A DNA stretch of 64,000 nucleotides from Tolypothrix carrinoi HA7290-LM1 (GCA_019358935.1 JAHHIK010000006.1:1-64000), one strand, 5' to 3'; shown: positions 1 through 64,000, counted from the stretch's first letter. Numbers and translations are program-made. The notes: generated from the letters alone by a model not told the origin.

Positions 1-66
1 GTCTGCGGTTGTTTTGGGATGATAGCCGAATTGTTTGTAAACTTGATCTGGAGTTAAATATCTCAT
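1..66 (-). mobile_element. 5' start of a putative IS607-family serine recombinase/TnpA (MerR-type HTH), partial, running off the window
   Basis: Minus strand from the ATG at 66 reads MRYLTPDQVYKQFGYHPKTTAD, resembling the N-terminal HTH of IS607 TnpA. Only 22 codons are visible. 67-123 would be the element end. Confidence 0.55.
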
Positions 67-123
67 CTAACGAATGTATACGTTTAACTCCAGTATACTC
101 CGTTATTTTCAGCTGAGGTTATA

Positions 124-334
124 TGGCGGTGCGATCGCTTGGAGTTTCATTTCTCTAATTCAGCAGTTTATCACTAAATTGCTCAACTTACAACCTGAGT
201 TTATCCAATTTCTCACCAACGGTTTGCAACTCACTAGCGCCCAAACTTTATTATTACCTTTAATTCTCCTTGGTTTTGGCGCCACAGTCGGATTATTAGG
301 AAGTTTATTTGCAGTGCGTCGATTTGCTAGATAA
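124..334 (+). pseudogene. ftsX: 3' part of the FtsX cell-division permease, separated from its 5' part
   Basis: GGAIAWSFISLIQQF...[28 protein letters not shown] matches the cyanobacterial FtsX C-terminus. The sequence upstream of ~124 is not FtsX-like in the frames I read. Confidence 0.7.
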
Positions 335-339
335 TGGGG

Positions 340-445
340 GATAGGGCATTGGGCATTGGGCATTGGGCATTGGGCATGGGGCATTGGGCATTGGGCATTG
401 GGCATTGGGCATTGGGCATTGGGCATTGGGCATTGGGCATTGGGC
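340..445. repeat. STRR heptamer array (TGGGCAT)n
   Basis: Directly visible tandem heptamer. Confidence 0.95.
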
Positions 446-487
446 AAAAGCTTATTTTTAATCACCAATCTAAAATCCAAAATCGCT

Positions 488-1291
488 ATGCGATCGCAAT
501 GGGAACGTTTGCTGCAAAATATCGGTGTCTGGTCTGGTTCATTTACCCGTTTCTCTCCCCAAGGTGAGTTGGTGAATGATACTCCCTCGGTTGTTTCCTT
601 GGAAGGTTTGAACAATAATCAGACTATTCGCCAAATTATCCGTCTGCGGGAAGATGAAAAAGTTTTAGAATATAGTTCACTAGGACGAAGTGTTCTATTT
701 TTTGAAAATGGTGAATTTTCTCAAGGTTCGATTCAGTTAGCACCGTATTCGGAATTTGGCGCAGAATTTGGATTTATTCAAAAAAATCGCCGTTTACGCT
801 TGGTGCAGATATTTGATAAAAATGGCGACTTAGACCAACTTACCTTAATTCGCGAACATTTTGCGGGAACTGAAGCAGCACAACGCGCAGCTTTAACGAT
901 AGATGACTTGTTGGGAGAATGGCGTGGCGAAGGTGTAACAATATATCCTGATTGGCGATCGCCTGATACGTTTTCTTCTACTCTACAATTACGACTTGAT
1001 GCTGGGCGATTAATTCAAAGTTTAAGCTTTGGCGAACGCACAATTACCTCAACTGCCACGATTAAAGGCTCTATAATTCACTTTGATCAAGATCCCCAAA
1101 AGCAGGTGCAAGTATTACTCTTACCTGATGGTGCTTCTGCTAATTGTCCAGTGAAAGTGCAATTACGTCAAAGCTTTATCTTAGAAGCGGGTTGGTTAAT
1201 CGAACCTAACTTACGTCAACGCATGATTCGCAGTTACAGCGATAAAGGCGAATGGGTTAGCCTCACCTTAGTAACAGAACGTCGAGTTTAA
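488..1291 (+). CDS. DUF3598-family protein
   Basis: [19 protein letters not shown]...WVSLTLVTE is a conserved cyanobacterial family. The ORF-track extension to 356 is STRR-derived. Confidence 0.8.
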
Positions 1292-1374
1292 CAGTTAAAT
1301 ATTATAACTCGTAGTCGGCGCTTCAGCGCTGAACAAAACGCCTAAATAAAAGCGCTTCAGCGCTTACTACGTTC

Positions 1375-2739
1375 TTAAATCTTAATCTTCGACAACGGAT
1401 TAAACAAGCGGGAAAATTCACCATCTTTAAATGTCTCATCCCAATTTGGGGGTAAACGATGAGGATTAGGATTGGACCGTGTGGGTATCCGCATGAAGAT
1501 GTACTCACACTTAACATTATCTAACTTCGTTTGGGAAGTAATTAACCAATCTTCGATGTAAGCACCTGTAAGAGTCGCACCTCTCAAATCGGTTTTGTTT
1601 AATTGCGTTTGTCCGAGGTTAGCTCTAGAAAAATCTGCATCTTGCAAGTTAGATGCACTAAGATTCGCTCCTATTAAGCTAGCATCCTTGATATTCGCTT
1701 GCTGCAAATTTATATTTTGCAAGTTCCAGCCATTCAAGTTTTTGTTTTGTAAGTCTTTGGTAATCAACAATTCTCGTAATTGCAGATCGTCAAGATAAGT
1801 TGTTTCCACAGCCGCAAGATGCAACTTTTTCGCTTGATACCAGCAGGTGCGTGTCAAAATAGCTCTGATGAAGCTGGTGTTTTTTAGTCTGGCTTGGGTA
1901 AAGTCCGCATCTGTTAAATCGCAGCCTTGAAAACTAGTTCCATATTTTGTCACAAAAGCGATCGCTAAATTTCGAGTTAAGCTTTGCTTTTCATCTCCAA
2001 ATAAAGCATGACAACTGACATAAGCAGACAGTAATACTACTGCAACTGCTAATATGAATGCTACACCCCCAGCTGTCAAATTGACCATTGCTGCTGCCAC
2101 CGCCACAGCTCCAGCTATTGCCCCCGCAACTGACACGGTGACTGTCACTGCAAGCAATCCAGCGACAATTCCGGCAAATGCGGCGGCTCCAGCTATAACT
2201 ACGGCTCCTGCTGCTACAATTACTACTGACATTGATGCAGTCACAATTACTGCTACTATAGCTGCTAATTCCATTACGCTTGTAACTGCTACTCCAGCCC
2301 AAGCTACTGCTACTATACCAGCCCAAGCGATCGCCGCCAAACCTGCCCATGTCATCGCCATTACCAAAAATCCGCAGGCTGCTGACAAGGAACGGCGGAT
2401 AATAATCATAAAAAACACTGACAAGACTATCAAGCTAGCTACGACAACGTAAATATTTTCGCGGTGATTGTTAACCAGAAGAAATCCTAATAGCGAACCA
2501 CCAACGGCTGATAGCAGTCCGGATATTGCCGATAGTAGTAATGCAAATATTACCAAAGCGATCGCCCAACGGCGTTGTAAACCTGCTTTGGCGTTGCGAA
2601 AATTTGCACTCGTGAGAATGGCACCAGTAAAATCTGCACCACGAATATCAGAATCAGAGAAATCTGCGCCTGTTAAATCTTGCCCTTTGAAGGATTTGCC
2701 TCTGAGCTTCGCACGGCGATAGTTTTGAGCCATGTTCAA
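1375..2739 (-). CDS. Pentapeptide-repeat membrane protein
   Basis: A(D/N)(L/F)xx pentapeptide blocks at both ends flank an Ala/Val-rich multi-TM core. Confidence 0.85.
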   Translation of the reverse strand: MNMAQNYRRAKLRGKSFKGQDLTGADFSDSDIRGADFTGAILTSANFRNAKAGLQRRWAIALVIFALLLSAISGLLSAVGGSLLGFLLVNNHRENIYVVVASLIVLSVFFMIIIRRSLSAACGFLVMAMTWAGLAAIAWAGIVAVAWAGVAVTSVMELAAIVAVIVTASMSVVIVAAGAVVIAGAAAFAGIVAGLLAVTVTVSVAGAIAGAVAVAAAMVNLTAGGVAFILAVAVVLLSAYVSCHALFGDEKQSLTRNLAIAFVTKYGTSFQGCDLTDADFTQARLKNTSFIRAILTRTCWYQAKKLHLAAVETTYLDDLQLRELLITKDLQNKNLNGWNLQNINLQQANIKDASLIGANLSASNLQDADFSRANLGQTQLNKTDLRGATLTGAYIEDWLITSQTKLDNVKCEYIFMRIPTRSNPNPHRLPPNWDETFKDGEFSRLFNPLSKIKI

Positions 2740-3321
2740 TTTGAACAGAGTGGGACACTTTTTGCTACAGGTTGTAGGATATCAGGTTTTGGTGAGTTTA
2801 TTTCTGTTATGTATTTAAATTTTGTTGTTACTTTCTTCTAGCGTGTAAATGAAGTGAATCAATGAACGTTCATCTTAGCCTTTTTTCGATCTGAAGGTAG
2901 AAAAATCACCTTTAACAGACGCGAGTTGACATTAAATTAATTTTGTGGTTATGCGATCGCTTTTGCTGTATTATTTTACAATGGGAATATTTTAACTTTT
3001 ACCCAAACCTTTAGAGTTATAATTTTAACTTTTAAAATTTATAAGATTTATACACATAAAAAACATTATCACCATTTTTGCTAATTTGCAAGCAACATTA
3101 CCTTTAAAGACCAAAATTAGCCAAATTTTTGAATAAACAAATTTTATTGCTTTTATTCGCATTAATAATGACAATTTTCGCAAAATTATTAGCAACGAAG
3201 TCAACAATATTGAGAAAAATCGATATTTATTGACAACCATCTCAAAATGCTTAACTCTTGAGAGAAAGTAAAAAACATAAAAATATTAATTTTTGTATAT
3301 GTATGGCAGTAATTACTAAGA

Positions 3322-3897
3322 CTAAATTAGAGAACAGCGACAAAGCAAAGCTTGATTGAGTAAAGTTTGATATTTATCATCATCAACTCGATAAGCGCCA
3401 AACCTTTCCAAATGAGGATTCATCATTTGGGCATCAAACAGCACAAATTTTCTTTCTCGCAATCTTTCTACCAACTTCACCATTGCGACTTTAGAACCTT
3501 CAGGAATGCGGTAAAACATCGACTCGCCAATAAAAGCACCGCCGATCGCAATTCCTAAAATTCCTCCGGCTAGTTCATCACCTAGCCAAGTTTCAAAACT
3601 ATATGCCCAACCAGCTTGGTAAAGTTCCCAATAAATTTCTTCTAATTCTGGTGAAATCCAAGTTGTTTCACGGTTAGCGCACCCAGATACCACAGCCTTG
3701 AAATCACGGTTAATCGCCACAGAAAAACGCTCTTGATTGAGAACACGTCGCAAAGACTTAGGGTAGCGGAATCGGTCATCCAAAGGAATTAAAGTGCGAT
3801 CGCGACTGCTGTACCACTCCAAGCCATTGCTATCATCAGCCATGAGAAAATAGCCTTGAGCATAGCCTTGAATAATAGCAGCGACATCATATTGCAT
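3322..3897 (-). CDS. aat: Leucyl/phenylalanyl-tRNA-protein transferase
   Basis: [28 protein letters not shown] motifs. Confidence 0.93.
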
Positions 3898-3958
3898 ACG
3901 TTAAGCGCAAAATAAAAAAAGCCATCCTCCGCGTCACTCTGCGTATAAGATAAAGAAA

Positions 3959-4288
3959 ATGACTGAACCCATTCGATCAATCACCCTGCCACCGTCAAAA
4001 AATCCCCAACAAGAGGGAGAATGGTTGCGAGAAAGCCTGTTGCGGTGGCTAGATACAGAGTTTATCCCCGAAGCCGTCAATCAAATTATCGCCCAACGTG
4101 CAGCACAAATTTTTGTCCGCCAACGCATGGAAGGAGAAAATGACCTGGGTTCTCTGGTAATTGCCATTGTCACAGAGATGCAGGCATTTGATTTTTCCAA
4201 AAGTTTCTATGGAGAGTTTGCGATCGCCAACGCCGTCAGCGATCTACTCTTAGAAAGTCTGGGAATTGATAAGTGTTGTGGGGAATAA
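3959..4288 (+). CDS. Conserved cyanobacterial hypothetical protein
   Basis: 109-aa ORF with protein-like composition (WLDTEFIPE, FAIANAVSDLL). Confidence 0.75.
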   Translation: MTEPIRSITLPPSKNPQQEGEWLRESLLRWLDTEFIPEAVNQIIAQRAAQIFVRQRMEGENDLGSLVIAIVTEMQAFDFSKSFYGEFAIANAVSDLLLESLGIDKCCGE

Positions 4289-4295
4289 GATTTTG

Positions 4296-4456
4296 TTAGT
4301 GGTTAGTGGTTAGTGGTTAGTGGTTAGTGGTTAGTGGTTAGTGGTTAGTGGTTGGTGGTTGGTGGTTAGTGGTTAGTCGTAAACAACTATCAACTATCAA
4401 CTATCAACTATCAACCAACAACCAACAACTATCAACTATCAACCAACAACCAACAA
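4296..4456. repeat. Inverted STRR arrays (TTAGTGG)n / (CAACTAT)n
   Basis: Tandem heptamers in opposing orientation between convergent genes. Confidence 0.9.
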
Positions 4457-4759
4457 CTACCAACTAGACTTAACCACACCAGGTAAAAGACCTTCGTGTG
4501 CCCATTCGCGTAGCACGTTGCGAGACAGCCCAAAATCGCGGTAAACTCCTCTAGAACGACCAGTTACCCAACAACGGTTGTGCTGACGAATACGAGCGCT
4601 ATTGCGGGGTAGCTGTTGAATTTTCCGGTGAACTTCCAACTTATCAAGGGGAGATTCGGTATTGTGGAACTCTTCCAGCAACGCTTCCCGCTTTTGGGCA
4701 TACTTTTCGGCTATTCTCACGCGCTTTTTCTCGCGCTCAATCATGCTCTTTTTTGCCAT
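4457..4759 (-). CDS. rpsN: 30S ribosomal protein S14
   Basis: [10 protein letters not shown]...[20 protein letters not shown]...LPGVVKSSW. Confidence 0.98.
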
Positions 4760-4807
4760 ATACTTTTTACTTATTTAAAGACAGCATTTTCCATTCTATC
4801 AACAAAT

Positions 4808-4935
4808 GGCGCATTGGGCATTGGGCATTGGGCATTGGGCATTGGGAACGTGGTAATGTTTTTTCTTTTTCCCCATTACCCATTACCCATTACCCATTAC
4901 CCATTCCCCATTCCCCATTACCGATTACCCATTAC
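4808..4935. repeat. STRR heptamer arrays (TGGGCAT / CCCATTA / CCCCATT)
   Basis: Directly visible. Confidence 0.9.
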
Positions 4936-5612
4936 CCTTCCTCCCCAGCAGAGGGACATAATTCAGCCAATTGACATGCAATACAGGCAGGCGATCGCGC
5001 TTTACAAATGGCTCGACCATGATAAATTAGTCTAATTGACCAATTTTCCCAATCTGATTGTGGTAATAACTCGATCAAATCTAGCTCAATGCGAATCGGG
5101 TCTGTATGTTTAGTTAAGCCCAAACGCTGGCTGAGGCGTGTAACATGAGTATCTACCGTCACCCCAGCATTAATACCATACCCATGACCCAGCACCACAT
5201 TAGCCGTTTTCCGTGCCACACCTGGAAGCTTTAAAAGCTGTTCCATCTGGTTGGGCACTTGCGAGTTAAACTCGTTAACAATCATCCGACAAGCAGCTTG
5301 GATATTCTTCGCCTTATTGCGATAAAACCCAGTTGAACGCACCAAGTTTTCTAACTCTGTCAAATCGGCATTTGCCAAACTCGCTGCATCCGGAAATCTA
5401 CCAAATAAAGCTGGTGTTACTTTATTCACGCGCTCATCTGTACACTGAGCAGAGAGAATTGTTGCTACTAGCAACTGTACAGGCGTTGAGTAGTTCAAAG
5501 AGCAAGTCGCATCAGGATATAAAAGCTTTAGGCGCAAAAGAATTTCTTGCGCCCGTTGCTTTTTAGATAGCCTTTTGCGAGTAGTGCTTACTGGAATAAT
5601 TTTTGTACCCAC
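4932..5612 (-). CDS. nth: Endonuclease III
   Basis: LLVATILSAQCTD, HhH motif LPGVARKTANV, VDTHV, C-x6-C-x2-C-x5-C FeS motif. Start is uncertain because it overlaps the end of rseP. Confidence 0.95.
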   Translation of the reverse strand: MGTKIIPVSTTRKRLSKKQRAQEILLRLKLLYPDATCSLNYSTPVQLLVATILSAQCTDERVNKVTPALFGRFPDAASLANADLTELENLVRSTGFYRNKAKNIQAACRMIVNEFNSQVPNQMEQLLKLPGVARKTANVVLGHGYGINAGVTVDTHVTRLSQRLGLTKHTDPIRIELDLIELLPQSDWENWSIRLIYHGRAICKARSPACIACQLAELCPSAGEEG

Positions 5613-6676
5613 TCCAACTGCGTAGTTTCTTTAACTATCAGAAAAAGTCCTAAACCTAAAAGTAGCACCAAACCAGTTTGCATTACACCTTCTTGAATGC
5701 GAGATGGCAGAGGTTTACCGCGCACACCTTCAATCAGCAGGAAAGCCAGTTGTCCGCCATCCAAAGCCGGAAGAGGCAAAATATTGATAATAGCCAGGTT
5801 AATGCTGATAATTGCCGCAAATGAAAGCAAATTTGCACTGTCATCAGCAGCCAATTTTGCACCGACTTTAACAATATTAACGGGTCCCGAAACTTGTCCG
5901 GCAGTTTGTTGAAAGTTGGTAATCAACTGCCCAAAACCGCTGAGTATACGCACAACTAATTGTTGAAATCTGTTAGCCGCAATGCTAAAAATTTCCAACG
6001 GATTGCGGGGACGACGATAAATCGGTGTACCATTAGCGCCGAGTTGAATACCAATCAAACCTTTACCATCAGTTCCTCTTTCCGGCGTTAGTTTTAGGGT
6101 ACGTTGTTGATTTTCATGCTGAACTGTCAGTTCAATTGGCTGATTTGGATGATTTTGAATTTCTTTTCTCAGCAAAGTGCTGGAATTTTCCGAAGCTGGG
6201 AGTTCTTTACCACCGACAGCAAGAATAATGTCTCTTTCCCTAATTCCCGCTTGGTAGGCGATGGACTGTTCATTAACAGGCTGCACAAGTACACCAGGCT
6301 GGTAGTTGATTTTCTCCGGAATACCAACGATACCCAACTGAAGAACTAGTACTAAGTAAGCAAATATTAAATTTGCTATCACTCCGGCACTGATGACGAT
6401 CGCCCGATCTAAAATTGGACGGTTACGCAGCAGATTCGGGTCATTCGGCGGAATATCACTATCCGGGTCATCATCGGGAAAACCGACAAAGCCACCCAAA
6501 GGAAAAGCGCGGACAGCATATTCAGTTTGTGAACCTTGGTACTTAAAAATAATCGGACCAAAACCTAAAGAAAAACGGTTGGCGTAAATACCTTGAGACC
6601 GTGCTGCGATAAAATGTCCCAGCTCGTGTACCAAGATGAGAACAGCCAAGACTGCGATCGCTGCTAAAACTGGCAT
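5588..6676 (-). CDS. rseP: RIP metalloprotease RseP (site-2 protease with PDZ domain)
   Basis: HELGH, FSLGFGP, NILPLPALDGG. Confidence 0.95.
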   Translation of the reverse strand: MPVLAAIAVLAVLILVHELGHFIAARSQGIYANRFSLGFGPIIFKYQGSQTEYAVRAFPLGGFVGFPDDDPDSDIPPNDPNLLRNRPILDRAIVISAGVIANLIFAYLVLVLQLGIVGIPEKINYQPGVLVQPVNEQSIAYQAGIRERDIILAVGGKELPASENSSTLLRKEIQNHPNQPIELTVQHENQQRTLKLTPERGTDGKGLIGIQLGANGTPIYRRPRNPLEIFSIAANRFQQLVVRILSGFGQLITNFQQTAGQVSGPVNIVKVGAKLAADDSANLLSFAAIISINLAIINILPLPALDGGQLAFLLIEGVRGKPLPSRIQEGVMQTGLVLLLGLGLFLIVKETTQLEWVQKLFQ

Positions 6677-6774
6677 AGAGAAAATTAGTGAACCTATTCA
6701 GCTATATATACCTCTATTTTAAAATCTGTCAAAGTTTAGCACTTCTCAAAAGAGGCATATTTTCTCGCTTTGGG

Positions 6775-6983
6775 GGTAATGGGTAATAGGTAATTGGGCA
6801 TTGGGCATTGGGCATTGGGCATTGGGCATTGGGCATTGGGCATTGGGCATTGGGCATCGGTAATAATTCTTTTTAAGCGTCCAAGCGTCCCCATTCCCCA
6901 TTCCCCATTACCCATTCCCCATTCCCCATTCCCCATTCCCCATTCCCCATTCCCCATTCCCCATTCCCCATTCCCCATTCCCA
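6775..6983. repeat. STRR heptamer arrays (TGGGCAT)n and (CCCCATT)n
   Basis: Directly visible. Confidence 0.92.
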
Positions 6984-6986
6984 AAT

Positions 6987-8267
6987 TTACAACACCTCTC
7001 TTCCCAAAAACGGTTGCAGCGCTTTTGGTATACGCACCGTCCCATCTGGTTGTTGATAATTCTCCAAAATAGCTGCCATTGTGCGTTCCACAGCCAAACC
7101 AGAACCGTTTAAAGTATGTACGAACTGAGTTCCCTTCTTACCTGCTTCTTTGAAGCGAATATCACCCCGTCGCGCTTGGAAGTCGATACAATTGGAACAG
7201 CTAGAAATTTCTCGATACTTGCCAGATGAAGGCAGCCAAACTTCTAAATCATAAGTTTTGCAAGAAGAAAATCCCAAATCTCCAGTGCATAACTCTATAA
7301 CTCGGTAAGGTAACTGCAAAGCTTGTAAAATCGCTTCTGCATTTGCCACCAATTTTTCCAGTTCCTCAAAAGAAGTGCTGGGTTCAACAAATTTCACCAA
7401 TTCGATTTTGTTGAATTGATGCAGGCGAATCAATCCGCGCATATCTCGTCCATAACTACCAGCCTCTCGGCGAAAACACGGAGTATAAGCACAATGGTAG
7501 ATAGGCAAATCAGCCGAATCGAGAATTTCACCTCGGTAAAGATTAGTTACAGGAACTTCTGCTGTAGGTATTAACCACAAATCATCATCAGCACATTTAA
7601 AGCTTTCTTCCGCGAACTTAGGTAACTGACCTGTAGCCGTCATCGAATCAGTATTAACTAAAATTGGCGGACTAATTTCTATATAACCAGCTTGAGTCTG
7701 GCGATCGAGCATAAACTGAATTAATGCTCTTTCCAACGCTGCACCAGCTCCTATCAGCGTCACAAAGCGGCTTTGAGCCACTTTCACCGCTCGCTCTACA
7801 TTCAGAATACCCAACTTTTCGCCAATTTCCCAATGCGGGAGAATATTCGGGTTTTGAGGAATATAATCATCACCCCAACGGCGTACTTCTACATTCTCTT
7901 CCTCACTCTTACCAATGGGTGTAGAGTCGCTTGGTAAGTTAGGAAGTGCAAGTACAAGTTCTTCAATTTTGGCTTTGAGTTCTTTTTCCTGCGGTTCCAG
8001 TGAACTCAATTGCTCTTTAATAGATTTGCCCTCTTCCCGCAAAGCGAGAATTTCTGCTCCTTTGGGGTCAGAACCAGCTTTGATTTTGATTGGAATTAAA
8101 CCTGCAATTTCATTACTACGTGCTTGGAGTTGATTTCGCTTTCCCTCCAATTCTCGCTGTTGCCGATCCAACTCCGATATAGGCTGAATGTCATACTTAT
8201 TACCGCGACTATTCAACCGTTCCTGAACTAATTGGGGATTTTCCCGTATTTGCTTAATATCCAGCAC
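6987..8267 (-). CDS. serS: Serine-tRNA ligase
   Basis: [48 protein letters not shown]. Confidence 0.98.
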
Positions 8268-8385
8268 AGATTTTCTTAATCTCTAGTCCTACAATCTTCC
8301 AGTCCAACACATCAGCATATACTGATTTTGGCTTGCTATGACCGGAAAAGCAAATGGTACTTACGCATTTCTAACGAAAAACAAG

Positions 8386-8577
8386 GGGATGGGGGGAGTG
8401 GGGGGACAAGGGGGACAAGGGGGACAAGGGGGCCACGGGAGACACGGGAGACAAGGGGGACAAGGGGGAGTTTATCTCCTCGTCTTCCTTGTCTTCCTTG
8501 TCTTCCCCCTCTTCCTTGTCTTCCCCATCCCCCTATCTCCCCATCCCCCCCTCCCCCCTCTCCCTCTCCCCCACTCC
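8386..8577. repeat. Inverted 9-mer repeat arrays (GGGGACAAG / CTTGTCTTC)
   Basis: Purine-rich then pyrimidine-rich tandem nonamers. Similar blocks at 31361-31600 and 60935-61000. Confidence 0.85.
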
Positions 8578-9162
8578 TCATTGCGGTTTAGTAACGCGAT
8601 TAAGTAGCCAAATCGTTCCCATCAGCCCGATAAAGTGAGCCACAAGGGTTTGGGTGTTTGCCTGTACAACAACAATATCCAGGGCACTGATAATTTGAGA
8701 AGGATTAATTTGTAAAAGTGCTGAACCTTGTTGCGGTAAAGTTAATGCCTTCGCTAACAATGCCCCAACGATCGCTTCGGCGCCCACCAGCGCTAGTATC
8801 AGTCCGACTAAATTGACTATTAACCCCGTCCGTAAAAGTACCATCGTCTCTGCCTTCCGGGGACGGTTGTTAGGATTGCTCGATTGCAGTTGTCTGGCAA
8901 TTCTGGTATAACGAAAAGCCCAGAATATCGAGCCTGCTAAATTAATTACCGCAGCTACTGCAAAAAATATACCTAAACCAGTTCCCACAGCTGTTTGATT
9001 GGCATTCGTGTTGCGAATCAAGCTGGCAAATACCAAAATTCCGCTAGCAATTACCCCCAGTACTAACTGCGACCAAAAGCTAATCCATCCTGTGAGACGA
9101 AATGCTTGGGCTATTTCCTCTAGGGGTGAGGAAGAAGATTGCGATCTGGGCTTTTCTGACAT
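8578..9162 (-). CDS. DUF3611-family membrane protein
   Basis: GWISFWSQLVLG and ALDIVVVQANTQTLVAHF motifs; several TM segments. Confidence 0.8.
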   Translation of the reverse strand: MSEKPRSQSSSSPLEEIAQAFRLTGWISFWSQLVLGVIASGILVFASLIRNTNANQTAVGTGLGIFFAVAAVINLAGSIFWAFRYTRIARQLQSSNPNNRPRKAETMVLLRTGLIVNLVGLILALVGAEAIVGALLAKALTLPQQGSALLQINPSQIISALDIVVVQANTQTLVAHFIGLMGTIWLLNRVTKPQ

Positions 9163-9716
9163 ACCGATCACCAACGTGCGCTTACGCTTGCTAAATTTAC
9201 TATCACACTTACCAGAAAGGAATTGTGTATCTCAAGTACGCAAGTTGTGTACTTAACGCGATGTGCCGTCTCAACAGCGTATTTCAGCTTTGAAGGCGAA
9301 TATCTCACATAGCTTAAATCTTTAAGATTGACACCGGGATAATCACCGTAAAAAAAGTGTTTATTAAGTTTTAAAAAAAAAACGCATTTTGCCTTTAAAA
9401 TTGCTTAGATGGCATTTTATGCTTAAGCAGTTCTAACTAGCTCGGCATCACTTGACACAAGGATGGCGGTATATTCGTTGTCTCATCGCTTTTCACCACA
9501 CCGCAAGCGAGCTTGGGTAGAGGTGTAATTTATTGCGCCTCTAAAACTAGCATACCCGCCCTACGCTTAACCGTAGGAATTGGTGTAATGTTTGCGCTTT
9601 GGCAATAAAGCCTTAGTAGCGTTAAATACTTACTAATCAGGAGGGTAGCACTATATACTAACGACCAAAATTGTAGGATCAACAACTATAAGGCATTTTT
9701 TAGCCATTCACTAACT

Positions 9717-10064
9717 ATGAAACTTGAGGATATATATCAATTCTTTGAGAATCCTCCGCCAACTTACCTCTGTCAGGAACTAGCAGTTTGTTACATTTTG
9801 CATATTTTGCTAGAAGGTGAATCCTACGGTACTGAGTTGATCCAGAAATTGGAAAACGAATATCCTACTTATAGGCTTTCGGACACTGTGCTTTACAGTG
9901 CGATTAAATTTCTGGAAGACCAAAAGGCAATCACTGGGTATTGGAAGAAACTCGAAGGACGCGGGCGCCCTAGACGGATGTACCAAGTTTCCCCAGAATG
10001 GCTTTCTTCGGCGCAGGATTTAGCTCGTTTGTGGCAAGAATACATACAGCGGAGGACAAATTAA
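9717..10064 (+). CDS. pex: PadR-family regulator, circadian period extender Pex
   Basis: YLCQELAVCY, ESYGTELI, YRLSDTVLYSA, GRGRPRRMY. Confidence 0.88.
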   Translation: MKLEDIYQFFENPPPTYLCQELAVCYILHILLEGESYGTELIQKLENEYPTYRLSDTVLYSAIKFLEDQKAITGYWKKLEGRGRPRRMYQVSPEWLSSAQDLARLWQEYIQRRTN

Positions 10065-10116
10065 CCAATAATTAATAATGAATAAGTCTCCTCCACTACA
10101 AAAGTAACAATTTCCT

Positions 10117-10644
10117 ATGGATACTACTATTCTGCCATCCACGTTGCTGCTCACTTTGCTGTTGTCGGTCGGGCTATTTTTCTTTATCCGTGCCTCGACT
10201 AAAGACCGCATAGAAAAAGCGCAACTAGTGTCCTCTCTCGACGAAGATACTTTAATGCCGAAAATAAAGGAGTATTTTCGCTCGCGGTCTTACCGAGTGG
10301 CAGCGGTAGACTCTGAACAAAACCAAGTAACGTTTGAAGGGTTTGTCAGACCCAGCTGGTTTTTGGCTTTGTTTTTAACTTTTTTAGCAGCGGCGGGTAT
10401 TGTTTCTCTATCATTAGTGTTGTCGCTGCTTTTTCCTAACCTGAGTACGGTGTTTCTAGGGATGGTACTGCTTTCACCCTTGAGTGGTATTTATTATTGG
10501 AAAAAAGCCGGAAGACTTGAGAAGGTATTGCTCAAAGTAGAACCAACTCAAAGCGAAAAAGACTTCCCAAGTAAAATAACTGTAATTGCCCATCGAGATG
10601 AACTCAGTGAGTTACAGAGGGAATTACAGCTAAAATCTGAATAA
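10117..10644 (+). CDS. Cofactor assembly of complex C subunit B (CCB1/DUF3529 family)
   Basis: GLFFFIRASTKDR, FEGFVRPS, YYWKKAGR, AHRDEL. Confidence 0.8.
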   Translation: MDTTILPSTLLLTLLLSVGLFFFIRASTKDRIEKAQLVSSLDEDTLMPKIKEYFRSRSYRVAAVDSEQNQVTFEGFVRPSWFLALFLTFLAAAGIVSLSLVLSLLFPNLSTVFLGMVLLSPLSGIYYWKKAGRLEKVLLKVEPTQSEKDFPSKITVIAHRDELSELQRELQLKSE

Positions 10645-11055
10645 CCGAAGTTTTGAGCATATGAAGATGATTTCGATGTAAGCTGGTGACGAAAAAAAGA
10701 CTTTACCTGGGGGAAAAAGCTATTCAATTTCACTCGTAATGCTGTTAAAAGTTTTTTCTTGCCAAAGCAATAAACTTTCACGCTTGAAACACAACTCACA
10801 TTTTGTCAGTACGCGCTACTTGTGTTTTGCTTTCGCTTTATCCCCATTACGAGTGAGATATCTAATAATACAAACAATCAACCCTGGCAAACAAGCGCAG
10901 TTTGATAGGAGTTGATTGTTTGATATCTTAGACTAGCTCGACTGGCAAATCAGTTGCAAACTTAAAAAAAATTGAAATTTTTAAATAACTGAACAATTTT
11001 GCCAGTTAATAATTGTCACAAGCCCCACTCTATCTCTAAGACAACTATTGCTTTT

Positions 11056-11373
11056 TCAACGGCTAGCCAGAGCTAGAGTTTCTTGACCTGAAGGATTTTC
11101 TAATACCCTCAAGCTAGGAAACAGAAAATGGTTCTCTTCTACGTATTGAGCACCAAACAGCCCTTTTTCTGCCCAGAAATAACGGTCTGTGGTGTGTTCA
11201 TTCCGCTTTACGAGTAGCAAGGCGGGCGGCAATATACCTTCAGCTTGAATGAATTTTCTCGCTGCTGTTACAGGCTTTTCTTCGCCGCTTTCGATGCTAT
11301 ATTGAGGCACATGCTCCAGGATACGTCGCCCTTCTTGGCGACGACGACTCTTCCGTTTGCGTCTCCTTGCCAA
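11056..11373 (-). CDS. DUF3155-family protein
   Basis: MARRRKRKSRRRQEGRRIL...DRYFWAEKGLFGAQY. Confidence 0.8.
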   Translation of the reverse strand: MARRRKRKSRRRQEGRRILEHVPQYSIESGEEKPVTAARKFIQAEGILPPALLLVKRNEHTTDRYFWAEKGLFGAQYVEENHFLFPSLRVLENPSGQETLALASR

Positions 11374-11405
11374 CCTATTTTCCTCCTCTTTAAAGCTACA
11401 CAGAT

Positions 11406-11421
11406 TGTAGTTATAGCTACA
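11406..11421. promoter_or_regulatory. Putative NtcA-type box TGTA-N8-TACA
   Basis: TGTAGTTATAGCTACA; a minus-strand TATAAT lies at 11439-11434 just upstream. Confidence 0.55.
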
Positions 11422-11658
11422 AAATCCGTCGTCATTATATAAGTTCTAGTTAAAAAAATCAATAGTTTCTTAAGATTTAATACAATAAAAGTAATATCTG
11501 TGAATGTAAAGAAATTAAAAGCAGTGAAGTATATAATCCCTAAGAGCAAAGCATTACTTGCAAGTTTTAGTTAAGCTTTATTAAATGAATGAGGGAAAAA
11601 CTAAGCTGTGTAACTTAATCATCCCTCATATTCTGTAATCTTAAGCAAGATGTGAAAA

Positions 11659-12987
11659 ATGTTAATGTCTGCCAGTTCTGAGTTTGTTACTCTGTGCCAA
11701 GAGCAAATCGCACTCTTAACCCAAGGGCTGGGGGCAACTTTGAGTGTCGTGTATTTGACGCAAGAATTGGCAGAGGCAACGACAGGTGAAGCAAAACTGA
11801 TTCCGGTAGTGGTTTACCCGGATACGGCAGTAGTTCGGCGAGAAGACACTGCGGAGGTATCAACACGCAAGTCCTTTACAGTAAGGAATGCTTTAGCATT
11901 ACCGAAACTGAAGCAGAAGTTATTGACACCATCAGCATCGGGAACGTCAAATGAGGCACAACCGCCTTTACAAGAAGAATACGTATTAAATGGCAACCAA
12001 ATTGTTTTACCTCTAATCCACGAAGGTGTAATGATGGGATTGTTGGTGACAGCCAGAGAAGATAGAGGATGGGATGAAAAGGAACGCAGTGAAATTCAAC
12101 GGATAGCCCAAACTCTGGCGATCGCAATCATTTTAGATCAGCGTCGAGCCTGGTTAGAGCACTCGTTGCATCAACAACAAATTATCCAAGAAAAGCAACG
12201 GGATTTACTCGATACGTTATTGCACCAGTTTCGCAACCCGCTTACAGCTTTGCGGACTTTTGGTAAACTACTTCTCAAGCGACTGCGATCGGGCGATCCT
12301 AACCGCGAAGTAGCCGCGAGTATAGTTAGAGAAAGCGATCGCCTCCAAGAATTACTGCAACAGTTCGATAAAGTCATTGACTTAACAGCAGCAGATTTAG
12401 CGCCGTTCAAACTTCCAGACAAACAAGTATTTGTGGAAGCAACCGTACAAAACGAGCCGAAACCAGCGCTATTATTACCCGGAAGCGAAGACAAAGAAGC
12501 TGACTGCGCTTTAGTCGATATCTTAAATCCATTATTAGCATCAGCGAAAGCGATCGCCCAAGAAAGAAAACTGCAATTAATTTCGGATCTGCCACCAAAT
12601 CTACCTTTAGTCCGCGTCAATTCCAAAACATTGCGAGAAGTATTAAGTAATATTATCGACAACGCATTGAAATACACTTTTGCTGGCGGTAAGATTTTAA
12701 TTCAAGCAGGACTAGAAAAACCTCACTTTTGCGGAATTGCCATCAGTGACAATGGTCCAGGGATTCCCCAACAAGATTTAGAACATCTTGGAGAACGACA
12801 TTATCGCGGTGTACAAGCCGAAACAGAAATTCCTGGTTCGGGATTGGGATTAGCGATCGCCAAACAATTAATAGAACAAATGCAGGGCGAAATTGAAGTT
12901 TTCAGCCCTGCAATTAACTCAGTTATTAAATCACCCGACGCACCGGGAACCACTTTTATAATTTGGTTGCCGATTGTTGAGGGTTAG
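11659..12987 (+). CDS. GAF-domain sensor histidine kinase
   Basis: H-box LLHQFRNPLT, N-box NIIDNALKY, DNGPGI, GSGLGLAI. Confidence 0.92.
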   Translation: MLMSASSEFVTLCQEQIALLTQGLGATLSVVYLTQELAEATTGEAKLIPVVVYPDTAVVRREDTAEVSTRKSFTVRNALALPKLKQKLLTPSASGTSNEAQPPLQEEYVLNGNQIVLPLIHEGVMMGLLVTAREDRGWDEKERSEIQRIAQTLAIAIILDQRRAWLEHSLHQQQIIQEKQRDLLDTLLHQFRNPLTALRTFGKLLLKRLRSGDPNREVAASIVRESDRLQELLQQFDKVIDLTAADLAPFKLPDKQVFVEATVQNEPKPALLLPGSEDKEADCALVDILNPLLASAKAIAQERKLQLISDLPPNLPLVRVNSKTLREVLSNIIDNALKYTFAGGKILIQAGLEKPHFCGIAISDNGPGIPQQDLEHLGERHYRGVQAETEIPGSGLGLAIAKQLIEQMQGEIEVFSPAINSVIKSPDAPGTTFIIWLPIVEG

Positions 12988-12989
12988 GA

Positions 12990-13130
12990 GTTGGGCATTG
13001 GGCAATGGGCAATGGGCAATGGGCAATGGGCAATGGGCAATGGAAACGTGAGAATAAAGTCAAATCTTTTTCCTATGCCCGATGCCCCCTGCCCCATGCC
13101 CGATGCCCCATGCCCCATGCCCCACTATCC
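12990..13130. repeat. Inverted STRR arrays (TGGGCAA / TGCCCCA)
   Basis: Directly visible, between convergent genes. Confidence 0.85.
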
Positions 13131-13135
13131 ACTAA

Positions 13136-14377
13136 CTATTTAAGTGAAACTTGAAAGTCTTGATTGATTGTCATTTGTAAATCGGTGTCTGGGTCGATTG
13201 CGATTAAGTCAACGCTCTTTTTACCAAAGAATAGACCAATCAAGGCACCGATACCAGCACCACCCAAGACTTCTTCTGTACCGATAGCGCGATCGCCTGT
13301 GACAGCAGAGACGGCAGCAGCGGCACCTGCGCCGAGTACGGTATTCTTAATAATTGCCGAAGCACTAGTGCCTTTTTTAACTGTTTCAGTTTTGGTAATT
13401 ACTTCCGAAGTAGCGTTGATTTGATACTCTTGACCTGAAGGTAAAACCAGTTTCTGAGCAACGAATTGAGAACCACCTTTAACTGGTTTCAGTTGACCGA
13501 CAACCTGACTACCAGCAGGAATTACAATAGTTCCTTCTTGTGTTACCACATTTTGCGCTACTGTGAGTGTCAAAGGTGCTGTTTCATCCTTGGTGACGAG
13601 GATTTTTTCTGCTTTGTCGTACTTGATAGGAATAGCTGTTCCTTGAGGGATTTTTACAGCTACAGGTTTGGGAGTAGTGGATTGAGCAGCGACGATGTAA
13701 GGTGAGTTAATTGCCGAAGCTTGATTGGTGCTAACCAATGCTTGATAGATAAAAGCTGCTACTTGTGCTCGTGTGGTGGTTTGGGTAGGATTGAGGAAGT
13801 TAATATTAGGATAGTTGACGACAATTCGCTTTTCAGTCGCTGCTGCGATCGGACTGCGGGCATAACCAGCGATATTAGAAGCGTCGTTGTAATATTGCAG
13901 AGTGCTTTGAATATCACTGCTAGCAGAATATTCTAAACCATTGGCGAGAGAAACTAAAACTTGTTGCCGAGGAATAGCTTGGTTAGGCTCGAAGCGATTG
14001 CCGGGATATCCTGATAAGAAACCAGTGGTATAAGCTTCTTGAATAGCGCTGTACGCCCAGTAATTGCTAGCTACATCGTAGAATTTGGTTGCTTCCCGTT
14101 TTGGCGCTTTTTGAAAAGCTTTGCAAACCATTGCGGCGAATTGAGCGCGGGTTACTGGTTCTTCTGGGCGAAATGTACCATCAGGAAAGCCAGCGATAAC
14201 GCCTCGCTCTGATAATTTTTGAATAAACTCTCCTGCCCAATAGTTAGAGTTAACATCAGAAAAAGTTGTTTGAGCAAATGATGGAGCAGGTGCAATGAAG
14301 GGTGCTACAGCACCTGCTGTTACGCTCAAACTCATCAGTGCAGCTGTTCCAGATTTGCAGCGATTTAAACTAAACAT
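13136..14377 (-). CDS. S-layer homology (SLH) domain protein
   Basis: Signal peptide, three SLH repeats (FSDV..YWA, GFPDGTFRPEEPVTRAQ) and a Gly/Ala-rich C-terminal domain. Confidence 0.9.
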   Translation of the reverse strand: MFSLNRCKSGTAALMSLSVTAGAVAPFIAPAPSFAQTTFSDVNSNYWAGEFIQKLSERGVIAGFPDGTFRPEEPVTRAQFAAMVCKAFQKAPKREATKFYDVASNYWAYSAIQEAYTTGFLSGYPGNRFEPNQAIPRQQVLVSLANGLEYSASSDIQSTLQYYNDASNIAGYARSPIAAATEKRIVVNYPNINFLNPTQTTTRAQVAAFIYQALVSTNQASAINSPYIVAAQSTTPKPVAVKIPQGTAIPIKYDKAEKILVTKDETAPLTLTVAQNVVTQEGTIVIPAGSQVVGQLKPVKGGSQFVAQKLVLPSGQEYQINATSEVITKTETVKKGTSASAIIKNTVLGAGAAAAVSAVTGDRAIGTEEVLGGAGIGALIGLFFGKKSVDLIAIDPDTDLQMTINQDFQVSLK

Positions 14378-15094
14378 TGAATTCGTCCTCCCCACCAATT
14401 CTGTTTTTTTCTGTTAGTTACAAAGACAAGTCGTCAGATAAATAGTTCCAAGTATTTCCTGACTTTTCCCAATAGTTTTAGCTGGCTATAACGGTCATAA
14501 GATTGCTATTTTTTAGCCAACTTCCAGGCTATTTGCACCCAGTTAAATCAAGTTTATTTAATTGCTTTTTGAGATAGTCACGTTTAAGCATGACAAACTA
14601 CTTACTTATGAGCAGTCTGAGCAATCCTTGATATTCAGTAAGACGTGCCGTTGAAAAAATAGTTGCGGAAAAAAATAATTTTTTTTACTCTTTATTAATC
14701 TGGATTCAACCTCCGTGCAAACGTCGTAAAAGCCAATCAAATCTGGCTTTGGGAGCAATTAGATATTCAGCGGCATAAATATCATTCTTAGATTTTATGT
14801 CGCTTAACTTACTAAAATCATCCCTTAATATACTGAAATTGACAGTACAAGTGTGCGGTGAAAGTGGGAAGAAAAAGATACATCGAGTTGCAGCTTTGCG
14901 GCTAAGTTCTTCCGGGGGATAGACAATACAAGAGAGTCGCTGATAGCTTGGATAGTGGCAAAGGGTAGTTCGTTGTGCGAGAACCCCGGTTTCGTAAAAG
15001 TTACCGGGGTTCTGGGTTTGTGCTTAAATGTCATGTCCTTTTAATTAACACTATTGAACAGCTCTTGTTGGGGGTGGCTGAGTGGGTGTAGGGG

Positions 15095-15232
15095 TCAATT
15101 GGATCGGTGCAGCACCTAACCAATTGGAGACACTTATTGCGACGGTGGGGTTTTAAACCCAATTGCTCCTGGGTGTGGGATGTACAAAACATGAAAGTTT
15201 TCCCCACACCCCACACCCCACACCCCACACCC
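15095..15232. repeat. Dispersed structured repeat related to the Argonaute insertion, flanked by CCCACAC heptamers
   Basis: Minus strand GGAGCAATTGGGTTTAAAACCCCACCGTC..GTGTCTCCAATTGGTT aligns with 38866-38918. Confidence 0.7.
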
Positions 15233-15440
15233 AGGAGCGAAGCGACGATAAAAATATCGCAACCGTCGTAGAGACGTTCGGTCCGGAACGTCTCTACAAT
15301 ATATGTGATTTGTCGGACATGATATCATTCCACCAAAGACAATATATTGTCAGTGAAAAAATTAAGCGATCGCCACTTCAACATGTGTGTGCGATCGCTT
15401 ATTACAAATAATTAAAGTCACGGCTTAACTAAACTTAAGC

Positions 15441-16109
15441 CTAGTAATTGCTGCGGGATAGTACCAAATTAGAACGCAGAGTCACATTTAAATCTTGTTC
15501 TGGCTTGAGGACGAAGACATCAGTTTGCTTTTTCCGCAACAGCACGCTTGCAGCAGCACCAGCTGCCGCACCGCCAATTGGTTCTAAGGCTTGAATTTTG
15601 CGATCGCCTGTAATTAGTGAAATCGCACTCGCAGCACCTGCACCGATAGCTGCATCTGTTAAAATTCTACCTGTATCCGCTCCTTTGCTGATTTTTTCAG
15701 TTCTGGTAATTACCGGAGAAGAAGCATTTATATACTGACGCTGACCAGAAGCAAAAACTAACTCTTGAGCAACAAATTGAACAGCTTGTTTACCGTTTCT
15801 AGTTACTGGTTGCAACTGTCCGACAATTTGAGTTCCCGCAGGAACTAATACGTTTCTGCCGCTATCAATAATGTTGGTTGCAACTGTCAGTGTTAAGGGT
15901 ACAGTTTCCCCAGGCGTAACAACAACTTTGTCTTTGTCGTAAGCAACAGGAAATGTTACTCCCGGAGGAATAGAAACTGATCTAGATTGACCATAAATGC
16001 GTTGTGCGCTAGCAGGTGTGGATACAAACATGGGGACAATAGCACCTGTACTAATTGCCATTGACATGAGTGCAGCCGTTGCATACTTCCAGCGATTAAG
16101 GCGAGTCAT
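15441..16109 (-). CDS. Exported protein paralogous to the C-terminal domain of the neighbouring SLH protein
   Basis: Shares YDK..K..V...ET.PLTLTVA, PAG.Q.VGQL.PV, QFVAQ.LV and GAGAA.A.S..TGDR with 13136-14377. Confidence 0.8.
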   Translation of the reverse strand: MTRLNRWKYATAALMSMAISTGAIVPMFVSTPASAQRIYGQSRSVSIPPGVTFPVAYDKDKVVVTPGETVPLTLTVATNIIDSGRNVLVPAGTQIVGQLQPVTRNGKQAVQFVAQELVFASGQRQYINASSPVITRTEKISKGADTGRILTDAAIGAGAASAISLITGDRKIQALEPIGGAAAGAAASVLLRKKQTDVFVLKPEQDLNVTLRSNLVLSRSNY

Positions 16110-17007
16110 AAGAGGGTTTCCGTTTGTTTTTATCATGTGTTTAATGACGTCGATTTACTGAGATTGTTTCTAAAACTTTTTAAACCTGTCTATAGGCATA
16201 TTCCGAAAGTAAAAGAGTTTCTCTGACGGGAATTTTAAGTTTATTGTTCCTTGACACATTTATACTGCTGATAACCCGAAATAAATCAAGGGCGAGACTT
16301 ATGAATGACGCAACGCTACCGAAATTGTTCCTGAATGTTTTTTTACTGTCTATGTCCACATATGTATGCCATTGAATAGAGGCGAATCGGCTTACTGCGA
16401 ACTCTTATTTATATTGTAGACAAATTTGCAATCTTATGCATGAATATTTTGTTTTTACTTTAGATTCTTTGTTCAAACTTCTCTTGGTGTAAGTTTTGTC
16501 ATACTAAAATAACGAACCGCAGAGGCGCAGAGTTCACAGAGGAATGAGGAAGAGAGAGAATTTTTGCGTAAGTCGTACATGTATTGTCTTGATACCTCGG
16601 TCAAGGTAAAACGCAAGCGATCGCTTTTCTTACAATTTGATTTTTTTAGATTATCCAAAAATAGCGTCTGCTTTGCTTGTGCTTTCTTAAAGCCTAATAT
16701 ATATAAACTGTCATCGGAAATATAATTTCCCATTTTTATTCATCAGCGATAAGAAAGCAAGCATTAGCGAACAATGCTTCCGTCACACTGTAAGGTAAAG
16801 TTTTTTCTCTTGTCTGCTTTATTTATCCCCCCTGCTTTCTTCTCGGTTAACAGTGAGTGCAAAAGCCAGCGGCAGGTTAATTTTTATCTCAATAAAATAA
16901 AAAATTTTTGCATAACAAGAAAAATATGACGATTAAGATTGTTAATTTTTGTAAAATTAAAGTCTTCAATACTAGAAACATGATTTCCAAATAGCTAAAC
17001 TATCTTA

Positions 17008-17021
17008 AGTGCATCTGTACT
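17008..17021 (+). promoter_or_regulatory. Putative cyanobacterial LexA box
   Basis: AGTGCATCTGTACT has one mismatch to RGTACNNNDGTWCB, follows TATCTT (-10-like) and lies 37 bp upstream of sbcC. Confidence 0.5.
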
Positions 17022-17058
17022 GTTTTTTAGAAAATGTAGATGTGGCGCTATAGCCTCG

Positions 17059-20000
17059 ATGATCCCAGTACAACTAATCCTCAAAAACTTTCTCAGTTAC
17101 CGTGATGCAACTTTAGATTTTCGCGGCTTGCATACGGCTTGTATTTGTGGTTCCAATGGCGCTGGTAAATCTTCGCTTCTCGAAGCTATCACTTGGGCGA
17201 TTTGGGGTGAAAGCCGCGCCGGTGTTGAAGATGATGTTATCCATTCTGGTGCGAAAGAAGTTCGAGTTGATTTCACTTTTCAAAGCAATCAGCAAATTTA
17301 TCGAGTTATTCGCACCCGCCCTCGTGGTGGTACTGGCGTTTTAGAATTTCAAGTGGAAACACCTTCTGGGTTTCGCGCACTTACCGGCAAAGGAGTAAGG
17401 GCAACTCAAGATGTAATTTTAGAACATATTAAGCTCGATTATGAAACTTTTATTAACTCCGCCTATTTGCGTCAAGGTCGTGCAGACGAGTTCATGCTCA
17501 AGCGTCCGAACGAACGCAAAGAAATTTTAGCAGAGTTATTGAAGCTAAATCAATATGATGAATTGGAAGAACGAGCAAAAGAATCGTCTCGTCAGTTTAA
17601 AGCAAAGGTAGAAGAATTAGAGCGCTCTTTGGAGTCGAGCAAAACTCAACTGCAACAACGCTCTGCTACACAGGCACAACAAGCAGAATTAGAAGTTGAA
17701 CTCAACGAGCTGCAACAAATACAAGCTTTTGATAATATTCAATTACAAAGTTTGCAAGTTGTCCAGATGACTCGGCAAAATTGGGCTGAACAATTGAGCT
17801 TTGTCAGGCAACAATACCAAAATCTGAGTTCTGATTGCGATCGCTTGCAACAAGAACAGTCAGCAATTAAAAGTCAACTTTCAGAAATAGATGCAATCTT
17901 AAGTCAAGAAACCCAGATAAAAGCCGGTTACGCGCAATATCAAACGCTGCAATCTCAAGAAGAATCGAGCAGCGCTAAATTTGCCGAATACACACAGCGA
18001 ATACAACAGCGTCAACAACTACAACATCAATTAACCAAACAAGTTAACGAAATCGAACGCCAATTGCAACAAGCGATCGCTCAATTAGAAGTTTTGCAGC
18101 AACAAGAGCGAGAAATTCAACATACTCTCACCAATCAAAGCGAAGTTGAAGCCGCTTTAGCACAGCTAACAAAAGCGCGTAACCGAGTTGCTCATTTAGA
18201 TCAACTACAAATGCAAGTGTCTCCCTTATTGCAACAGCAAGCGACTTTGCAAAGCCAATTAGATCGAGTTGGTGCCACTTTGGTAGCGCGTCTCGAACAA
18301 CTCCAACAAGTAGAAAATCAACTGCAACGCGCTTCACGACGCCAACCGCAGTTGCAACAAGCGGTGATGGATGTAAAAACGCAAATTGAAGAATTAGAGA
18401 AAAAGCGAGTTTATCTGCAACGAGTGCAGGAAAAAGGACAAGAAAGGCGTCACTTTATCGAACGCTTGCAAGCGCAGCAACGAGAATATGAAAGAGTATT
18501 GGGAGAACTAAATCAAAAACTACTTCTTCTGCAAAATCCGAATGCGCTTTGCCCGTTGTGCGAACGTCCTTTGGATGAACATCACTGGAATCGAGTCGCA
18601 GATAAAACTAAAGCAGAGTACAAGGATACCGAAGATCAGTTATGGGTATTTCGAGAGCAAATGGCATTTTCGGATAGAGAAATTCAGGTACTCAGGCAGG
18701 AATACCGGGAAATATCGCAAAAATTGGCGAGTTATGATGCTTTGCGCGAACAAAGAGGACAATTAGCAGCACAACTTCAGTCTACCAGTGATGCGGAAAC
18801 ACAACTACAACAAATTGCCGCTGAAAAACAGCATTTAGAGCGATCGCTTGAACTTGGCGATTATGCTCCGGAAAAACAACTCGAATTACAGCAATTAAAC
18901 GAATATCTTCAACAACTAAATTACAACGAACAAGACCACGCTCTCGCCCGTAGTGAAGTTGAGCGCTGGCGATGGGCAGAAATTAAACTTCAGCAGATTA
19001 AAGACGCAACCAAGCGAAGTTTGCAAATAGCAGCACGAAAACCACAAATTGAAGCGCAAATTGCCGAATTACAAAGTAAAATTCAGCTTCTTCAAACCAA
19101 TTCTGAATCTGCCAAACAAATTGCCGCCCTTGAGCTACACATTGCCGAAATTAATTACAGTTCCGAGCAGCATAATAATATTCGCACAAGTGTACGCAAA
19201 GCGCAATCTTGGGAATTGCGCTATCAACAACTGTTGTCGGCTCAACAGCAGTATCCGCAACTCAAAGTCAGATTTCAAGACTTAGAAGCGTCCAGACATG
19301 CGAGAATGAGCGAAAAGCAAACAATTGAGCGCCAACTCGAAAGCATCGTTGCCCAACTTGAACAAACAGCAAACCCAACTGCTCAAATTGAAACGCTACA
19401 GCAACAAATTGCGGCTCGCAGACGAGAACTCGACGAAAAAATCGGGCAATTAGGACGTTTAGAACAAGTTGCTCACCATTTGGAAATGCTGCAAACTCAA
19501 TTCCTGCAACAGCAGCAAGAACTGCAAGAAGCCAAGCGACAACAGCGCGTTTATCAGGAATTAACGCAAGCTTTTGGTAAAAATGGCATCCAAGCACTGA
19601 TGATTGAAAATGTCTTGCCTCAACTGGAAGCTGAGACAAATCAACTACTTTCGCGATTGAGCGCGAACCAATTGCATGTGCAATTTGTTACGCAGAAAGC
19701 GGGAAGAAGTAGTAAAGCTAAGAAAAATGCCAAGTTGATAGACACTTTAGATATTTTAATTGCTGATGCCAGAGGAACGCGAGCTTATGAAACTTACTCA
19801 GGTGGAGAAGCTTTTAGAATTAACTTTGCGATTCGTTTAGCTTTGGCGAAATTATTAGCGCAACGGGCAGGGGCAGCATTACAATTGTTGATTATAGATG
19901 AAGGCTTTGGTACACAGGATGCCGAAGGATGCGATCGCCTGATTGCCGCGATAAATGCGATCGCCTGTGATTTTGCCTGCATCCTCACTGTAACTCATAT

Positions 20001-20082
20001 GCCCCACTTGAAAGAAGCCTTTCAAGCTAGGATTGAAGTCAATAAAACGAAGCTTGGTTCACAGTTGCATTTGTCGATGTAA
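17059..20082 (+). CDS. sbcC: SMC-like nuclease subunit SbcC
   Basis: Walker A GSNGAGKSS, long coiled coil, CPLC zinc hook, signature YSGGE, Walker B LIIDEGFGTQD. Confidence 0.95.
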   Translation: MIPVQLILKNFLSYRDATLDFRGLHTACICGSNGAGKSSLLEAITWAIWGESRAGVEDDVIHSGAKEVRVDFTFQSNQQIYRVIRTRPRGGTGVLEFQVETPSGFRALTGKGVRATQDVILEHIKLDYETFINSAYLRQGRADEFMLKRPNERKEILAELLKLNQYDELEERAKESSRQFKAKVEELERSLESSKTQLQQRSATQAQQAELEVELNELQQIQAFDNIQLQSLQVVQMTRQNWAEQLSFVRQQYQNLSSDCDRLQQEQSAIKSQLSEIDAILSQETQIKAGYAQYQTLQSQEESSSAKFAEYTQRIQQRQQLQHQLTKQVNEIERQLQQAIAQLEVLQQQEREIQHTLTNQSEVEAALAQLTKARNRVAHLDQLQMQVSPLLQQQATLQSQLDRVGATLVARLEQLQQVENQLQRASRRQPQLQQAVMDVKTQIEELEKKRVYLQRVQEKGQERRHFIERLQAQQREYERVLGELNQKLLLLQNPNALCPLCERPLDEHHWNRVADKTKAEYKDTEDQLWVFREQMAFSDREIQVLRQEYREISQKLASYDALREQRGQLAAQLQSTSDAETQLQQIAAEKQHLERSLELGDYAPEKQLELQQLNEYLQQLNYNEQDHALARSEVERWRWAEIKLQQIKDATKRSLQIAARKPQIEAQIAELQSKIQLLQTNSESAKQIAALELHIAEINYSSEQHNNIRTSVRKAQSWELRYQQLLSAQQQYPQLKVRFQDLEASRHARMSEKQTIERQLESIVAQLEQTANPTAQIETLQQQIAARRRELDEKIGQLGRLEQVAHHLEMLQTQFLQQQQELQEAKRQQRVYQELTQAFGKNGIQALMIENVLPQLEAETNQLLSRLSANQLHVQFVTQKAGRSSKAKKNAKLIDTLDILIADARGTRAYETYSGGEAFRINFAIRLALAKLLAQRAGAALQLLIIDEGFGTQDAEGCDRLIAAINAIACDFACILTVTHMPHLKEAFQARIEVNKTKLGSQLHLSM

Positions 20083-20693
20083 TTATAGCTGTTTTTATCG
20101 CTGTCATAAGTTCCGGCAAGCAACTGATTGTATTTGAGTCTATAGCTATAACTGTTGTACTCTGTACATCCAGAAAATTTCTACATTTAGATAACAACAA
20201 AATGCAAATTTTTATAACATTTATCTTAATATTTTATTAAGAAATGTCAAGTATTAAAAATTAAAGGTTTTGATATGACAGATTGTCTAAATTTTAATTA
20301 CAGGTAATTAATAATATCAACATAAAATAGACAAATAATAATATAATATTTTCTTATTTTTAACTGTTACCAAAATACAGGTATGGTTTTTGATATTAAT
20401 TATGTACAATATTATTGAAAAACAGAAAATTATAAATCAAAATTGGTCAATAATCTGGAATAGAAAATTGATTAAGCCCTCATAATTTCATTTATCCAAC
20501 TTGCATCTTTGTTTTATTGAGACATAATTGACGGCAAATACATTGGATAAAATTGCTCTGAAATAGCAGAAAATCAAATAAACAATGAAATACAAGATAA
20601 AAATTTTCAGCAAATATATAAATTATTGGTTGTGGAAACTAAAAAATATTTTTATAAAAAAATCAAACACTATCTATTATAGCAGAGACTGCC

Positions 20694-23027
20694 ATGATAA
20701 CTTTGATGGTTGGTTTATTCACCTGCTTGGGAGCAATCTTAATTATCTTATGTATCTCAAATTCTCTTTTGGCAAAAATCAGAAACATACAAGCGGCTAA
20801 TCAGATAAACACCAACTATTTAAGTAGAAAAATCTCGCTAGATAGTAAGAAAAACGAGTGCGGAGTTATTAACAGCAACAAGCAAATATTGTTTCAAACA
20901 GATAATTGGGGTAGGTGGACATTTCTCAATTTGGTATGGACAGAAATAACTGGATTTACAATTGCAGAAAGTATTGGGACGAGTTTTTTAAATTATATTC
21001 ATCCAGAAGACCGCCAACGCAACTTAGAATTATTGAAAATTCTTAAGATACAGCAAATAAAAGACTACGTATATGAAACTCGTTACATAACCAAAGATGG
21101 TGGTTGTCGTTGGTTAGAAGTTCATATCGAAATTACATTTGATAGTGAAAGTCAAATTGTCAGTACTTTTGGCTTCTTAAAAGATATTAGTTCTCGCAAA
21201 CAACATATAAATGCTTTGTTTTCAGCAGAAGATGCACTTGAAACATTGATTAAAGAAAAGCGTACACCCGAATTGCAAAGGGAAATTAGCGAACGCAAGC
21301 GTGTACAAAAAGAATTAGAAAAATCCCTTTCTTTGCAACAAGCAACACTAGAATCCACCGCCGATGGTATTTTAGTGGTGGATAATAAAGGTAATATTAC
21401 AGGTTTTAATCAAAAGTTTGTGCAAATGTGGTGTATTCCTGACTCACTGATGGAGTCAGGAAATTACAGAAAAGCTCTGAGAATGGCGATAAAAGAGTTA
21501 CAAGACTCCAGACAGTATCTTGCTACTGTGAGAGAATTATACCTTAACCTAGACGCACAAATTTATGATGCGATCGCCTTCAAAGATGGCAGAGTATTTG
21601 AGCGTTATTCGCAACCGCAGCGCATTGCTGGCAAAATCGTCGGCAGAGTTTGGAGTTTTCGTGATGTCACCGCTCACAAATTAGCAGAAGCCAAAATTCG
21701 TCATCAAGCTTTGCATGACCTTTTGACTGATTTACCTAACCGAGTACTATTCAATGAAAGGCTTTCTGAGTCATTGGCACAAGCGCGTGAAAAAAAAGAA
21801 AAACTAGCTGTGTGCTTTTTGGATTTAGACCGCTTCAAAACTATTAATGATACACTAGGTCATGCCCTTGGCGATAAATTGTTGCAAAGTGTGGCTCAAC
21901 GTCTCACCAAATATCTGCGTTCAAGTGACTTTATTGCGCGTTGGGGAGGTGATGAATTCACCTTACTTTTGCCGGAAATTAATGATGCTAAAGAAGCAGC
22001 TTATATTGTCCAAGATATATTGGCAGCATTAAAACCAGGATTTGATATAGAAAATCATCATTTGCATATCAGCGCTAGTATTGGAATTGCGCTGTATCCG
22101 ATGCATGGAGAAGACGGAGAAACCTTAATTAAAAATGCCGATGCAGCATTATCTCGCGTTAAGTCACAAGGACGAAATAATTATCAGTTTTATCACTCAG
22201 CTATAAATTCTCAAGCATCCGAATTATTAAGTTTAGAAAATAGCTTGCATTATGCTTTAGAGCGGGAAGAATTTATAGTTTATTATCAACCGCAAATTAA
22301 CATCAGTACAGGTGAAATTATCAAGATGGAAGCCTTGCTGCGTTGGCAACACCCAAAACTAGGTTTAATTTATCCAGAAAAATTTATTCCACTTGCCGAA
22401 GAAACCGGACTGATTGTCACAATTGGTGAATGGGTTCTCAAAACTGCCTGCGCTCAAAATAAAGCTTGGCAAGATACTCTTGGTTTTCCATCATTATCTA
22501 TAGCCGTTAATCTATCTGCACGGCAATTTCAGCAATCTAATTTAGTTAATTTAGTAACGCAGATATTATTAGAAACTAAATTGAATCCTAAGTATTTAGA
22601 ATTAGAAATTACCGAAAGTATTGCCATGCATAATGCTGAATTTACAACAGCAATTTTGAATGAAATAAATAATATGGGTGTTTGTATATCCATAGATGAT
22701 TTTGGCACTGGATATTGTTCTTTCAATTATTTAAAAAAATTTCCCATTCACGCTTTAAAAATTGACAAATCTTTTGTGCGCGATTTGACTAAGAATAGTA
22801 ATGATGCCGCAATAATAACTGCGATAATCGCTTTGGCACATGGACTGAATCTTGCAGTTGTTGCCGAAGGAGTGGAAACTGAAGAACAACGTAATTTATT
22901 ACGAATTTTAGAATGTGAATTAATGCAAGGATATTTTTTCAGTCGTCCTGTATTAGCTGAAGATGCTACGAAACTATTACGAAAAAGCAAATCTCCCCGG
23001 TTAAGTGCCTCTCGTTTAGTTGCATGA
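20694..23027 (+). CDS. PAS-PAS-GGDEF-EAL c-di-GMP enzyme
   Basis: [45 protein letters not shown]. Confidence 0.93.
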
Positions 23028-23081
23028 GATGTTGTAGAGACGTTCCATTGGAACGTCTGTACAAAAGGAGCGGAGTTACTT

Positions 23082-24623
23082 TTAAAAGTAATCTACGCGT
23101 GCATCTAAACCGCGCGATCGCAAATCTCTAGAAAGCTGTTCTGCTTGGGTGCGATCGCTAAATGCTCCCGCATTCACATAATTACCCAATCTCGATTCAG
23201 CGGGGAAAGCGTTAGGTACATATTGACGCACTATGTTGAGAGTATTGTTATTGGAAATTGGCACTACTACTACATAGCGATTACTGTTAGGACGATTCGC
23301 TACCGGCGAACCATTCAACCCTAATACTTGCCAAGTTTGCGAATCGACAACCCCAGTCGGATTGAGTCGATAATATTGTTGGAATGCAATTACAGACGAT
23401 CTGGTGTATTCGCTGAAATAACCGTCAGGATAGCCATTAAAGTAACCTAACTGCGCTAAACGCTCTTGGAGCGCTCTAACATTATCTCCCCTGTCACCTA
23501 CAGAGATATAATTTTTGTTGGGTTGATTTTGATTAGCATATCTATCTTCCCAGGCTCTACGTACAGCTTCGAGTATTTGAATGTCGGCAATTCCATCGGC
23601 ATAAAGCCTATAATCTTGTTGGAATCGACGCAAAGCATCTATGGTCACAGGACCTACATTACCAGTTGGATTAGTGTTAAAATAACCGAGATCGCGCAAA
23701 CGCTGTTGCAGTTCTCTGATTTGCTCAGTAGAGATACTGACTCCTGGTGGAGTCGGTTCCTGAGAAGTTCTCAGTAATGCGTCCCAAGTTTGGCGATTTG
23801 CCACACCATTAGCAGGTAAACCGGAATTGCGTTGAAATGCAATTAGAGCATTTCTGGTAATCGATCCAAAGCGACCGGTGGGATTAGTATTAAAATAACC
23901 CGCCTGTTGCAATAACTGTTGTAGTCTGGTTACCGCTGGACCACTGCTATTTTCAGAGAGAACAGGATATTCATCATTTTCACCTTCACCACGACTGATG
24001 AGTATTGCTTCTATTGCTTGTTTGGTTCTAGAACCGACAACACCATCACCACGCAATCCAGAAGCTTGTTGGAATCTAATCACTGCTTGCTGAGTATCTA
24101 AACCAAAGTAACCACTAACTGGACCGTAAAAGTAACCTAGTTGGCGTAAATTTTGTTGCAGTCTGGAGACGCTAGCACCGCGACTACCTTGCCGCAAGTC
24201 GCCGGTGACTGTACCTCCAGGGTTTCTAGCTTGACATGCTTGTTGCAGTGATCGCTCAGTGCTGATACCCACAACTCCATCAGCAGGTAGTCTATTAGCA
24301 CGCTGAAATCCGATTACAGCCTTCTGAGTCAAGGAAGCAAACTTACCCGTCACAGGACCTTTAAAGTAGCCTAACTTTTTCAAACAACTTTGGGTATTTC
24401 TGACATCATTACCGTTACTTCCCAGCTTCTGAAGTGCCATAGCTTGTCCAGCTATACTTAAAATACCCATAGTTAGCGCTACAGACAAAAAACGCATCGC
24501 GGCAACGCTCTTGAAGTTTCTCCAATTATTAAAAAATTTAAAATTCACGCCCACAGGAACAACCTCGATGCTTTCAGATGCCTCGTGGGTTGAGACTACA
24601 CCAAAATTACCAATGGTTTCCAT
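23082..24623 (-). CDS. Protein with multiple peptidoglycan-binding (PG_binding_1) repeats
   Basis: About five repeats of LQ..L..LGY....G.FG..T..AV..FQ...L..DGVVG. Confidence 0.88.
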   Translation of the reverse strand: METIGNFGVVSTHEASESIEVVPVGVNFKFFNNWRNFKSVAAMRFLSVALTMGILSIAGQAMALQKLGSNGNDVRNTQSCLKKLGYFKGPVTGKFASLTQKAVIGFQRANRLPADGVVGISTERSLQQACQARNPGGTVTGDLRQGSRGASVSRLQQNLRQLGYFYGPVSGYFGLDTQQAVIRFQQASGLRGDGVVGSRTKQAIEAILISRGEGENDEYPVLSENSSGPAVTRLQQLLQQAGYFNTNPTGRFGSITRNALIAFQRNSGLPANGVANRQTWDALLRTSQEPTPPGVSISTEQIRELQQRLRDLGYFNTNPTGNVGPVTIDALRRFQQDYRLYADGIADIQILEAVRRAWEDRYANQNQPNKNYISVGDRGDNVRALQERLAQLGYFNGYPDGYFSEYTRSSVIAFQQYYRLNPTGVVDSQTWQVLGLNGSPVANRPNSNRYVVVVPISNNNTLNIVRQYVPNAFPAESRLGNYVNAGAFSDRTQAEQLSRDLRSRGLDARVDYF

Positions 24624-25168
24624 AATTTTTCCAAGTTTTCGGGTTATAAAAATTTTTTGTTGCAGTATTTACCTTGCACGCTAACCTAGGTTGTTGATGT
24701 CAGTTGACAAGTTTATGTCTGTATGCTGGCGACTGTTGGCTACAACAGTCAATCATCTACAAATGGTTTTGTAGTGATTAACAACACATCGATAGAGTTG
24801 CTTTCCGGTAAGGTTGCAATTTTTTTTGCTATTAGAATACCATGTACAACAAAAACTTTAAAACCACTTAATTCCACCTTGGTTAAAAAGTTATTTCTGG
24901 CAGATTTGAGTTGGTTAATTCAAATTGCGTTTTTGAATCAAGATACTTATTTTATGATATAATTAAATGCTCTGATTTAGAATCCCGGTTTTTTCAAGAA
25001 ACCGGGATTCTAGGTGCGAGAGGACGCAGAGTTCACAGGAAAAAGGTTTATTGCCGTTTTTGCGCTAATTCCTAACTTTTATTCATGAACGAGGTTGACA
25101 AAAAAGCGTGAAAACTGCTCTTTCCTACTTTCTACTCCCCACTCCCCACTCCCCACTCCCCACTCCCT

Positions 25169-25696
25169 TCATTGTTGCGTTGGTTGGGAATTATCTTGAG
25201 CGTCAACTTTTTGAGTATTACCTGCTTTTACCCAACCTTCTTTATCGCTACCTTCGAGGCGAATTTTTTGCCAGACTTTATCTGCGCTTTCTTCCAAAAC
25301 GACAATTTTTTGATTAAAACCAACTCCACCAACACGTTCAGCATCCTGTTTTGCTTCTGCTCGCAAAATCAAGCCTTGAGACCAACTAACAATAGCAGGG
25401 TAAGCTCCCGGTGGCAATGGCTTTTTTGATTCAGTAGTATCGGGTGATAAAGTGGGAGTGGGGTTTGGTTTGGGAGTTTGGGCTTCAACAGGGGTAGGGG
25501 TGAGTGCGGGTGATGCTCCTGGAGTTTTGGGAGCTTGTGCTTTTATCTCTGGTGAATCATTAGCAAAAATCGGTTTAGTCGCAGGTATGGCAGTTCGATT
25601 CATAAAATAGAGCGCAATTGCAACGCCACCACCAATTAAAACAACGATCGCCAAGAAAATCCCAAGTATATACTTTAGTACGTTAGAAATTATCAT
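25169..25696 (-). CDS. SH3-domain membrane-anchored protein
   Basis: N-terminal TM, Pro/Thr linker, GLILR...WQKIR...EGWVKAGN. Confidence 0.8.
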   Translation of the reverse strand: MIISNVLKYILGIFLAIVVLIGGGVAIALYFMNRTAIPATKPIFANDSPEIKAQAPKTPGASPALTPTPVEAQTPKPNPTPTLSPDTTESKKPLPPGAYPAIVSWSQGLILRAEAKQDAERVGGVGFNQKIVVLEESADKVWQKIRLEGSDKEGWVKAGNTQKVDAQDNSQPTQQ

Positions 25697-25804
25697 ATTT
25701 AGAACCTTTGCACCATAGAAGTTAAGAGTTAAGGGTTAAAGTGAAAGATTATAACTCATAACTCTTAACTCCTGTACAGACGCGACCGGTCGCGTCTGTA
25801 CTTA

Positions 25805-27322
25805 TTATTGCAGTTGTCGTTGAATGCGATCGCTTAAAGGATTGTGTTTCGATGCCAAACGCGCTCTCCCCGATGCTGCCCATTCTTGCAGTTTCTGAAT
25901 TTGCTCCACAGCGGTTCGCGCTAGGGGTATAATCTGACTGGCTGCTTCGAGAATATCGTCGGTAGCAAAGTCGCGGTTTTGGCTAAACCCGATATGCATC
26001 GCTTCCACTAAAGTTTGCTCAATCTCCGCACCAGAAAAATCCGGCGTTTCGTAAGCTAGCCTGTCTATTTCATAACTTTTCAAGTTATGCGGTCGCAGTC
26101 GGGATAAATGAACGTTAAAAATTGCTTTTCTTTCTTCTTGGGTGGGTAAACCAACAAAGAAAATTTCATCAAATCGCCCTTTCCGCAGCATTTCTGGCGG
26201 TAGGGCTTGAATGTCGTTGGCGGTAGAGACGACAAACACAGGTGAGGTTTTCTCGGCTAACCAGGTAATAAATGTGCCAAATACGCGGCTAGTAGTTCCC
26301 GCATCACCTTTGCTACCAAGCCCGGAAAAGGCTTTGTCTATTTCATCTATCCACAAAATGCATGGCGCGAGAGCCTCAGCAACTTGTATCATTTGGCGCG
26401 TGCGCGATTCAGATTCACCCACCAAACCACCAAATAACCGTCCGACATCCAGACGTAGTAAAGGTAAATGCCAGTGATGGGCGATCGCTTTTGCCGTTAA
26501 TGATTTACCAGTTCCTTGAATACCCACCAACATTAAACCACGCGGGTGCGGTAATCCGTACTGACGCGCTCTATCAGTAAAAGAACCACCCCGACGCAGC
26601 AGCCAATCTTTCAGGTTATCCAATCCGCCGATATCAGATATTTGCTCAGTAGCGGGGTAAAAGTCCAAAATTTGCGTTTGGCGAATAGTTTGCCGCTTTT
26701 CTTCCAAAACCAAATCTACATCTTCTGGTTGCAACTCGCCATGAGTAGCGATCGCTCTAGCCAAAACTCGGCGAATTCTTTCCATCGAAAGCCCTTGACA
26801 AGAGCGCACCAAGTCATCTAAAACTTTACCAGAAAGTGAATTACCACCAGTTGCCATCAACAAACGTTCTATCTCTCCTTTGATTTCTGGGGCTGCCGGT
26901 AAAGGAAACTCCAAAACCGTCAGAACTTCAGTTAAATCGTCCGGGATGGCGATTTTCGGCGACAATAGAACGATATTTTTCGGTTGAGACTTGAGAAGAC
27001 GGGCGAGATTGCGGAGTTTGCGAGCGATCGCCACATCTTCTAAAAAGCGATGATAATCTCTTAAAATCAACACCGCCGGCGCAGAAGCCGATAACTTCTC
27101 CACAAACTCCAAAGCTTGTAGCGGGTTGCGACGACCAAACCCCGCATCATTCGGATTGCCTTGGTAGCCATCCACAAAATCCCAAGTATACACCGGACGA
27201 TTGCCCTGGTTTGCCGCTTCTTCCCGAATCGCTGCTTCTACCCGTTCCTCCTCATAAGTAGGAATGTAGATTAAAGGATAACGAGCGCGTAGCAGCAGTT
27301 TAAACTCTTCACGGAAGGTCAT
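25805..27322 (-). CDS. ycf46: Ycf46-like AAA+ ATPase
   Basis: DIGGLDNLKDWL, GIQGTGKS, LWIDEIDK, RKGRFDEIFF. Confidence 0.92.
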   Translation of the reverse strand: MTFREEFKLLLRARYPLIYIPTYEEERVEAAIREEAANQGNRPVYTWDFVDGYQGNPNDAGFGRRNPLQALEFVEKLSASAPAVLILRDYHRFLEDVAIARKLRNLARLLKSQPKNIVLLSPKIAIPDDLTEVLTVLEFPLPAAPEIKGEIERLLMATGGNSLSGKVLDDLVRSCQGLSMERIRRVLARAIATHGELQPEDVDLVLEEKRQTIRQTQILDFYPATEQISDIGGLDNLKDWLLRRGGSFTDRARQYGLPHPRGLMLVGIQGTGKSLTAKAIAHHWHLPLLRLDVGRLFGGLVGESESRTRQMIQVAEALAPCILWIDEIDKAFSGLGSKGDAGTTSRVFGTFITWLAEKTSPVFVVSTANDIQALPPEMLRKGRFDEIFFVGLPTQEERKAIFNVHLSRLRPHNLKSYEIDRLAYETPDFSGAEIEQTLVEAMHIGFSQNRDFATDDILEAASQIIPLARTAVEQIQKLQEWAASGRARLASKHNPLSDRIQRQLQ

Positions 27323-27511
27323 GAACTTACTCCTATCAACCCTTATATTGTCACCATTCCTACTAAATCGCGTACCAAAGCAATTTGAAACTTAAAAAAC
27401 TCTTTTAACTTTAAACACTTACGCAAAAACTCTCTCTCTTCCTCATTCCTCTGTGAACTCTGCCCCTCTGCGGTTCGTTTTTCCATCTCTTGCCTAAGTC
27501 CAACTCCCAAC

Positions 27512-27540
27512 ACAAAAAAACCCTCCCCGTAAGGAGGGTG
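27512..27540 (-). terminator. Probable intrinsic terminator of 27552-27929
   Basis: ACCCTCC-CCGTAA-GGAGGGT hairpin followed by a T-run on the minus strand. Confidence 0.6.
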
Positions 27541-27551
27541 AGAATTAAAGT

Positions 27552-27929
27552 TTACAAGTTTAACACATCGATCGCTTGTTCCAAGTGCAACTTCGCCTTA
27601 TAAATAGAAAGCAGCATCTGTTGGTCAAAACCGCTAGGATAAGCCATCCTTCTGCCCTCCATCGTCATTTTAATCAGTGCTGAATGTTCATCAGTGGGTG
27701 TACCCATCTCATCCAAGCATTCCCCGATAGCTTCAAATTTGTTCCAGCTAGGTCTTTTTAATCCCCTAACCTCTCTGATTTGCTTGATAGCTAACTCAGG
27801 AAATGTCATGAGGGAGGTGATGTAGCTGATTTTATAACCTGGGTTGCCTGTTGGTTTAATGCCGTACTTGCGGCATAAATCACGTAATTCGTTGAGAGTT
27901 TTAATTTCGAGTTGCGATCGTGTAAACAT
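27552..27929 (-). CDS. Hypothetical protein with N-terminal HeH/SAP/Rho_N-like helical motif
   Basis: LEIKTLNELRDLCRKYGIKPTG..K..YITSL. Confidence 0.65.
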   Translation of the reverse strand: MFTRSQLEIKTLNELRDLCRKYGIKPTGNPGYKISYITSLMTFPELAIKQIREVRGLKRPSWNKFEAIGECLDEMGTPTDEHSALIKMTMEGRRMAYPSGFDQQMLLSIYKAKLHLEQAIDVLNL

Positions 27930-28046
27930 AATATTGTCTACTTCTCAAAGTGGACTTAGTGGCTATCCGCCGTGGAAAGTTGATAGCCACTAATTATTTA
28001 TATATTGGTTAACCTGCTAATAAGTCAATACTCGTATAGTTTCTTA

Positions 28047-28256
28047 ATGGCTCGAAAAGGTGGAAATCCAGATTTAAAAAATTATGGCTTTTCTCCGTCA
28101 GGAGATGAGCCTTTAAATAAAATGCTTGCAGTTAAGGTTACAAAGTCAATATATCAACGAGTAAAAAGCTTATCCGATCCCTCAGGATTTATGCGTCAAG
28201 CTATTCTGGATGCTTTAGACAAATTAGATCAATCTGAAGATTCTATTGAAAAATAG
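28047..28256 (+). CDS. Small putative ribbon-helix-helix DNA-binding protein
   Basis: MARKGGNPDL...KMLAVKVTKSIYQRV...SGFMRQAILDAL: a beta-strand plus two helices. Confidence 0.6.
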   Translation: MARKGGNPDLKNYGFSPSGDEPLNKMLAVKVTKSIYQRVKSLSDPSGFMRQAILDALDKLDQSEDSIEK

Positions 28257-28359
28257 CGGCTGTTAAATAACCGACATTTTTCAAGGTGCAGCGTTGCGTG
28301 TATAAAGGCTAGCAAAATTAAAATTAAAGTATCCCCATGCCAGCTTAACAAATCAACTT

Positions 28360-28641
28360 ATGACAGAAGGCGATCGCATCAACCGAATGGAAGATCAGCT
28401 AATTGACATGCGTTTAGCAGTTAGCGCTCTTCTTGAAACAGTTACCCAGCATCAACGCAATTTTGAAACGATTCAGCGCAATTTTCAAACTATGCAGGGC
28501 AATTTTGATACCGTTGTGGCGGAAATTAGAGACATTCGCATAGAGATGCTGCAAATGCAATCAGAAATTAGAGGTTTACAAACTGAAAATAGCCGCATTC
28601 TCGATATATTGCAAAATCGCAACACTGAAGGTGAATCTTGA
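28360..28641 (+). CDS. Small coiled-coil hypothetical protein
   Basis: Heptad repeats QRNFETI/QRNFQTM, EIRGLQTEN. Confidence 0.7.
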   Translation: MTEGDRINRMEDQLIDMRLAVSALLETVTQHQRNFETIQRNFQTMQGNFDTVVAEIRDIRIEMLQMQSEIRGLQTENSRILDILQNRNTEGES

Positions 28642-28895
28642 ACCCCACCCAACTTATCGTTCCCAGTCTCAGACTGGAAATGCTATAAGTGAGGGTTGCT
28701 GTCTCACATATTATAGAATCTGTGGAGGCAACAGCCCCCAGCAAGGCGTTCCCAGCCAGAGACTAAAACGATAAACGAGAATATGGTGCCCTGCTGCGTT
28801 AACGCACCCTACAAGCTGGGAACTAGCCCGCGTAGGTGTTCCTTGTTCGCGCAACGCCCCGGCTTCGATGCCTGCGGGCGTGGGAACGTACGAAC

Positions 28896-29402
28896 CTATC
28901 CGGGAAGTTCTTTTTTCAAAGCTTCTAACCCAGCCCAGCGCCGATCTACTGGTTTTTCCGAGTTACTAGCAGTAGTTGGAGTAATACCCGGACAGTTCTT
29001 ATCGCACAACTGACGCTGAGGTATTGCTAAACACATTTGCTCGTACAGCCATTCACTAGGATAAAAATATCCCTCTGGCGATAAAGTTTCTAACAAATCC
29101 TCCATAGCCACTTCTCGCTCTAAAGGCAAGTCTTCTGTTTCATTAGCGGCTTCATCTAACCAAATAATTTCTTTTGTATCAAGTACTACACGTTGATTGT
29201 AGTTTTGCAAGCAGCGGTTACAGGTACAGGTAATAATTGCTTCTGCTTGACCGGACACTTGCAGGTAATTTCCTAGATGCTGGACGCGGATGTTACCGCG
29301 AACTGGTGTCAACGTTTCTAAACCGGGCAGAAATTCTTTAACCTGAATCTCCTCTGTCCGCTCCGGGGCTTTAGTTAGCTGCGGAATGTAAATCGCGTCC
29401 AT
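28896..29402 (-). CDS. YceD/DUF177 family protein
   Basis: MDAIYIPQL, CNRCL, EQMCLAIP..LC...C.G, DRRWAGL. Confidence 0.88.
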   Translation of the reverse strand: MDAIYIPQLTKAPERTEEIQVKEFLPGLETLTPVRGNIRVQHLGNYLQVSGQAEAIITCTCNRCLQNYNQRVVLDTKEIIWLDEAANETEDLPLEREVAMEDLLETLSPEGYFYPSEWLYEQMCLAIPQRQLCDKNCPGITPTTASNSEKPVDRRWAGLEALKKELPG

Positions 29403-29588
29403 AGGATTGTGAGACATCAAGAACGAAAAGTTATCATTATCAGCATTTCTGCTGATTTTACATTATTTAGTTTAGCTTTTACTATATGCGCGTGCGATCG
29501 CAACTATTTACGGTTTTCCGAAATTTATTATTAAAGACGCGATGTTTTTCGCGTCCAATCAAAAATCAATCTAGATTTGGAAATAAAA

Positions 29589-30110
29589 TTATTCCAAACG
29601 AGCAGGACGCACCACAAGCAAACGATGCGGTTCTTTGCCTCGGCTGTAAGTTTCCAAATCACTAAAATCCTGAAAAAAGGTGTGGATTTGACGACGTTCG
29701 GCGGAACTTAAAGATTTAATTTCCACTTCTCTACCAGTAGCACGCGCTTCTTCAGCCGCAGATAAAGCCAAATGGCGAATTTCCGCTTGTCTTTTGACGC
29801 GGTAGCCGTTCAACTCGATTGTGTACGAGGCTTGCTGATCCTCTGATTGGTTCAAGTTGAGGACGGAGTTAGCCAAATACTGAATCGCATCTAGTACTGA
29901 ACCATCAGTACCAATTAAGACCCGAATTTGTTCTGGTGTTAAATTGCTTTCATCAATCGTCAACCAGTAGTTATCAAGTTCTTGAAACTCCCCATCCTGA
30001 CCTTGAGTGGTTTCTATTCCACCCGTAATCTCAGCATTTACACCAGTTATGTGCAGCAGTGTTTTTAACCACTGCTGACCACGTTGCATCGGTTCTGCTG
30101 CTTTCATCAA
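29589..30110 (-). CDS. jag: Jag/KhpB-like KH-R3H RNA-binding protein
   Basis: [21 protein letters not shown] (R3H), SRGKEPHR; follows yidC. Confidence 0.88.
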
Positions 30111-31252
30111 CCTGTAGCCTTTTTCTTAGAACTTTTTGGCTCAAAGGGCAGCGCCTTTTGTCCGGCGCTTTCTTCCTGTTTTTTCTCAGATTCTACGATT
30201 TTTTGTAGTTCCTCTGGTAGCGGTTCGCGGGAAAGTATATAGGTTTGCAATGTCTGGAAAATATTACCAATCACCATATACATCAGCACCCCGGCAGGCA
30301 GAGGAAAGAATAAAAACATCCCAGAAAAGATAACTGGAGTGATTTTATTTACCGTATCTTGCTGCGGGTTGCCACCACTGGAATTTTGCCCAGAAAGCAT
30401 TTGGCTAACATAAAGGCTGATTCCAAAGAATACGATCATGGCGACGATATCCCAGTGGACTGTGCCATCTGGATCGGTTGCGCCAACTCTGCCTAAAGCA
30501 TCAATGAATAGAAATCCTTTATTTGCCGCTAGTCCGGGAATCGTTCCTTGAATGGTGACATCTCCCGGCTGTAAGGCTTCTACGTTGCCTTCAGCATCAA
30601 TTTTTATCCTATCTTCACCTTTAGTTATTTTCCATTCCGGAACTAACTTAGTTTGCGGGTGTTCTGCTGTAACTGCCTCAAATGGCTTGCCCTCAAGAGT
30701 TTGATATTGTATCTTGGTGTGTTCTCCCACCGCTAATTTGTTACCAGCCGGCAGTATGGCTGTTACTTTAACGTGTTCGCCATCAGCTACGTAGATATTT
30801 TGGGGAGGAGTGGCAAAGGCTTGAGGTTGAATTCTTTCTACTTGATCGGCAGGAAGGATTTGCAAGTTAACGTTATAGTTCGCACCTGCAAAAGGTGAAC
30901 CCCTCAAAGTAGCAAACAACGCCAATAAAACTGGCATCTGCACTAGCAATGGAAAACATCCTGCTAGTGGGTTGCCAAATTCTTTTTGGACGTTCACCAT
31001 TTCTTCTTGCTGCTTTTGCGGATCGTCCTTAAAACGTTCTTTGATTTCCGCCATCCGCTTTTGCATCAGAGGTTGTACAATCCGCATTTTCCGCATGTTG
31101 CGAATTGAACCAGCACTCAGGGGATAGAGCGCAAAGCGGACTATCAATGTCAAAGCAACGATCGCCAATCCATAACTAGGCACAATTCCATAGAACAAGT
31201 CTATGATTGGCAGCATCACGTTGTTCGAGAGAAAGCCGATACCAAAATCCAT
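30107..31252 (-). CDS. yidC: Membrane protein insertase YidC
   Basis: [31 protein letters not shown]. Confidence 0.96.
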
Positions 31253-31360
31253 TATTGTGAATTCAACCTGAGTTACTGTAAATTGACTGAATCTAATTTA
31301 TCGCTTTTATCGCTCATCATCATAGACGTGCGGCGATATTCCACTACGGATAGCCGCACA

Positions 31361-31600
31361 CGGGGGGGGATGAGGGAGCAGGGGAGGCAGGGGGAGCAGG
31401 GGAGGCAGGGGGGGATGAGGGAGCAGGGGGGAAAGAATTATTCTCATTGTCTCCCTGTCTCCCTGTCCCCTTGTCCTCCTTGTCCTCCTTGTCCTCCTTG
31501 TCCCCCTTGTCCCCCTTGTCTCCTTGTCTCCTTGTCCTCCTTGTCCCCTTGTCCCCCTTGTCTGCTTGTCTGCTTGTCTCCCCCTCTCCCCCTCTCCCCG
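31361..31600. repeat. Inverted 9-mer repeat arrays
   Basis: GGGGAGCAG then CCTTGTCCT tandem units. Confidence 0.85.
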
Positions 31601-31993
31601 TTAATTGTTAACAGTGCCAGTAAAGTTAGGATTTTTGGCAGCAATTCTTTCTAAAATGTAGTCGTAGGTTTCCCGAAATTTGGGAACTGCTCGCATTTCT
31701 AGACGACTACCGTTTCTGAGAGTTAGCACCATATCTCCCCACATGCCAATGCCACGGGGAACTTTGACTACTTTGACAATTTCTGAGTATATTACGTCGG
31801 TGCGATCGCGTCCTCTCCAACCTCCTGTTAATGTTACTCGGCGATCGGTGATGCGGTAGCGCAGCCACAATGCTCTGACAATTGCCCCGACTGTCAATGG
31901 TAAACCTACAACTGTTAGCCCAATCAGCACGTTTATAATTAAATCCCCGATATGGGGACCACCTTCATAATAAACATCTTCTTTAATGCCCAT
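31601..31993 (-). CDS. Bacterial PH-domain membrane protein
   Basis: YYEGGPHIGD, RYRITDRRV, WGDMV; conserved position between rnpA and yidC. Confidence 0.85.
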   Translation of the reverse strand: MGIKEDVYYEGGPHIGDLIINVLIGLTVVGLPLTVGAIVRALWLRYRITDRRVTLTGGWRGRDRTDVIYSEIVKVVKVPRGIGMWGDMVLTLRNGSRLEMRAVPKFRETYDYILERIAAKNPNFTGTVNN

Positions 31994-32399
31994 TTAATAC
32001 CTCAGCTTGTGCCAACAACTGCTCTAATTCTTGCAGAAATTGTTCTCTTACGCACTCTTGTGCGGCTGTTGGTTTGACAATTACTACTAGTCTGAATCCC
32101 GGTAATAATTTGGGCAACAGTTTATGCAAAGCTGCTGCTATCTGCCTTTTGAGCCGATTGCGAACTACTGCCCGTTTGCTGACTTTGGTGCTAATCGAAA
32201 TGCCAATGCGGGTGCTGACAAGATTTGCCGAATCAGTCGGTTGTGTAGTTGTCGCGGCAGCATCCAAAGAAGGCACTCTTGAAGATGACGGTCGTAAGGC
32301 TCTCAATGTTAAATAAGAACCATGACGACGAGTTCCTTCTCGGAAGACTGCCTGAAAATCTTTGCGTGATTTTAGCCGATTTGCTTTAGGTAAAGCCAC
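31983..32399 (-). CDS. rnpA: Ribonuclease P protein component
   Basis: RLKSRKDFQAV, RNR motif KVSKRAVVRNRLKRQI. Confidence 0.95.
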   Translation of the reverse strand: MALPKANRLKSRKDFQAVFREGTRRHGSYLTLRALRPSSSRVPSLDAAATTTQPTDSANLVSTRIGISISTKVSKRAVVRNRLKRQIAAALHKLLPKLLPGFRLVVIVKPTAAQECVREQFLQELEQLLAQAEVLNGH

Positions 32400-32426
32400 A
32401 GATAAATGCGATCGCCTTTAAATACC

Positions 32427-32561
32427 CTAAACGCTCAAACGATGACGCCCCTTTTGTCTCCTAGCCCGGATCACGTTTCTTCCATCCGGTGTCCGCATTC
32501 TGGCACGAAAACCAGAAGTTCTTTTTCTCTTACGGCTAGTGCCACCCAAAGTTCTCTGCAT
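32427..32561 (-). CDS. rpmH: 50S ribosomal protein L34 (44 aa, not in the ORF track)
   Basis: Hand translation: [44 protein letters not shown]. Confidence 0.96.
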
Positions 32562-32617
32562 ACTGTTCTCCTCTTAGGCTTCTATAAAAACTCACAATCT
32601 GGTATTTTACCACATTA

Positions 32618-32901
32618 TGGGGAATGGGGAATGGGTAATTGGGAACGTGGGCATTGGGCATTGGGGAGGACACCTGCACAGGAAGGGTTTCCCGACTTGA
32701 GCAGTGTGTCCGCCATCGGCAGTGCGGTCTTGGGGATCACCTGCGTGGAGCACCTGCCGTCATAGGGCATTGGTAATTATTTTTATTCTCTATTACCCAT
32801 TCCCCCAACGGGAGAGCCAGAGCCGGCACGAGGGAAACCCTCCCGCAGCGCTGGACTCACCATTACCCATTACCCATTACCCATTCCCCATTCCCCATTC
32901 C
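32618..32901. repeat. Composite of STRR heptamers and GC-rich small dispersed hairpin repeats
   Basis: GGGGAAT/CCCATTA heptamers enclose hairpins such as GAGGGAAACCCTC. Confidence 0.7.
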
Positions 32902-33414
32902 CTAACTAACGTTGATAATCCAGGTTCCTACGTAACGCAGTAGTGGTACATCGCCTGGGGAGAGTACTTGACAATTAAAGTAAAATGTGCCACCGAAGGC
33001 TGGGTTTTGGACGTTAGACAATTCCAAGACAACGTTAGTACCTGCGGGAACTGGCTCTTCTGGGAAGATTTCAATTACCCGTCCTTCTTTATCCCACTTC
33101 ACCTCAGATACGGCAACTTTTTTGTTATTGACGAGTACGTTAATCTTTTTGGGGTCAAAAGTCCCTTTGTAATAATTTGGATAGTTAACGACGAATTGAG
33201 CCACTGCCAATTTCATCTTTTTGGCGGGAATTCTCAGATTATAGCGATCCCATCCATTTGTTTGACCGCCAAAATCTAACCGGAAAGGTAGCTGGTTTTT
33301 GCCTTCAATCCCGCTAAAGAGTGTAAATCCAGGTAAGCCCTGTGCCAAGGTGACGGCTGGCAGCCCAGTCACCAAACAGCCAGTCACGGCTAAAGCCGAA
33401 AGTAAACGTCGCAT
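32902..33414 (-). CDS. DUF2808-family exported protein
   Basis: Signal peptide, FPEEPVPAG, NVQNP..GGTFYFNC, LRYVGTW. Confidence 0.82.
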   Translation of the reverse strand: MRRLLSALAVTGCLVTGLPAVTLAQGLPGFTLFSGIEGKNQLPFRLDFGGQTNGWDRYNLRIPAKKMKLAVAQFVVNYPNYYKGTFDPKKINVLVNNKKVAVSEVKWDKEGRVIEIFPEEPVPAGTNVVLELSNVQNPAFGGTFYFNCQVLSPGDVPLLRYVGTWIINVS

Positions 33415-34179
33415 TGTTAGGCTCCTCTGACAGATATAAGTCTTTTATCTAAATAACTGGGCGTTATTGTTCTTAACTAAACTTTACTACTGACTTGATG
33501 AGAATGGACGTTAATTGGCAAGGAAAAGTGCCGCAACAAGAAACGTCAACTGCCGGAAAATCAAAATATCACAGTAAGCTGCTTTACTTGATATATAAAG
33601 ACTTTTCCGGGTTCTTTCGGAGATTGTCATGTTTGATTTCGCTTATGCTTGGTTGCGAGTACGCTCCTTCATTACGAGTTGAGTTTGAATTGTATGGAAA
33701 ACACGCTCTCTTAAGTGGATTGTGTTTCTAAATATGTAGAAATGTGTCTAAAATAAAGAAGTTTGTGATAAAAGTTGATTGACTAAGAGAGCGATCGCCT
33801 GTTGATTTGCGCTAAATTCATGGTTGATAAACTTTACTGCAAGCAGGAAGCATTCAGATTTTTCAGGGGAATAAGCAAGTTAAGAGAATATGATGAATCT
33901 TCCGCAATGTAAAGAAAAAATACAAAAATTTTTCAATGCCTAAAAGAAGTTGAAGACAAAGATGCAAAATTTGGGGTTCAACATAGGATGTGCAGTATGT
34001 AGCTATGAATGCAATTGCCTGAAATGATGACATCTGCGATTCCCCAAGCGCAAAGGCTCCTTCCTATGCTTGACAATAGCTGATAGCCTGAACACACTTG
34101 CTATCTCCTGCGCTAAATCCGGAAATTGGCAAAATTTTGCTTTCTTGCAGACAATAGGTATTTCTTTCAAGGAGATTTC

Positions 34180-35340
34180 ATGAAAATAGCGGTTGCTAAA
34201 GAAATAGAAGTTTGTGAACGTCGTGTAGCATTAATTCCCGATACCGTAGCCCGATTGGTAAAACAAGGCTTGGAAGTTTGGGTAGAAGCGGGTGCGGGTG
34301 AGCGAGCATTTTTCGCTGATAGTGCTTATGAAGCAGCAGGAGCGAAAATTATCGCGGATACTGCCACTTTATGGGGTGAAGCAGATATTTTGCTCAAGGT
34401 AAGTCCACCGCAAGAGCGAGAAGATGGACGCTCAGAAGTTGATTTACTTCATGAGGGAGCTGTATTAATTAGCTTTCTCAATCCTTTGGGAAACCCGGTA
34501 GTAGCACAGCAACTAGCAAATCGCAAAGTCACAGCTTTGAGTATAGAGATGATCCCCCGTACTACCAGGGCACAAAGCATGGATGCTTTATCTTCGCAAG
34601 CGTCAATCGCGGGATATAAAGCGGTATTAATTGGTGCAGCGGCGTTACCAAAATACTTCCCAATGCTGACGACAGCCGCTGGTACGATCGCTCCCGCGAA
34701 AGTATTTATTATGGGGGCAGGTGTGGCAGGATTGCAAGCGATCGCCACCGCCCGACGTTTGGGATCTGTTGTCGAAGCTTTTGATATTCGTCCCGCTGTG
34801 AAAGAAGAAGTGCAAAGCTTGGGAGCGAAATTCGTCGAAGTCAAACTCGAAGAAGAAACCGTTGCCGCTGGTGGTTACGCTAAAGAAATTTCCGAAGCTA
34901 GCAAACAGCGCACTCAAGAAGTTGTCACCGAACACGTCAAAAACGCGGATATCGTCATTACTACCGCTCAAGTTCCTGGGAAAAAAGCACCATTGTTGGT
35001 AACAGAAGAAATGGTAGCGCAAATGAAACCAGGTTCAGTAATTGTCGATATCGCTGCCGAACAAGGTGGTAATTGTGCTTGCACCGATCCCGGCAAAGAT
35101 ATTGTCTGGAATGGCGTTACTATCATCGGTCCGATTAATCTACCATCATCAATGCCAGTCCACGCCAGCCAATTGTACGCGAAAAACGTCACATCTTTGA
35201 TGCAATTGCTGATTAAAGACAAAGCATTACAGGTGAACTTTGCTGACGACATCGTTGATGCAGCTTGTATTACCCACGCAGGCGAAATTCGTAACTCACG
35301 GGTGCAAGATGCGCTACAAGCTTTTAGCAGTGTTCGGTAA
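34180..35340 (+). CDS. pntA: NAD(P) transhydrogenase alpha subunit, part 1
   Basis: ERRVALIP, RAQSMDALSSQ, GAGVAGLQA, QGGNC; GGAG RBS before the ATG at 34180. Confidence 0.96.
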   Translation: MKIAVAKEIEVCERRVALIPDTVARLVKQGLEVWVEAGAGERAFFADSAYEAAGAKIIADTATLWGEADILLKVSPPQEREDGRSEVDLLHEGAVLISFLNPLGNPVVAQQLANRKVTALSIEMIPRTTRAQSMDALSSQASIAGYKAVLIGAAALPKYFPMLTTAAGTIAPAKVFIMGAGVAGLQAIATARRLGSVVEAFDIRPAVKEEVQSLGAKFVEVKLEEETVAAGGYAKEISEASKQRTQEVVTEHVKNADIVITTAQVPGKKAPLLVTEEMVAQMKPGSVIVDIAAEQGGNCACTDPGKDIVWNGVTIIGPINLPSSMPVHASQLYAKNVTSLMQLLIKDKALQVNFADDIVDAACITHAGEIRNSRVQDALQAFSSVR

Positions 35341-35342
35341 TA

Positions 35343-35500
35343 GGTAATGGGGAATGGGGAATGGGGAATGGGGAATGGGGAATGGGGAATGGGGAATGGG
35401 GAATGGGGAATGGGGAATGGGGAATGGATAATATACTTTTCTGACGTTCCCAATTACCAATTACCAATTACCAATTCTCAATTCCCAATTCGCAATTCGC
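35343..35500. repeat. STRR arrays (GGGGAAT)n / (CCAATTA)n
   Basis: Directly visible. Confidence 0.9.
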
Positions 35501-35518
35501 AAACGGAGTTTTTCATTG

Positions 35519-35809
35519 ATGACAGAAGCATTAATTGCAGCTTTATTTGTATTCGTTCTCGCATCATTTACTGGCTTTGAAATCATCAACAAAATACCGC
35601 CAACGCTACACACACCCTTAATGTCAGGCTCAAATGCTATTTCGGGAATTGCGGTACTTGGGGCAATTGTGGCTAGTGGTGCGAGAGAGACGAATCTTTC
35701 GGTAATTCTTGGTTTGATTGCTGTGGTATTAGCGATGGTTAACGTGGTGGGTGGTTTCCTCGTCACGGATCGGATGTTGCAAATGTTCAAGAAAAAGGCA
35801 AATGGTTAG
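35519..35809 (+). CDS. pntA2: NAD(P) transhydrogenase alpha subunit, part 2
   Basis: PPTLHTPLMSGSNAISG, GGFLVTDRML. Confidence 0.95.
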   Translation: MTEALIAALFVFVLASFTGFEIINKIPPTLHTPLMSGSNAISGIAVLGAIVASGARETNLSVILGLIAVVLAMVNVVGGFLVTDRMLQMFKKKANG

Positions 35810-35975
35810 TGGTTAGTAGTTAGTGGATAGTGGTTAGTGGATAGTGGTTAGTGGATAGTGGTTAGTGGTTAGCAACTATCACCTATCACCTATCAACTAT
35901 CACCTATCAACTATCAACTATCAACTATCAACTATCAACTATCAACCAACAACTAATAACGAACTACCACTGATT

Positions 35976-37382
35976 ATGAGCGATTTTCTTCCAACTGGGA
36001 TTCAGTTAACGTACTTGGTTGCTGCATCTTTATTTATTCTCGGTTTGAAAAAGCTGGGTTCACCTGCGACAGCACGAAATGGTAATGTGATTGCAGCGGT
36101 GGGTATGTTGCTGGCGATTGTGGCAACGCTGCTGGATCAGAAGGTGTTGAATTACGAGATGATTTTGTTAGGTTTGGCGATCGGCTCGGTAATTGGTGCG
36201 ATCGTTGCTTACAAAGTCCAAATGACGGAAATGCCCCAAATGGTGGGTTTACTCAACGGTTTGGGTGGTGCAGCTTCTGCGCTGGTTGCTGTTGCGGAAT
36301 TTTGGCGTTTGCTCGATCATGGTGAAGCAATACCCCTGGATGTCAACATCTCGATGCTGTTAGATGTGTTGATTGGTGGTGTGACTTTCACCGGTAGTTT
36401 TCTTGCCTTTGCCAAATTGCAAGGTTTAATTAGCGGTTCTCCAATTACGTTTCCGTTGCAGCAACCGTTTAACCTTTTGCTTCTCGGTGCTTATATAGCA
36501 GGCAGTGCCTATTTAATCGTATCCCCCCACAGCCTACCTGTATTTCTAGGGGTGGTTGCCGTTTCTCTGGTGCTGGGTGTGATGTTTGTCATCCCCATCG
36601 GTGGCGGTGATATGCCTGTGGTAATTTCGCTGTTAAACTCGTTATCGGGGATCGCTGCTGCTGCTGCTGGTTTCGTGGTGATGAACAATATGTTAATCAT
36701 CGCTGGTGCTTTGGTGGGAGCATCTGGTTTAATCCTTACCGAGATTATGTGTAAGGCAATGAACCGCTCTTTATTTAGTGTGCTATTTAGTGCTTTTGGT
36801 TCAGCGTCTGCATCTGGTGGTGGTGCTGGTGGTGGTAGTGCGATCGACCAAACTGTTCGCAGCATCGATCCCGAAGAAGGCGCGATGATGTTGGGTTATG
36901 CTCGTTCTGTGGTAATTGTACCCGGTTATGGGATGGCGGTAGCACAGGCACAGCATAGCGTGCGCGAGTTGGCAGATCAACTAGAGCGCATGGGTGTTGA
37001 TGTTAAGTATGCGATTCATCCGGTTGCTGGTAGAATGCCGGGACATATGAATGTGTTGTTGGCTGAAGCGAATGTGCCTTATACTCAGCTTCACGACATG
37101 GAGGATATTAATCCTCAGTTTGAGCAAGCGGATGTGGCTTTGGTAATTGGCGCAAATGATGTAGTAAATCCGGCGGCGCGGAGTGATGCAAATAGCCCAA
37201 TTTATGGTATGCCGATTCTAGAAGTGGATAAGGCAAAGCAGACGATTGTAATTAAGCGCGGGATGAGTACGGGTTTTGCCGGTGTAGATAATGAGTTGTT
37301 CTACAAGGATAAGACTACGATGCTCTTTGGTAGCGCGAAGGATATGGTAGCGAAGTTGGTTTCTGAGGTGAAGCAACTGTAA
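35976..37382 (+). CDS. pntB: NAD(P) transhydrogenase beta subunit
   Basis: GGGDMPVVISLLNS, VPGYGMAVAQAQH, HPVAGRMPGHMNVLLAEA. The ORF-track extension upstream is STRR (35803-35960). Confidence 0.97.
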   Translation: MSDFLPTGIQLTYLVAASLFILGLKKLGSPATARNGNVIAAVGMLLAIVATLLDQKVLNYEMILLGLAIGSVIGAIVAYKVQMTEMPQMVGLLNGLGGAASALVAVAEFWRLLDHGEAIPLDVNISMLLDVLIGGVTFTGSFLAFAKLQGLISGSPITFPLQQPFNLLLLGAYIAGSAYLIVSPHSLPVFLGVVAVSLVLGVMFVIPIGGGDMPVVISLLNSLSGIAAAAAGFVVMNNMLIIAGALVGASGLILTEIMCKAMNRSLFSVLFSAFGSASASGGGAGGGSAIDQTVRSIDPEEGAMMLGYARSVVIVPGYGMAVAQAQHSVRELADQLERMGVDVKYAIHPVAGRMPGHMNVLLAEANVPYTQLHDMEDINPQFEQADVALVIGANDVVNPAARSDANSPIYGMPILEVDKAKQTIVIKRGMSTGFAGVDNELFYKDKTTMLFGSAKDMVAKLVSEVKQL

Positions 37383-37549
37383 ACGAACCGCAGAGAAGCA
37401 GCGGAAAGTCTGAGCGGAGGTTTCCTCCGATCAGAGCTTTCCAAGAGAGAGAGCGCAGAGTAAAGAGAGTTTGCCTTGGGGGTGTTATGCTCCTGAGGCA
37501 AGCTTTTTTGTATATTTTACCAAGGTTTTTATTGCTCTTATCTATATTG

Positions 37550-38788
37550 TTATTCAGTTGTAAAATGCACGATATTTCTACTGTAGGACAAGTTATTAGC
37601 CAAAAGAGTTGTAATAGGTAAATGAGTTGGTTCAAAAATACTGATAGAGTAAGCTTTAGTAAGCCAATAAATCTCTTCTGTTAGGCTTGAAATTTTCTTA
37701 TATCCATAGACTTTTTTGATTTTGAGTGGATTAGGTACAGTTCCTGTAGTTCGCAAAGATTGATCATTTGTAATTAAATATGATATGTCATTTGCGAAGA
37801 TATAATACCCCATAAAACCATCTAAATATATAGTTTCATTATTGTAATTTGAGTAAAAACCAATTCGGGGTACTGCACTTTTGATAACTTCAACTAAATT
37901 GTATTTTGAAATTTTAACTTCATCCATTACTTTATGAAAGTATTCTAATTCCTTCTGAGTTATTAGACCATCTCTATGTATAGTAATACCATTAATATGT
38001 CTAGGTAAGTGTTTTACTATCCATTTAAATGCTCTAACTAACTCCTCATAAGAAATGACTTCATTAAATTGTAAGTTTTTCCTAGTGTAAGGTTTTTGTA
38101 GAAGGCAACCAAAGTTATCAATTACCGTTATAGTTAAATTACTCAATTTATCTGTATGATTGTGTCCTAAATCAATGCCTATAAAAATATGATCGGGATC
38201 TTGAGGATCAACATCTTTAATTTTCCAAGGAATAGCTTTATTCTTTAAACCTAATTTTAATAATGAATTAGCAATAACATTCTCATTCAAGCTATTTACT
38301 ATAACAAATGCCAAGCTATTTTTTTTAAGAGTTTCTGCCAGATGTTTATTAATTAAATCTATTTTTTCTAGCTGAATTTTGTCATTCAGTTTAACTTCCT
38401 TAGTATCAATCAAATGTAGTATGTAACTATATTGTGTATTTTCCAGTTGAGATTCTAGAGAATCTTGACTAAAATTATTATAATCAAAAACTATAACATC
38501 TGCATCATAAATGGGTGCTACAAAATTTTTATATAAAAATTTTAATCTATCATTTATATTTTTTACTATTTCTGATAATGGTTCTATTGCAAGCTGGCGG
38601 CTAGATACTACAAGTTTTAGCTCTAATTTTTCAGGCATTTTGAATACACCTGACTTATTTAAACCTTTTGGTGCTGTGTAATGCAAATCTCCATCAGCAA
38701 ATAGATACTTTCTTGTTATATGAATAATTTTATAGCGGTAATTTATCTTATTGATATCTTCAAAAAAAATAATATTAGATTGATTATC
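37550..38788 (-). CDS. ago: Prokaryotic Argonaute, C-terminal part (L2-MID-PIWI)
   Basis: PIWI motifs IFIGIDLGH, ITIHRDG, LVEVIKS, PNPL, IYWLT, HLPITTLLANNL. The frame stays open upstream of the track start (YLFADGDLHYTAPKGLNKSG, L2-like) up to the insertion. Confidence 0.9.
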   Translation of the reverse strand, partial: DNQSNIIFFEDINKINYRYKIIHITRKYLFADGDLHYTAPKGLNKSGVFKMPEKLELKLVVSSRQLAIEPLSEIVKNINDRLKFLYKNFVAPIYDADVIVFDYNNFSQDSLESQLENTQYSYILHLIDTKEVKLNDKIQLEKIDLINKHLAETLKKNSLAFVIVNSLNENVIANSLLKLGLKNKAIPWKIKDVDPQDPDHIFIGIDLGHNHTDKLSNLTITVIDNFGCLLQKPYTRKNLQFNEVISYEELVRAFKWIVKHLPRHINGITIHRDGLITQKELEYFHKVMDEVKISKYNLVEVIKSAVPRIGFYSNYNNETIYLDGFMGYYIFANDISYLITNDQSLRTTGTVPNPLKIKKVYGYKKISSLTEEIYWLTKAYSISIFEPTHLPITTLLANNLSYSRNIVHFTTE

Positions 38789-38977
38789 CGCCTTCGGCGG
38801 AAGGCAGAAGGCAGAGGGCAGAGGGCAGAAGGTATAAATTATGTCTTTGATTCAGCCTTCTGGCTGGAGCCAACTGGGTATAAAACCCCACCGTCTACAC
38901 GGTGTCTTCAATCGGTTGGGGTTTGAATCCCCATCCGATTGCTCCTTCTGCCTTCTGCCTCCTGCCCTCTGCCTTTC
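38789..38977. mobile_element. ~189-bp MITE-like hairpin element inserted in the ago gene
   Basis: GC-rich island in an AT-rich gene, with imperfect inverted ends built of GGCAGA(A/G) heptamers. Removing it joins ...KSSIE to DNQSNIIFF... in frame. A related core lies at 15095-15169. Confidence 0.8.
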
Positions 38978-39931
38978 TTCAATTGAGCTTTTTTCTAAAT
39001 CATTTATTAAGGTCATTGTATCTTGTAGATTAGTTTGCTCAAACCAAAATTTTTCTTTTGAAAATCTAAGATTCTCACACCTCTGACTAAAAGCTTCAGT
39101 TGAATCAAATGTATCAAATACATATTCAGGATCTTTTATATCCGAGACATTTTGAACTTTTCTGGATATTGGACGACCTGTTTTGATATTTACTAATCTA
39201 TGATTATTGTAATTTATAGGTTCTTTTAATCCTAATTTATTTACTGAATTGACTGTTATTGAAAAATTTGTACAACTCAAATTTATCCATATTGTGTCAT
39301 AATCCAGAAATTCAACAGAGTATTCAACTCCTTTCTTTACAATAAATCTATTGTGAACATCTGTAATTATTTTTGTGTTTAAAATTATGCTTTGACTGTT
39401 CTTAAATTCTACATTTATCTGATTGGAGAAGTTGTTTCTAAATCTATTGGACACTTTCTCAATAATCATTTGCTGGCTTATTTCAGCTTGCTTGACACCA
39501 ATAATTTTATATTTCACTGGTATTGCAGTTATAAAAGGCTTAAAGTTTGTGCTAAAAATATCATTAGTTGATTCAAGTTTATCTAAATCTATAATAGATG
39601 TTACTTCTTTATTTTCAAGTTTAAATTTTTTTAAAAATAATGTCACTAATTCTTGATTATGAATTACTCGGTATTTTTGGATAAACAATTTATATTTTGT
39701 ATGGGAAATTTTTTCAGCAATATCATGAATCAGAAAAAATATTAAGGAAACCTGATCTTGAGATATATTATTTTTACATATTAGATACTTGCATTCATAG
39801 ATTGAAAGGTTTGAATTTATCTGATTACTTAAATAAAGAGTATAATAGTCAAATTTATAAATTTTTATTAGATCTACAGATAAATTAGGCACATACACTG
39901 CTGCTGCTTGTACTTTACTGAATAAGAACAT
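38852..39931 (-). CDS. Prokaryotic Argonaute, N-terminal part (N-L1-reduced PAZ), terminating inside the insertion
   Basis: Same frame as the PIWI ORF, equally AT-rich. The last ~40 aa (RQRAGGRRQK...) are insertion-derived. L1-like segment KGVEYSVEF...IWINLS. Confidence 0.75.
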   Translation of the reverse strand: MFLFSKVQAAAVYVPNLSVDLIKIYKFDYYTLYLSNQINSNLSIYECKYLICKNNISQDQVSLIFFLIHDIAEKISHTKYKLFIQKYRVIHNQELVTLFLKKFKLENKEVTSIIDLDKLESTNDIFSTNFKPFITAIPVKYKIIGVKQAEISQQMIIEKVSNRFRNNFSNQINVEFKNSQSIILNTKIITDVHNRFIVKKGVEYSVEFLDYDTIWINLSCTNFSITVNSVNKLGLKEPINYNNHRLVNIKTGRPISRKVQNVSDIKDPEYVFDTFDSTEAFSQRCENLRFSKEKFWFEQTNLQDTMTLINDLEKSSIEERQRAGGRRQKEQSDGDSNPNRLKTPCRRWGFIPSWLQPEG

Positions 39932-40435
39932 TCTAAGTTTTACCTAAATAAGATTTTATCGACTACAGAGTGCTTGTTGATGCTCTTACTTAGTATTCCC
40001 AGCAGATGCAGATAAATCACATCTAGATATAAAAAGTTGTTATAAATAAGTTTGATGAATAATTCTTGTAGGTTGGGTATAGCAAAAGCGAAACCCAACC
40101 AATATTTTATCTGACAGACTGATACTTGATTTACAGCCAATATGTACAGTTATCCTGCTTGTCTACTAGCATTTTGTACTATTCCAAAAGACATAGATTG
40201 AAGAGATCATCACTACCCGTAAAAAAAGCGATCATTACTCACCCGTTAATATGCGATCGCCTCTTCTCTTCTTCCTCTGTGTTCTCTGCGGCTCTGCGGT
40301 TAGTTAAAAAAGGCATCGCCTGACTGCAAAATCTGTACTATGCGATCGCCCTCTTCCTCCTTTGCGCCTCTGCGCCTCTGCGTGAGATAAAAAAGCGTAG
40401 GCAAAGCCCGCCGCAGGTATTGCTAGGTTAATTTT

Positions 40436-40885
40436 CTAAATTTCTTGCCATTCTCTAGCATCAATAAAAATAGATAGATGTTTTTTATTGCTTGTGGCAA
40501 TAATAACCTCATGCCCATAATTAGCGACTAAAATAGATTGAGATGCCAAAATTACATCACCATCTAAAGCTTTATTATCTGCTGTAGATTTACCTTGATT
40601 TCTGACTTCAGCCCATAACTCTGCGGCTTTCAACATCACTTCTGTTGTAATAGGAAGATAGATAATTTCTGACTTGAGTTGATTAAGTTTTCTAATTCCT
40701 GATAATTTATTTGCCCTTAACAATTCCCGTCTAATTTCATAATCTATAATTTCTGGTAAAATTACTTCATATCCTCTCTCAAAGAGCGTATAAAACCATT
40801 CTTGACATTGCACAGCTAGAGGCGTTGCTTTTGGATTAGTAATTAATCCCACAGGTGTAGAATCTAAGATAATAACCTTACTCAT
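40436..40885 (-). CDS. PIN-domain (VapC-like) toxin
   Basis: IILDST, YEIRRE, DGDVILA, ATSNKKHL acidic PIN motifs. Confidence 0.85.
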   Translation of the reverse strand: MSKVIILDSTPVGLITNPKATPLAVQCQEWFYTLFERGYEVILPEIIDYEIRRELLRANKLSGIRKLNQLKSEIIYLPITTEVMLKAAELWAEVRNQGKSTADNKALDGDVILASQSILVANYGHEVIIATSNKKHLSIFIDAREWQEI

Positions 40886-40891
40886 CCGATT

Positions 40892-41215
40892 TTAAATAGA
40901 AATGCCTTTCATAGATTCAATAATTTCTAAAGTTGTTTGTTGTTCTTGTTGTTCATCTAACTCATTCCAGGACTCGAATAATTTTTTAATGTTTTTTTTC
41001 CTTTCTTGTTGTTTAACTGGATCGCTATGATTAATTTCATTGATAGCATTTTCCCAGTGATTTAATGATGTCTTCCTCGTCACACTTTGACGAAATAGAC
41101 GTACAAATTGCAGTAATTCTGGTAGATATTCTTCGGGAGTTTGTTCAATTTCTAATAATAAATCAGCGCGGGGTGTAGTTGATGATTGTGCTGTGATAGG
41201 TTGATTATTGTTCAT
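40892..41215 (-). CDS. Putative antitoxin
   Basis: Small acidic ORF 6 bp upstream of the PIN gene; LLLEIEQTPEEYLPELLQFVRLFR. Confidence 0.65.
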   Translation of the reverse strand: MNNNQPITAQSSTTPRADLLLEIEQTPEEYLPELLQFVRLFRQSVTRKTSLNHWENAINEINHSDPVKQQERKKNIKKLFESWNELDEQQEQQTTLEIIESMKGISI

Positions 41216-41555
41216 AAGTACCTTCAAAGTACATAGTTTAATAACACGAGTAGATATTAATTGGTTTTAGGATTGGTAGTTATATTATATTTTAGCTTGA
41301 ATGGCTATTTTAGTTTCCTAATAAAGTGCCGACGCTTGCATGGTATCGAATAGATCAAGAATCGTTTCCTGATCGAGGTAAATATTATCAATTAAGCGAT
41401 CGCCTGAAAAATCTCCACTATGCGATCGCGTAAAGCCTTCGGCATGGCTACGCTTACCGCGCAGCGTGTCCGCAGGACTCAGTGACTCGCTTCTTTTGTA
41501 TAGCCTAATCTAACTTTATCATCAAGGCGATCGCTTGCTTTTTGTTGAAAAGCGT

Positions 41556-42524
41556 TCACGAAGTGATTAGAAATTCCTGAAAATCTGCCAGCGAATTGAC
41601 GGTAACGGCTCTTTCTAAAAGTTGTTTTAATAACGACAAATCCTCAATATTATTTATCATTTCTGTTAATTCTGTGGGGACTTCTCCGAAGCGCGATCGC
41701 AAAACAATAATTACCGATTCACGCGCAGTTTGTCTAGCTCCCTTCTCCATTCCTCTTAATTCCATATTGCTAAGTAATGGCATTGTTCTTTCCTCTTCGT
41801 AACGATTTAATCTTTGCTCAAAGCTTTGTGCTAACTCTCGCGGTAATGTCATCATTCTGTCAATTACCTGAAAGAGTTTGATAATCTCTCCGCGTTGATA
41901 ACCTTTCTCATACAATCCGCGAACAATATTCCATTTCCAACGTTCTCTTTCCTGGGGTTTACCTGTAGTTGCTTTGGTTTTCAAATGTGCCATTACTATG
42001 ATGGCAAAAGGATTATCGCTTTGTTGTAAACTTTCCCATGCGGGTTCGTAATCTAATAATTTGATGGTGGGAAATTTCAGATTAACTTCACAACCAGCGA
42101 ATGCATAACCATAGGATGAAGGACGCCAGTTTAAACGTTCATCGCCCAAAATGGCTAAACTAATTACAGGTCGTTGGTAAAGGTCAAACGCCCGATAATT
42201 ATAAATATACATCCGTTTGCTAAAGTCAGATTCTTCTTGACTTTGCACTTCAGTATGAATCAATACCCATACTTCTTGATTGTCGCGCAGCCACACTTGA
42301 AATAATTTATCGGCATAGCGCGAACCGATGTCAGATGATGCGGTGATTTGTTGTAATTCTTTATCAAGTGACTGTGGCGGTTTGCTCCAGTCTATTAAAT
42401 CATGAACTTGGGGGAAAAAGAAGCCACAGAATGGCTGAAAATAATCGCCGTAGACGCGTAGCGGCTTGTCGTCAGACATCGCTTCTTTCCAAGGTTCATC
42501 ATAATTGGCGTTTGGTTCGTTCAT
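41556..42524 (-). CDS. Rpn/PD-(D/E)XK-like (DUF4351-type) protein
   Basis: YDEPWKEA, LDKEL, RYADKL, HTEVQS, RMYIYNYR, RFGEVP. Carries a 27-bp in-frame insert. Confidence 0.82.
   Translation of the reverse strand: MNEPNANYDEPWKEAMSDDKPLRVYGDYFQPFCGFFFPQVHDLIDWSKPPQSLDKELQQITASSDIGSRYADKLFQVWLRDNQEVWVLIHTEVQSQEESDFSKRMYIYNYRAFDLYQRPVISLAILGDERLNWRPSSYGYAFAGCEVNLKFPTIKLLDYEPAWESLQQSDNPFAIIVMAHLKTKATTGKPQERERWKWNIVRGLYEKGYQRGEIIKLFQVIDRMMTLPRELAQSFEQRLNRYEEERTMPLLSNMELRGMEKGARQTARESVIIVLRSRFGEVPTELTEMINNIEDLSLLKQLLERAVTVNSLADFQEFLITS
42451..42477. mobile_element. 27-bp small dispersed repeat inserted at a HIP1-like site
   Basis: Minus strand GCGAT[GTCTGACGACAAGCCGCTACGCGTCTA]CGG; 26/27 identical to 63238-63264. 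Confidence 0.85.
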
Positions 42525-42622
42525 GCTCGTTTTGTCAATGCGTTTTTCCCCCAAAGCCACAACAAAAGTTGAGGGACACGAAATTATCGTGTCCCTCAAA
42601 AGATATATTTAACGCTAATAAA

Positions 42623-42781
42623 TTAACGCCGTTTGGGGGTGCGTCGTGTTTCGCGTTTTTCTTGTTCTCTCAAACGGCGATCGCGCCATTCGGAAACCGT
42701 CAAATAGCCAACACCGCCAGTTAGTGCCAACAATAGCACCAAGCCAGACAAAGCCAAAATGCTCAAGAATGGACTTTCCAC
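42623..42781 (-). CDS. 52-aa single-TM small protein downstream of petN (not in the ORF track)
   Basis: GTG start 7 bp after the petN stop; MESPFLSILALSGLVLLLALTGGVGYLTVSEWRDRRLREQEKRETRRTPKRR. Confidence 0.7.
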   Translation of the reverse strand: MESPFLSILALSGLVLLLALTGGVGYLTVSEWRDRRLREQEKRETRRTPKRR

Positions 42782-42788
42782 AATTTTC

Positions 42789-42878
42789 TTACAGTCCGTT
42801 GCGACCCCATACTACCATTGCAATTGACCAAGTGAACACAACCAACAGTGAAACCCAGCCCAATGTCAAAATCTCCAT
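42789..42878 (-). CDS. petN: Cytochrome b6f subunit VIII PetN (not in the ORF track)
   Basis: Hand translation [36 protein letters not shown]. Confidence 0.96.
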
Positions 42879-42962
42879 AGTCCTAATTCTTTAACTAATT
42901 TACAAAACGTCTCTAATATTTATGATACTGGGAATGGTCATTAGTCATTTGTTTCTTCCTCT

Positions 42963-43424
42963 GTGTTCATGAAAGATACGAACGATATGGCTGAACGTCT
43001 AGAATCCCTGAAAGCTGGGATTTTCGGGGGATTATCTCTTTGTTTAGCCTTCCTGATTACCAGTTTTCTTAACAATCTGCTACTTGCAAAGTATTTTACA
43101 GCACTCAGCATTCTCAAGCTGAATACCCAGGATTGGCGTTGGTGGATAAGCGCTGTTATATCGTGCTTTTGTGGCTTGCTATTTGGTGTCACCTATCGCT
43201 ATATCATCCGTTCTGATGACAATCCGCAACTCAAAGCTGGGGGAGTGCTGGCTTTTGGGTTGGTGCGAGGTTTAACTCAGATAGATGTGGGACTTTGTTG
43301 TTATAGTACAATTTTGCCTTTTGTCGTGCTGGGTGCAGAAAGTGTTGTTTGGTTTGCGATCGCTGCGATCGCACTCGATACCGCCATAAAATTAGGCTGG
43401 ATTAAACCTTTTAAATCAACTTAA
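42963..43424 (+). CDS. Conserved membrane hypothetical protein
   Basis: ERLESLKAG, LFGVTYRYIIR.D.NPQLK.G, AFGLVRGL; start uncertain. Confidence 0.75.
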   Translation: MFMKDTNDMAERLESLKAGIFGGLSLCLAFLITSFLNNLLLAKYFTALSILKLNTQDWRWWISAVISCFCGLLFGVTYRYIIRSDDNPQLKAGGVLAFGLVRGLTQIDVGLCCYSTILPFVVLGAESVVWFAIAAIALDTAIKLGWIKPFKST

Positions 43425-43454
43425 GTTGCAATACTTATTGATAAAACTCATTAT

Positions 43455-44018
43455 ATGAAAACTGATAGATCCTCCTATTTTTTAATAATAGATTTAGAAG
43501 CTACTTGCTCTGATGATGGCATTATTCCGCGTCATCAAATGGAAATAATCGAAATCGGTGCGGTGATGCTCAACAGAGCAACATGGGAAATTGATTCAGA
43601 ATTTCAGCAATTCATTCAACCTGTAATAAATCCGCAATTAACAGCTTTTTGTACAGAACTAACTAGCATTTATCAAAAAGATGTTGAATTAGCCCCAAAA
43701 TTTCCGGAAGCAATGTCTTGCCTCCAAGAATGGATTAAATCATTTCCCAAGTATGTTTTTTGCTCTTGGGGAAACTATGATAAAACGCAATTTATTCAAG
43801 ATTGCAAACATCACAATGTTCCTTATCCTTTTGGTTCAGAACACAGAAACATCAAAAAGGAATTTTCCGAATATCTGGGTGTATCTAAAGGGTTTGGCAT
43901 GGCGCAGGCTCTACAACAGCTTGGGCTAGAATTGAAGGGTACACACCATCGCGGGATAGATGATGCCCGCAACATTGCTGCAATATTTCGACATATGAAC
44001 AGTAAAAATCCCAGCTAA
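43455..44018 (+). CDS. DEDDh 3'-5' exonuclease (KapD/ERI1-like)
   Basis: IIDLEATC, EIIEIGAV, SWGNYD, HHRGIDDARN. Confidence 0.9.
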   Translation: MKTDRSSYFLIIDLEATCSDDGIIPRHQMEIIEIGAVMLNRATWEIDSEFQQFIQPVINPQLTAFCTELTSIYQKDVELAPKFPEAMSCLQEWIKSFPKYVFCSWGNYDKTQFIQDCKHHNVPYPFGSEHRNIKKEFSEYLGVSKGFGMAQALQQLGLELKGTHHRGIDDARNIAAIFRHMNSKNPS

Positions 44019-44108
44019 TCTTGTTTTGAGTTGTTTAAAATAACAATTGCAACATTGATGCATATTAACAACAATACTTAGTAGTAAAATTTTCTGGGTA
44101 AAAATCGT

Positions 44109-45491
44109 ATGCAACTAATCAACCCTGTCAAAACTCCCGCTTTTATCCAAAGGTTCCAGTGGGTAGCCGATCCTGTGGGATATATGGAAACCGCAGTAAA
44201 AGAATATCCTGATATTTTCACTGCTAAAGTCATAGGTTTTGGCGGCACTTTAATATTCGTCAACCATCCCCAAGCGCTGCAAGAAATTTTAACAAATGAC
44301 CGCAAAAAGTTTGCTGCTCCCGGTGATGTGAACGAAATTCTACAACCATTACTAGGTGATTATTCGGTTGTCATGCTCGAAGGCGATCGCCACAAAAAGC
44401 GGCGACAATTAGTAATGCCTTCGTTTCACGGTGAACGGATGCGAAACTACGGTGAATTAATCCGTAATATCACTGAAAAAACGATTAGTAATTTACCACA
44501 AAATCAGCTTTTTTTAGCTCGGAATGCAATGCAGAAAATCTCCCTGCAAGTCATCATAGAAGCGGTTTTTGGCTTGCATGAAGGAGAACGTTGTCAAGAA
44601 CTTAAACGCGGACTGACAACAATGTTAGATTTGTTTCGTTCGCCACTGAGTTCTAGCTTTTTGTTTTTCCCTTCCCTGCAAAAAGATTTAGGTGCTTGGA
44701 GTCCTTGGGGAAAATTTGTACGCGATCGCGCCGCAATTGATAAAATAATTTACACCGAAATTGCTGAACGTCGCTCTTCACCCGATCCAAATCGCATTGA
44801 TATCCTCTCCCTGCTGATGTCAGCGCGGGATGAACAGGGAAATCCGATGACCGATAGAGAGTTGCGCGATGAATTGATGACCATGTTATTTGCTGGACAT
44901 GAAACCACCGCAACTGCAATGGCTTGGGCATTATATTGGACTCACCATCAGCCAGAAGTTCGTCACAAAATCCTGCTTGAACTCGATACCTTGGGTGATT
45001 CCCCAGATCCGATGAGCATTTTCCGGCTACCTTATCTCACCGCTGTTTGTAATGAAACCTTACGAATTTATCCTGTAGCCATGTTGACTTTCACCAGAGT
45101 CGTGCGAGAAAGTGTGGAACTACTGGGACATAAATTAGAGCCTGGTACAAACGTTATTGGCTGCATCTATCTAATTCATCACCGTGAAGATTTATATCCA
45201 GAACCCAAGCAGTTTAAACCAGAGCGCTTTTTAGAACGGCAATTTTCTCCCTATGAGTTTATACCCTTTGGTGCTGGTGCGCGTCGCTGTATTGGTGATG
45301 CTTTAGCTCAGTTTGAAATGAAATTAGTATTGGCAACAATTTTGTCACGCTATCAACTAGCGCTAGCTGATAATCAACTAGAAACGCCTCGGCGTCGAGG
45401 TATCACCCTTGCACCTGCCCGTGGTGTGAAGATGGTAATTACCGGGCAGCGTGTGCGGAAAGAATCGCAATTGACTATGGCGAGTACTTGA
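44109..45491 (+). CDS. Cytochrome P450 (CYP110-like)
   Basis: AGHETT, ETLR, PERF, FGAGARRCIG. Confidence 0.95.
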   Translation: MQLINPVKTPAFIQRFQWVADPVGYMETAVKEYPDIFTAKVIGFGGTLIFVNHPQALQEILTNDRKKFAAPGDVNEILQPLLGDYSVVMLEGDRHKKRRQLVMPSFHGERMRNYGELIRNITEKTISNLPQNQLFLARNAMQKISLQVIIEAVFGLHEGERCQELKRGLTTMLDLFRSPLSSSFLFFPSLQKDLGAWSPWGKFVRDRAAIDKIIYTEIAERRSSPDPNRIDILSLLMSARDEQGNPMTDRELRDELMTMLFAGHETTATAMAWALYWTHHQPEVRHKILLELDTLGDSPDPMSIFRLPYLTAVCNETLRIYPVAMLTFTRVVRESVELLGHKLEPGTNVIGCIYLIHHREDLYPEPKQFKPERFLERQFSPYEFIPFGAGARRCIGDALAQFEMKLVLATILSRYQLALADNQLETPRRRGITLAPARGVKMVITGQRVRKESQLTMAST

Positions 45492-45628
45492 GGAAAAGGG
45501 ACAGTAACCGACACTAATATGAAGTCCGGTAGTGAGGACTGAAGTCCTTATCAAAAAAGCCAAGGACTTCAGTCCTTACTACGAAAGCGTATTTACGAGA
45601 GAATTAAATATAGCTCTAATTTGCCGAT

Positions 45629-45652
45629 ACTCCTACGGAGTCACTTTGTGAA
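45629..45652. mobile_element. 24-bp small dispersed repeat at a HIP1-like site
   Basis: CCGAT[ACTCCTACGGAGTCACTTTGTGAA]CGC; 23/24 identical to 49905-49928. Confidence 0.75.
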
Positions 45653-45655
45653 CGC

Positions 45656-46816
45656 ATGAAAAATATCTCTCGTATGCAGGCAGTGCAGTCTCCGATAATA
45701 CCTGTCGTTGGCGAATTAATTAAAAGCAATCCTGGAACCATTTCTTTAGGACAAGGTGTTGTTTCATACAATCCGCCACCCGAAGCAATCGAGCTTTTGC
45801 CGAAATTCCTCGCTGAACCTGCTAATAATTTATACAAAGCTGTTGAGGGAATTCCTCCTTTGTTAGCAGCAATTGAAGCAAAATTGCAAGCCTTTAACAA
45901 GATTGAAATTAACGACGAAAACTGCATAGTTGTTACCGCCGGCAGTAATATGGCGTTTATGAATGCCATTCTCGCTATCACATCAATCGGCGATGAAATT
46001 ATTTTAAATACGCCTTATTATTTTAATCATGAAATGGCAACGACAATGGCAGGTTGTCATCCGGTGTTGGTAGAAACCGATGAAAATTATCAATTGCGAG
46101 TGGATGCGATCGCCCAAGCCATAACATCAAAAACAAAAGCAATCGTCACCATTTCACCTAATAATCCCACTGGTGTTGTTTATTCTGAAGAATTGTTGCG
46201 ACAAGTTAATCAAATTTGCTTTGAACGCAACATCTATCATATTAACGATGAAGCTTATGAATACTTTACCTATGACGGTGTAAAACACACTTCCCCTGGT
46301 GCATTTTCCGGAAGTAGTGAATACACCATTTCTCTATATAGCCTTTCCAAAGCTTACGGTTTTGCGAGTTGGCGGATTGGCTATATGGTGATTCCCAAAC
46401 ATTTGCTTGTCGCTGTTAAAAAAGTGCAGGATACGATTGTGATTTGTCCGCCTGTAATTTCTCAGTATGCAGCATTAGGAGCATTGCAGGCAAAAGAAGA
46501 GTATTTGAGGAATAATTTGGAAGCGATCGCCCAAGTACGCTATGACGTACTTAACTCACTCAACCGCCTACAAAATCAGTGTACCATCACCCCCGCCGAT
46601 GGTGCATTTTATTTTTTCCTCAAAGTTCATACTCAAATGGATACCTTTGAATTAGTTGAAAGACTAATTAAAGAACATCTTGTAGCAGTGATTCCCGGTA
46701 CAACCTTCGGCATGGATAATGGATGTTATCTGCGAGTTGCTTATGGTGCGCTGCAAAAAGAAACCGCAAAAGAAGGGATAGAAAGATTAGTCACAGGTTT
46801 GCAGACAATATTATAA
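45656..46816 (+). CDS. PLP-dependent aminotransferase, class I/II
   Basis: ISLGQG, SPNNPTG, DEAY, SLSKAYGFASWRIGY. Confidence 0.93.
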   Translation: MKNISRMQAVQSPIIPVVGELIKSNPGTISLGQGVVSYNPPPEAIELLPKFLAEPANNLYKAVEGIPPLLAAIEAKLQAFNKIEINDENCIVVTAGSNMAFMNAILAITSIGDEIILNTPYYFNHEMATTMAGCHPVLVETDENYQLRVDAIAQAITSKTKAIVTISPNNPTGVVYSEELLRQVNQICFERNIYHINDEAYEYFTYDGVKHTSPGAFSGSSEYTISLYSLSKAYGFASWRIGYMVIPKHLLVAVKKVQDTIVICPPVISQYAALGALQAKEEYLRNNLEAIAQVRYDVLNSLNRLQNQCTITPADGAFYFFLKVHTQMDTFELVERLIKEHLVAVIPGTTFGMDNGCYLRVAYGALQKETAKEGIERLVTGLQTIL

Positions 46817-47005
46817 ATAATCTCACGCAAAGGCGCAAAGCCGCAAAGAAGAACGCTCTTTGCGTCTTTGCGTCTTTGCGTGAGACTCCTCTTTATTAAA
46901 TCTTGAAAATTTTCCGAAATCCTCCGGTTACGGCTTGTAGAATTCTCTGCAAAAGAAAAAACTCAATTCTTGCCTGTCGCCAATTAAGCTAAAAAGCAGA
47001 AATAC

Positions 47006-48385
47006 GTGTCTAGATTCTCCCAGCGAAAAACCCAAGGTTGCATCAAATTGGTATCCTGGTCAATCACAGCCGCAATAACATTAGGGCTGGTAGTCAGTAT
47101 ACCAGGAGAAGTTACAGGACAATCTCAACCGCCACTGTCAGCACAACAATCAGCGGACTTAGAAGAAGCCACGCGACTGAATCAACAAGTAGAGCAGTTG
47201 TACAACGAAGGTAAATACAGTCAAGCCATCCCCCTAGCAGAACGCGAACTGGCAATTTCGGAGAAAGTACTGGGTAATGTTCATCCCTCTGTCGCTCTTA
47301 GCCTGAACAATTTGGCAGCATTGTACAAGGCACAGGGGAATTATCAAAAAGCTGAACCTCTGTATCTGCGATCGCTGGCAATTAACGAGAAAGCACTGGG
47401 TAAAGAACATCCCTCTGTCGCACGAAGCCTCAACAGTTTGGCACAACTGTACCATGCACAGGGGAGCTATCAAAAAGCTGAACCTTTGTATTTGCGCTCA
47501 CTGGCAATTAACGAGAAAGCACTGGGTAAAGAACATCCATCGGTTGCACGAAGCCTCAACAATTTGGCATTACTGTACGGGGCACAGGGGAGCTATCAAA
47601 AAGCTGAACCGCTGTATCTGCGATCGCTGGCAATTATGGAGAAAGCACTGGGTAAAGAACATCCTGATGTCGCACAAAGCCTGAACAATTTGGCTCTACT
47701 GTACGGGGCACAGGGGAGCTATCAAAAAGTTGAACCTTTATTAGTGCGATCGCTGGCAATTAGGGAGAAAGCATTGGGTAAAGAACATCCATCGGTTGCA
47801 CAAAGCCTCAACAGTTTGGCAGAATTATACCGAGTACAGGGGAGCTATCAAAAAGTTGAACCTTTGTATTTGCGATCGCTGGCAATTAACGAGAAAGTAC
47901 TTGGTAAAGAACATCCCTCTGTCGCACAAAGCCTGAACAATTTAGCACAACTGTACCATGCACAGGGGAGCTATCAAAAAGCCGAACCTCTGTTTGTGCG
48001 ATCGCTGGCAATTATAGAGAAAGCACTGGGTAAAGAACATCCCTCTGTCGCACAAAGCCTGAACAGTTTGGCTCTACTGTACGGGGCACAGGGGAGCTAT
48101 CAAAAAGCTGAACCTTTATTAGTGCGATCGCTGGTAATTAGGGAGAAAGCACTGGGTAAAGAACATCCTGATGTTGCACGAAGCCTCGGCAATTTGGCAT
48201 TACTGTACAAGAAACAGGGGAGCTATCAAAAAGCTGAACCGCTGTATCTGCGATCGCTGGCAATTATGGAGAAAGTACTCGGTAAAGAACATCCTCATGT
48301 TGCACAAAGCCTCAACAATTTGGCATTACTGTACTATACACAGGCTGACATTACCCGTGTGCTGACTACGAAAAAGATTTTTTAA
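47006..48385 (+). CDS. Kinesin-light-chain-type TPR protein, probably C-terminally truncated
   Basis: Signal-like N-terminus and about nine 42-aa (126-bp) repeats HPSVAQSLNNLA.LY..QGSYQKAEPL. Confidence 0.85.
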   Translation: MSRFSQRKTQGCIKLVSWSITAAITLGLVVSIPGEVTGQSQPPLSAQQSADLEEATRLNQQVEQLYNEGKYSQAIPLAERELAISEKVLGNVHPSVALSLNNLAALYKAQGNYQKAEPLYLRSLAINEKALGKEHPSVARSLNSLAQLYHAQGSYQKAEPLYLRSLAINEKALGKEHPSVARSLNNLALLYGAQGSYQKAEPLYLRSLAIMEKALGKEHPDVAQSLNNLALLYGAQGSYQKVEPLLVRSLAIREKALGKEHPSVAQSLNSLAELYRVQGSYQKVEPLYLRSLAINEKVLGKEHPSVAQSLNNLAQLYHAQGSYQKAEPLFVRSLAIIEKALGKEHPSVAQSLNSLALLYGAQGSYQKAEPLLVRSLVIREKALGKEHPDVARSLGNLALLYKKQGSYQKAEPLYLRSLAIMEKVLGKEHPHVAQSLNNLALLYYTQADITRVLTTKKIF

Positions 48386-48398
48386 ATACATTTAACAT

Positions 48399-48842
48399 AT
48401 GCCAATTATTAATAAATCTATTGAAATCGAAACTGAACAGGGAATTAATATCTACAATATCACAACGCAAATCAATGATTTTCTTGCCTCAACATCTATT
48501 AAAAATGGTCAGGTTTTAGTGTTTTCTCGTCACACTACAACTGCATTGGCTATCAATGAAAATGAAGAAAGACTGTTAGAGGATATCAAAGTCTTTTTGC
48601 AGAAATTAGCACCAGAGTCAGACCGATATTTGCATAATGACCTACACTTAAGAGTTGTGCCAGAAGATGAACCGATGAATGCTCATTCTCATCTCATGGC
48701 AATGATGTTGAGTACGAGTGAGGTAATTCCAATTGTAGATGGTAAATTAGCTTTGGGAACTTGGCAATCTGTGTTATTTCTTGAGTTGGATGGAGCGCGT
48801 AAAAGAACTGTGTTTTTCCAAATTTATGGTGACTATACGTAG
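48399..48842 (+). CDS. yjbQ: YjbQ/UPF0047 family protein
   Basis: RHTTTAL.INENE, YLHND, NAHSHL, LGTWQS..FLELDG. Confidence 0.9.
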   Translation: MPIINKSIEIETEQGINIYNITTQINDFLASTSIKNGQVLVFSRHTTTALAINENEERLLEDIKVFLQKLAPESDRYLHNDLHLRVVPEDEPMNAHSHLMAMMLSTSEVIPIVDGKLALGTWQSVLFLELDGARKRTVFFQIYGDYT

Positions 48843-49034
48843 GGTGCGTTATTAACGCACCATAATTTAATATTTTGGATGCCGTACACGATCGCGCTAA
48901 CACAACCTACTAATTTTAGACTTCAGTTAATATCATGTCTATTAAATTAATAGTAATAAAAACACCGCAATTATCGTAGAGACGTTCCAGTGGAAGGTCT
49001 CTACACGTTTCACTGAAACGTCTCTACAATGTTT

Positions 49035-49709
49035 TTAATCTAAGCTGAATTCTTCAAATTCTGTTTGCCCAAAAAGCATATTTTTATCTATTGCTGATAA
49101 TACTTGATTGTTAGCTTTGTCAGAATTTAAGCAACGACAAACTAACTGTGCGACATCTGCACGATGAATTATACCTGCAATGCGTGGATCTTGAGTTAAG
49201 ATTCCGTTTTGGGTTGCTGCTTCTGACTTTAATCCACCGGGACGAATAATAGTGTAAGTTAATCCACTGGCAATTAAGTGTTTTTCAGCTTTTTCTTTTT
49301 CTATTAAAACAGATCGCAATGTTTCTAATGCTTGTGGATTCAAGGCAACTACACTATCTCCACTACCTATAGAAGACACTAAAATAAATTTTTGTACTTT
49401 CGCTTTCACTGCTGCGTCAATCAGATTTTTATTGCCTAAGTAATCTACGCTTTCACTAACTTGAGGCAAACCACCAATAGTACTGATAACTGCGTCGATG
49501 GGTTCTCCCAGCATAGCACTTTCTACATCTTCGCTATTCAACGCATCTCCCAGAACTACCTCAACACCCATTGCTTCTAATTCATCACGAGTTGCTTCTG
49601 TTCTCAAAAGTGCTTTTACCTTTTGCTGTTGTGCAATTAAGCATTTGGCAATTTCTCTACCGACACCCCGACTTGCTCCAGCCAGAAAAATGGAAGATGC
49701 AGTTGTCAT
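49035..49709 (-). CDS. NAD(P)H-binding atypical SDR oxidoreductase
   Basis: AGASRGVG, GNKNLIDAA, YTIIRPGGL, IHRADVA. Confidence 0.88.
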   Translation of the reverse strand: MTTASSIFLAGASRGVGREIAKCLIAQQQKVKALLRTEATRDELEAMGVEVVLGDALNSEDVESAMLGEPIDAVISTIGGLPQVSESVDYLGNKNLIDAAVKAKVQKFILVSSIGSGDSVVALNPQALETLRSVLIEKEKAEKHLIASGLTYTIIRPGGLKSEAATQNGILTQDPRIAGIIHRADVAQLVCRCLNSDKANNQVLSAIDKNMLFGQTEFEEFSLD

Positions 49710-49904
49710 GGTTATTTTTTGAATAGATGCGATATTCTCAACAATTAATAAATATATCTTTCTTTGGTTATCATAACTCTCGGTAGCCAAAAATTTCTAT
49801 CTATTTATACAATCATCTATCTTTATAGGGAGAATAATTTCATCCGGAAGATAGAGTTAAACTTGATACAAAACTATCTATCGAGCAATTATACTTAAGG
49901 CGAT

Positions 49905-49928
49905 ACTCCTACGGAGTCACTTCGTGAA
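49905..49928. mobile_element. 24-bp small dispersed repeat inserted in a HIP1 site
   Basis: GCGAT[ACTCCTACGGAGTCACTTCGTGAA]CGC; removing it restores GCGATCGC. Confidence 0.8.
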
Positions 49929-49993
49929 CGCACGAGGAACTTTTACAGGCGATCGCGTCTGATTATTATAATTAAATCTTTGAGGACACACTC

Positions 49994-50353
49994 ATGGCTA
50001 AAAAACCGGAAAAAAACTTCCACCAACCTGAAGATATCCGAGTTACAGCTACCACAAAAATCTGGGGCTTGACTGTGGGGATTTTAGCAATTTGTGTTCC
50101 CCTTTCGGTTGTCACCAAAAGTGGTGCAATTATACCATTAGCGGCGATTGGTGGCGCAGGAGTTGGTACGGTGGCTGTGTGGCGTTCTGGTGATAAAAAA
50201 TACCAAAATAAGCTTTTGTCACCGCAGCAGGTGGAACTTTTAGAACAACGCATCGCTGACTTAGAAACAATTGTCAGCGGTGAGGAGTTTGATTTGCGGA
50301 TGAAAATTAAACGATTACAGGCAAAGGAAAGCGATCGCCAAGAAGAAAATTAA
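49994..50353 (+). CDS. Hypothetical membrane protein with C-terminal coiled coil
   Basis: Two hydrophobic segments followed by LEQRIADLETI. Confidence 0.7.
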   Translation: MAKKPEKNFHQPEDIRVTATTKIWGLTVGILAICVPLSVVTKSGAIIPLAAIGGAGVGTVAVWRSGDKKYQNKLLSPQQVELLEQRIADLETIVSGEEFDLRMKIKRLQAKESDRQEEN

Positions 50354-50734
50354 CAAATCCTGACTTTACTATCTTTACTTATACAACTTAATGCGCGGCT
50401 GTTGCAGCGACAATCATAGATTGATACTATCACTCTCTGCGTGGCGCGTGATTCTTAATGAGTATTATTTCGGGTTTGTCTCACTAGAGACAGTCTCATA
50501 TTTTCCAGATAAGTTAGAATTAATTTCCAACGTCTAATTTATTTATACGCTCTTGCTGATGGTTGACAAAGTATCTTATAGCTCAAATAGATTATTGCTT
50601 TCTGTTAGACCATAAGTAATGCTTGTGTTACCCTAACTGCTCAAATTACTCAATCAATTTACATTCGTCTTATAAACTTGAGTAATTGCTTTGGTATAGC
50701 TTACCGTAGGTATGCATTCTTTGTGCCGCAAAAC

Positions 50735-52501
50735 ATGCAAATGGATTGGATTAGCTTACTGAAAGCTCAACAAGCTGACTTTCTTCAACGTGTGAAAAAA
50801 CCAAAGACTTATGACTTATCTTTGCTAGAGAGTCAAGTCAAAGGTTGTCACAGTGAAATTATGGCATTTTGGGGCGAATCATTGGCAAAATTGCTCAGTT
50901 TTGCTCGCTTCCAAGCCGAAATTCTCGCCAAAAATCCCCCACCGACACCACCGGAATATCCCGAACCCCCTGATTGGGTGATTCCCTTTCCCAAATATTT
51001 TCAGCAGCAAGCGGAAGATTATCTTTTGCGAGAACAAATCGTTCAGCGGGTGATAACTGAACGCTTGGGTAAGCTAGTTAAAAAAGTGCCACAAGACAGC
51101 TTGAAAAATATGGCATTAGATGAAGAGGGAAATTTACGCGGTGAAAGTAAATTCGCTTACTCGTTAGTAGATAATCCTGATGTTAGTATTCAAGTTTACG
51201 CTGCTGATGGAGAAAGCTTTAATGGCATCAAAAAAGACAAAATCAGGTGGACTGTTACTCAAGAAGATATACAGAATCATCAAGTATTGATTTTTCTCTG
51301 TTTGTTTTATCCGTTTACTGGTCAATTAGGCTACGAAAAGCAAGCGGTAATTACAGGTTTTTTGCCGTCAAATCAAATTCAATTTAGTGAGCCAAAAGTT
51401 AATGTAATTCCGAGTAACTTGTTATATGCAGGTGGGTTAAGTTGGTATTTAGAATCACTAATTGCCAAAAAAGATGCACCGCTAGGAGTTGATGAAATTG
51501 CGATCGCCGAAACGATTCAGACTTTATCAGCAGATCATCCCCTAAAAAACATTGTCGGTGATTGGGAATGCTGGCAGACTTTGACAGGACATTGTAGAGG
51601 CATTAATTGCCTTGCTTTCAGTCCAGGAGGGAAAAACGGCAATTTCCCGCCAATCTTGGCAAGCGGAAGTCGGGGAGAGACGAAGCTTTGGGACTTGACA
51701 AAAGGTGAGTTAATTGGTACTCTCTCAGAATACCAATGGAGTGTCTCCGGGGTAGTGGATGAAGTAAATTCCCTGACATTTAGTCCGGATGGACAAACGT
51801 TGGTGAGTGGTGGTGCAGACTCGACAATAAAGATTTGGCATTCGGGTGCTGTAGATTTGATAGATATTCTCCACAAGCACAATGGAATGGTGCGCTGTGT
51901 AGCTTTTACCCCAGATGGACGGATGTTAGCAACTGGGGGAGATGACAGAAAGATTTTGTTTTGGGATTTGATGCATCGACAGGTAGCGATCGCTCTTTCA
52001 TTAGATGATACCGCTGCTCATTCCCTCGCTTTTAGCCCAGATGGACAAACTTTAGTTACAGGTAGCTACCGTAAAATCAAAGTTTGGGATTTGTCATGTC
52101 AAGGTAAAGTAGCAACTTTCAACACCGAACCTTTGCACATCCTGATGGGACATTCTCACATAGTTCGTTCCCTGGCGGTGAGTAGAGATGATAATATTCT
52201 GGTGAGTGGAAGTCGAGATAAGACGATTAAGATTTGGGATTTAGAGACAGGGGAATTGCTTCGTACCCTTAAAGGACATCGAGATGGAGTTGATGCGATC
52301 GCTCTTAGTCCCGATGGAGAAATTATCGCTAGTGGTAGTTCAGATAAAACTATCAAATTGTGGCATCTACAGACAGGGGAACTGCTAGGTACTTTTAGAG
52401 GACATACCGACACAGTAACAGCTTTAGCGTTTACAGCTTCCGGGGAAATGTTGGTAAGTGGCAGCTTAGATAAAACAATTAAAATTTGGCAACGCAGTTA
52501 G
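50735..52501 (+). CDS. WD40-repeat protein with an uncharacterised N-terminal region
   Basis: About seven GH...SPDG..L.SGS.DKTIK.WD repeats. Confidence 0.9.
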   Translation: MQMDWISLLKAQQADFLQRVKKPKTYDLSLLESQVKGCHSEIMAFWGESLAKLLSFARFQAEILAKNPPPTPPEYPEPPDWVIPFPKYFQQQAEDYLLREQIVQRVITERLGKLVKKVPQDSLKNMALDEEGNLRGESKFAYSLVDNPDVSIQVYAADGESFNGIKKDKIRWTVTQEDIQNHQVLIFLCLFYPFTGQLGYEKQAVITGFLPSNQIQFSEPKVNVIPSNLLYAGGLSWYLESLIAKKDAPLGVDEIAIAETIQTLSADHPLKNIVGDWECWQTLTGHCRGINCLAFSPGGKNGNFPPILASGSRGETKLWDLTKGELIGTLSEYQWSVSGVVDEVNSLTFSPDGQTLVSGGADSTIKIWHSGAVDLIDILHKHNGMVRCVAFTPDGRMLATGGDDRKILFWDLMHRQVAIALSLDDTAAHSLAFSPDGQTLVTGSYRKIKVWDLSCQGKVATFNTEPLHILMGHSHIVRSLAVSRDDNILVSGSRDKTIKIWDLETGELLRTLKGHRDGVDAIALSPDGEIIASGSSDKTIKLWHLQTGELLGTFRGHTDTVTALAFTASGEMLVSGSLDKTIKIWQRS

Positions 52502-52563
52502 CACTTGTAGTGACGCAATTCATTGCGTCTCTACCAAAAGAGCGGAGGAAGAAAACTTAGAAC

Positions 52564-52971
52564 TGGATTAATCACTCTTTGAGGTGGATTAATCACTCTT
52601 TGAGGTGGATGAATCACTCTTTGAGGTGGATGAATCACTCTTTGAGGTGGATGAATCACTCTTTGAGGTGGATGAATCACTCTTTGAGGTAGATGAATCA
52701 GTATCAAAGACTCTTTAATCACTCTTTGAGGTGGATGAATCACTCTTTGAGGTGGATTAATGAGTATCAGAACCTCATTAATGAGTATCAGAACCTCATT
52801 AATGAGTATCAGAACTCCATTAATGAGTATCAGAACCTCATTAATGAGTATCAGAACCTCTTTAATGAGTATCAGAACCTCTTTAATGAGTATCAGAACC
52901 TCATTAATGAGTATCAGAACCTCATTAATGAGTATCAGAACCTCATTAATGAGTATCAGAACCTCATTAAT
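52564..52971. repeat. 21-bp tandem array with two unit types, 19 full units
   Basis: A = TGGAT(T/G)AATCACTCTTTGAGG, B = CTC(A/T)TTAATGAGTATCAGAAC, plus hybrid units in unbroken register; no spacers. Confidence 0.95.
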
Positions 52972-53145
52972 CTCAAATTTGTCTTAAACTCACATTTTAC
53001 ATCTCGCCGCCCACAAGCTACAAAATCCTTAAATTTATATAGTCAGCCTTCTCGGACTTTGTTTGTGTAATCGCGAATTTTATTCACCAAAGCTAATCTA
53101 GTTAAAAAGATTGTCTATGTAAAACTTTAGCAGTAAAACTAACTT

Positions 53146-53707
53146 ATGACAGTAGCCAGTAAACCTCAGCTGACATTAGACGAGTTCCTACAACTGCCAG
53201 AAACAAAGCCAGCATCAGAATTTCTCAATGGAGAAATTATTCAAAAGCCAATGCCTCAAGGTGAACATAGCTTACTTCAGACTACTATGAGCGAAGTAAT
53301 TAATAAAGTAGCCAAAAGCAAAAAAATTGCTTATGCATTCCCAGAATTACGCAGCACATTCGGAGGTAGTTCCATCGTCCCTGACGTGTCTGTGTTTCGT
53401 TGGGCAAGAATTCCCTTAACTTCATCAGGGAGAATTGCAAACCGCTTTTATCTTACTCCCGATTGGGCAATTGAAATTCTTTCTCCAGACCAAAGACAAA
53501 CAAAAGTGTTGAGTAACTTGTTGCATTGCTGCCGCAACGGTACTGAGCAAGTCGGGGTTAATATATCCAGAAGATGAAAGTATCCTAGCTGTGTTTCCCG
53601 GTCAGCAAGTCGAAATCTATACAGGTGCTTCTGGGTTGCCTATACTCAATGGTATCGAATTAGAACTGACAGTTGAAGAGATTTTTAGCTGGTTGACTCT
53701 GAGTTAG
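53146..53707 (+). pseudogene. Uma2-family endonuclease, frameshifted
   Basis: LPETKPASE, AFPELR, VPDVSV, PDWAIEILSP. After ~53550 the expected tail (LIYPEDESILAVFPGQ...EEIFSWLTLS*) continues in another frame. Confidence 0.82.
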
Positions 53708-53915
53708 GACTTACGCATTACTCGTAGTAAGCGCTGTATAAGCTTATTTTAAGCACTTTAGTGCTTACTACGGCGCTTACTGCGAGTTTACATTTATGTT
53801 TTTTGTGCGATCGCGTAAGCAAATAAAAATATCCAGTAGGGTGCGTTACTGATAACGCACCCTACAATTAATGATTTAGGTTAATAATTTTATCAATGAG
53901 ATAGAGAAATAGTCT

Positions 53916-56900
53916 ATGGCGATGATATTCTCAAACTGGTGGAAAAATATTCAGGGGTTGAACTGGGCACAAGGGGCGGAGGTTACAAAAACTGGCGCAG
54001 AAGCCGCTAAAGTCGTCTTTGACCTAGCCAAAGCCATCAACGAGCAAAAATCGAAGGCAGAAGACCTTAAGCCCTACATCGCTCAAATATCGTCGCTATT
54101 AGATGTCATCAACGCACCACTCGGACAAATTGCTGGTTCAGTAATTCCCTTCGCACCCATCGCAATTACAACACTAAAGCTGATTGCTGACGCGACCAAA
54201 AAAGAGCCAAGTCCAGAAAGCTGTGTAATATTGGTTAGTCAGGTTGCTTATCTAGAAAGCTTAAAAGCAATTCTTAAAGAAGATTCGCAATTACAACAGC
54301 AAATTAATCAACAAAGCGCAGTTTCGGAAACTTTAGCTCGACAAATTAAGAAACTGGGTGAGCAAGAATTTGAGGAACGAGAAGCGAAAAAAGCTATTCT
54401 CTACTTCCACGAATCGAAATTAGCAGAAGCATTTAATCAAGTTTTACAGCAACGTTTGCAAGAAGCGGGTTTAATCGAGAAAGACGCAAAAACTGTAACC
54501 GAAAGAGTTGCGCGAAAAACCGATGAATATATGCTGACGGCATTGCTAAAAGTCGGCGATAAAGTCAAGCAACTAGTGCTATGGTATGGCACGGGAGGAA
54601 AAGAGCAACTAGAGAAATATCTGAGTATTGATGATTATTTAGAACAGGAAATTCAACCAAAGCCCGAAGAAAATATTTTTGATGAGACTTGTATCACCTT
54701 TCGGGATTTATATGTACAGTTGCAAGTTAAAGAACTGGATAATCAAAGCGATGTAAGTCTTGAACTGGAGGGTCTGGTTAAGTTAATGCTTTATAATCCA
54801 GATGTGAATAAACAGAAACAAGTTTTATTTATTCAAGGTGAAGCTGGACGCGGTAAAAGTGTCTTTTGTCGGATGTTTGCCGATTGGGTGCGGCAGAACT
54901 TGCATCCCAGTTTTACACCGATTTTGATTCGCTTGCGGGATGTGCGCGTACTCAAAGATAACTTAACTGAGACTTTAGAAAACTATTTAGAAAACGTTGA
55001 TTTTATTCAAAATGATTCCGGCTGGCTGACGGATAAAAACACCCGCTTTCTATTTTTCCTAGATGGCTTCGACGAACTATTATTAGAAGGACGAGCTAAC
55101 GGCTTAAAGGAATTTTTGGAACAGGTAGAGAAGTTTCAAAAAGATAGCTTTTGCCATCATCAATTTTTGGTTACAGGTCGTCCTTTAGCGCTGCAAGGAA
55201 TTGACCGCTTGCTCTCCCAAACCAAAAGCTTGAAGCGGGTCGAACTTCAGCCAATGAATGATTTAATTCGGCAAACATGGCTGAAGAAGTGGGCAGCTAA
55301 AGTTGGGACGCAAGAGGCAATTGATTTTCAGCAATTTTTGCAAGCTTGTCCTAATGAAATCAACGATAACTTAGCACGAGAACCTTTACTGCTTTATTTA
55401 CTCGCACGAATGCACCGAGAGCAACGTCTGAATGTGCAAATGTTTGAGGGTGCAGAAGGTATCAAAGCAAAAATCCGCATTTATAATGAATCGGTGAAAT
55501 GGGTATTAGAAGAACAGCGTAAAAGTGAAAATAAAAATGATAACTTGCGCTTGACGGAATTAGAAAGCGAAGATTTGCGTCAATTTATGACAGAAGCTGC
55601 TTTGTGTGTGGTGCAGTCGGGAAATGAATCTGCAAAAGTGACGATGTTAGAAACACGACTCAAAGTTAGCAATAGCCCAGCAGCAAAGTTAATTCCGCAA
55701 GCCAGAGAGAATTCTCAGGAAAATAAGAAGCTACTCAATAATTTGTTAACCGCATTTTACATCAAAGCAGCTTCAGGTGATAAAGATGGTTCCGTGGAGT
55801 TTGTCCACAAGAGTTTTAGTGAGTTTTTATTCGCAGAACGGTTAATAGAAAGCTTTATAGATTGGACAACGAAAGTAAGCAAGCGTCACCGTGAAGAAAA
55901 TTCAGTTTCCACAGAGGTGATGGATAGGGAAATTTACGATTTATTCGGCTATGGGAATTTAACCCCGGAAATTGTCGAATATTTAATGGGGTTGTTTGCC
56001 GAGACTTCTGAATTTCAAGATGTAGAACGCTTGTGTAAACTGTTTGAACGATTAGAGCATTTCTACTTGCGTTGGTGCGATGGGGAATTTATTGATGCGG
56101 AAGATGCAAATTTGCCGCAGATGAAGAAAAAGCAATTAAGGGAGCAATTACCAGACAGAGAAAATCACTTGGGTTTGCGACAAGTGGATGTTTGTGCAGG
56201 GTTGAATGTGATGATTTTGCTTTTAGAGTTGCATCGCTATGCTCAAAGAAAAGATGATCTGAAAGAGAAAATCAGCTTTCACCCCTGCGGTAAACTTAGT
56301 ACTGGTGAACTTGACCGACGACGCTTGCTTCGTATTATCGGCTATAGTCACTGTTTGGGCGTTTATGCCTTTCGCAAAAACTTGGGATTATTTCTCAGCC
56401 GTGCCGACCTCAGCCATGCCAACCTCAGCCGTGCCGACCTCAGCGATGCCAATCTCAGCGATGCCAACCTCAGCGATGCCAACCTCAGCGATGCCAACCT
56501 CAGCGATGCCAACCTCAGCGATGCCAACCTCAGCGATGCCAACCTCAGCGGTGCTAACCTCAGCTTTGCTAACCTCAGCTTTGCCAACCTCAGCGGTGCT
56601 AACCTCAGCTTTGCCTACCTCAGCGGTGCCAACCTCAGCGGTGCCAACCTGAGCTTTGCCAACCTCAGCCTTGCCAACCTCAGCGATGCCAACCTCAGCG
56701 GTGCCAACCTCAGCCTTGCCAACCTCAGCCGTGCCAACCTGAGCTTTGCCAACCTCAGCTTTGCCAACCTCAGCCGTGCCAACCTGAGCTTTGCCAACCT
56801 CAGCCGTGCCAACCTCAGCCGTGCCAACCTCAGCCGTGCCGACCTGAAAGCAGTTGTATGGAACAGTGACACAAAATGGCTCTGTGCTAAAGGGCTGCAT

Positions 56901-57371
56901 GAAGCAGTAAACGTATCTACATTAATGCAAAACCCAGCTTTTGCAGCGGCTGTTTCCTTAAGTCAGGGTATCAGTTTGGTAAAAGAGGGCAAGGTTAAAG
57001 AAGCACAAAACGCTTTCAAGCAAGCTCTCAGCTACGACCCTAGTTTAAATGACTCTGCCGAATATTGGCATAGCATCTGCTCGGTTGGCAGCGTACATGG
57101 TCATGCGAAAGGTGTTCTCCGCTACTGTGAAAAAGCTGTTACTCTAGACCCTGATAATAAAGGCTATCAAGACAGTCGAGGGCTGGCTAGAGTACTTACA
57201 GGCGACTTAGTAGGGGCATTAGAAGACTTTCGGGCTGCTGTTGACAGTGGCGCACTTGATTACTCAGAGGATGTGAAGCAGCGCCGGCTACGCTGGATAA
57301 AAGCACTTGAGTTAGGAAATAATCCCCTCACACCAGAGGAATTAGAGGAACTGCGACAAACTGAAGCCTAG
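53916..57371 (+). CDS. NACHT (STAND) NTPase with pentapeptide repeats and C-terminal TPR
   Basis: Walker A GEAGRGKS, Walker [27 protein letters not shown]; ANLSx repeats (15-bp units, ~56393-56845); TPR-like tail. Confidence 0.9.
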
Positions 57372-57527
57372 GTTGTAAATACAGGGTAATATTTAACGAA
57401 GACTCTGCGATCCTCCGCGCTTACCTTTGCGTCCCTCTGCGTTTAAAAAGGATTTGTGATTTTCCATCCACAGGGAAACGCAATCCGCCAGTTAAAATCA
57501 AGATAGCTTCCATCCGTGAGGTCGATT

Positions 57528-58325
57528 ATGCGATCGCCATTTCCAGGAATGAACCCCTACCTGGAGCAACCTATTTTCTGGTCAGAGTTTCACAGCCGTT
57601 TGATCGTAGCGATCGCTGATGCTCTTGCCCCAAAGTTGCTACCCAAATACTACATTGGCGTGGAGACGCGCACTTATCTAGACACTGCTGATGAAGAGCT
57701 ATTAATCGGAATTCCAGATGCGGTTGTCCTTTCATCAATAAGCAGGCAGCCCTCTGACCAAATTAGCTCAAAAGAAACTACTCAAGTTGCTGTCTACGCT
57801 CGTCCTCAACAAATCACTTTGCCCATGCCAGTAGAAGTCAAAGAGCGATACCTGGAAGTGAGGGAAACTAAAACAGATGCTGTAATTACAGTCATTGAAA
57901 TTTTATCACCTAAAAATAAACGCAAAGGCAAGGGGCGCTCTATTTACGAACAGAAGCGTCATTCGATTTTAGGAAGTATGTCTCATTTAGTTGAAATAGA
58001 CTTGCTTCGAGCAGATGAACCAATGGCAATGAAAGGGGTTGATTCCATAACTGACTATCGAATTGTAGTCAGTCAGCATGAGCGGCGCCCCATAGCAGAT
58101 TTATATGCTTTTACAATGCGTGAGGCAATTCCTGAGTTTTTACTACCCCTCAAAGAACCTCAAGAAGTAACAACTGTAAATTTACAATCTATCGTTAGTG
58201 GTATTTATGAGCGAGGCGGTTACGCTATCCGCATTGACTACCAACAAGCAGTTCCTCCCCCAGCACTATCACAAGGCGATCGGCGATGGGTTGAGGAACT
58301 ACTTGCTTCGCGGTGTCAAAATTGA
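57528..58325 (+). CDS. DUF4058-family protein
   Basis: SPFPGMNPYLE, IEILSPKNK, HLVEIDLLR. Confidence 0.85.
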   Translation: MRSPFPGMNPYLEQPIFWSEFHSRLIVAIADALAPKLLPKYYIGVETRTYLDTADEELLIGIPDAVVLSSISRQPSDQISSKETTQVAVYARPQQITLPMPVEVKERYLEVRETKTDAVITVIEILSPKNKRKGKGRSIYEQKRHSILGSMSHLVEIDLLRADEPMAMKGVDSITDYRIVVSQHERRPIADLYAFTMREAIPEFLLPLKEPQEVTTVNLQSIVSGIYERGGYAIRIDYQQAVPPPALSQGDRRWVEELLASRCQN

Positions 58326-58550
58326 GCCTCACACCCTGAAGGGTGCGGCTATACTAACAAAGTCCGCCTACGCGGACTTAATATCTAAAAGCCTGCGGAG
58401 GCAGGCTTTGTTCGTAGAGCCAGCGGCTTCTAGCCTGCGGGCATTTACCGATTATCGCCGCAACTCTATTGAGGATGAAAAAAAGCGATCGCCCACCAAA
58501 TAAGCGATCGCTTTTATTTATGACAGCACTCTTCGTGCTGACTACGAATT

Positions 58551-60488
58551 TTAATTCAACACATATTGCATCAAAGGCTTATCTTCCGACACCTTCCCAG
58601 ATCGCAACCATTCATTAAGTTCGCTCGGTGCTTTCGCTCTTGCAAGTCTTTCCCGCAATTCTACACCTTCGAGAACTTCGTGTTGCAGCAATTCCTCTGC
58701 GGTTTCTTCTAACAAGTCGCGGTTATCTTGTAAAATGGTTAAAGCAATGTGGTGTGCATTATCCACAATCTGCTTCATCTCGCGGTCAATTTCCTCAGCC
58801 ACTTTCGGACTAATCGAGCGACGCGGATTGCTGTAACCTTCGATAAACTGTTGTTGCGTCTTCTCAAAAGCCAGAGGACCGAGTTTATCACTCATCCCGT
58901 AGACAGTAACGTAACGTTCTGCCATATCTGTGGCTTTCTGGATGTCGTCACCCGCACCTGTGGAAACTTTACCAAACACGACTTCTTCAGCAGAACGTCC
59001 ACCCAACAAAGTGGCAATCCGTCCGCGAATTTCGTCTTCAACCATCAAGAAGCGGTCTTCTTCCGGCATTTGAATTGTATAACCCAAAGCACCTACACCA
59101 CGCGGCACAATCGAGATTTTCTCAACTTTACCAGCTCCGGGCATTAATGCACCGATGATGGCGTGACCAACTTCGTGATAAGCTACAGTCTTCTTCTCAG
59201 TTTCATTGAGTACGCGCGATCGCTTTTCTAAACCGGCAATCAACCGCTCGATCGCTTCGTTGAAATCTGCCATAATCACAGCTTCCCGATTTTGACGCGC
59301 TGCTAATAATGCGGCTTCATTTACCAAGTTCGCTAAATCTGCCCCAGCAAAGCCAGGTGTGCGGATAGCAATAGTAGCTAAGTTGACATCCTCAGCTAAT
59401 TTGACGTTTCTCGCATGAACATTGAGAATCGCTTCCCGACCAATTTTATCAGGACGGTCTACGACAACTTGGCGGTCAAAGCGTCCCGGACGACGCAAAG
59501 CTGGATCTAACACTTCTGGACGGTTGGTAGCAGCGATGATAATTACACCTGTGTTGGCATCAAAGCCGTCCATTTCTGTGAGTAACTGGTTCAGGGTTTG
59601 TTCGCGTTCATCGTTACCACCGACGAATCCACCAGCACCACCGCGAGATTTACCGAGTGCGTCTAACTCGTCGATAAAAACGATACAAGGTGCTTGTTTT
59701 TTCGCTTGTTCAAACAAATCGCGCACCCGTGCAGCACCGACACCAACGAATAATTCGATAAACTCGGAACCGGAGATACTGAAGAAAGGAACACCAGCTT
59801 CTCCTGCGATCGCCTTGGCTAACATTGTCTTACCCGTTCCTGGAGGTCCCACCAGCAACGCACCTTTAGGTATTTTCGCACCTAAGCGGGTATATTTGTC
59901 AGCATTTTTCAGAAAATCAACAATCTCTTCTAGCTCGACTTTAGCTTCATCGACACCAGCCACATCTGTAAATTTGACACCAGTGCTGCCATCAGAAGAA
60001 ATCCGCGCTTTGCTTTTACCTACCGTCAGTGCAGCCGCACCACCTCCCTGACGATTGAGGAAAAAGCCCCAAATAGCAATAAAAATTAACGGGGGAACTA
60101 CCCAACTAATTAAAGTACCAATCCAAGCATTTTGATCTGGTTGTGGTGCAGCAAATTGTACATTATGCTCGCGAAGAATCTTCGGTAAATCCAGATCGTA
60201 AGCTACTGGTGTAGTTTGGAATATTTGGGAAGCTGGCTTACCATCTGGGGTTTGCGTCGGAATTGAATATTCAATGCGCGAGCTTCCAATAATTGCCTTA
60301 TCTACTTTACCAGCTTCCACAGCCGTAATAAAATCACTATAAGCAACTTGTGGCGATCGCGTACTGTTGAAGCTAGGAACAATAAAGTTAAGCAATAACA
60401 GAATAGTCAGCAGAATCAGGAAACTGCCGCCAAACTGCCTAACTCTCGGCGGTTTGATGGGGCTTTTGTTATTTTTTTCTACAGGCAT
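58551..60488 (-). CDS. ftsH: ATP-dependent zinc metalloprotease FtsH (FtsH4-like)
   Basis: [29 protein letters not shown]. The real start is MPVEK; the ORF-track extension is STRR. Confidence 0.96.
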
Positions 60489-60750
60489 TTTTTTGATGTA
60501 CCCTCTGAATTTTGGGGGAATGGGCAATGGGCATGGGGCATGGGGCAATGGGCATGGAAAGAATCGTATTAAAACGCGCATGACTTTCTTAAACTTCTTT
60601 AATTGTCAATGCCCATTGCCCATTGCCCATTGCCCTTTCCCCTCTTTTGAAATGTAAAGCTTTGTAACTATAGGTTTATTGTAGAGACTGGGACATGCAG
60701 CCTTATTTAGTGTCAACCCCACTCAAAAATGCGTATAGCCGTACTAGATT

Positions 60751-60936
60751 ATGGAAAATCAAACTGGATTTGTGGTGAAAGTGTTTGTAGTGTCGGCTTT
60801 GCTGTCGTTGCTGATTAGATATATCGGTCCGAGTATTGGGATTGGGGGGACGACAACCAACGTATTAATTATGGTTTTGTCACCGAGTTTGATTATGGCG
60901 ATCGCATTATTGTCGCGACTCCCCAGTAAGGGATAG
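60751..60936 (+). CDS. Small two-TM hypothetical protein
   Basis: 61-aa hydrophobic ORF with ATG start. Confidence 0.6.
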   Translation: MENQTGFVVKVFVVSALLSLLIRYIGPSIGIGGTTTNVLIMVLSPSLIMAIALLSRLPSKG

Positions 60937-61120
60937 GGGGAGGGGGGGATGGGGGGACAAGGAGGACAAGGAGGACAAGGAAGACAAGGAAGACAAGGGG
61001 GAGTAATAACTCCTAACTCTTAACTCCTAACTCCTAACTCCTAACTCCTAACTCTTAACTCTTAACTCCTAACTCCTAACTCTTAACTCCCCACTCCCCA
61101 CTCCCCACTCCCCACTCCCC
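60935..61120. repeat. 9-mer and heptamer STRR arrays (GGAGGACAA, TAACTCC, CACTCCC)
   Basis: Directly visible. Confidence 0.88.
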
Positions 61121-61204
61121 AGATACAAGCGGAAATTGCAAAAATCGGCTAATCTAACTGCATTAAAAGCAAAACGCATCCCGCCAACAGTTCGGAGACA
61201 GCCT

Positions 61205-62335
61205 GTGAATTTAGGTCAATGGATCGGCTTAATCGCCCTCGTTATCTCTTTATACATATTGTGGCAGATAAAGGAAGTACTTTTACTGATGTTTGCCGCG
61301 ATTGTATTAGCCACCACCTTAAATCGGCTGGCGAAACGCTTGCAGCGCATGGGGATGGCACGGGGACTTGCCGTTATTTTATCGGTGGGGATTTTTCTTG
61401 CCGTCGTCGTAGGCTTTTTCTGGCTGATTGTACCGCCTTTTACACAGCAGTTCCAAGAACTAACATATCGGGTTCCCCAAGGGTTTCAACGGTTCAATAC
61501 TTGGCTCGATCAAGCAGAAACTCGCATTCCAACTCAACTGACACCATATATACCTGATGTAAATAGTTTAATTCAACAAGCGCAACCTTTCATAAATCGC
61601 GCTTTGGGAAGTTCTTTTACGTTTGTTTCTGGCACTTTAGAAGTAGTTTTGAAAATTTTGCTGGTGTTAGTTTTAACAGGAATGTTTTTAGCCGATCCCG
61701 CAGCTTACCGCAAAGTATTTATACGGCTGTTTCCCTCATTTTATCGGCGACGGGTAGATGGTATTTTAGATAAATGTGAACTCTCATTAGGGGGATGGGT
61801 AGTAGGCGCTTTGATTGCGATGAGTGTAGTGGGATTGTTAAGTGTAACTGGCTTATCAATTTTAGGTGTGAAAGCAGCGCTAGCTTTAGGAGTGTTGGCG
61901 GGATTTTTGAACTTGATTCCCAACCTGGGTCCAACGATGAGTGTAATTCCGGCAATGGCGATCGCGCTTTTAGATGCACCTTGGAAATCTCTTGTTGTCT
62001 TCGCTCTCTACTTTATTATTCAGCAAATAGAAAGTAATTTCCTCACCCCGATTGTCATGGCACGTCAGGTGTCATTGCTTCCCGCAGTCACCTTAATTTC
62101 TCAACTTTTCTTTGTCACATTCTTTGGCTTTTTAGGATTATTCTTAGCGTTACCCTTAACCGTTGTCGCTAAAATTTGGGTGCAAGAAGTCTTAATTAAA
62201 GATGTTTTAGATCAATGGGGAAATAAATCTAACAGAGAAACAGAATTAGTCCTTGTTTCTGACCAGCGTTCTCTAGATGCTAACCAAACAATTGAAACAC
62301 ATCCGTCAGAAAATCCCCAGAAAGAAGATAAATGA
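61205..62335 (+). CDS. AI-2E family transporter
   Basis: NLIPNLGP, IQQIESNFLTP, FGFLGLFLALPL. Confidence 0.9.
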   Translation: MNLGQWIGLIALVISLYILWQIKEVLLLMFAAIVLATTLNRLAKRLQRMGMARGLAVILSVGIFLAVVVGFFWLIVPPFTQQFQELTYRVPQGFQRFNTWLDQAETRIPTQLTPYIPDVNSLIQQAQPFINRALGSSFTFVSGTLEVVLKILLVLVLTGMFLADPAAYRKVFIRLFPSFYRRRVDGILDKCELSLGGWVVGALIAMSVVGLLSVTGLSILGVKAALALGVLAGFLNLIPNLGPTMSVIPAMAIALLDAPWKSLVVFALYFIIQQIESNFLTPIVMARQVSLLPAVTLISQLFFVTFFGFLGLFLALPLTVVAKIWVQEVLIKDVLDQWGNKSNRETELVLVSDQRSLDANQTIETHPSENPQKEDK

Positions 62336-62465
62336 AGTGTTGATAATTTGTAGGAGCGTAGTTAGTGTGAGCGTCGATAACTATTGGCTGTTGACCATCA
62401 ATCAACAACGCTCCAACTAACTACTAACTACTAACTACTAACTACTAACTACTAACTACTAACAT

Positions 62466-62897
62466 TTAAACAGTGATATCTACAAGTTCGATATCGAAGA
62501 TTAAATCTTCTCCAGCTAATGGATGATTTGCATCTAAAGTAATTGTAGAATCAGAGATATTAGTGATCGTCACCGGAATAATTTGTCCAGAGGGTTGCTG
62601 AATTTGTAACTGCTGACCTACTTCTGGTTCCATTTCCGGGGGCATTTGGTCGCGTTCAACTTCTACTACCATTTCTGGACGATGTGAACCGTAAGCTTCC
62701 TCTACGGGGATTTTTGTAGTTTTTGATTCGCCAGTATTCATCCCCAAAACTGCCTGTTCAAATCCAGGAATGATTTCTCCTGCACCTATGGTGAACTGCA
62801 AAGGGTCACGCTCAGTAGAAGAATCAAATACTGTGCCATCTGTCAATTTGCCTGTGTAGTGAACCATTACAGTATCACCATTTTTTGCTTGTGCCAT
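62466..62897 (-). CDS. FKBP-type peptidyl-prolyl isomerase (SlyD/SlpA-like)
   Basis: VHYTGKL.DG.VFDSS, IIPGFE, DANHPLAGEDL.FDIEL. Confidence 0.92.
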   Translation of the reverse strand: MAQAKNGDTVMVHYTGKLTDGTVFDSSTERDPLQFTIGAGEIIPGFEQAVLGMNTGESKTTKIPVEEAYGSHRPEMVVEVERDQMPPEMEPEVGQQLQIQQPSGQIIPVTITNISDSTITLDANHPLAGEDLIFDIELVDITV

Positions 62898-63149
62898 TAA
62901 TTTTCTCCTGAGATTTTTTAGTAAGGAAAGCGTTGACGTATAAAGATACCATCTTAACGACCGAATATCCGGTAAGCGGTGGTTTATTTGACATCCAACG
63001 CTGACTTTCCTCATTAAAGGGTATAAGCGACTTGCAATGAAAAAAGTCCGCCAATTGGCAGACAATGTTTGCATGTCTATCCTGCGTGATGATTAAGAAA
63101 CTATATGCCGTGCAGTAGTTGACTAATCGCTTGTGAGTGTATTAAAAAA

Positions 63150-63893
63150 CTAAAATTTCTCTACAGCAGGTCGCAAATCAAGTTCTAAAGTCCAAGCGGT
63201 AGCATCTTGGTTGTAGAGTTGCCAATAATTTTGCGCGTAGACGCGGAGCGGCTTGTCGTCAGACATCGCCTCTGGTGAAAGTAGTGTGTGTTCTTCCCTT
63301 TGTGATGCCATTCTCCGCACTCTTTCGGTGTTAATCATACCATCAATGACGATATGAGCCACATGAATTCCTTGGGGACCAAATTCCCTTGCCAAGGACT
63401 GCGCGAGCGCTCTCAAGCCGAATTTACCCACCGCTAAAGCAGAAAACCTCGCAGAACCTTTAAGTGCAGCAGTCGCACCGGTTAATAAAATAGTTCCTCT
63501 ACCTTGTTCCACCATTGCGGGTAAAACTTGCTGTGCGGCAACAAAAGCGCCAAAACAATTCACTTTCCAGCTATTCTCAAATTGCTCTGGTGTAAGTTCT
63601 AGAATACCAGCCATTTGAAAAGCTCCGGCATTATAAACTAGAACTTCGGGCGCATCAAGTTGCGATTTTATCTGTGCAAAGGCATCTTTGATAGATGCAG
63701 CGTCAGTCACATCAGCCGGAAAAATCAACGCTGTCCCATTAGCAGCTTGAATTTCGCTTTGAATTTCGGTAAGTTGGTCAGCGTTTCTGGCAATCAATCC
63801 GACAGCAAAATTTTCACTTGCAAATTTATGAGCGATCGCACTTCCCAATCCAGGACCTGTGCCGACAACTACTGCAACTTTGAAACGGCTCAT
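63150..63893 (-). CDS. Short-chain dehydrogenase/reductase
   Basis: GTGPGLG, YNAG, TGATA, KFGLRALAQSLARE. Carries a 27-bp in-frame insert. Confidence 0.9.
   Translation of the reverse strand: MSRFKVAVVVGTGPGLGSAIAHKFASENFAVGLIARNADQLTEIQSEIQAANGTALIFPADVTDAASIKDAFAQIKSQLDAPEVLVYNAGAFQMAGILELTPEQFENSWKVNCFGAFVAAQQVLPAMVEQGRGTILLTGATAALKGSARFSALAVGKFGLRALAQSLAREFGPQGIHVAHIVIDGMINTERVRRMASQREEHTLLSPEAMSDDKPLRVYAQNYWQLYNQDATAWTLELDLRPAVEKF
63238..63264. mobile_element. 27-bp small dispersed repeat inserted in a HIP1 site
   Basis: Minus strand GCGAT[GTCTGACGACAAGCCGCTCCGCGTCTA]CGC; removing it restores GCGATCGC. Confidence 0.88.
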
Positions 63894-64000
63894 GTTAGGC
63901 TCCTAAAACGCTACACTCTTAAACTACCATTGCAGCCAGGACTTCAAGTGTTGCAAGCAAAGTTTTCAGCTTGACATTTCAAGCGATCGCCATATCTCTA

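Follow-up and report, generated by a model that had tools for sequence, protein, structure and literature searches.

Results

An in-frame insert interrupts an Argonaute gene

The DNA analysed here, a stretch of 64,000 nucleotides from Tolypothrix carrinoi HA7290-LM1 (hereafter the window), contains a long prokaryotic Argonaute (pAgo) gene that is interrupted by an insert. The parts of the gene are as follows, with domain labels inferred from secondary structure and fold matches.

37550..39931, minus strand: interrupted long pAgo gene, 793 codons with the insert and 728 codons without the element (homologues, 688-776 aa)
38983..39931, minus strand: 5' gene part, codons 1-316, with an extra N-terminal domain, N, L1, a small PAZ-like region and the first L2 helices
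37550..38787, minus strand: 3' gene part with the rest of L2, MID and PIWI; in-frame ATG, GTG and TTG are absent before TTG 38686 and ATG 38638
38852..38854, minus strand: lone in-frame stop codon, TGA
38636..38651, minus strand: AGGTG motif and ATG, an earlier proposal for a restart site
37595..38173, minus strand: PIWI tetrad D (38173), E (38062), D (37972) and N (37597), placed by alignment with homologues and with MpAgo

A preliminary description of this locus had placed both open reading frames (ORFs) in one frame with exactly one internal stop, and both statements were confirmed. The frame runs from 39931 to 37550 on the minus strand over 793 codons, and translation of the 5' gene part proceeds 43 codons into the element before it meets TGA at 38854-38852. 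Neither half is otherwise decayed, as had also been noted: there are zero further frameshifts or stops, and dN/dS against the orthologue L027, with one value per half, is 0.31 (310 codons) and 0.29 (410 codons). These values of about 0.3 in both halves reflect selection that predates the insertion. The insert, previously given as 186-189 bp, is real and in frame; its size and ends were corrected to 195 bp (38788-38982) by 37 genomic copies and by the orthologue. Once the 195 bp are removed, the junction reads as an Asn codon with zero extra residues, while the 186-189-bp version leaves two or three. The G+C content is 54% for the insert and 27% for the gene.

The orthologue L027 lies on a metagenome contig at the same site beside pntB and encodes one protein of 725 aa. 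It aligns to 39934-38983 and to 38787-37551 with adjacent coordinates (5943 and 5944). An alignment of 38 homologues, chosen from several homologue searches with most fragments left out, contains 35 single chains of 688-776 aa without the insert. The rest are two N-terminal pieces that end ahead of the junction and P0048, a 417-aa sequence on a 2320-bp contig that starts at the L2 helix and could be either a natural split or a contig-edge piece. The preliminary description had named two ORFs in insert-free relatives as the sign of an ancestral split. Since the orthologue is contiguous across the junction, and 35 of the 38 homologues are single chains, the split is not ancestral.

The gene probably encodes a long-A-like Argonaute

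The earlier identification of the gene as an Argonaute was borne out by a profile of 30 homologues, which matched CpAgo, CbAgo and MpAgo with E values from 9e-23 to 3e-18. PADLOC pAgo models match the gene as well, and neither half gave a Piwi match in Pfam. The D, D and N of the PIWI tetrad are present in 36/36 covering rows of the homologue alignment and the E in 30/30.

We examined the fold with a model of the intact homologue P0001 (pLDDT 84, pTM 0.85), which is 62% and 73% identical to the two halves; it replaced an earlier model from 15 sequences with a pLDDT of 61 around L2. From residue ~130 onward, the P0001 model aligns to the whole chains of MpAgo, KmAgo, TtAgo and CbAgo. Among long Argonautes its best match, on a par with several others, is MpAgo (5i4a_C; Z 24.1, rmsd 4.6, 534 aligned). 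AfAgo and short pAgos align from residues 325-331; for AfAgo (8ok9_A) the alignment begins at residue 327 (Z 22.3, rmsd 3.8, 361 aligned). The extra N-terminal domain of ~130 residues gave sub-threshold Atlas leads, the best of which (0.85) is ArgoN/L1-like. Judging from the tetrad and this model, the gene appears to be a long-A-like (D-E-D-N) pAgo, with a predicted N-L1-PAZ-L2-MID-PIWI chain in P0001. Its neighbours are pntB and toxin-antitoxin-type genes, and we saw neither a cas operon nor a conserved partner gene beside the Argonaute in the window or in L015, L018, L027, L030 and L031.

The insert is one copy of a multi-copy mobile element

The multi-copy mobile nature of the insert had been overlooked in the preliminary description. 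A BLAST search of the insert's own genome returned 67 matches, of which 37 are full length with 95.9-100% identity. The features of the copy in the Argonaute gene are as follows.

38788..38982, plus strand: 195-nt gene-less, non-autonomous mobile element, one of 37 full-length copies; the plus strand is the predicted transposed (top) strand
38784..38787, plus strand: target tetranucleotide TTAT, the left cleavage site, outside the element
38978..38982, plus strand: TTCAA at the right end, inside the element, with TCAA as the right cleavage site
38801..38832, plus strand: left heptamer-repeat arm, an inverted repeat with the right arm
38944..38975, plus strand: right heptamer-repeat arm, complementary to the left arm
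38839..38842, plus strand: internal TTAT

TTAT precedes and TTCAA closes all 37 copies when read in the plus orientation of the element; 31 copies are 196 nt long and six are 195 nt. The flanks overlap by 0-1 nt in 31 of the 37 copies and by 4 nt in two, and a consistent target duplication is therefore absent. For six copies we found an empty paralogous site across the junction (best, 98.3% identity over 120 nt, gap-free). In these sites, TTAT is retained, as it is in L027, and TTCAA is gone; TTCAA is present at tandem junctions. A 192-bp insert with a two-base GA duplication at a TTGATAA target was ruled out by this behaviour of TTCAA and by the orthologue, which fixes the length at 195 bp. 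The 140-141-nt piece behind the internal TTAT also occurs alone after a TTAT (contig C2) and twice in tandem (contig C52).

The inverted heptamer arrays had been described as able to fold, and the fold prediction agrees: the arms are 32 nt long and 88% complementary, and the RNA fold of the insert (-110 kcal/mol, z -11.2) was equalled by 0/200 shuffles. A known structured RNA was rejected as an identity of the insert, with four Rfam matches at E 0.04-0.7, all far under their gathering scores. A promoter scan returned 13 sites against 15.5 expected.

A single base separates the Argonaute copy from its nearest sibling, and nine haplotypes make up the whole family of 37 copies. So few haplotypes and so short a distance indicate that the spread was recent, and intact flanking halves are then expected under any model. 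The element lies inside rebuilt ORFs of at least 150 aa in 17 of the 37 copies, the Argonaute included. Fourteen of the 16 other interrupted ORFs have Pfam matches, to unrelated families that include histidine kinases, a methyltransferase, Fur, HsdR_N, Nramp, UvrD and an MFS transporter. The 195-nt form has exactly one stop in 3/6 frames. Since about one-sixth of the copies keep the frame and half of the frames have one stop, one or two in-frame one-stop cases are expected among the 17. Two were seen, the second being copy C14:1195, a 195-nt element in frame with one stop that breaks a 667-aa CheA-like ORF. The in-frame one-stop layout is thus a stock property of the element and a chance of the allele.

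These counts bear on whether ribosomes might read through the lone TGA and produce a full-length Argonaute that carries 65 additional residues in L2. The single stop and the retained frame would permit this, and a sense codon (GGA) stands at the stop position in four sibling copies, all of 196 nt. However, TGA is the default of the family at this position (33/37 copies). Selenocysteine is an unlikely means of read-through since no SelA match was found in the 99.65% complete genome, and an mRNA with a 32-bp stem would more probably be degraded. We regard read-through as extremely unlikely.

An assembly artefact is unlikely in view of the 36 sibling copies and the agreement of a source-read contig. 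In the likely source read run, X1, a contig with a depth of 529 is identical over the flank 38983-41300. It appears to extend 27 letters past the junction, a run-on that is predicted from element sharing if the words of the read contigs are 31 letters long, as we take them to be, and if one other copy shares 3 flank bases. Such contigs drop rare variants, so excised alleles could be missed. In run X4, a contig of 2928 nt that is about 90% alike crosses the junction side.

The break probably lies inside L2, close to where natural split Argonautes divide

The insertion corresponds to residues 312/313 of the P0001 model and follows a helix at residues 298-310. This helix is probably part of linker L2, which would put the break some 30 residues beyond the small PAZ-like region and inside L2, not at the PAZ/L2 boundary as first proposed. 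The proximity to a natural split, which had been proposed too, holds: AfAgo and short pAgos start about 14 residues beyond the break. Two observations run against reading the insertion as a knock-out: the break is only about 14 residues from a natural split, and the Argonaute copy is among the only six of 37 copies that keep the frame.

The site raises the possibility of a nascent split Argonaute, in which the halves are made separately and assemble in the manner of AfAgo-N and AfAgo. Independent splits of pAgos are documented in the account given in PMC10954474, and a start codon with an upstream motif is at hand: the reported ATG (38638) is present, as is AGGTG at 38651-38647, 8 nt upstream of it. 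Yet the only canonical starts after the stop, TTG 38686 and ATG 38638, correspond to model residues 347 and 363 and would drop 20 and 36 residues, respectively, of the segment kept by AfAgo and short pAgos. Both restarts lose the F of this segment, and the ATG also loses an invariant G-L-x-x-x-G-V. Moreover, AGGTG consists of what align as invariant Gly-Val codons. The G and V are found in 36/36 homologues and the Met in 10/36, and the intact L027 also has GGTG and ATG, so the motif is older than the insertion. There are also eleven in-frame non-canonical codons (ATH, CTG), one of them at the equivalent of residue 327, and initiation from them is possible. The split systems described in PMC10954474 are long-B or short and catalytically inactive, and the C-half of the family genome G642, which starts at nearly the same point, bears four TAA stops. 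We therefore consider a nascent two-chain Argonaute very improbable.

Predicted guides co-vary with the cleavage sites

Two tetranucleotides in the element resemble the guides by which IS200/IS605 elements select their cleavage sites.

38882..38885, plus strand: AAAA, the predicted left guide, with CCCC directly behind it; distance to the left cut, 94 nt
38925..38928, plus strand: GAAT, the predicted right guide, with CCCC directly behind it; distance to the right cut, 54 nt

Guides and sites were compared across a set of 39 distinct elements related to the insert. Of these, 25 came from relatives, where 41 loci had been selected from the BLAST matches, and 14 from the element's own genome. 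With search patterns that preset part of each tetranucleotide, and among related elements that are not independent, the guide-target pairs at the left end were AAAA or AAGA with TTAT (21), AAAT with TTAA (5) and AAAG with TTAC (1). All 27 callable elements fit, and 12 of the 39 were without a call. At the right end, the pairs were GAAT with TCAA (31) and, once each, GAAA with TCAT, AAAA with TTAT and AAAT with TTAA; 34 of the 36 callable elements fit, two break the rule and three of the 39 had no call. The five TTAA elements form one subfamily and the TTAC case is single. The co-variation thus amounts to a small number of independent changes, which go in the predicted direction with two exceptions. 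The predicted DNA fold places both guides within hairpin loops, not 5' of a hairpin foot, and GAAT-CCCC is without a downstream GGGG partner. The heptamer unit of the arms differs between element families.

For comparison, the description of IS608 in PMC3201880 and PMC5934647 gives insertion 3' of TTAC, the end TCAA, the guides AAAG and GAAT, and excision without gain or loss. Because the guides and the two cut sites change together among relatives, in the manner of IS608, the present element is likely, on the basis of its sequence, an IS200/IS605-type mini-element, or PATE.

The genome has seven Y1 genes. An autonomous parent was sought among them, and the ends of 0/7 Y1 loci align with the element. 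The right ends of tnpB genes could be read for 43 of 51 matches, and the element core was found in none among the matches listed. The core was matched in six plasmid records with no annotation beneath the match. Contig C133 carries an IS605 element whose 134-aa tnpA is open, with HVH and a Tyr at the catalytic position, and whose tnpB is frameshifted. By eye, this element shows the same TTAT, AAAA-CCCC, GAAT-CCCC and TCAA signals. Its sequence makes it a candidate helper for the mini-element.

It is also conceivable that something other than an IS200/IS605 TnpA moves the element, for example a REP-associated Y1 enzyme or a recombinase, in which case the gene would still be knocked out. The long inverted arms and the distant, loop-borne guides are unlike IS608, two of the seven Y1 genes, which lie among palindromic repeats, look REP-associated, and the autonomous parent was not found among the seven Y1 loci. 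On the other side, the fixed outside TTAT target, the TCAA end, the head-to-tail junctions and the three-state guide co-variation follow the IS608 rule, and we judge a different mover unlikely.

The Argonaute gene is patchy in the family

The gene was not detected in ten genomes of the same genus (completeness 54-100%), and only five of 388 other family genomes gave matches. Four of these are broken in four different ways and the fifth is cut by contig ends. The broken copies are the C-half remnant with four TAA stops in G642, a 1.6-kb internal deletion at the same pntB site that is also present in L017, one short remnant, and one truncated copy that a palindromic repeat interrupts. Because intact proteins have been recorded for Nostoc sp. 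CCY0012 and Dolichospermum sp. UHCC 0315A, the sample of 388 genomes is incomplete. The Argonaute is patchy in its distribution and often lost.

Discussion

We consider it very probable that this allele is a recent knock-out of a dispensable long-A-like pAgo by an active IS200/IS605-type mini-element. Recent inactivation was the simplest reading in the preliminary description as well, and it is supported by the finding of a near-identical multi-copy element in a gene that is unbroken in relatives. Judged from the sequence, the function of the Argonaute is likely lost. The element likely arrived recently by single-strand transposition of the IS200/IS605 type directly behind a TTAT. A Y1 (HUH) transposase supplied in trans would bind the central hairpins, the guide AAAA would pick TTAT and the guide GAAT would pick TCAA, both via base pairing, and the heptamer arms would bring the distant ends together. 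The top strand would then exit as a circle and insert 3' of another TTAT; the head-to-tail end junctions that we observed are compatible with a circle intermediate. Ribosomes would stop at TGA 38852 and release an N-half with a 43-residue foreign tail, and any restart product would be without conserved L2 residues, such that no working Argonaute would be formed.

Excision could in principle reverse the insertion. For IS200/IS605 elements it restores the site exactly according to PMC3201880, and 0.70% excision is given in bioRxiv 2023.03.14.532601 for other elements with TnpA expressed in E. coli. By analogy, rare scarless reversion is possible, and rare cells may regain the intact gene as an unregulated side effect. 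A stronger version of this idea is a programmed switch, in which regulated or selected excision and re-insertion toggle an anti-invader gene in part of the population. A candidate tnpA in the genome and two otherwise intact halves are in keeping with such a switch. However, the same element interrupts 16 other ORFs of unrelated functions, the Argonaute gene contains 71 TTAT sites with nothing to steer re-insertion to one of them, and, with a copy so close in sequence to its siblings, the halves should be intact in any case. The nature of the element makes reversible excision mechanistically plausible, but nothing marks the Argonaute copy as a programmed switch, which we regard as very unlikely.

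Even taken jointly, the two-chain, switch and read-through readings are unlikely. It is quite improbable that the landing 14 codons before a natural split offers a snapshot of split Argonautes arising, which would give the first catalytically active two-chain long-A pAgo, or of one toggling, with a TnpA in trans switching a DEDN Argonaute on in some filament cells.

The knocked-out gene can be compared with two groups of Argonautes. It shares D-E-D-N at aligned positions with MpAgo, DreAgo and AshAgo, the RNA-guided long-A clade with a DEDN tetrad as presented in PMC5435312 and PMC12865457. It also has in common with the MpAgo group a small PAZ-like region and no evident Y/K/R/H-K-Q-K motif in MID, but it differs in having no CRISPR-cas locus and about 130 extra N-terminal residues. 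What it shares with AfAgo-N and AfAgo, a split long-B system (PMC10954474), is a break that falls within some 14 residues of the point where that system naturally divides. AfAgo is described there as PAZ-less and inactive, with a downstream partner gene, and pAgo splitting as having occurred several times in evolution. In contrast, the present gene has a complete D-E-D-N tetrad in PIWI, single-chain relatives without two ORFs, and a fresh insertion without a fitting start codon of its own at the L2 strand.

As for the element, PATEs as characterised in PMC3119063 and PMC4810608 are likewise short and non-coding, cause no target duplication, have a fixed outside target of 4-5 bases and undergo homogeneous multi-copy expansion. 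The fixed outside target of our element (37/37), the absence of target duplication and the pairing of guides with sites (27/27 left, 34/36 right) agree with this. However, those sources describe PATEs without inverted terminal repeats and with near-terminal palindromes, whereas our element has central hairpins and guides between 32-nt inverted heptamer arms in place of sub-terminal hairpins with a guide 5' of the foot. It works like a PATE and is filed as a variant, not as a typical member. A classical DDE-dependent MITE was ruled out, since the arms are sub-terminal, the ends are asymmetric and there is no duplication. From the descriptions in PMC3201880 and PMC5934647, IS608 of Helicobacter pylori shares with the element the insertion 3' of a tetranucleotide, the TCAA end, the GAAT right guide and the left-guide rule, and one relative of the element carries IS608's own pair AAAG/TTAC (PMC5934647). 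The element differs from it in having neither tnpA nor tnpB, in its TTAT target, and in guides that lie 94 and 54 nt from the cuts in predicted loops; in IS608 the cleavage sites are given as 19 and 10 nt from the hairpin feet (PMC3201880, PMC5934647). The Type II MITEs of Anabaena sp. 90 are also small structured repeats that interrupt Nostocales ORFs, 15/147 of them according to PMC3542288, where the text available to us assigns them neither a target rule nor an enzyme. MITE sequences for a family comparison were not found in the supplement of that paper as far as it was accessible. In the open literature, with ISfinder and subscription papers outside our scope, we found no publication on an element of such layout, also when heptamer repeats were searched for.

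The broken gene itself is ordinary, as small elements often make pseudogenes in Nostocales. The element would be of wider interest: it appears to apply the guide rules of IS608 at 54-94 nt from the cuts, with repeat arms as spacers, and would show how much latitude base-pair-guided DNA transposition allows. Its relatives constitute natural retargeting pairs. Finally, the intact relatives of the gene may represent an uncharacterised mesophilic family of D-E-D-N Argonautes with about 130 extra N-terminal residues, which on its sequence would be a candidate programmable nuclease.

Insertions of the mini-element and its relatives

Besides the Argonaute gene, the 195-196-nt mini-element interrupts genes for a CheA-like kinase, a Fur-family protein, an HsdR_N protein, an Nramp transporter and a UvrD-like helicase. 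The base immediately 5' of the TTAT target was not C in any of the 37 copies (chance about 0.003). An IS605 element in the same genome shares both guide and site tetranucleotides with the mini-element. Head-to-tail repeats were found on two contigs, and their junctions fit the pattern expected of circle intermediates. The genomic features are as follows.

Contigs C14:1195, C29:71669, C35:19224, C113:5816, C156:13555 and others: further mini-element insertions in genes
Contig C133, about 5350-7170: IS605 element, tnpA open, tnpB frameshifted
Contigs C52:32834-33311 and C42 (about 52560-52950): head-to-tail repeats whose junctions link the right end with an internal or a left end
Window 15054-15247, minus strand: mini-element sibling, TTAT to TTCAA, GGGGTGT-type arms, related core
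Contigs C54:27610-27820, C22:68982-69192 and C7:99048-99299: elements with the heptamer arms of the mini-element and unrelated cores

The GGGGTGT-type sibling is present in about a dozen copies genome-wide. Two of the three elements with unrelated cores are preceded by TTAA and end in TTCGGT.

The Argonaute family and its neighborhood

Fold comparison with the model of P0001, an intact homologue, placed the N-terminal ~130 residues of the family upstream of the point where whole long-pAgo structures align. This region is predicted by the model to be a beta-rich extra domain, for which the leads from an Atlas search were ArgoN/L1-like clusters, all sub-threshold.

Window 39540-39931, minus strand (P0001 residues 1-130): extra N-terminal residues
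Window 40260-40395: a further small multi-copy repeat, located upstream of the Argonaute gene
Window 40436-41227, minus strand: PIN-like gene and small partner, upstream of the Argonaute gene

Two homologues are C-terminal pieces: P0046 (329 aa, Trichocoleus/Funiculus record, on a 229-kb contig) starts inside MID, and P0048 (417 aa, on a short contig) starts at the L2 helix.

In run X1, the likely source of the assembly, the small repeat was covered at 3-12 times the depth of the flank. At the orthologous locus of metagenome contig L027, PIN-like and MazF-like ORFs (3140-4436; labels by our own reading) occupy the place equivalent to that of the PIN-like gene and its partner in the window. Together, the two loci suggest that the region beside pntB is a turnover hot spot.
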